A stretch of 32,000 nucleotides of DNA from Candidatus Hermodarchaeota archaeon (GCA_048886185.1 JBHLKY010000005.1:119001-151000); one strand, 5' to 3'; counted from the stretch's first letter, positions 1-32,000 are shown. Notes: generated by a model from the sequence alone, not told the origin. Numbers and translations are program-made.

Positions 1-1
1 A

Positions 2-112
2 CCAGAAACAACAACATCAGAGACAGTGCAACCAGCTTCATTCGATCTTATTGGATTAGCTACTGCTGCTATCATTATATTTTGGATAAGTAAGCATAAA
101 AATCAAAAATAA
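2..112 (+). CDS. C-terminal fragment of a cell-surface protein with a CTERM-type sorting/anchor segment (partial, starts before the window)
   Basis: Hand translation of frame 2 gives PETTTSETVQPASFDLIGLATAAIIIFWISKHKNQK-stop(TAA 110-112): Thr-rich linker, PASF motif, hydrophobic helix and basic tail, the architecture of PGF-CTERM-like anchors. Not in the ORF track. Confidence 0.7.
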   Translation, partial: PETTTSETVQPASFDLIGLATAAIIIFWISKHKNQK

Positions 113-176
113 GATTTGAATAAGCTCTCCCTCTTCTCTTTTTTCTCTTGTATCATTTCAGATAATATTTCTTTAT

Positions 177-1274
177 TTATTTTCTTCGCTTTCGTTTCTT
201 TGATTTTCTTTTAGTTGCCTTCAGGGATTTCTTAGTAATTTTTTTCTTGGATTCTTTTTTTGAAGCAATTTCAGGAAAATCCTTTGAAATTTCTTTTAAT
301 ACTTCTTCAGGAGAGAGATCTTCAATCATTGAATTATCTGTAACTAATTCATCCCCATTGAATTCCTCTCGAATATCCTGAGTTGCCTGTTTAAGAACTG
401 CTTTAATTTCCAGAACATCGGGCGATTCATAGAAAAGAGATTCCATTTTTGATGATTCTACAGTATTCTCCATATCCTCCCTTTTAAATAAAGCGAGATC
501 TTGAATACGATCTCGAGCACGCCTCATCTCCTCCCGCAAAGCTGCTGCATCGACTGTTTCTTCAAGTTGCTTATCCGTAAGGCTAGTACTTGTTTTAATG
601 ATTCTTAAGCGTTCTTTTGGAATATTTAACCCTGCTCCAGCTACTAATGCGTCTAAAACAGGAGTAAAATCATCGAAAATACTTGTGTCAATAACTTCTC
701 GCTGTATCTCCTCATTAAAGACTTCAGCAAATCTTAGAGCTAATAAATCTGTCAGTTCATCAATAGGATCACTTTTTTCACTATCACAAATGACAGCAAC
801 TGTAATATCTGCTATCCGTCGAATGTGAATGGTTAAATCATCAGTACTTAATTTTTCAATCATTCTTCCAGTTACTTCAGACATAAGATCAAGAATTCCA
901 GTCACTAGACCAGAAAATATTGTGTCTGGAAATTCTAAACCTGAATACGAGCGACTTAAAAGACAAGTACCACCTGAACTGATGAACCAGACATAGTGAA
1001 CTACAGGTGCTTCTTTTTCAACCTCCGCGGTAACAGTAGCAGAAGCCATTCTTACTGCTTGAGTGATATCTTCTTCTAAAATTTCATCTCTATCCTTTTC
1101 TGCTGCTAAAGTAACTGCTTTAGTAGCAATTTCTCGTGCTCGTCGTGTAAGAAGCTTATTTAGAGCTTCAGTGCTTTCTTTTGCAACCCGCTGAATGCCT
1201 GTTTTTTTTAACAAAGTCCAACATTCTTTGGGATCGAAACCTAGGATAATGTTTTGATTATTATTTTTTGACAT
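177..1274 (-). CDS. Histone-fold / longin-like fusion protein with acidic helical region and Lys/Arg-rich C-terminal tail
   Basis: aa 11-77 align gap-free with archaeal HMf-type histones (KKTGIQRVAKES...LAAEKDRDEILEEDITQAV). aa 91-212 have the Asgard longin pattern (VWFISSGGTCLLSRSY...IFSGLVTGI...IDTSIFDDF). The last 28 aa contain 18 K/R. GGAG lies upstream of the ATG. Confidence 0.8.
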   Translation of the reverse strand: MSKNNNQNIILGFDPKECWTLLKKTGIQRVAKESTEALNKLLTRRAREIATKAVTLAAEKDRDEILEEDITQAVRMASATVTAEVEKEAPVVHYVWFISSGGTCLLSRSYSGLEFPDTIFSGLVTGILDLMSEVTGRMIEKLSTDDLTIHIRRIADITVAVICDSEKSDPIDELTDLLALRFAEVFNEEIQREVIDTSIFDDFTPVLDALVAGAGLNIPKERLRIIKTSTSLTDKQLEETVDAAALREEMRRARDRIQDLALFKREDMENTVESSKMESLFYESPDVLEIKAVLKQATQDIREEFNGDELVTDNSMIEDLSPEEVLKEISKDFPEIASKKESKKKITKKSLKATKRKSKKRKRRK

Positions 1275-1954
1275 TACGATTAGTTACTCCGCTGTTGATC
1301 CAGTAAAATACTTTTTAGTAGAAGTTGCTTAAATTATTGACTTTTATTTGATCTTAAAGTCTAGATACAAACTTCATTAAGATTATCAACAACAACAACT
1401 AAAAAAGTTAATGTTTATGAACCATGGAATTAAGAAATTTCTTTTATCATTTATTCTTATCTTTATAATTTTTGGGAAAACAATATTTATAAATAACTTT
1501 ACTTTACAAAAAAATAACTTTAGGGCCTAGACCCCTTAAATTTTCAAAATGATTTTTTTTAACTATTTCAAGTGGAAAGAAAGAGCTTAAACTCCTTCAG
1601 AATTTACGAAACGAAAATTAAAAGATTGATATGTTATTGGAGTCCTTCAAATAGTTCTTGACTCTATTCCCCTTAAATTAGTTCAGATAATAAACTAATC
1701 ATATTCAGAGTAGGCTATTCCTAGAAAGTACTACTCCGACCTCTGTTGAGATCATCCTTACTCCAATAGATTGTTAGTATATGACTAATGAAGTCAATAT
1801 AATGATGAATGATTACTATAAATAAGATTTTTTACCGACAAAAAAAGATAAGTATTCAACAGACGATGTATTCTTTATGTCATCTTTAAAAAGCGGATTG
1901 GAGGGGTACGCGTGTTACATTAGTAATACCAATGGTAAAGCTTTTTAAGCATGA

Positions 1955-2389
1955 ATGCCTTTGATTTGCAGGACAATTGTACTGAGTTGTGATACATTGG
2001 CAATGGAATTAGAGTTAGATAACTTAGTGAAAGACTTTTTACGATTTAGGCAATTTGATTTTGACTCAAATGTAACAATTAGGGCTAAGAATGATAGAGA
2101 AGTTCAGTTTTCTTACGTAGTGCATCGGTCGAAGGATAAGAACGTTGATATAGGTGGAAAGATTGGTGTTATCGTTAAAGATTGGGCCAGATCTTGCGGT
2201 TATAATGTAATATTAGAAGCGGAAAGACTTCAAACAAATACTGGGCTAACAAAAGTAATGGTGTGCGCAAACCAATTCTCCACAACTGCTCGTGAACTTG
2301 CTGAAAAATTGGGTATTCTTACATTAACGAATGGCGAACTAGTATCGATTAGAAAGATGTACATGCAACAACATTCATTCGATCCATAA
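1955..2389 (+). CDS. Mrr-like restriction-endonuclease-fold protein, probably catalytically degenerate (likely start ATG 2003)
   Basis: The C-terminal part VIVKDW...SCGYNVI...KVMVCANQFSTTARELAEKLGILTLTNGEL follows the Mrr_cat pattern (vqcKry..vg...v...givvTts.Ft..A...A....i.LidgeeL). Confidence 0.6.
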   Translation: MPLICRTIVLSCDTLAMELELDNLVKDFLRFRQFDFDSNVTIRAKNDREVQFSYVVHRSKDKNVDIGGKIGVIVKDWARSCGYNVILEAERLQTNTGLTKVMVCANQFSTTARELAEKLGILTLTNGELVSIRKMYMQQHSFDP

Positions 2390-2439
2390 AAAGAACTTCT
2401 AATTAAAATAGTTGTTTCTCCTTTTAATGGAACTACCAA

Positions 2440-3237
2440 CTATTTTAAGGTTTTTATGATTGGGCTTCGTCCTTTTTTTGGGACAACAATCAAAAAGGGT
2501 TTCAATATCCCATCATAACGACTTAAAAATGCTTCAATTTCCGCCAGTGTAATTTCAGGAGTATTATTTTCCTCAGATAGATGAGAGAGGATCGCTATTT
2601 GGGGTCTTGTTGCAGATATGAATTTAGCTGTATCCCAATTTGACAAATGTCCTTTAGGGCTCAGGATTCTTTGTTTTAGGAAGATTGGATAAGAACTTCG
2701 TAAAAGAAGATCAAAGGAATGATTAGCTTCAATTATTAATATTTTCACACCTCTGAATCCATCAACCAAAAAAGGAGTTATTCTACCACAGTCATTTAAA
2801 TAACCTACTAACGGAACTCCATCACTTGTTTTTATTAAAAATGCAACAGGATCAACTGAATCGTGTTGAATTTCATAAGGGGTGATGACCGCTTCATCTC
2901 CTAATTGAAATTCTTCCCCAATTTCGATAAAATCAGCGTCAAAAAATCCTGTTTTTCTTCGTATTCTTTCATAAGTTTCATAAGTTAACCAAAATTTAAG
3001 ATTAAATTTCTGAGACAGAGCCTTGATACCAACAACATGATCATTATGTTCGTGAGTAAGAATGATTCCTTTCAAGTTATTGATTTTTTCCCCGATCTCA
3101 TTTAAACCTTTCTTTATTCTTCTAGCGCTAATACCAGCGTCTATAAGAAAACGATCTTCTCCTACTCGCACAAAAGTAGTGTTCCCTTTACTTGATGATG
3201 CTAAGACACAGACTTTCAGCACTAGAAAAACGCCCAC
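2440..3237 (-). CDS. MBL-fold metallo-hydrolase, YycJ/WalJ-like
   Basis: LASSSKGN, LIDAG, THEHNDH (HxHxDH), HDSVDP, EANH, GHLSN and HLSEENN motifs. Confidence 0.88.
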   Translation of the reverse strand: MGVFLVLKVCVLASSSKGNTTFVRVGEDRFLIDAGISARRIKKGLNEIGEKINNLKGIILTHEHNDHVVGIKALSQKFNLKFWLTYETYERIRRKTGFFDADFIEIGEEFQLGDEAVITPYEIQHDSVDPVAFLIKTSDGVPLVGYLNDCGRITPFLVDGFRGVKILIIEANHSFDLLLRSSYPIFLKQRILSPKGHLSNWDTAKFISATRPQIAILSHLSEENNTPEITLAEIEAFLSRYDGILKPFLIVVPKKGRSPIIKTLK

Positions 3238-3250
3238 TTTTCTTATTTTG

Positions 3251-4189
3251 TTAAATTTTAAAAAATTTTTTTGCGTTTTCAGAAAAAATCATTTTCTTCT
3301 CATCTTTTGTTAAAAGCGGGTTATCCTCGATGACACGTTTTGAATGTTCCATTGATGTTCCTAATACCACTGGAGTATCAGTCCCAAAAAAAATCCGTTC
3401 AAATCCACATGTATTACGAATACTTTCAACAACAGAGGGAATTTCTAACTGGTAAATTACTGCAGAAGTATCAAGATAGACATTAGTATTTCTTTGGCTT
3501 ATTTGGAGAACTTCATTAAGCCATGTATCATCATAAATTTCACCATAACCTCCCAAATGTGCAAATATTATTTTATTCTTTGAAAATTTTTTAAGAATCT
3601 TTATCCAGTTCTTTGGATGTCCTTTTTTAACACATCTTAGAGTGTGAATTTCCCATGGACCTGGATCTTTCCCAAGGTGGATTAATATTGTTAGATCAAG
3701 GCCTTTAGCGAAATTAAAAATAGTTTTAAGATTCTTGTTACGTTTAGGATCAAAGAATTGCAGAGTGGGGATGAGTTTTATTCCTTTAAGCCCAAGATTT
3801 TGAATTTCTCGAAGTTTGAGTTTTACATATTTTTTATCTTTTGAGGGATTTACGGAACCAAATCCAATAAATCGTTCAGGATGTTTTTCAACAATGTCTG
3901 CTATTAGCTCATTTGGGGTATTCCCAACACTTAAAATCGTTTTCATAGTATCAAGAAGACGATATGGATCAATAAATAGAGAATAGGATAAAAAGTCATA
4001 AATAATTTCATCTCTAAGGTTTAAGTCTGTGTCTAAAACATCTGGATCAAGATCAAGAGCCAATAGTACCGCCCTTGAAATATTAGCTTTGTCCATTTCC
4101 TTTATGAGGGATTCAGCAGTGGTTAATGATCGGATCGGATGAACATGCGTATCAATAACTTCTCCGTATGTAGGTTCAACTATAGCCAT
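3251..4189 (-). CDS. Amidohydrolase_2 family TIM-barrel metallohydrolase
   Basis: IDTHVH, GLKGIKL, IHLG, FAHLGG, YLDTSA and FGTDTP motifs. Confidence 0.88.
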   Translation of the reverse strand: MAIVEPTYGEVIDTHVHPIRSLTTAESLIKEMDKANISRAVLLALDLDPDVLDTDLNLRDEIIYDFLSYSLFIDPYRLLDTMKTILSVGNTPNELIADIVEKHPERFIGFGSVNPSKDKKYVKLKLREIQNLGLKGIKLIPTLQFFDPKRNKNLKTIFNFAKGLDLTILIHLGKDPGPWEIHTLRCVKKGHPKNWIKILKKFSKNKIIFAHLGGYGEIYDDTWLNEVLQISQRNTNVYLDTSAVIYQLEIPSVVESIRNTCGFERIFFGTDTPVVLGTSMEHSKRVIEDNPLLTKDEKKMIFSENAKKFFKI

Positions 4190-4260
4190 TTAAAACTAGT
4201 TAAGAGAAGAAAATATTATTAGTATTATTCTTGTACTTGATAACAAAATTCCTATCTTGA

Positions 4261-4953
4261 GTGAATGAGTTAAAAAATTTCAATTATAGCAAATTAAGCC
4301 AAACAAAAAAGTGCACTAAGATGTCAAATACGACAGAACGTGAATCTGTTAAGCTTAGGCGAATTTTTTTTCGTAGAAAAAGGGAGGATGAAAAAAAAGT
4401 AGACGATGAGATCCCAAAAGGAAAACATAAATTCATTATAATGAAAATGACTTGGGATCAGGCGCTAGATCTAATTAAGCAGATTGAAGAACAAGTAGCA
4501 GAAACCGACGAAGTCGTACAAAAACAAGTTAAAATTAGAGAATTTAACATAGAGAAAGATGCTGAAAACTTTATTCGTTGTTACAACAGATCCTTTATCA
4601 CTGCCCCAGATCCTTATAGAACATTAACTTTAGAAGATATACAACACTTTAATCCAAAATCTACTTTCGTGGCAGAATTATATGGACATATTGTTGGATT
4701 TATTTTTCTTGTAATAGAACCACTTATAAAACAAGGGATGACTATTGGGAAGCAAGGTGTTATTGCTGGGATAGGAGTTGATCCTCGTTATCGTCGAAAG
4801 AAAATAGCATTCACGCTTGCTGTTAGAGCTGCGAAATTTTTTGCAGAAAATAATGTTATGGAACTAGTCTGTGAAGTATATCATGAAAATAAAGCGAGTT
4901 ATTATTTTATTCGAAGTTTTGGTTTTACAAAGACTGGGACAATATATCTTTAA
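4261..4953 (+). CDS. GNAT family N-acetyltransferase (true start may be ATG 4321 or 4441)
   Basis: IAGIGVDPRYRRKKIA acetyl-CoA-binding motif A; VYHENKASYYFIRSFGF motif B. Confidence 0.85.
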   Translation: MNELKNFNYSKLSQTKKCTKMSNTTERESVKLRRIFFRRKREDEKKVDDEIPKGKHKFIIMKMTWDQALDLIKQIEEQVAETDEVVQKQVKIREFNIEKDAENFIRCYNRSFITAPDPYRTLTLEDIQHFNPKSTFVAELYGHIVGFIFLVIEPLIKQGMTIGKQGVIAGIGVDPRYRRKKIAFTLAVRAAKFFAENNVMELVCEVYHENKASYYFIRSFGFTKTGTIYL

Positions 4954-5228
4954 TTCACATTTTAAAGAGCACATCCTTTCAATAATAACACCAAACCTCT
5001 TCTTTCCCAGATTTTATTGTTTATTGAGATTACGAAGGATGTAACCTCTCTAAATAATATGGTTTAATACAGATAAGGCTTGAAAGCAACTATCCGTTTA
5101 ATTTTGTCTAATCAAATTATTTCAGAGCCACATAATAGGTTTCAAACAAAACTGTAACAAAATAGCTGTGTAATTGAATGAGAATACTTGTGAATTGATG
5201 CTGTAGATCTTCTCGTATTAAATTATTG

Positions 5229-5774
5229 TCAATGATTACCTAGGATACTTTGCACAACATGTACATATAATTCTGCTCTGTTTTCACGAGTTAGATTCTT
5301 TATCTTGATATTTGGTCGGTTCTTAATAGTAGAGAGAAAAGAATTTTCATAATAAGGAATTGTTGCTACTATTCTTGGGGTATTATCAAATGCATACTTG
5401 ATGGCTTCTCTAAATTTTTTTGATAACAGCTCCATTTTCCCTAATTCATCAATAAGAAGAAGATCAGCTCCTTTATAAAGTAAAGGTACAACCATTTTTT
5501 CTAAATCTGTGATATACACGGAATATTTTCCTACACGCAGTTTCGATGTGAACTGGGACTCCTTTAAGCTAGCAAGAATACCTTCCTGGCCATCTAGGGT
5601 ATAAATTGCAAAACCAATTCTTCTCTTATTTTCACGAATTTCATTGGTATAAAAGCCATTTAGAGTCCAACTAGGTCTTAGTTTTTTAATCTCGGCTATA
5701 ATCATTTTAATGAATGTTGTTTTCCCAATTCCTGGTCTCCCAGCTATTAGAATATGTGTAATCAATGGATTCAC
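5229..5774 (-). CDS. THEP1 / NTPase_1 family nucleoside triphosphatase
   Basis: HILIAGRPGIGKTT, GFYTNEIRE..RRIGF, RVGKYSV and LLLIDELGKMEL motifs. Confidence 0.9.
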   Translation of the reverse strand: MNPLITHILIAGRPGIGKTTFIKMIIAEIKKLRPSWTLNGFYTNEIRENKRRIGFAIYTLDGQEGILASLKESQFTSKLRVGKYSVYITDLEKMVVPLLYKGADLLLIDELGKMELLSKKFREAIKYAFDNTPRIVATIPYYENSFLSTIKNRPNIKIKNLTRENRAELYVHVVQSILGNH

Positions 5775-5787
5775 CGAACGACGTCAG

Positions 5788-6615
5788 TTAACTAATCCAG
5801 AAATCTTTCAAAATATTGTTTAAACAATCTAGTTTACGTCGTATTTTAGGCGAGATTTCTTGTATGGTTTGCCAACCCTCCAAGTATACTTTTAGCACCG
5901 TAAAGAAGTCTTCTAAGAATTGAGGATAATCATTACCACGAGTAGCGAATTCAGGTAAAATTTGAGCGAGAAGTTTACAATTATCTGGATTAATAAAGAC
6001 CATTGCTTGATTGAAATTCTCAGAAAACGCTTTAAGACGATTCGGAAGAAGTTGACCCATGAAATCACTATCTACATAAAAAAGATGTCCATTATCAGAA
6101 ACTAACCAATGATTTTGATTGTAATCTAAAAGAATGTAAGCCTTGGAAGCATACCAGATGATTTCTAATAAATCCCTAATTTCATGAGGATTCGTGAACT
6201 GACACACTGGATAAAACATAAATTGTTGAAGAATAAGTAGAAGGTTCTTAGTATTAAGAAAATAAGTGGCAGGATAATGATCCCGAAGTGCCATATATAA
6301 TTGTTGAATTCGTTCTTTACTATATGCTGCGGGATTGAAAATAGCTTCAGACGATTCAAATTCTGGTTTTGAAGAGATTCTAATAGTATAGTACTCATTC
6401 TTTGGATTAGACAGGACTGTGATTGCTCTATCAATTCCAAAACCAGGCCGATTAACTTTATAAAATCTAAAAACATTTTCATTTATACGAGAATGTCCAA
6501 AAAAAGAATTTAGGCATTGAAGAATTTCAAATTGATTATAATCTTTGCTAAACGGCCAATCATCATCATTATGTTTTATAACCTCCACAGGGTAATCAAA
6601 CATCTCAGGACGCAT
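5788..6615 (-). CDS. Hypothetical protein with a probable divergent protein-kinase-like fold
   Basis: Ordered motifs resembling a Gly loop (RPGFG), beta3 (YTIRI), catalytic loop (ILLDYNQNHWLV) and DFG-like strand (GHLFYVDSDF). ATG start, 13 bp from the THEP1 gene. Confidence 0.5.
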   Translation of the reverse strand: MRPEMFDYPVEVIKHNDDDWPFSKDYNQFEILQCLNSFFGHSRINENVFRFYKVNRPGFGIDRAITVLSNPKNEYYTIRISSKPEFESSEAIFNPAAYSKERIQQLYMALRDHYPATYFLNTKNLLLILQQFMFYPVCQFTNPHEIRDLLEIIWYASKAYILLDYNQNHWLVSDNGHLFYVDSDFMGQLLPNRLKAFSENFNQAMVFINPDNCKLLAQILPEFATRGNDYPQFLEDFFTVLKVYLEGWQTIQEISPKIRRKLDCLNNILKDFWIS

Positions 6616-6915
6616 TATAAATAACCAACTACAGCGATCAATAAGAACGAGTCCTTAGGTATATGAATTAACCCTAATATCAAGACATTTACCACTCATT
6701 AGAAGAGAATTATATAGTGAGAATAGGATTATTATTTCATGACATCTGATTAAATGTGATTTTTACTTCCAGCTTCTTTATTGTTTTTTCCACATTTTTA
6801 GCTTTATGAATCTATATGTATTTTTCTCCCATCATTACACATTAGAAAAATAATGTAAATGCTATTAAAATAAAATCTTTAAGACTGAAGTAATGGAGTA
6901 ATAGAGTAAAATATT

Positions 6916-8967
6916 ATGGTGAGATCAGTTCTGACAAGTGAGAGGAAAACAACTATCTTACGCAAGGATTTAATAGAAGCCAAGGATTTAAAGCAAATAT
7001 TCAAAAAAATACGCAATATATTAGCGGGAAATTTCGTTGGAACCACAAGGGATGAAAAACTTGCTGAACAGCTTATTTTCCTCCTGTTTTGTAAGATAAA
7101 TGATGAATTGGAAGGATCAATAAACGATCCTGTTTTATTTCAGGTTAATTATCCTGATGCAAGTTCAATGAAGAACTTATTGGATAGGATAAATCGCCTT
7201 TTCAATCAGTTAACAACTCAATATGGTTCGATGTTTGATAATGATGACAAATTAATCATTGATAAAGTAACATTATCATCCATTGTAAAAGCTGTAGAGA
7301 GGTACAGTATTACTAAAGCTAGACGTGATGTGATAGGAGATGCTTTTGAAGTATTTTTAGGACCTTCTCTTAGAGGGAATAAAGGCCAATTTTTTACGCC
7401 CAAAAATATAGTCCACACAATGATTGAGATCTTGGAGCTAAAACTAGGAGAACGATTTATTGATCCTGCTTGCGGATCAGGAGGATTTTTAGTAGTAGGA
7501 TTAACAAAACTAATAAAAAAGGAAGTTAATAAAGAATCACCTGAATCCTATTTTCTCATGGGTATTGATAAGGATCGCTTCCTAGCGAAAATAGCCCAAA
7601 TATACCTTGCAATATTAGGCCTTAAGGAAAACGTTGTTTTTTGTGAAAACTCTCTAGAAAGTCCTGAAAACTGGAATTCTAGGGCATTGGAGGCTATTAA
7701 GCTAAATAGCTTTGATGTTGTATGTACAAATCCTCCATTTGGAGCAAAGATCCCCATAAATAACCAAAAAATATTAATCAATTATGATCTAGGTTATAAA
7801 TGGAAAAAAAAGTCTGAAGATTTGTGGGAAAAGACCACGATCCTTCAAGATAAACAACCTCCTCAAATACTTTTTATTGAAAGATGTCTTAACCTCTTAA
7901 AAAAAGGTGGTCGTTTAGGAATCATTCTGCCTGATGGAATCTTTGGAAATCCCTCAGATAGATATATTATACAATATCTACAACAACAAGCAACGATCCT
8001 AGCTTTAATTAGCTGTTCACATCTAGCTTTTCTCCCCCATACTCATACGAAAACATCCTTACTATTTGTTGAGAAAAAGAAACCTGAAAAAGATTATTCT
8101 TTCTTTATGGCTATTGCTGAAAATGTAGGTCATGATAAAAATGGAAAACCGCTTTACCTGATAGACAAAAAAGGGGAATACTTACTAGATGACAATGGTA
8201 ATAAAATTATTAATGATGATTTTCCTAAAATAATTGCAAATTATAAGGATTTTAAGCTAGGAACTTTGTATGATCAATCTCATCTGGGATTTACTTTCAG
8301 TAGCTCTCAGATTGATAAACACATTCTAATTCCTGAATATTATAATCCTGAAATTTTAAAAAGGTTACAGGAATTCGAGAAAGATAGAGTTTTCCATTTA
8401 GTTCGAATCTCTGACCTTTTAAATAAAGGTATAATCCAAATAACTCGGGGACATGAAATTGGATCAAAATTTTATGGGACGGGGAAAGTTCCTTTTATTA
8501 GAACTTCTGATTTAATAAATTGGGAAATCAATCTTGATCCAAAAAAACAAGTGGCACAAGAAGTATTTGAACTATATAAAGACAAACAAGACATTAAAGA
8601 AGGAGATATTCTGTTAGTAAGTGATGGAACGTTTCTAATTGGAAAAACCGCAATGATAACAAAGAATGATACTCAGATTATCATCCAAAGCCACTTAAAG
8701 AAAATTCGTGTTTTAAAAAAAGACATATTGGATGAATATGTCTTATTATGGGCATTAAACACGGAAATAGTGCAAGATCAAATAAAAGCAAAAACTTTCA
8801 TCCAATCCACAATCTCGACACTAGGGAATAGATTACTAGATTTAATTCTCCCTATTCCCTCGGAAATAGAGAGACGAGAAAAACTGTCACAAGAAATTAA
8901 AGAAATAGTTTGCACCAAAATGGAATTAAAGGAGAGGATTCGTACTATCCTAAAGACTTCGATGTGA
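6916..8967 (+). CDS. N6-adenine DNA methyltransferase (type I HsdM-like) fused to a single HsdS-like target recognition domain
   Basis: GQFFTP, motif I IDPACGSGGFL, motif IV NPPFG, GRLGIILPDG. The C-terminal ~180 aa have an HsdS/TRD pattern (PFIRTSDL, GDILLVSDGT..IGKTAMI, QSTISTL...LILPIP). Confidence 0.9.
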   Translation: MVRSVLTSERKTTILRKDLIEAKDLKQIFKKIRNILAGNFVGTTRDEKLAEQLIFLLFCKINDELEGSINDPVLFQVNYPDASSMKNLLDRINRLFNQLTTQYGSMFDNDDKLIIDKVTLSSIVKAVERYSITKARRDVIGDAFEVFLGPSLRGNKGQFFTPKNIVHTMIEILELKLGERFIDPACGSGGFLVVGLTKLIKKEVNKESPESYFLMGIDKDRFLAKIAQIYLAILGLKENVVFCENSLESPENWNSRALEAIKLNSFDVVCTNPPFGAKIPINNQKILINYDLGYKWKKKSEDLWEKTTILQDKQPPQILFIERCLNLLKKGGRLGIILPDGIFGNPSDRYIIQYLQQQATILALISCSHLAFLPHTHTKTSLLFVEKKKPEKDYSFFMAIAENVGHDKNGKPLYLIDKKGEYLLDDNGNKIINDDFPKIIANYKDFKLGTLYDQSHLGFTFSSSQIDKHILIPEYYNPEILKRLQEFEKDRVFHLVRISDLLNKGIIQITRGHEIGSKFYGTGKVPFIRTSDLINWEINLDPKKQVAQEVFELYKDKQDIKEGDILLVSDGTFLIGKTAMITKNDTQIIIQSHLKKIRVLKKDILDEYVLLWALNTEIVQDQIKAKTFIQSTISTLGNRLLDLILPIPSEIERREKLSQEIKEIVCTKMELKERIRTILKTSM

Positions 8968-9048
8968 AATTTACGAAATTATTTGAGTAACTATTTAGGG
9001 GGATTGAAAAAGTTTGAAGTACCATATCGATCAAATTTATTGGTCAAA

Positions 9049-9219
9049 ATGGCAAGAGGAGGGCTAAAATGCCCACATTGAAGAAAAGTTGATGTCTTAG
9101 TCAAATTAATTATTTCACCAGAGAAATTAACCCATTATTTGAAGAAGGCAAACATAAAAATATCATTAATACGTTAATTTTCATTAGAAGGATTACTTCT
9201 TGACAGGTTTCTTATTTAA
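9049..9219 (+). pseudogene. Small reading frame interrupted by an in-frame TGA (MARGGLKCPH*RKVDVLVKL...), pseudogene or possible recoded ORF
   Basis: Hand translation: frame 1 is open for 37 codons from 8968, has TGA at 9079-9081 right after Cys-Pro-His, then is open for 45 more codons to TAA 9217-9219. Confidence 0.3.
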
Positions 9220-9240
9220 TTAAGAATGGGCATATACAAA

Positions 9241-9280
9241 CAAAAAAAGTGCTATTTTATTAAAAAAAAGAGTAAAAAGA
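9241..9280 (-). terminator. Oligo-T archaeal terminator candidate for the ABC binding-protein gene
   Basis: Plus-strand A7, A8 and A5 runs (9242-9278), read as U-tracts on the minus strand, begin about 10 nt after the stop at 9288. Confidence 0.45.
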
Positions 9281-9287
9281 GGATATC

Positions 9288-11372
9288 TTATCTCTTTCTC
9301 CGCTTTTGGTAGATTAATGGAACTCCAAGAACCACTGACAACGTAAAAACTGAATTTATCTCAAAACCAGGTGTGACTCCTGGCATTTCTCCTGTTTCTT
9401 CTGAAGTTTCTGTAGTTTTCGAAGTATCTTCTGGATAAACAGTTTTAACAATGGTTTTGGTTACCCTATCTGTAAGTACTACAGTCTCGGGTGAGGGACA
9501 TTCTGGACAAGAAGCTGGTACAGTGATCGTTACGGTGATTTGTGAAGGTTCTTCTGATGTAGTTGTTGTTTTAGCAGATGCGTCTCGGATATCCCAACGC
9601 CAGTCTTCATGGCGTTCAAGACGAATATATTCACCAGGAACATGTGTTCTCATAACATAAGGGCCAGTCCCAATCGTTTGAGCGACAGTGGGATTAAAAC
9701 TGTTAACATCTATTACACCCCTCCAAATATGTTCTGGTGTAATATAGAAATTTGTAGTGTCACCAAACTCAAAGAAACCTGTCTTATTGACATAGAGTTC
9801 AATAGTATATCCCAGAGGACCATCAGGCATTGCTATCTTATAAATATCCCACATTTCTGGATTCCCCTCTGATGAGTTTCTCCACATGTAAATGGAGTGG
9901 TTCACATCAGCAGCGTTGAATACCTCACCATCATGCCAGGTTTCATTTTCGTATAGATAAAACGTATACTTTAATCCATCCTGAATCTCTCCACTGGCCG
10001 TTGTTTCTTCTATATTCCAATCATACGCTAATCCTGGGATAGGATCCCATGTGAATGGATCAATATTCCATAATTTTTCATAGATGTATTGATAGACGAT
10101 TCTATCATAAATTGTGTATGTCAAATAGGGATTAAGTGTATTTAGATTATCAGACAAACAATAATAGAATGTCCCACCGTACGGACCTCCAAGAGACTCC
10201 TTGAGGTGTACTTTCGATACACAGGCCCAGTTATCACATTGAGAAAAACCTACTCCACTAAATTCAAACCAACCATCAAATCTATCATTACGGTAAGCAC
10301 CGATATTAACGTCATTGTAGGCTACAATCTGAGGCTGTTCAAACGTCAACATCAAATTAGCCTCACGGGCTTTTTCCTTGGCAACATTTAAATCTGTTGT
10401 TGAGACCATTTCATCAAGTACAGCATTTATTGTGGCATTGTTATAGTGATAATAGTTATAAGGATCAATATTATTGATTCCACCGGTAGCCCAATTATTA
10501 TGAAGGATCTTGATCGGATTGACAAAAGACACACCTTCCGTCCAGCAAGTAGCCCATATATCACCAGGCCATAATAATTGAAAAATTTGGAAGAACTCCA
10601 TTTCGATAGTTTGGGTGCGAATACCCATTTTTTCTAATCCTTCTTGCATAATTACACAGATTTTAACAGCGGGGTCGTATGCAGCTGTAGCATGAAGTTC
10701 CATGATGCCTCCATCAGCATAGGCATTATCTTCTAGGTCAATACCTGGATCCCATACACCATTATTGTTTTTGTCATATTCACGCCAGCCATCCCCGTCT
10801 AAGTCTTTAAAACCAGCTTTTTCGAGAGATGCATTTCCAGAAACAAAGTCTGCATCATAGAAGTGCTCAGGGAGTACGCTTTCAACTTCCCATTCGGCTA
10901 AAGTTTGTGGAATATAGCTATCTTGGGGGTGGCCGATGCCTCCAATGCATTCGACGTTCGCACGATACTTGTCAAATCCGAAAGCCATAGCACGACGGAA
11001 AGCAGTTATATTTGTAGGGAATTTTTCACAATTTAATGTTAGCGATCGAAAAAGTCTGCTTGGAGTGAATGTTATTTCAATGTATGGATTCTTAACCAGA
11101 ACGGGTAGGTATTCTAGCAAGTAGTTAAGTCGTTCGTCATAACCATCAACATCCCCATTCTGAAGAGCTAACATCGCAAGGGGAATCTCAGTCTCTGTGA
11201 ACACCACAAACTCTATTTCATCAACATATCCTCCATAAGGCCGCCAGCTACTAGACCATTTCGCTTGCATGACCTTGGTTGGAGAGGAGAGAACATCTCC
11301 AGATAAGAAAATGCTTATTGCAACAATAATACATACTGAATAATACAATTTTATTTTTATCAATAAAATCAC
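9288..11372 (-). CDS. ABC transporter family-5 (OppA/DppA-like) solute-binding protein, circularly permuted, with signal peptide and PGF-CTERM anchor
   Basis: Motifs YVDEIEF, ALQNGDVD and FRRAMAFGFD precede LNTLNP, PGLAYDW, TWHDGEVFNAADV and GTGPY. N-terminal hydrophobic signal, Thr-rich linker, TPGF + TM helix + KRRKR end. Confidence 0.88.
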   Translation of the reverse strand: MILLIKIKLYYSVCIIVAISIFLSGDVLSSPTKVMQAKWSSSWRPYGGYVDEIEFVVFTETEIPLAMLALQNGDVDGYDERLNYLLEYLPVLVKNPYIEITFTPSRLFRSLTLNCEKFPTNITAFRRAMAFGFDKYRANVECIGGIGHPQDSYIPQTLAEWEVESVLPEHFYDADFVSGNASLEKAGFKDLDGDGWREYDKNNNGVWDPGIDLEDNAYADGGIMELHATAAYDPAVKICVIMQEGLEKMGIRTQTIEMEFFQIFQLLWPGDIWATCWTEGVSFVNPIKILHNNWATGGINNIDPYNYYHYNNATINAVLDEMVSTTDLNVAKEKAREANLMLTFEQPQIVAYNDVNIGAYRNDRFDGWFEFSGVGFSQCDNWACVSKVHLKESLGGPYGGTFYYCLSDNLNTLNPYLTYTIYDRIVYQYIYEKLWNIDPFTWDPIPGLAYDWNIEETTASGEIQDGLKYTFYLYENETWHDGEVFNAADVNHSIYMWRNSSEGNPEMWDIYKIAMPDGPLGYTIELYVNKTGFFEFGDTTNFYITPEHIWRGVIDVNSFNPTVAQTIGTGPYVMRTHVPGEYIRLERHEDWRWDIRDASAKTTTTSEEPSQITVTITVPASCPECPSPETVVLTDRVTKTIVKTVYPEDTSKTTETSEETGEMPGVTPGFEINSVFTLSVVLGVPLIYQKRRKR

Positions 11373-11829
11373 TTCCCTTTTAAATTAGAAATTGAGCTGA
11401 TATTCGAATTTACTCTAGAGGTGTTTTATTTTATCAAAGGAATAAATAACTCCTATAAAGTGGGAAATCTCCTATTTATAATTTTTGATCCCACATTTTT
11501 GATCAATGTTAATCTTCTTTCAAGCCCTGAAATATTCAGTGATAACAAAAAAAAATTGAGTACATTGCTATTTAAGCTAAGGCCTTTCACTACTCTCAAC
11601 AATCTTCATTTCCTCAAAATACTTACTCTTATAGACTTTTTTTTAGGTTAGTGAAAATAATTAATTCAACAGTCACTCTACCTCTATCAACTTCAATCCA
11701 CAAATTCATTCTAAAATTAAATATCCGAATATTTAAAAAGACTATAAAAAGTTCCATAACTTTATAAATATAAATGTTTTTGATTAGATTTGATTCATAG
11801 TGGTAATAATTTCAAAGGAGAGTTAATAG

Positions 11830-12663
11830 TTGAAAGCATCCAAAGAGGGTTCCTACAGTGATTATCAACAATTTGATTCAGCTTCTTCTTCTTCTAAGTA
11901 TCAAACATCAAAAGAACAGTTCGAAATGTGGTTTTTAGGATCGTTGATGAGTATTAATACAGACCAACCAGATTTCAATCGCATTTCAACCTTACATAAT
12001 CGTATTACTCAGGAGTGTACTAAATTTGATGAACGATTCCAAGCCAACATACGTGTTGCTTCTCAATTAGCAGAATTCTTTCCTTTTAAATGGTTATTAG
12101 AGATTTCTTCCACTTTTCGAAAAATGGATTCCTCTGGCCTCGGTATTAAATCAATTAAAAGTCGTGTTTCTTCATATCTGGGCTTTATTGAACTTTATCT
12201 TACATTTCGTGGGTTAACAATCTTAGATTCGACTCTTGATGAAATTAATGATTTTTTTGCTTTAGACATTACCAAAAATGAAGTTCGTACATGGAAACTG
12301 AAGTTGCTGCGTATCATCCCTGAATTACGTGCACAATGGGTAAAAATTCGTGCTCAAACTCATCAATCAGCAATCTTTTCTTCTGTTGTCCAAGTTATGA
12401 ATAAAGAAATGGTGTTAAACGAGTCTTATTCAAAGGAAGATGCATTCTTAGTTAAGCAAACTTGTCTTAAACTTGCTCAAGAGTTTACGGTGACTACGAA
12501 AGCTCGTCATATTAAGAAACCTGAAATTTGGGCTCGTGCTATCTGTGTAAAAGCTGTCCGTGAAATTCTACCAGATTTCTCGACATTTCCCATTCCTAAC
12601 CTTTCAATCAAGAACCAAAAAGTCATTGAGAATAAAAAATGGCAGCTTGACAAAATCCTATGA
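11830..12663 (+). CDS. Divergent TFB/TFIIB core-like (two cyclin folds) protein lacking the Zn ribbon
   Basis: TLDEINDFFALDITKNEVRTWKLKLLRII resembles TFB repeat 1 (TLDEIA....VDKKEIGR.YR.I.R.L). KKPEIWARAICVKA and KVIENKKWQL resemble repeat 2 (GKSP.GLAAAALYIA; VTVRNRYKEL). No Cys pairs at the N-terminus. GGAG upstream of the TTG start. Confidence 0.55.
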   Translation: MKASKEGSYSDYQQFDSASSSSKYQTSKEQFEMWFLGSLMSINTDQPDFNRISTLHNRITQECTKFDERFQANIRVASQLAEFFPFKWLLEISSTFRKMDSSGLGIKSIKSRVSSYLGFIELYLTFRGLTILDSTLDEINDFFALDITKNEVRTWKLKLLRIIPELRAQWVKIRAQTHQSAIFSSVVQVMNKEMVLNESYSKEDAFLVKQTCLKLAQEFTVTTKARHIKKPEIWARAICVKAVREILPDFSTFPIPNLSIKNQKVIENKKWQLDKIL

Positions 12664-12704
12664 TTAAAAAATCATAAATTATTTAGATTAGACCCCAGAT
12701 TCCA

Positions 12705-12717
12705 TTTTTTTTTATTT
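12705..12717 (+). terminator. Oligo-T terminator candidate after the TFB-like gene
   Basis: T9 run at 12705-12713, about 40 nt after the stop at 12663. Confidence 0.45.
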
Positions 12718-12822
12718 GAGAAAAATAATTCAACATATTTTTGACTCATTCTTCAAACAATAATAAATTAATAAATTTCTTGAGTCTACTTTTATGATGA
12801 AAAAGAGTAAGGGTATAGAAAG

Positions 12823-13138
12823 ATGGCATTTCATTTAAAAAGGTATATTCTCTTTTAATCATCCTAAACCTCTATATAATCCTCCTGTCAAGTGGTTGCA
12901 TTCAGCAAGAACCATCTGTCGTTGAAGGGCCCTCGAGAAGTTACCGCTTGAAGAGCTGACTAGCCTGAAAATGAGCATACATGATTCCTTATCAATGTCT
13001 AATTCAACTATGAAAATGTTCTAGAAGAGAATTAACCAAGGAACAGCATGTTCTTACCTTTTTAACTGGACTGTTATGGTAACACCAACCGATTCACACA
13101 TTCTGGACAGACTCGGTAGCTTAAACCCCCTTTCCTAA
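12823..13138 (+). pseudogene. Decayed lipoprotein gene (frameshifted)
   Basis: ATG 12823 (MAFHLK), then after a shift in an A5 run KVYSLLIILNLYIILLSSGCIQQEP, a lipoprotein signal with an SGC lipobox. Further fragments continue in another frame with internal stops. Confidence 0.4.
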
Positions 13139-13406
13139 CCTTAATCTTTAATAATGTACAGAATCTTTTTCTTACATGTGACGCTTAATACTCTATCTCT
13201 ATCAACAAAGAGCCATTCACCTCTATCTGGGATTAACATTAGGGAATTTCACAATTATTAGTTATATCTACAATAATAACATTCTATCAATTAGTGATTT
13301 ATGTGATATACTTCTAAACGAAGGAATAAGTTCAAGATAAGGGGACTAAAAGCGTTTTAACAAATAACGAATCCTGCTCATTTAGTAAAAAAAGCTGGCA
13401 ATTACT

Positions 13407-14651
13407 ATGGGATTAGATGTACACAGAATCAGAGAGGATTTTCCTGTACTCCATCAACATAGAGATGGAAAACCAATTATTTACGCCGATTCTGCATGTA
13501 TGGCGTTAAAACCACAACAAGTAATCGACTCACTTGTAAGTTATTATACAGAATATACCGCCTGTGCTGGACGGAGTCCTCATGCGTTTTCATTGAAAAC
13601 TACACGATTATATGATGATGCTCGTAAGGAATTAGCTAAATTCATTAATGCAAAACTACCTACTGAGATTGTTTGGGTAAGAAATACAACAGAAGCATTA
13701 AATTTAGGAAGTAATTGCCTAAAATTGAATGGAAACGCAACAATTATTACTACATCTGAGAGTCATAATTCCAATCTTGTAAAATGGGTTCGATTACATA
13801 ACTTACGTAAAATTAATCTGCAAATATTAGAGATTCCCTTATCAGGAGAATTCAATATAGAGGAATTTACAGAAATTGTAGAAAAATGTGAAGAAGGGAA
13901 TTTCCTAGCGAGCCTAAATCATACTAGTAATGTCACTGCAGCGCATATTCCCGAAAAAGAGATAGCACATATTGTCCACGAAAAAAATGGTATTCTCCAA
14001 CTTGATGCAGCCCAAAGTTTTCCACATAGGTTAATAGATGTTCAAAAAATGGAGATTGATCTTTTTGCTGCATCGATGCATAAAGCTTGTGGGCCAACTG
14101 GAATGGGTTTCCTTTATGGTCGGTACGATCTTCTGGAAAAGACGGAACCTCTGATTTTGGGAGGAGAGACAGTGTCTGATGTTCATTATCCTCATGATAT
14201 CAATCTTTTAAATCCTCCAGCTAAATTTGAGGCAGGTCTTCAGAATTACGCTGGAACTATTGCATCAGGAGCAACAGTACAATATTTGAAATCAGTTGGT
14301 ATGGGTAATATTGAAGCACATGAAAAACTCCTTAGTCGGGCAATGATATCTGGATTAAAGGATACTTTTGGTAATAAAATTTGTATTCTCGGACCAGAAA
14401 ACCCTGATGAGAGAGCAGCATTAGCAGCCATTGATTTAAAGGGGCATATTAATCCACATGAAGTAGCAATTCTTATGGACGAAATGAATAACATTTTCCT
14501 TCGTTCAGGGTTTCATTGTACACATGCCTTTCATCATGAAAAACATCTAGATGTCGGTACATTACGGCCAAGTTGGTATCTCTATAATACGGTTGAGGAA
14601 GTTAATATTTTCATAGAGACCTTGCAGGAAATTTTTGAGATTATGGCTTGA
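13407..14651 (+). CDS. sufS: Cysteine desulfurase / selenocysteine lyase, SufS/CsdA-type aminotransferase class V
   Basis: IREDFPVL, NTTEALN, DAAQS, PLP-lysine motif SMHKACGPTG, FEAG and catalytic-Cys motif RSGFHC. Confidence 0.88.
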   Translation: MGLDVHRIREDFPVLHQHRDGKPIIYADSACMALKPQQVIDSLVSYYTEYTACAGRSPHAFSLKTTRLYDDARKELAKFINAKLPTEIVWVRNTTEALNLGSNCLKLNGNATIITTSESHNSNLVKWVRLHNLRKINLQILEIPLSGEFNIEEFTEIVEKCEEGNFLASLNHTSNVTAAHIPEKEIAHIVHEKNGILQLDAAQSFPHRLIDVQKMEIDLFAASMHKACGPTGMGFLYGRYDLLEKTEPLILGGETVSDVHYPHDINLLNPPAKFEAGLQNYAGTIASGATVQYLKSVGMGNIEAHEKLLSRAMISGLKDTFGNKICILGPENPDERAALAAIDLKGHINPHEVAILMDEMNNIFLRSGFHCTHAFHHEKHLDVGTLRPSWYLYNTVEEVNIFIETLQEIFEIMA

Positions 14652-14917
14652 GGTCTATAGATCAGTATCTACTAGAATCAGTGTTTAAAATGGCAATGAA
14701 AGATCAGGATACGGCAAATACTTTAATTATTGAACTGTTAAAAGATTTGAAAGAAGCCACAACTGTTGAACTAATTAAAGAAGCAGAAACACTTGGATTA
14801 CCTGAATGTCGTGATCGGATTCCTGCCGCGTTAGCAGAGCTTTCTTCTCAAGGGATAATAACAAAAACTATTTCAAGAGAAAAAAAGGCAATTATATGGT
14901 CCTTATCAGCAATTTAG
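14648..14917 (+). CDS. Small winged-helix protein (possible start ATG 14690)
   Basis: Pattern of helices (IIELLK...TTVELIKEA...RIPAALAELSSQGII) plus a wing hairpin (TKTISREKKAIIWSL). Abuts or overlaps the sufS stop. Confidence 0.6.
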   Translation: MRSIDQYLLESVFKMAMKDQDTANTLIIELLKDLKEATTVELIKEAETLGLPECRDRIPAALAELSSQGIITKTISREKKAIIWSLSAI

Positions 14918-14955
14918 AATTTTTAGATAAATTATTGCAGCAATTTATTTGGGTT

Positions 14956-16077
14956 TTAGATAGCCCATCCAATTAGATGCCTGTTACCGAGATGAACATT
15001 ATCTAGGTATTTCTGCGCGGCTTCATAGCATTTTTTAACTTGTTTTAGCGGTGTAATAGGCAAATCCCTAAGAAAAGATTGAGGATGGAAGACCAGAAGG
15101 GAATATGGAATAGTTTTATCTAATTCAGCAATAAATTGAGCAATTTTACTCACTTCTTCTGCTTTTACATATCCTGGAACCAACAATGTCGTTGCAGTTA
15201 AGACTGGATTCTTGGCTCTTTCATGATAGAATTTATCAAAACAATTCTTAAAATTCTCAAATGATTGTTTATTTGATACCCCACTTAAAACCTGAGAAAG
15301 GGACGAAGAGAAGTATTTGAGATCGAATTTTGCATTTCCCCCACTTTTAAATGCTAATCCAACGGCATTTTGCACAAGTTTTGAATTTCCTGCTCCATTC
15401 CATTCCCAGCAAATACGAAGAATTCGGTTAGGAGTAGCATCTAAAGCTCGTTTGCTTGCCCGTAATGCCCAAGGTAATTGTGGTTCAGGTGATCCTCCAA
15501 ACCAACATACACATGATATTTTCGGATTGTTATGTATTTTTGAAACGAACTTCTCAAAAGAGTATGTTTTATCGGATTTTAACTCACGGTGTTGATCATT
15601 CTGACAACCAAGGCAAGAAAAATTACAGCCATAGAGGAAACAAGCAAAATTATAATAGCCATATTCTGGACCTTTACTATATGAAAAATGAGGATAACCT
15701 GAAGAGGTACCTCCAGGACAGAAGTACATCGAACAGCAGTTGGTGGGTAATGGATCTAAATATGTATGCAAAAAAGCTCGATTCTTTCCAGCAATGGGTC
15801 TGAGATGACCATCAATATTCTTTCTAATCCCACAATAACCCATTTCGCCTATTCCAATAAAGCATTCATTCGAACAAAGATGACATTGACGACCCTCCTT
15901 GTTGTAGGGAACAAAAGGTTGTAAATTCCATTGTTCTCGATTTGCCACATGAGAGATTTGAGAGATTTCGATTGCTTCTTTGGGGTGTTTTTGGATACAT
16001 TCGGGACAAATTCCTAAGAAAGTTGCCATTATCGTTGGTTTTTTACCACAAACCTGACATCTTGAAAATTTGATCAT
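14956..16077 (-). CDS. Radical SAM protein, AmmeMemoRadiSam / PflA-related family
   Basis: GCNFSCLGCQN (CxxxCxxC), GGSPEP, N-terminal CQVC..CPEC and CHLCSNEC..GYCGIR Cys clusters, DLKYF, TTLLVPG. Confidence 0.88.
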   Translation of the reverse strand: MIKFSRCQVCGKKPTIMATFLGICPECIQKHPKEAIEISQISHVANREQWNLQPFVPYNKEGRQCHLCSNECFIGIGEMGYCGIRKNIDGHLRPIAGKNRAFLHTYLDPLPTNCCSMYFCPGGTSSGYPHFSYSKGPEYGYYNFACFLYGCNFSCLGCQNDQHRELKSDKTYSFEKFVSKIHNNPKISCVCWFGGSPEPQLPWALRASKRALDATPNRILRICWEWNGAGNSKLVQNAVGLAFKSGGNAKFDLKYFSSSLSQVLSGVSNKQSFENFKNCFDKFYHERAKNPVLTATTLLVPGYVKAEEVSKIAQFIAELDKTIPYSLLVFHPQSFLRDLPITPLKQVKKCYEAAQKYLDNVHLGNRHLIGWAI

Positions 16078-16167
16078 TATCCCTCGAATTACTGGTTGTT
16101 CCGATTATAGTAGAAAAAATCTTCTCATTGAGATTATTTATCACACCAATTCTTTCTTTTACTTCCA

Positions 16168-16671
16168 CTAGGAGGAAATTTGAGATACCAATTTATGGAA
16201 TGCACTTTCAACATTTTCTCCTGTAAGTGCTGATGTATCGAAATATGCTGCGATGTTAGTTTGCTCTTCTATTAAGCTTTTTATTTCTTCATGGGAAACA
16301 GCCCTGAGTTCTTTTAAATCCGCTTTATTTCCAATTAATACGAATGGAATTTCTCCTGTTATTTCTTTTATATCATCGATCCAAGATAATCGAAGATTAT
16401 CCAAACTTTTTGGCACAGTTAAATCAAATACTAGTAAAGCTCCTTCAGACTTCGTATAAAACTTTTTTCGGAATTGACGGAACAACGTTTGCCCCGCTAT
16501 ATCCCAGATTTGCAAGTAAATTTCATTATCATTAACAAGAAGAGTTTTTGAAGTTACAGCAACACCAATTGTAGCTTTGTAATCCCCTGTAAATGAACCA
16601 GTTACAAATCGATCAATTAAGGAGGTCTTCCCCACAGCCCCATCTCCCGCTAAAACTATTTTTAATTTCAA
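16168..16671 (-). CDS. Rab-like small GTPase (paralog 2)
   Basis: G1 GDGAVGKT, G2 YKATIG, G3 WDIAGQ, G4 NKAD, G5 SAL. GAGGT lies upstream of the TTG start. Confidence 0.93.
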   Translation of the reverse strand: MKLKIVLAGDGAVGKTSLIDRFVTGSFTGDYKATIGVAVTSKTLLVNDNEIYLQIWDIAGQTLFRQFRKKFYTKSEGALLVFDLTVPKSLDNLRLSWIDDIKEITGEIPFVLIGNKADLKELRAVSHEEIKSLIEEQTNIAAYFDTSALTGENVESAFHKLVSQISS

Positions 16672-16795
16672 TTAACCGACCTCAAGCTCAGATATTCTTG
16701 CTTAAAACAACTAAATTTCTATCCATCCTCTTCTATATAAGACTAGTGAACATTTTGAAGGGATTTTCTCATCTAGATTAGTTATGAAAGCAGCT

Positions 16796-17356
16796 TTAAT
16801 TTCCTATAAGATGTGAAATAATAGTTGCAAAAGTCTTTTCAACATTCTCTCCAGTTAATGCAGATGTATTATAACTTGCCACTATATTCGGATATTTTTC
16901 ATTAAAAGAAGTCACATCTTCGGAAGAAACCGTAATAAGTTCTTCCAAATCCATTTTATTGCCTATTAGAATTACAGGGATTGGATTTTGTATGACATCG
17001 TTAATATCTTTCATCCATGAAGAAAGACGTGTCAAGCTACTGGGTAGAGTCAAATCGTATACCAAAAGACCACTCTGAGCATTGGTAAAGAATCTTTTTC
17101 TAAAACCACGAAATAACGCCTGGCCAGCAATATCCCAAACTAATAATTTTACAGTCACTTCTTCATTATCTTTTTCAATAGCAACTTCTTTTGTGAAAAT
17201 ATCAACACCAATGGTAGCTTTATATTCAGAAGTAAATTTACCGGCTATATATTGATTCACTAAAGTGGTTTTGCCTACAGAGGCTTCGCCTGCGATAACA
17301 ATCTTAAAACACCAAATGTTATCTTCCAATTGTAGTGTCATTTTTTCTAGTCTCAC
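16796..17356 (-). CDS. Rab-like small GTPase (paralog 1)
   Basis: G1 GEASVGKT, G2 YKATIGVD, G3 WDIAGQ, G4 NKMD, G5 SAL; RabF-like IGVDIF, KLLVW, LVYDLT. Confidence 0.93.
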   Translation of the reverse strand: MRLEKMTLQLEDNIWCFKIVIAGEASVGKTTLVNQYIAGKFTSEYKATIGVDIFTKEVAIEKDNEEVTVKLLVWDIAGQALFRGFRKRFFTNAQSGLLVYDLTLPSSLTRLSSWMKDINDVIQNPIPVILIGNKMDLEELITVSSEDVTSFNEKYPNIVASYNTSALTGENVEKTFATIISHLIGN

Positions 17357-17366
17357 TTAATTCGCT

Positions 17367-18128
17367 TTAAGTTCCTTTGTGTAATCGTTCGCCTAATTGC
17401 TCCGGTAGTCCAACTTTCTTGATTCGGAAAGCAACTTCTTCAATATTATAATCAACCTTGATTATCTCTGCTGAAACTGCCTCTAAATCAATAACTGCAT
17501 AACTAGCTCTAGGATCGCGATCACGAGGTTGACCAACACTACCAGGATTACACATTAACAATTCTTGACCTGTATCAGCTGATTTAATCTTATCAACAAA
17601 GGGGATATGCGTGTGACCCAATAATAAGATCCCAATCTCAAATAATTCCATGAAAGGAAAAAGATCCTTCTGTTCGGGAGTATTAGGTCGGATGTATTCG
17701 TCTAAAGGATATTGAGGGGAACCATGAATAATAGAAATACTAATACCATATTTTTTTTCCGATAATGTCCTAGAACTAGGTAATTGGTATACTAATGCTT
17801 TTTCTTCAGGAGTTAAGACAGCAGCCTGCCATTTAATGGCCTGTTGAGCGTACCTATTAAATTTTTCAATATATTTGTCAAAATTGGCAATGTCTCTGCC
17901 CCCACCGCCGATGGCGTGATCATGGTTTCCTTTAGTGACAACAGTGAACTTTCTTTCATTAATTATCCGATTGATCACATCATTTGGATCTGGGCCATAC
18001 CCAATAAGGTCTCCTGGGCATAGAAATTCGGTAATATCAGCAAAATTCTGTAGAATATCATTTAATACGGCATCCAAAGCAACTATATTTGCATGAATAT
18101 CTGAGATGACAGCTAGTGAGTATGCCAC
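17367..18128 (-). CDS. Calcineurin-like metallophosphoesterase (MJ0912/YfcE-related)
   Basis: SDIHAN, GDLIGYGP, GNHD, HGSP, GHTH and NPGSVGQPRD motifs. GAGGT upstream of the GTG start. Confidence 0.9.
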   Translation of the reverse strand: MAYSLAVISDIHANIVALDAVLNDILQNFADITEFLCPGDLIGYGPDPNDVINRIINERKFTVVTKGNHDHAIGGGGRDIANFDKYIEKFNRYAQQAIKWQAAVLTPEEKALVYQLPSSRTLSEKKYGISISIIHGSPQYPLDEYIRPNTPEQKDLFPFMELFEIGILLLGHTHIPFVDKIKSADTGQELLMCNPGSVGQPRDRDPRASYAVIDLEAVSAEIIKVDYNIEEVAFRIKKVGLPEQLGERLHKGT

Positions 18129-18370
18129 TAATTAAACCTCTAAACCCAATGATTGGGCTCCAACATTTATGAATACATGGAAATAAACACTTATACTAAT
18201 TTTTTATACTTAGAAAACATGTATGAGATTATTCAAAATGAGTATTTAATATACTTTGCAAAAGCATATCCAGATTAATCAATCATCGGAAATGTTTGAT
18301 TGATAAAGCAGTCTTGGTTTTTAATGTTTTTATTTAAAACAAACCTGTTAGAAATTTAGAGAAGATTTAT

Positions 18371-18868
18371 ATGCCATTTACACCATTTCATTGGGGAATA
18401 AGTCTCTTTATTCAGTCTATTTTATTTTTCTTAGATCCTTTAGCTCTTTTTATTGGTAGTGTGTTACCAGATATTGAAGGAATAACAGCATTGTTTATTC
18501 TACCAGGAATGGGTCTCCCTCTGCACGGCCCTTTACATTCATTCACAGGGGCAGCTTTTTTGGGCTTGATTACAGGAATGGGTTCTTGGTCTTTTTTTAA
18601 ATATGTATTCCCATTTTTTCTTAAGTTTTTTCAAGTGAAAGTGCCTTTTAATTATCCTGAATATTCATTATCGAACTCTCTTCTTAGTGCCAATATAGGC
18701 ACTTTCTCGCATATCCTTCTTGATGCTCCTTTATATAATGAGATGGATCTACTTTATCCTCTAGGAATAGGAAATCCGTTGTATGGAAGTGTTTCTGAAG
18801 TATATTTACTGTGTATTTTTGGATTTATCTTTGGTAGTCTTTTTCTAACTATTCGCTTGATAAAGTAG
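18371..18868 (+). CDS. Membrane-bound metal-dependent hydrolase-like protein (DUF4184/YdjM-like)
   Basis: MPFTPFH start, GSVLPD, HGPLHSF, SHILLD and several hydrophobic segments. Confidence 0.7.
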   Translation: MPFTPFHWGISLFIQSILFFLDPLALFIGSVLPDIEGITALFILPGMGLPLHGPLHSFTGAAFLGLITGMGSWSFFKYVFPFFLKFFQVKVPFNYPEYSLSNSLLSANIGTFSHILLDAPLYNEMDLLYPLGIGNPLYGSVSEVYLLCIFGFIFGSLFLTIRLIK

Positions 18869-18899
18869 GAAAATCCTCTTGACAATCATAAATAATTTC

Positions 18900-20309
18900 T
18901 TAATGTTGTTTTAATTCAAATACAAACTTTATTAAATCGTTTAATGTTTCCACTTGGTATATTTCTGCTCCTACACCTTGGAAATACTGCACAACGGAAT
19001 CACCAGTATTCCACCGAATTTGTTTTTCAGGGTTCAAAATAATTACTCTCTTTGAGGGTAGTACCATTTTCTCTAAAAGTTCAGCACTAATTGGTCTAGT
19101 GACACTCCACATCCCATCATAATCTCGACAATCTCCTAGAATTAATACAGTAGTCCTACGAGATAGAGGTCGATATTTAGTAAGGACAAAAAAATCTTCG
19201 AATGAAGATTGGTAATCCGAATGAATTCTCCTAGTCCGAAGTGTCTTTTCCCAACATTTTTCTCTATCTTTAAGAGCACGGTCAATAGTTTTTCTCTCGA
19301 GAGCGTCTGTAACCTCTACCATAGTGTTATCAAATTCAAAAATGCGAATTTTCCTAAATACATTTTGAGCTGCATATGTTATCACAAAAAACCAGTCAGC
19401 TACCCATCTTGTTGAACCAGAAACATCATTAAGAATGATAATTTCAGGATCCTGAATTCTTTTTTGTCTTTGAACAAGATCAAGAGGGGTTCCATTATTG
19501 GCTAAGTTTTTACGAAACGTTCGCCGAAAATCAAGTTTTCCAGACTTGGCAAGTTTCCGACGACGTTTTTCCCGAGAAGCTAAAATACGCCCAATCTCTA
19601 TAAGCTGCTCTTTTACATTTGAGACTGCTATAGATAGATAGGATAAATCATTGTAGAGAAAGGAGTCTATTGAAGAGATATCTGCTGGTCTTTCCTGTTG
19701 AAGATGTTCTAACTTATTGGAATCTTCTCTGAATTGTTCTTGAAATCGTTTAGTCATAGCTTGATCAAACATTTGAAGATTTATTCCTAGTTGTATAGTT
19801 TCTTCTGGTAACTCTAGACGTTGATTTTGTGGTAAATCACGAATAGGTACTCTAATTCCAAAAGCTAAACGAAAAGCTCGTTGTAAATCAGCTTGTAAAC
19901 TAATAAACCCAGCTACTGGTGATTGACTTGATGATGAATCTGCCCCTCTGCTATTTAGTATTTCTACTCGTTGAACTGCTTGATCAATTTCACTTTCTAG
20001 TAACATTTGGCCAATCTCTTGGTGATCTGGATCCTCTAATCGTTCAATAAATCTTTTTTTAGCTCGTTCATAAGCTTGTTTCTCTCGATTTATAATGGGC
20101 TGCCGTTTAAAGAAAGAATTGAACGCTATATCAAAAATGTGGATATCTTCACGTTTTCTCACAATAGAGGCTCTCAAACCAAATTGTAATGCCTCTTTTT
20201 CTCGAGTCCCAATAATTTGATAAGCTTTTTGAGCTGTGATGGTTTCATCTGGGGCAACAGGCATTCCAAGATATCGTAATAAAGCAACAAAATCTAGAAT
20301 GACTCCCAT
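18900..20309 (-). CDS. VWA domain protein, CoxE-like
   Basis: LDFRRTFRKNL, MIDAS-like DVSGS, ILGDCRD, LNPE..WNTGDS; directly downstream of a MoxR ATPase. Confidence 0.85.
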   Translation of the reverse strand: MGVILDFVALLRYLGMPVAPDETITAQKAYQIIGTREKEALQFGLRASIVRKREDIHIFDIAFNSFFKRQPIINREKQAYERAKKRFIERLEDPDHQEIGQMLLESEIDQAVQRVEILNSRGADSSSSQSPVAGFISLQADLQRAFRLAFGIRVPIRDLPQNQRLELPEETIQLGINLQMFDQAMTKRFQEQFREDSNKLEHLQQERPADISSIDSFLYNDLSYLSIAVSNVKEQLIEIGRILASREKRRRKLAKSGKLDFRRTFRKNLANNGTPLDLVQRQKRIQDPEIIILNDVSGSTRWVADWFFVITYAAQNVFRKIRIFEFDNTMVEVTDALERKTIDRALKDREKCWEKTLRTRRIHSDYQSSFEDFFVLTKYRPLSRRTTVLILGDCRDYDGMWSVTRPISAELLEKMVLPSKRVIILNPEKQIRWNTGDSVVQYFQGVGAEIYQVETLNDLIKFVFELKQH

Positions 20310-20323
20310 TAACGTGATTCTCC

Positions 20324-21199
20324 CTACTTAGTGCCTAATCGTATGATTTCCTTCAGCTGACTTTCTAATCGATTGATATCTTCTTGATACTTCAAGAGGA
20401 CAGTTATGGTTTCTTTCAAGGCGGATTCATCAATGTGTTCCTTACCTAAGAGTACAAGTGCTTTAGCCCAATCTATCGTTTCTGCAATTGATGGAACTTT
20501 ACGTAAATCATATTGTCTAATCTGATTGACAATTCCTGCAATACTTGAAATAAGCGGGTCATCAAAGTTTCTTCCTGTATGAGCTGCAAGAATTTGGCGC
20601 TCGCGTTCAAGGGTAGGGAAGTCAATATATAAGAAAAGACACCGTCGTCGAAGCGGTTCACTTAAATCACGACTAGAATTACTAGTTAGAACAACAACAC
20701 GTTTCTCATTGCTTGAATAAAATGTACCTAATTCTGGAATTGTAATCTGGCGTTCCCCAAGCGCTTCTAATAAAAAAGCTTCAAACTCTTCATCAGATTT
20801 ATCGATTTCGTCTATCAACAAGACGTTCGGATCATTTTCGATAAAAGAAAGGAATAACGGTCTTTTAATAAAGAACTTCTTTGAGAAAATATCTTCTAAA
20901 TCCATTGGAGCTTTTGAAGAGGATTTTTGCCTTTCTAACTCAATTTGTAACAGTTGACGCTTGTAATCAAATTCTCCAATAACACTTTCAAATGTAATTC
21001 CCTCATAACACTGAATACGATATAATTTCCAATCTAGCGCTTTTGCCATAGAAATAGCAACACTAGTTTTTCCTGTTCCTGCAGGCCCTTCTATTAAAAT
21101 AGGACGGTTTAACTTTAAAGCCAGATCAAGTGTAATATCAATCTCAGGGTTAGAAATATACTTCTGAGCAGCCAGATCAATGTTAGATAAAGATGTCAT
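20324..21199 (-). CDS. MoxR-family AAA+ ATPase, CoxD-like
   Basis: EGPAGTGKT, RIQCYEGI, VLLIDEIDKSDEEFEAFLLE, LTSN..RDLSEPLRRRC. Confidence 0.92.
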   Translation of the reverse strand: MTSLSNIDLAAQKYISNPEIDITLDLALKLNRPILIEGPAGTGKTSVAISMAKALDWKLYRIQCYEGITFESVIGEFDYKRQLLQIELERQKSSSKAPMDLEDIFSKKFFIKRPLFLSFIENDPNVLLIDEIDKSDEEFEAFLLEALGERQITIPELGTFYSSNEKRVVVLTSNSSRDLSEPLRRRCLFLYIDFPTLERERQILAAHTGRNFDDPLISSIAGIVNQIRQYDLRKVPSIAETIDWAKALVLLGKEHIDESALKETITVLLKYQEDINRLESQLKEIIRLGTK

Positions 21200-21301
21200 T
21201 AACCGTTACTCCGAGTATACAAACTCTAAATAAGAAAAAATAAGATTTACTGAAATATTCCTTAAAAAAGAATATTAAGGTATTCCTAAAAATTATATAT
21301 T

Positions 21302-21772
21302 ATGGATATTAACAACGCAATTAATGACCTTCTAGTTAAATTCGTCCAATCAGCCGCAGGTATAAAGCAGATAATGCTTTCTGATGCAACTGGATTAGTA
21401 ATTTCAAAAGTAACCAAGGATGTAAATCATTCAGATTTTGAAGGATTCGCTTCAATTTCTACCGCGCTTTATCTTGGCATGTCTGAACTAAAACTAGGCC
21501 CACTGGGATTCAGCCTCGCAGACTTCCCTGAGAATAATCTTTTGTTGTTTGGAGTAACGAAGGAGCACGTATTAATAGTTATAACTTATAAGAATATATC
21601 GATCAACAAGTTAAAGACATCTCTAAGGGTGTTAAGTGAAAAGATTTCCCAACAGTTAGATCTTTGGAAAACAGCCGAAAATATCGAAATGAAACAGCAG
21701 GAAGTTATCGAAAAATCAGTTGGGCTATCAAAAGAGGAATTTAATCAATTATTAGATGAATTGTCATTTTAA
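21302..21772 (+). CDS. Roadblock/LC7 (MglB-like) domain protein with helical C-terminal extension
   Basis: GIKQIMLSDATGLVI, FASISTALY and the five-stranded roadblock pattern (FSLADF..NNLLLF...VLIVIT). Confidence 0.82.
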   Translation: MDINNAINDLLVKFVQSAAGIKQIMLSDATGLVISKVTKDVNHSDFEGFASISTALYLGMSELKLGPLGFSLADFPENNLLLFGVTKEHVLIVITYKNISINKLKTSLRVLSEKISQQLDLWKTAENIEMKQQEVIEKSVGLSKEEFNQLLDELSF

Positions 21773-21857
21773 TATGTACCACTCTGAAATATTTCCTGTA
21801 ACTTTTAAAATAAATAAAGGTTTATCAATAATCTTTACCTCTTTTGCTTTTGATAAT

Positions 21858-22457
21858 TTACACAGATAGATGATCTTTTAGAATTTTCTTAGCCTGTTTA
21901 AAAACTTCTTTTTCGCTTCCGCTAAGAGTGAATACGGGGACATCATAGAGATTCTGAAACTTTATTAATATTTGAGAAATACTCTCATGCATCTCATTTC
22001 TCCATTCAGGATCAATAGACCTAAAATTATCATCTTCAATTTCTTCTATCTCGAAAGGTTGAATAAAGAAGAAAAGACTATAACTTTGAGAATAATCGAA
22101 AATCTCTTGCTCTTTTTGTTTGATCACATTTTCTTCTAAGTTACTTTTAACCGCTGCTCTTTTCCAGTAAACAAAATTATCGATTACTCCTCGATCGGTT
22201 ATAATAACATGATGTCTGGGTTTAAGTTCCATCTCTTTCTGTATTTGATGATCTAATATCCAATCCTGAGCTTCAACAGAAGCATCTTCGTTAATAGGAT
22301 CAGGACAATCTCGAGCAACTTCTCCTATCATACCAACGTTAATTCCATTGGTTCTTAGATAATTAGATAGTTTCGTGGAAAGTTGGGTCTTACCAACACA
22401 TTGTGCACCAATAATCGCAATGGTCTCTGAAACCTGCGAGTTTTTTTTCATTTTCAT
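21858..22457 (-). CDS. P-loop kinase-like NTPase (AAA_28 / NadR-like family)
   Basis: IAIIGAQCVGKT, GEVAR, IITDRGVIDNFVY, DDNFR motifs. Confidence 0.75.
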   Translation of the reverse strand: MKMKKNSQVSETIAIIGAQCVGKTQLSTKLSNYLRTNGINVGMIGEVARDCPDPINEDASVEAQDWILDHQIQKEMELKPRHHVIITDRGVIDNFVYWKRAAVKSNLEENVIKQKEQEIFDYSQSYSLFFFIQPFEIEEIEDDNFRSIDPEWRNEMHESISQILIKFQNLYDVPVFTLSGSEKEVFKQAKKILKDHLSV

Positions 22458-22734
22458 TCATTTACTGTCTTTTAGACTGACTAGAATAGAGTTAAGCCAT
22501 TTGTAGAAAAAATAGTAGACCCAAAAAAATGTTTCGTTGTTTACTTTCCTGTCGTCAAACGGTAATTGTACTCAAAAAATGTTAAACAGAATTAAAAACT
22601 AAAGAAAAATTTTAATTACATTTATTCTCCTCCTCTAGCTATTCCTGTATCTACAAAGAACAGAATGTCTCCTACATCATGAATTTTTCCCCAAACAAAA
22701 ATGAAATGTACTCTAATAATGGAAATTGAATCGC

Positions 22735-23874
22735 TTAGGAATCTGGAATTAAATACTGGTGCAATTTTATTAGACCTAAAATTTCTCCACACGACTCCTC
22801 ATTAATTACATGGTAATTACTTTGATTGTACCAACAAACGACTTTTTCCTGACCATTGAACTTTAATACTGAGGATTTTAAGAGCCCTTTCACTCCTTTT
22901 GCGTTTTTCTTACAAAAGCCACATTCACTGCAGCTTCGTGCAGTATTAAATAATAGTCTTTGAACAGGAATAGGTGCCATATGCGATATTGATGTAATCC
23001 TATTCATGGCAACAAATTTCACTGTCATCCTCACAGTATTCAGATAAATGGCATCATAAATTAGAACAAATAAAGGTGTAGTCTTGATTTTATTGTTAGT
23101 ATAATTAATTTCCAAGGTAGTATCATTATCAAGTCTTAATCCACATTTAAAACCACTAGTACAGAGAAATGAATGAATTATTTCATAGTTAGCATATTCT
23201 GACTCTGTAAACAGTCTTAAAATTAGCTCGTCAACTTCAAATTTATATCCTGAATTTATAATTCGAAGATCACACCTTCTAAAAAAATAATGGTTTAGTT
23301 TACCAGTTTTTTCAGAGATCTTAGCAAACTGAGTCAATAATAGAATCAATTTGCTGTTTTCATCTGCTTTAATCACTGTAGAGGATTCTCCATGTTCGAT
23401 ATGTAACCCTAAATATCCCACAAAATCTAAAATTTTAGCTTTTATCCTTTTTTGCGTTTTCATGAATTTTAAATAATCATTTGTCGGGATTACGAGATTA
23501 TTATTACTAACTTCTCCCTGAAGACTCGCAGTATAGAGAAAATCTAAAAAGTCAGCTATAGGTTTTCTTACTTTTCCAAGGGCTTTGTTTAATTCTTTAT
23601 TTTTACTTCTTTGTTCTTCATCTTTCAGTTGTATTGGTAATAAATCAGGGAATCCAATCGAATTGTTATACCCCCCTTGATATAACTTGTTAAAAAAAGT
23701 CCATAATTCCTTAAACTCCTCATTATTGTTATTGTCATTATCATAATCAGAAAATAACTGCAAGAAGAAGGAGAAGATCTGCTCTGAAAAGGTAGAAGGA
23801 GCGATTTCTCTGTAATTCATTATTTTCACTTCAGTAGATAGGCTATTTAAATATCTAGGATGAATATTTACCAT
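22735..23874 (-). CDS. Hypothetical protein with C-terminal Cys cluster (CxxCxxC...C)
   Basis: 379-codon open frame in AT-rich DNA; CSECGFC...VVCWY near the C-terminus; no family recognised. Confidence 0.7.
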   Translation of the reverse strand: MVNIHPRYLNSLSTEVKIMNYREIAPSTFSEQIFSFFLQLFSDYDNDNNNNEEFKELWTFFNKLYQGGYNNSIGFPDLLPIQLKDEEQRSKNKELNKALGKVRKPIADFLDFLYTASLQGEVSNNNLVIPTNDYLKFMKTQKRIKAKILDFVGYLGLHIEHGESSTVIKADENSKLILLLTQFAKISEKTGKLNHYFFRRCDLRIINSGYKFEVDELILRLFTESEYANYEIIHSFLCTSGFKCGLRLDNDTTLEINYTNNKIKTTPLFVLIYDAIYLNTVRMTVKFVAMNRITSISHMAPIPVQRLLFNTARSCSECGFCKKNAKGVKGLLKSSVLKFNGQEKVVCWYNQSNYHVINEESCGEILGLIKLHQYLIPDS

Positions 23875-24072
23875 GTTTAGATTTTCAAACTGGAAACTCG
23901 TTCAAAATGCTTTATATTTCTCGTTAAGATGTCCGTTTTGGCTTTAAGATAATTAAGTAATTAAAGAGTCTTTCAAACTAATTTCATTCCCTTATTTTTA
24001 AATTTTGAAGTATGTATGTAGATCTATCTGCTGAGAGCCCTAGGAAATGCTCTATTAAGAATATTTGAGCAT

Positions 24073-24654
24073 TTATTTCAGTTTCCTTCCGATTTTCCAA
24101 GCATGATTCATCACATCTTCCTTCTTATCTACAGTATCATCTTCAGTTAGACCAATATGGGGCACAACCAAGCGTTCTATTACTGGAATGTCTAAAACTT
24201 TCATCACTACATTTATGGGTTCAATGGTTTCTTGAAATAAGTTGGTACATCCTTGAACAATAATAATAGCTTTTTTGCCCCTAGGTACCCTAGAATGCAT
24301 GGTTACTTGTCGTTGATCATCAACCTCGTAAATTAATTGACTTGTACAAAAGCGATCGAGCCAATTTTTCATATACCCGGTTACTGAGCGATTAATAGAG
24401 GGAGTGGCTACAATGAGTAAATCTGATTTAAAAACTTGTTCAAGATGCTCCTGAAACCCATCATCAATGGAACAAACTCCTGTATCGTAACATTCACGGC
24501 ACCAATTACAATAATCTAAGTGAAGATCAATCAAATGTACTATTTCACAGTGATGGCTCTGTTGGCGAGCACCTCGGAAAATTTCATTAATGAGTTTAAC
24601 GGTATTCCCATTTTTATGAGGACTACCATTGATTGCTAAGATTTTCATACACAA
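24073..24654 (-). CDS. Iron-sulfur flavoprotein (Isf) / flavodoxin-like FMN reductase
   Basis: GSPHKNGNT, compact Cys motif CNWCRECYDTGVC (Cx2Cx2Cx5C), ATPS, MKNWLDR. Confidence 0.88.
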   Translation of the reverse strand: MCMKILAINGSPHKNGNTVKLINEIFRGARQQSHHCEIVHLIDLHLDYCNWCRECYDTGVCSIDDGFQEHLEQVFKSDLLIVATPSINRSVTGYMKNWLDRFCTSQLIYEVDDQRQVTMHSRVPRGKKAIIIVQGCTNLFQETIEPINVVMKVLDIPVIERLVVPHIGLTEDDTVDKKEDVMNHAWKIGRKLK

Positions 24655-24782
24655 AACCCTTCAGAAAGGAAAAAAAGGATTTTTGGCTCTAGACAAATAA
24701 ACGATTAAAAGATTTTATTACATTTAAAATAAAAGAATACGGTTTTTTAAATTGCCATAAAAAGCTGGTTTAGGTTAAAAAA

Positions 24783-24800
24783 TATATACTAGGGTATATA
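24783..24800. promoter_or_regulatory. Perfect 7-bp inverted repeat in the divergent promoter region (candidate operator)
   Basis: TATATAC-tagg-GTATATA at 24783-24800, between the divergent Isf and flavin-reductase genes. Confidence 0.35.
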
Positions 24801-24948
24801 CCGAACCCTGAAACAGTGTTGGACACTCAAAGAACTCAAGATTGGATATTAACGCTAGAAAATTTCTTTATCCAACATTATACATATAAATGACTTCATG
24901 TTTAAAGTCATAATTTTCGAAAAGTCCTTAACTACTCCCTAGAATCAC

Positions 24949-25689
24949 TTGATGTGTCTGATTGTCCAAAGAAAAAAAGAAGGATATCCCGTGAGAATTG
25001 ATATTCCTGCTATTCCTCCTAAAGAAGTGAATTTTCCTGATTATATTGGCTGGTATTATAGTAATATTTTACTTCCTTATCCGCTTTATATCATTACTAC
25101 TATTGATGAGAAAGGGATCCCGAACGCTCAACCAAACTCTTGGGGATTACCTTTCGGTGATGAATATGCTCAATTCTTTCTCTTTTATGATTGGACATCT
25201 CACCATACAGCCCAGAATATAGCTTCAACTAAAGAGTTTGTCATAAACATTCCTTCAGAAAAGCAGGTTCCCCAAGTCATGAACACAGTAAAGAAATACC
25301 CTAGGGGGGTTGATGAAATTCGCGCATCTGGATTAACTGCAATTCCCTCAAAAGTAGTGAATGTACCAAGAGTGAAAGAATGTATTGCTTATTTTGAATG
25401 TAAAGTACGTTGGTATAAGGAAAGCCACCATCGTGGAGAGAATGATGCTGGAATAATCGTTTTGGGGGAAATAGTAGCTGCTTCAGCAGAAGAAGATGTC
25501 CTATATGGTAATTCATTTGATAAAATACTAAAGATGAAAACTGTGTATATTTTATCTAGGAATGTGGATTTGGAAAAGAAGAGAATTACAAACCTTATGA
25601 CCTATGGAACAATAGATAAGCTTAAAGATTTCCATAAACTAGAACAAGGATTCATAGAGTATATCAAATTAGCTGAAGACAGCGAATAA
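24949..25689 (+). CDS. Flavin reductase-like FMN-binding protein (likely start GTG 24991)
   Basis: YIITTIDEKGIPNAQP, HTAQNI..TKEFVINIP, PRVKECIAYFEC, VLGEIV motifs. Confidence 0.85.
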   Translation: MMCLIVQRKKEGYPVRIDIPAIPPKEVNFPDYIGWYYSNILLPYPLYIITTIDEKGIPNAQPNSWGLPFGDEYAQFFLFYDWTSHHTAQNIASTKEFVINIPSEKQVPQVMNTVKKYPRGVDEIRASGLTAIPSKVVNVPRVKECIAYFECKVRWYKESHHRGENDAGIIVLGEIVAASAEEDVLYGNSFDKILKMKTVYILSRNVDLEKKRITNLMTYGTIDKLKDFHKLEQGFIEYIKLAEDSE

Positions 25690-25782
25690 AGTGGATCCAA
25701 TAACTTGAAACAACCAGAGAAAAAGATTCTGCGAGCACTGCTCATTAAACTCTTATCAAGTTTAGTTAAATTTTCTGATGGC

Positions 25783-27033
25783 TCATCTTGCTTGAGCTAA
25801 TTTGATAGCTAAAGAAAATGTAAGATAAATATTTAATCGTTTTGCTTCTAATCTAAGATATTTTAGTTTTTCAGGTGAAGGATAAGACCTACTTTTGATT
25901 TTAATTCTAAATATTGCTGTTAACGAGTTCTCTTTCTTATCGTGTAATGGAGAACTCCTTAAATGAGCTTTATACATCTTTTCAAGAGTTTGGTTAATGT
26001 TTTCGTCCAAATCAGTTATCGAAAGATCCCAGATAAGATACATCATATTAACAGCAGGCAGTTGATGAAATTCATAGGTGTTATTCTGAATTTCATTATC
26101 TGGGAATCGCAGGTGACCGATAATATATCCCTTTGGCTCGTTCCTTTCAGCAAAACTTACACGTTCAACTGATCCTGGATAAATAATTAATGGATTCTGA
26201 AAAACAGATGAGTTTAAACCGTTCTCATCACTAAAATACCATGATTGATGGTTGTCTTTTTGTTCTGCTAAAAAAAATTTGCTAGTAGATTGAGTTGGAT
26301 TTAGTCTTGTCTTGTACAAAAGCTGAAAACGATGGACATGGCCACAAGCAATATAATGGAATTTTTTGGGGATCTGTAGAAATGAGACTATATTAGCACC
26401 TCTGCGAAAGATAAAATTCTCAATACAAGATCCCTCAATTAACTGATGGATAACTAAAATTTGATAATCAGCTTTTTTTGCAAAGTCTCCAGAACTCTTT
26501 TGTGATGCTTTCTTTATTAGAGTCTTGAATTTTCTCTTTATATTTTCCCTGATGTATGGAAAACCCATTAATTTAATCGAAATACCATTTTTTTTGAAAA
26601 AAAAAGAGCAGGGTTTCGAAAACAAGTTAATATTGTCAGAAAATGGAAGGAGACCAAAGGGAAGCTTACTTCTCTCATGATTTCCAGGTAAAACGAAAAT
26701 TGGAATCCCTTCCCTTGTTGCAAGCTGAAAGGATTGGACTCCACGATCCACGATTTCAGGAGGAGGGTTACTACGATTAAAGAAGTCTCCTGAATGAATT
26801 ATAAAATCTACTTGATGTCTTGATATTGATTTATTTATGAGATCATTTACTTTTTGAAAGAATAATTCTCCATAGGCACGCCGATTCAAATTCTTTGGAT
26901 GTAACGCAAAATGAACCCCAAAGTGGGTATCACTTAGATGTAAAAATCTAACTGAATTCTTATCATTATTCACTTGCATTGAGACCGCCTCTATAACGAT
27001 CCTAATGTTTAATATTTTAGAATTTGAGAACAT
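25783..27033 (-). CDS. Mre11/SbcD-like metallophosphoesterase nuclease, standalone
   Basis: HLSDTHFG, IHSGDFF, GNHE, GHVH and YPGSVERVSFAE..EPKGY motifs. Confidence 0.82.
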   Translation of the reverse strand: MFSNSKILNIRIVIEAVSMQVNNDKNSVRFLHLSDTHFGVHFALHPKNLNRRAYGELFFQKVNDLINKSISRHQVDFIIHSGDFFNRSNPPPEIVDRGVQSFQLATREGIPIFVLPGNHERSKLPFGLLPFSDNINLFSKPCSFFFKKNGISIKLMGFPYIRENIKRKFKTLIKKASQKSSGDFAKKADYQILVIHQLIEGSCIENFIFRRGANIVSFLQIPKKFHYIACGHVHRFQLLYKTRLNPTQSTSKFFLAEQKDNHQSWYFSDENGLNSSVFQNPLIIYPGSVERVSFAERNEPKGYIIGHLRFPDNEIQNNTYEFHQLPAVNMMYLIWDLSITDLDENINQTLEKMYKAHLRSSPLHDKKENSLTAIFRIKIKSRSYPSPEKLKYLRLEAKRLNIYLTFSLAIKLAQAR

Positions 27034-27232
27034 AAGACTGTTCGGAACACTGAAATCAAAATACTAATTTTCCCCAAATACTTAAAATGATTAATTTTCA
27101 ATTGAGAGTAGCATTTTGAGTTGATTTATTTTGAGAGTAGTAGAGATTTGATGATTAAAGACTAATCCATTCTTGAGGAAGAATGTTTAAGAAAAGAATG
27201 CTAATTCAATAAAGATAAAACGAATAAATGAA

Positions 27233-27610
27233 GTGAATGAAAAAATGGCTGGAATAGTATTTCTTAAAACAACTAATATAGAGAGAATAACAGAATATTA
27301 TACCACAATAATTGGAGCAACCATTTGGCTAGATCAAAAAGATTGTGTCATCCTTAAACATGATAATTTCCTATTTGGGTTCTGTGAAAGAGGAGAAATT
27401 AATACTGGATGGTTATTAACGTTTTTTTTTAAAACAAAAACCGAAGTTGATGAGATATATGAAAAAATAAAGAATTTTTCCACCACAAAACCAGTTCAAA
27501 ACAGTAGATATCAGATTTACCAATTTTTTGCCAAGGATCCTGAAGGAAGAAATTTAGAGTTCCAATCATTTCTCCATGAAATTAATTTTAATTGGAATTC
27601 TTTCCATTGA
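27233..27610 (+). CDS. VOC / glyoxalase-like protein
   Basis: YYTTIIG, LTFFF.TKTEVDEIYEKI, FFAKDPEGRNLEFQ. Confidence 0.85.
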   Translation: MNEKMAGIVFLKTTNIERITEYYTTIIGATIWLDQKDCVILKHDNFLFGFCERGEINTGWLLTFFFKTKTEVDEIYEKIKNFSTTKPVQNSRYQIYQFFAKDPEGRNLEFQSFLHEINFNWNSFH

Positions 27611-27745
27611 GATAACCACCTGCAGCTCTTAACTCATTTTCTTCTAATTAAATTGAGGCACCTATAAAATTTATAAACCCGAGGCGCCAAGAAACAATTA
27701 GAAAAAGGCAAAAAAGATTCTAAATGTCATTTGCCCCGAATTTCG

Positions 27746-30031
27746 TTAAAAGAATGATTCCAAGGTCATATCTTTCTTGTGGAATTCAGGAGGGATCAAA
27801 TTTTCATATGCTCGGAGAATTAGCTTCCGATACTCATTGACGTCATATTGCTCGTTTCCTCTTAGAAGCTGTTCTGCTTTCACACGTTTTTTCCAGTCTT
27901 TTGCCTGTGCATCAATAATAAGATAGCGAATTTTCACCCCAGGTTCGACATTGACCCCTAAAGCAGCCAACTGTTTAGCTGCAATTGCTTGGCGAGAATT
28001 GTTGACATACTCATCAGGGGCGCGTGAGGGGCGAATTGTTACAAACAATTCTTCATGAGGGATATTTCCAGCTTCTAGCTCCTCAGTACACCTTTTGATG
28101 AATCTTTTCGCCCGAAGACTAGCAAGTCGATACTCTTCTCGTGTTCGAGCTTTTGCTAGGATTTTTAGCATATTCATCTGTAATTTCTTGATAAAGGAGG
28201 GACTACTTGACTGGCGGATCTCAATACCACGGATACGAAATGTTCCGTCCGTTTTGACTCCATAATACCGATTTAAGACTCCAATTTCGGGTTCATATCG
28301 TCGTGGAAGGAAAACCATCCAATGATAATCAGCGGAATGCTCGACAGGTAGTTTAACTATGTTTGCCACCTCTTGACGTAATTCACGAGTCATCTCAGTC
28401 GGAACAGGTTCTTCATCAGAATTTTTCAACCAAACTGAATCAACGATCCCCGCAACCACTTCTAAACCATACCTAGAGGCAAGTTGCTGAGTGAGAGTCA
28501 AAGCATGACGACCATAGGCGGATATTGTCTCATGTGACTCAATTCTACCAAAACGAGCGTTTCGATAACCTTGGTAACCGAAACAGCAAACAAGCAGCCA
28601 CTTAAGCACCTTTTGACGGCGATCATAGATCGAATGTAAGTTTCGTTTAGCCTTGAAATACTGACGACGATTTAAGATATTCTCTAATGAAAGACTCACT
28701 AATCCAGGTCTGCGAGTGCAAATGTGATATTCCGTGAGAGGGACTGGTTGAGCTTCTCTTGCCGTACAACACTTGCAGTTAACAGTTTCAGGGGACACAT
28801 TCTTGTGTACCATTATATTAGGATACATGCTTAAGAAATCTAGTTCTGTAACATTCGCATGGAACCCCACTCTTGGAGAGAAGACCAAACCCCCAACATC
28901 TGATTGTAAACTCCAAGCAGGACGAAAAGACTCCGCATCAGCTTTCCTAGCGGGGATTAAAATACCCTGATGGTAAGCTGTTCGCATTTGAACTGCTGAA
29001 AGCGTTGTACCAATTGTTCCTCTCGCGATGCGCTGAGGATCGCTGCATCCCAAACGAACCAGTTCTTGAATGCCTTCTATATTACCATCTTTCCACATAA
29101 AAGAATTTCCGACATCATAATGATGTCGGCCTCCGTCTAGATAGACCCCAAACTGAGAGAAATACACTCGGCCATAGCTGACAAAACTATGCCCTCTCTG
29201 GCTTTTTACTTCTCTTTGCCCTTCTTTGTATCGTATATACCCCTGCTTCTCTTTATTGTACCGTAGATAACTACTTAATGTTCGTTTTCCACGACCAAGT
29301 CTTAAATTCCCTATTCCAGCCCTCACCGCACGATGAGCTATTATGGGGAAAAATGTGTCCCCACCCCGAGTGAACAGAATATCAGGGTCGTTTTTTTGGA
29401 CATAATGCACGCAATCACGAATTAGATTTTCCTCGTTATCCTCTTCAAAAACAACAGGCTCTTCGTCCTGATCAATAACTGATTTTCGCAGAAGAAACTT
29501 GGTTATACGGTTTTCCCGCTTCTCGATAAGGTGTGGGTTTCTGAATATTGGCTGTAGCCAAAGCGTCTTGAACGGTACCGCCTGATAATCCATCTGTACA
29601 TACGACTCAAGAAGATCCCAATTCTTCAGTTCCCCATTTGCCACTTTAATAGTTGCATAAGCATAGGGAAAAAGGCCCGTTTGAAAGCAGAATTGTTGCC
29701 ACAAACTCAAATCGGCGTTGTGCAGGTAGTCACTCCAATACTTTCGTAAATCCTCATAGGTACTTCGGATTTTTTGAGGATTCACCTGGACACGGAAAAC
29801 ATCGGAAAGGGCATGGTCATGGATAGAGAGGTACTTCGAAACTTTTGTAACGTTTTCAATCTCTGGGTGACTAAGTAATTGTCTTTCTATTTGAGGGTCG
29901 TCTTTCGCCAGAAAAAATTCCGCAGTAAGAGGATAAAAAGTACGAATGGTTTTTTTTCCTGTAAGCCAGTATACGTTGACCCCCCAATCAGTAGCTTCGA
30001 TTTCATGGAGCCAAGCACGGATCGGAGACAT
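27746..30031 (-). CDS. polB2: Family B DNA polymerase, archaeal PolB2 (Dpo2-like) clade
   Basis: Motif A DFLSMYP, motif B RQKVLKWLLVCCFGY, motif C GIVDS (in place of YGDTDS), degenerate ExoII DPDILFTRGGD, RGIEIRQ. These substitutions are typical of PolB2. Confidence 0.9.
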   Translation of the reverse strand: MSPIRAWLHEIEATDWGVNVYWLTGKKTIRTFYPLTAEFFLAKDDPQIERQLLSHPEIENVTKVSKYLSIHDHALSDVFRVQVNPQKIRSTYEDLRKYWSDYLHNADLSLWQQFCFQTGLFPYAYATIKVANGELKNWDLLESYVQMDYQAVPFKTLWLQPIFRNPHLIEKRENRITKFLLRKSVIDQDEEPVVFEEDNEENLIRDCVHYVQKNDPDILFTRGGDTFFPIIAHRAVRAGIGNLRLGRGKRTLSSYLRYNKEKQGYIRYKEGQREVKSQRGHSFVSYGRVYFSQFGVYLDGGRHHYDVGNSFMWKDGNIEGIQELVRLGCSDPQRIARGTIGTTLSAVQMRTAYHQGILIPARKADAESFRPAWSLQSDVGGLVFSPRVGFHANVTELDFLSMYPNIMVHKNVSPETVNCKCCTAREAQPVPLTEYHICTRRPGLVSLSLENILNRRQYFKAKRNLHSIYDRRQKVLKWLLVCCFGYQGYRNARFGRIESHETISAYGRHALTLTQQLASRYGLEVVAGIVDSVWLKNSDEEPVPTEMTRELRQEVANIVKLPVEHSADYHWMVFLPRRYEPEIGVLNRYYGVKTDGTFRIRGIEIRQSSSPSFIKKLQMNMLKILAKARTREEYRLASLRAKRFIKRCTEELEAGNIPHEELFVTIRPSRAPDEYVNNSRQAIAAKQLAALGVNVEPGVKIRYLIIDAQAKDWKKRVKAEQLLRGNEQYDVNEYRKLILRAYENLIPPEFHKKDMTLESFF

Positions 30032-30051
30032 TTTCAGCAGAATCCAATTGT

Positions 30052-30342
30052 TTACTGCTCCCCATAGCTCGTGGTTCGTACTGATTTCTTTTCTAGCTTG
30101 GTTAATTTTTCCTTCAGTCTTTGTATTTCCGATTGTTGGGCAATTAGCATGCTCATCACAACATTATCGAAGACAATTGGACGAGTGTTGGCCGATGCCG
30201 CATCCGCAAGTTGGAAAGCATAGAGCCAAAGTTTTGTGAAACTGGCGCGATGAGGATCACGAAGACGATTGGCAAAATGAACCTGCCAGAGTGTACGTTC
30301 TTTTTCCAGCATCACACGATAAGACGGTAACGTTCTACCCAT
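30052..30342 (-). CDS. Small alpha-helical PolB2-associated protein (arCOG07300-like)
   Basis: MGRTLPSYR start and RP..F..VVMSML pattern; lies 20 bp upstream of polB2, the known position of this family. Confidence 0.75.
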   Translation of the reverse strand: MGRTLPSYRVMLEKERTLWQVHFANRLRDPHRASFTKLWLYAFQLADAASANTRPIVFDNVVMSMLIAQQSEIQRLKEKLTKLEKKSVRTTSYGEQ

Positions 30343-30348
30343 AATGGA

Positions 30349-31155
30349 TCACCAAAATTCTGTTAGAGGAATCTGTTGTTTCCCAATTTGTTGATGAGTA
30401 AGTGCCGCTTGGACTGGGGGGCCTCCCTTTTGAACAGTGAATAGGAGAGCATAGTCACTTGAGGAATTCCGAGAGGCAGGAGAGGCTTCGACTCGAATAA
30501 TATCTGTTGCAGCATGCGCAAAAAATGTTCCACCAAGTGGTTTCTGACTCCTTGGAGCATTTTCTGCTGTCATCAACCCGATTAAATCATTTTGAATTGT
30601 TAAACTCTTTAATTTCCCCACAGCCTGAGTTAATTCGAGAATAGAAGATACTACCGTTAATTTGTCGTACTCAAGATACTGTAGAGCCTCATCAGACAAA
30701 TAAAGGGATGATATCTGAGGTACCAAGACTATACGAATACTAGGATTCGTGTCGATTAGTTTAGGCAACTTTTTGGTGAGAATTTCTGTCACTTGATGAT
30801 AATTAAATGCACGTGCTAACTGAATGCGATCTAGTATCGATAACGGATCAAATCCCTGCTTTCTGGCTTCAAATGAGACATTGTAATAAGGAAACACATT
30901 GGCTCCATCAACAAACGCCAAGTCAGTTTCAGGGTTATTTGATAACAGCGAAACTGTGAGTTGAGCTATAAAGGTGCGTGCAACTTTGAGTGACAATTCT
31001 CCTTGAATCAAAGTTAAACTGCCTGGGTACAGTTTAATCACATCATCTAAGTGTGGTATCCCGAGTCGTAAGTATTGCTGCATTTGCTGGTAGCGTGCAT
31101 CAGCTGAGGTGAAAGTATGAGAAAATAAGCCACGATTCCGACAGATTTGGATCAT
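30349..31155 (-). CDS. Inactivated RadA/RecA-like protein of the PolB2 cassette (possible start ATG 31083)
   Basis: LGIPHLDDVI..PGSLTLIQG, FVDGAN.F, LDRIQLARAFNYHQ, KPLGG.FFAH. Walker A (GELSLKVART) and Walker B (IVLVPQIS) are degenerate. Confidence 0.8.
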   Translation of the reverse strand: MIQICRNRGLFSHTFTSADARYQQMQQYLRLGIPHLDDVIKLYPGSLTLIQGELSLKVARTFIAQLTVSLLSNNPETDLAFVDGANVFPYYNVSFEARKQGFDPLSILDRIQLARAFNYHQVTEILTKKLPKLIDTNPSIRIVLVPQISSLYLSDEALQYLEYDKLTVVSSILELTQAVGKLKSLTIQNDLIGLMTAENAPRSQKPLGGTFFAHAATDIIRVEASPASRNSSSDYALLFTVQKGGPPVQAALTHQQIGKQQIPLTEFW

Positions 31156-31373
31156 CCCTAGTCATATGTGGTATATACTTCCCTCCCTCAAATTTGTGAC
31201 ACAGTCTGAGAGATGTCCGAAAATGATGAAAGAGACTGGTTTAAACAACTTCCGAGAAATAAGTGGGATTCGCTTTAATTTCCCCCTTACATGTTTTTAA
31301 TGTATATGTCGACGTAATTGTTCAAACTAGAAGAAGGTAGGGGATTATGAAGAAAACCCATTTACATCAATAA

Positions 31374-32000
31374 TCACTCAAGAACACAAATTTTAATCTC
31401 AAAAGGATCAAAAACCAATGTAGTTGAATCTTCTGTTAATTCTGTTTCTCCTTTTTTCGATCCGTCTATTTTGACCAGAGTACACTTTGTTATCGCAGAA
31501 GAAAATGTAATTTCAGCTGAAACAGTTTCATTCTGCAAATTAAACATAGTTACCCATAATTTTTCATTACGTACTCGTAAGGAAGAAATCCTAATATTTG
31601 GATTATTTATGTAAATTAAAGGATAGAGTAAATCATCTGATCGTTCGTTCAAAGAGAATTGAGTTGTTATTGGCTGCAGTGAAAAAGCCTCAGCATGATC
31701 CTCAGAATATGCTAATGGATCATCCTTTGAATGCAGTATTAGACTATATTCAAATGAATACGTTGAATTTAGTTCTTGTGCACCTGGAGTAGCAATTCTT
31801 GGACCAGCATGTTCGGGCCTTTCAGGAATTCCAGAAAGTGAGAGCCACCCAACTGAACGTACTAAGGTTAAAGCGAGTTGATTTCTGTTTACAAGTTCAA
31901 TCTCTGGCAATCCTTTGTTCATTAAGGTAATAGCATATCGATTTAAATGATCCTCCACTCTAATGTACCGTTTTTGAGGTTGGATTCCAGAAGGTTTTTC
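31374..32000 (-). CDS. C-terminal part of a GH38 alpha-mannosidase (partial, continues beyond the window)
   Basis: NKGLPE, LALTLVRSVGWLS, AGPRIATPGAQ motifs. The frame stays open to 32000 (EKPSGIQPQKRYIRVEDH). Confidence 0.8.
   Translation of the reverse strand, partial: EKPSGIQPQKRYIRVEDHLNRYAITLMNKGLPEIELVNRNQLALTLVRSVGWLSLSGIPERPEHAGPRIATPGAQELNSTYSFEYSLILHSKDDPLAYSEDHAEAFSLQPITTQFSLNERSDDLLYPLIYINNPNIRISSLRVRNEKLWVTMFNLQNETVSAEITFSSAITKCTLVKIDGSKKGETELTEDSTTLVFDPFEIKICVLE

Follow-up and report, generated by a model that had tools for sequence, protein, structure and literature searches.

Hodarchaeales genomes encode, as a single-copy gene, a protein that joins an archaeal histone fold to a longin domain. 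The gene described here is found on the minus strand at 177..1274 of the window, by which we mean the whole 32,000-nucleotide stretch of DNA that was analysed. Its product of 365 amino acids (plus stop codon) consists of a histone fold, a longin domain, an acidic region with three helices and a polybasic tail. Constraint within the protein is strongest on the longin domain, and a controlled complex prediction supports a homodimer clamped by both folded domains. Our favoured reading, which we hold tentatively, is that this doubly clamped homodimer sits on DNA or chromatin and that an invariant face of the longin domain serves as the docking site for a partner, in all likelihood one of the small GTPases.

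The histone fold occupies aa 13-78 (1041..1238, minus strand). Pfam PF00808 (CBFD_NFYB_HMF) matches aa 21-74 with 23.2 bits against a cut-off of 21.4, and the NCBIfam model archaea_histone matches with an E-value of 3e-10, under its superfamily cut-off. PF00808 matches are present in each of the 38 aligned members of the family (best value 2.8e-11), and there are weak secondary Pfam matches to TAF/TFIID histone-fold families. Profile matches are to HMk, HMfA and HMfB; the family profile against solved archaeal histones gave 4.9e-13 for 1f1e, 1.8e-12 for 9qv6 and about 4e-10 for HMfA/HMfB. The first-pass annotation, made from the sequence alone, had claimed a gap-free alignment to HMfB and a three-helix histone fold, and both claims hold. 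Query residues 21-76 align without gaps to HMfB 11-66, which makes R29, R62, D69 and I70 the equivalents of HMfB R19, R52, D59 and I60, and an AF2 model built on 38 sequences has histone helices at 15-24, 32-59 and 67-77 with pLDDT 82-88. Since helix 3 is full-length, the fold is of the nucleosomal type rather than the truncated type of Schwab et al. 2024.

A variable linker of 11 residues leads to the longin domain at aa 90-215 (630..1007, minus strand). A longin-like domain had been called at aa 91-212 (nt 639-1004); these coordinates were correct, and the class is upheld by the AF2 topology and by longin matches in Foldseek and VIA-align. DSSP assigns strands to 91-99 and 104-109 of the model, a helix to 117-135, strands to 141-143, 148-154 and 157-163, and helices to 169-190 and 197-213. 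This order, strand-strand-helix-strand-strand-strand-helix-helix, is the longin topology. Foldseek matches in the PDB were AP sigma subunits, zeta/delta-COP, TRAPP Bet5/Trs23, Mon1-Ccz1 and VAMP7 (E-values 5e-5 to 1e-3), with Roadblock proteins among the matches too. VIA-align with aa 88-218 gave Z 14.8 for Fuzzy LD1 (rmsd 2.3, 122 residues), 14.7 for Trs23, 14.1 for VAMP7, 13.6 for Sec22b and 13.1 for Mon1, all longin matches covering 119-126 residues, as against Z of about 11.5 for MglB and LAMTOR2 across about 100 residues (89-192), with the last helix missed. At curated cut-offs the Pfam longin models PF13774, PF19036, PF04099 and PF01217 matched neither the query nor the 38 members, and sub-threshold longin matches were found only in more distant relatives and in a stand-alone paralogue; longin membership therefore rests on structure and on these relatives' sub-threshold sequence matches.

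Three other assignments of the domain were considered. Roadblock/LC7 (PF03259) was rejected, because two strands come first and two helices last, without an N-terminal helix, and because Robl_LC7 found no match in the query or the 38 members. Together with the Z-scores and coverage relative to the Roadblock chains, the topology identifies aa 90-215 as longin. A longin R-SNARE of the VAMP7/Sec22/Ykt6 kind was rejected for want of a Synaptobrevin match at E<=10 and of a membrane anchor; the C-terminal helices are 22-26 aa long and split by variable linkers, whereas a SNARE motif has about 53 residues, and the C-terminus is polybasic, not hydrophobic. The tri-longin Rab GEFs (Mon1-Ccz1, Fuzzy-Inturned, BLOC-3) have three longin domains per subunit, as against the single one here.

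The stand-alone longin paralogue is the only one in the same genome. It has 145 aa and 24% identity, with sub-threshold matches to Longin and Fuz_longin_1, and is encoded on the minus strand with an upstream 108-aa ORF (L002 1453-2213, corresponding to G000:C4 ~224919-225679). Its start overlaps the end of that ORF by 4 nt, so that the two are translationally coupled; the 108-aa ORF is without a Pfam match, and the pair is possibly a two-gene module. Among 36 more distant sequence relatives there are single cases of fusion to an Arf/Ras GTPase, TrmB, HTH_5, HTH_47, a TFIIB zinc ribbon, MIT and TackOD1. In P0082 (221 aa), a distant longin relative, the match for the HTH_5 fusion has 21.7 bits against a cut-off of 22. 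Structural neighbours in the ESM Atlas include Asgard clusters with members that carry Arf/Ras, V4R, TrmB or receiver domains beside the longin-like domain; in a Thorarchaeota cluster, TrmB is present in 52% of 127 members. The fusions of its relatives indicate that this type of longin has been combined with GTPases and with DNA-binding modules alike.

The acidic helical region and basic tail noted at first pass are also borne out. The former, at aa 216-345 (240..629, minus strand), has a net charge of -8 and three conserved helices (about 234-259, 285-306 and 322-344), between which the linkers are variable and of low confidence. Pfam gave no family match for aa 216-345 or for the last ~130 residues, and a language-model feature search of the ESM Atlas gave no usable match with the whole protein or with aa 221-365. 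The tail at aa 346-365 (180..239, minus strand) has 13 K/R in 20 residues and no acidic residue, for a net charge of +13. The last 30 residues contain 13-21 K/R in 38/38 members, though sequence identity there is just 34%. In the orthologues P0019 (499 aa) and P0020 (453 aa) the tail is expanded to tandem repeats of ~8-10 residues, made of Lys/Pro/Val/Thr or of Lys/Arg/Ser/Pro/Ala and reminiscent of linker-histone or HU-type tails. The Lys/Pro/Thr/Ala repeats of these two proteins are like the N-terminal tail of one stand-alone histone from the query's genome in composition. No hydrophobic or lipidation motif was found in the tails of some orthologues. Polybasic tails can bind acidic membranes or RNA as well.

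A word-indexed search brought up 66 relatives (55-81% identity), some 60 of them full-length, and those with meaningful labels were all Hodarchaeales/Heimdall. An exhaustive search with the longin part alone brought in further fusions of 260-347 aa at ~40% identity, among them OLS23810.1 (Heimdallarchaeota LC_3), most with a histone-fold signal too. Across 400 genomes of the phylum, with a match threshold of E<=1e-20, the fusion was present in 19 of the 22 genomes of the window's own family (including this genome), in both genomes of the sister family from the same order, and in 0/376 others, always with one copy per genome. The three own-family genomes without it have completeness of 71-93%. 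Mean identity to the query is 82% for the longin domain, 63% for the histone fold, 53% for the helical region and 34% for the tail; 45 of 126 longin columns are invariant, as against 7 of 66 in the histone fold.

That the fusion would recur in related genomes and be supported across its junction was an expectation of the first-pass annotation, and the 19/22 and 2/2 genomes with orthologues agree with it, as do contigs from four public sediment runs, each covering window nt 1-1600 without indels (the runs are from one study and possibly from the source sample). An assembly artefact was rejected on the strength of the full-length orthologues and these four spanning contigs. Five of the six SNPs that the contigs show within the ORF are synonymous. 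From orthologue conservation, distribution and SNPs we conclude that the fusion is real and under selection. One sister-family orthologue (G069:C533:5854-6858) is read through one in-frame TGA, which would fit a sequencing error as well as a pseudogene or recoding.

Upstream of the gene is an AT-rich non-coding gap of 680 nt (1275..1954). It lacks any ORF of 50 aa or longer and contains neither an Rfam family nor a tRNA; scans of the whole window for Rfam families at gathering thresholds and for tRNAs gave nothing. The gap extends to a divergent gene (1955-2389, plus strand) for a 144-aa Mrr_cat protein of restriction-endonuclease fold (Pfam E 5.8e-5). Orthologous loci too have gaps upstream of the histone-longin gene, of ~180-690 nt. 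Downstream lies a large convergent plus-strand gene whose product is a secreted or anchored protein; a run of N in its 3′ end (L001 ~1211-1315, ~180-290 nt before the window start) may be a scaffold gap. The upstream gap and the convergent downstream gene make ORF 177-1274 a stand-alone transcription unit.

The neighbourhood in the main clade comprises GNAT, amidohydrolase, MBL-fold and small Mrr_cat genes upstream and a type-IIG-like methyltransferase and PAS kinase downstream. This syntenic block is restricted to the main clade, and its genes are arranged divergently or convergently to the histone-longin gene, which is always flanked by a non-coding gap and a convergent gene. The small Mrr_cat gene is a conserved neighbour in close relatives only, and distant orthologues have other neighbours; a small GTPase is nearby only in LC_3, two genes away. 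A search of the orthologous loci for operons and conserved neighbours found no GTPase or other partner gene that is conserved. The gene is monocistronic, and its genomic context points to no partner.

The window does contain two tandem genes for Ras/Rab-like small GTPases (16168-18128, minus strand; Pfam Ras E 6e-48 and 2e-41). Ahead of them on that strand lies a gene for a calcineurin-like metallophosphoesterase. The two GTPase genes are 15 kb from the histone-longin gene. At 18900-21772, genes for a VWA CoxE-like protein and a MoxR-type AAA_5 ATPase (minus strand) are divergent from that for a protein of 156 aa, whose Roadblock/LC7 match stays below threshold (E 0.0019; 18.3 bits, cut-off 23).

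Dimerisation through the histone fold had been proposed from the start, and complex prediction supports it and adds a second interface in the longin domain. Two copies of aa 1-222, with the family alignment, scored 0.61, as against 0.00 for the best of three controls; contact agreement between runs was at least 87% and partner pLDDT at least 75. Of the calibration proteins, 20 of the 30 solved as one-chain pairs came up to the mark, and so did 1 of the 23 solved as single chains, counts that hold only roughly because a self-made alignment was used. The predicted interface comprises residues 12-74, as a histone handshake, and residues 113-147, from longin helix 1 and strand 3 (142 pairs with 142). 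Roadblock-type domains dimerise via helix 1 and strand 3. Since both interfaces look like those of solved histone and Roadblock/longin dimers, this likeness may account for the pass. Within aa 110-147 there are 24 invariant columns, 14 of them in the predicted interface. The ten outside it include D117, T125, D129 and E133, spaced by i+4 or i+8; with this periodicity they could line up on the helix as an exposed stripe.

The histone residues were compared across 73 family sequences (19 close, 44 middle-clade and 10 distant) and with histones of the same genome, which has six stand-alone canonical singlets with R-H-S-G-R-K-T...D, one doublet and one divergent histone of 78 aa. The fused fold has R29 as its loop-1 Arg and still has the R62-D69 pair, and the loop-1 position is R or K in 73/73 sequences. 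Relative to HMfB it has His49 replaced by Glu59, Lys53-Thr54 by Asp-Glu, Lys56 by Leu and Leu62 by Gln72. In the RxTxxxD motif, R62 and D69 are present, with Glu64 in place of Thr and, at the Lys53 position, Asp63. HMfB H49 and L62 are residues of the four-helix-bundle tetramerisation that allows hypernucleosomes, and both are absent from the query (E59, Q72). At the H49 position, Glu occurs in all 19 close sequences and in 32 of the 44 from the middle clade; of the 10 distant sequences, 1 has His there. The Thr54 equivalent is Glu in all 19 close relatives and is kept in 30 of 44 middle-clade sequences. Loop 2 is accordingly an acidic R-D-E in the query's subclade, as against R-K-T in the stand-alone histones of the same genome, and R-K-T is kept in other clades. 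Near the equivalent of HMfB R10 the close clade has Trp, where most other clades have Lys/Arg. The loop-2 decay of histone DNA-contact residues is specific to the query's subclade and not a property of the whole family. Net charge is about +1 for the histone fold and about -9 for the whole protein.

In the mechanism that we tentatively favour, histone folds would pair by handshake and longin domains via helix 1 and strand 3 to give the predicted homodimeric scaffold. With the tetramerisation His and the loop-2 Lys-Thr lost and the loop-1 Arg kept, the dimer would be an isolated one and not part of a hypernucleosome. It would be held to DNA or to histone-based chromatin by its Lys/Arg C-terminal tails and by the residual DNA-contact surface of the histone fold, and the invariant helix-1 face of the longin dimer would dock a partner. 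In MglB, TRAPP, Mon1-Ccz1 and Fuzzy-Inturned, GTPases are bound at this helix-1 face. Because known platforms use this face for GTPases, the partner would most likely be one of the organism's many Ras-superfamily GTPases, and the outcome would be a GTPase switch coupled to the nucleoid. The acidic loop 2, the near-neutral histone fold, the acidity of the protein as a whole and the lack of a GTPase or other conserved neighbour speak against this mechanism. We consider it improbable, and an analogy only, that longin dimers anchored on chromatin serve as a platform where a small GTPase is recruited to DNA or activated there.

The strongest rival, which we rate as somewhat unlikely, is that the histone fold is a dimerisation clamp only, as in TAFs and SOS, and that the protein is a cytosolic or membrane-associated longin platform of GEF/GAP type that regulates small GTPases and whose tail binds acidic lipids instead of DNA. 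The lost loop-2 DNA-contact residues and tetramerisation His and the low charge of the fold would then be expected, constraint is strongest in the longin domain and not in the histone fold, and the best structural matches (Fuzzy, Trs23, Mon1) are Rab-GEF longins. The histone domain of SOS binds lipids, as stated in Schwab 2024 (PMC11390915). A mere clamp fits poorly with the universal Arg/Lys of loop 1 and with the R-K-T loop 2 of other clades, however, and some orthologue tails are histone-tail-like, with neither a hydrophobic nor a lipidation motif; longin relatives, moreover, are fused to bona fide DNA-binding domains.

An improbable rival has the protein heterodimerise or stack with one of the ~eight canonical histones and so cap or interrupt hypernucleosomes as a 'capstone', its longin and acidic parts being bulky or chaperone-like. 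The six canonical singlets, doublet and divergent histone of the genome would supply partners, the Glu and Gln at the H49 and L62 equivalents and the acidic region after the fold are in keeping with it, and capstone-type variants have been discussed for Asgard chromatin (bioRxiv 10.1101/2025.05.24.653377). The homodimer prediction is confident, however, the second clamp in the longin domain would favour homodimers, and a purely steric role leaves the extreme conservation of the longin domain unexplained. Least of all do we expect an NF-Y/NC2/TAF-like transcription factor that regulates specific genes with the longin domain as sensor or partner-binding module: the weak TAF/TFIID matches would suit it, and so would the relatives in which the longin is joined to winged helices of TrmB/ArsR type or to a TFIIB ribbon, but the best matches are archaeal nucleosomal histones and not TAF or NF-Y, no gene for a heterodimer partner is adjacent, and sequence-specific binding is without evidence.

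The first-pass annotation did not know the architecture from the literature, but the fusion itself is not new, having been published with a different name for its second domain. In one sentence of a review, Hocher & Warnecke (2024, Genome Biol Evol, PMC10919886) mention Hodarchaeales fusions of a histone fold with Roadblock/LC7 and give their function as unknown. The product of ORF 177-1274 is the only fusion of a histone fold to a non-histone domain in its genome and comes from the same clade, and we therefore take it as a member of their family, which it almost certainly is; they name the second domain Roadblock/LC7, whereas that of the query has longin topology. Schwab et al. 2024 (PMC11390915) sort prokaryotic histones into 17 categories, the Rab GTPase histones of Lokiarchaeota among them, in a paper that nowhere uses the term 'longin', and a full-text literature search returned no paper combining 'histone fold' with 'longin domain'. 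What is new here is the re-assignment from Roadblock to longin, the predicted double-clamp dimer, the counts within the phylum and the decay of histone DNA contacts that is specific to one subclade.

Hodarchaeales are the archaea placed closest to eukaryotes, and histones and longin/small-GTPase modules both count as hallmark 'eukaryotic signature' systems. Here the two are joined in one conserved protein, encoded once per genome and most constrained in its longin half. It offers a concrete way into two questions: the role of longin domains in cells where no endomembranes are known, and whether chromatin was already in contact with GTPase switches before the origin of eukaryotes. With a Hodarchaeales strain now reported in culture (bioRxiv 10.64898/2026.07.02.735847), the matter has come within reach of experiment.

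Among known systems, the Rab GTPase histones of Lokiarchaeota (PMC11390915) bear out the first-pass statement that histone-GTPase fusions exist, as a family different from that of the query. Both families join an Asgard histone fold to a component of small-GTPase systems. The Rab GTPase histones have the GTPase N-terminal and a C-terminal histone of the helix-3-truncated, face-to-face type; the query has an N-terminal, nucleosomal histone with full helix 3, a longin domain instead of a GTPase (no GTPase family in Pfam matches it), and another lineage. SOS, a Ras GEF, likewise has a histone fold and a small-GTPase regulator in one chain, as an analogy only: its N-terminal double histone fold is a pseudodimer, its GEF domain is of the Cdc25 type, it has no longin, and there is no sequence relation. 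With Fuzzy-Inturned, Mon1-Ccz1, TRAPP Bet5/Trs23 and MglB the query shares the fold (Z 13-15, rmsd 2.3-3.1, 120-126 residues) at 12-15% identity, but it has one longin domain and not three, is predicted to be a homodimer and not a heterodimer, and its link to a GTPase is a candidate one only. The archaeal nucleosomal histones (HMfB, HHoB and those that stand alone in the query's own genome) differ from the query in its 290 extra residues, its low net charge and its replacement of H49, K53-T54, K56 and L62, and have in common with it the three-helix fold, the loop-1 Arg, the R52-D59 pair and an alignment without gaps.
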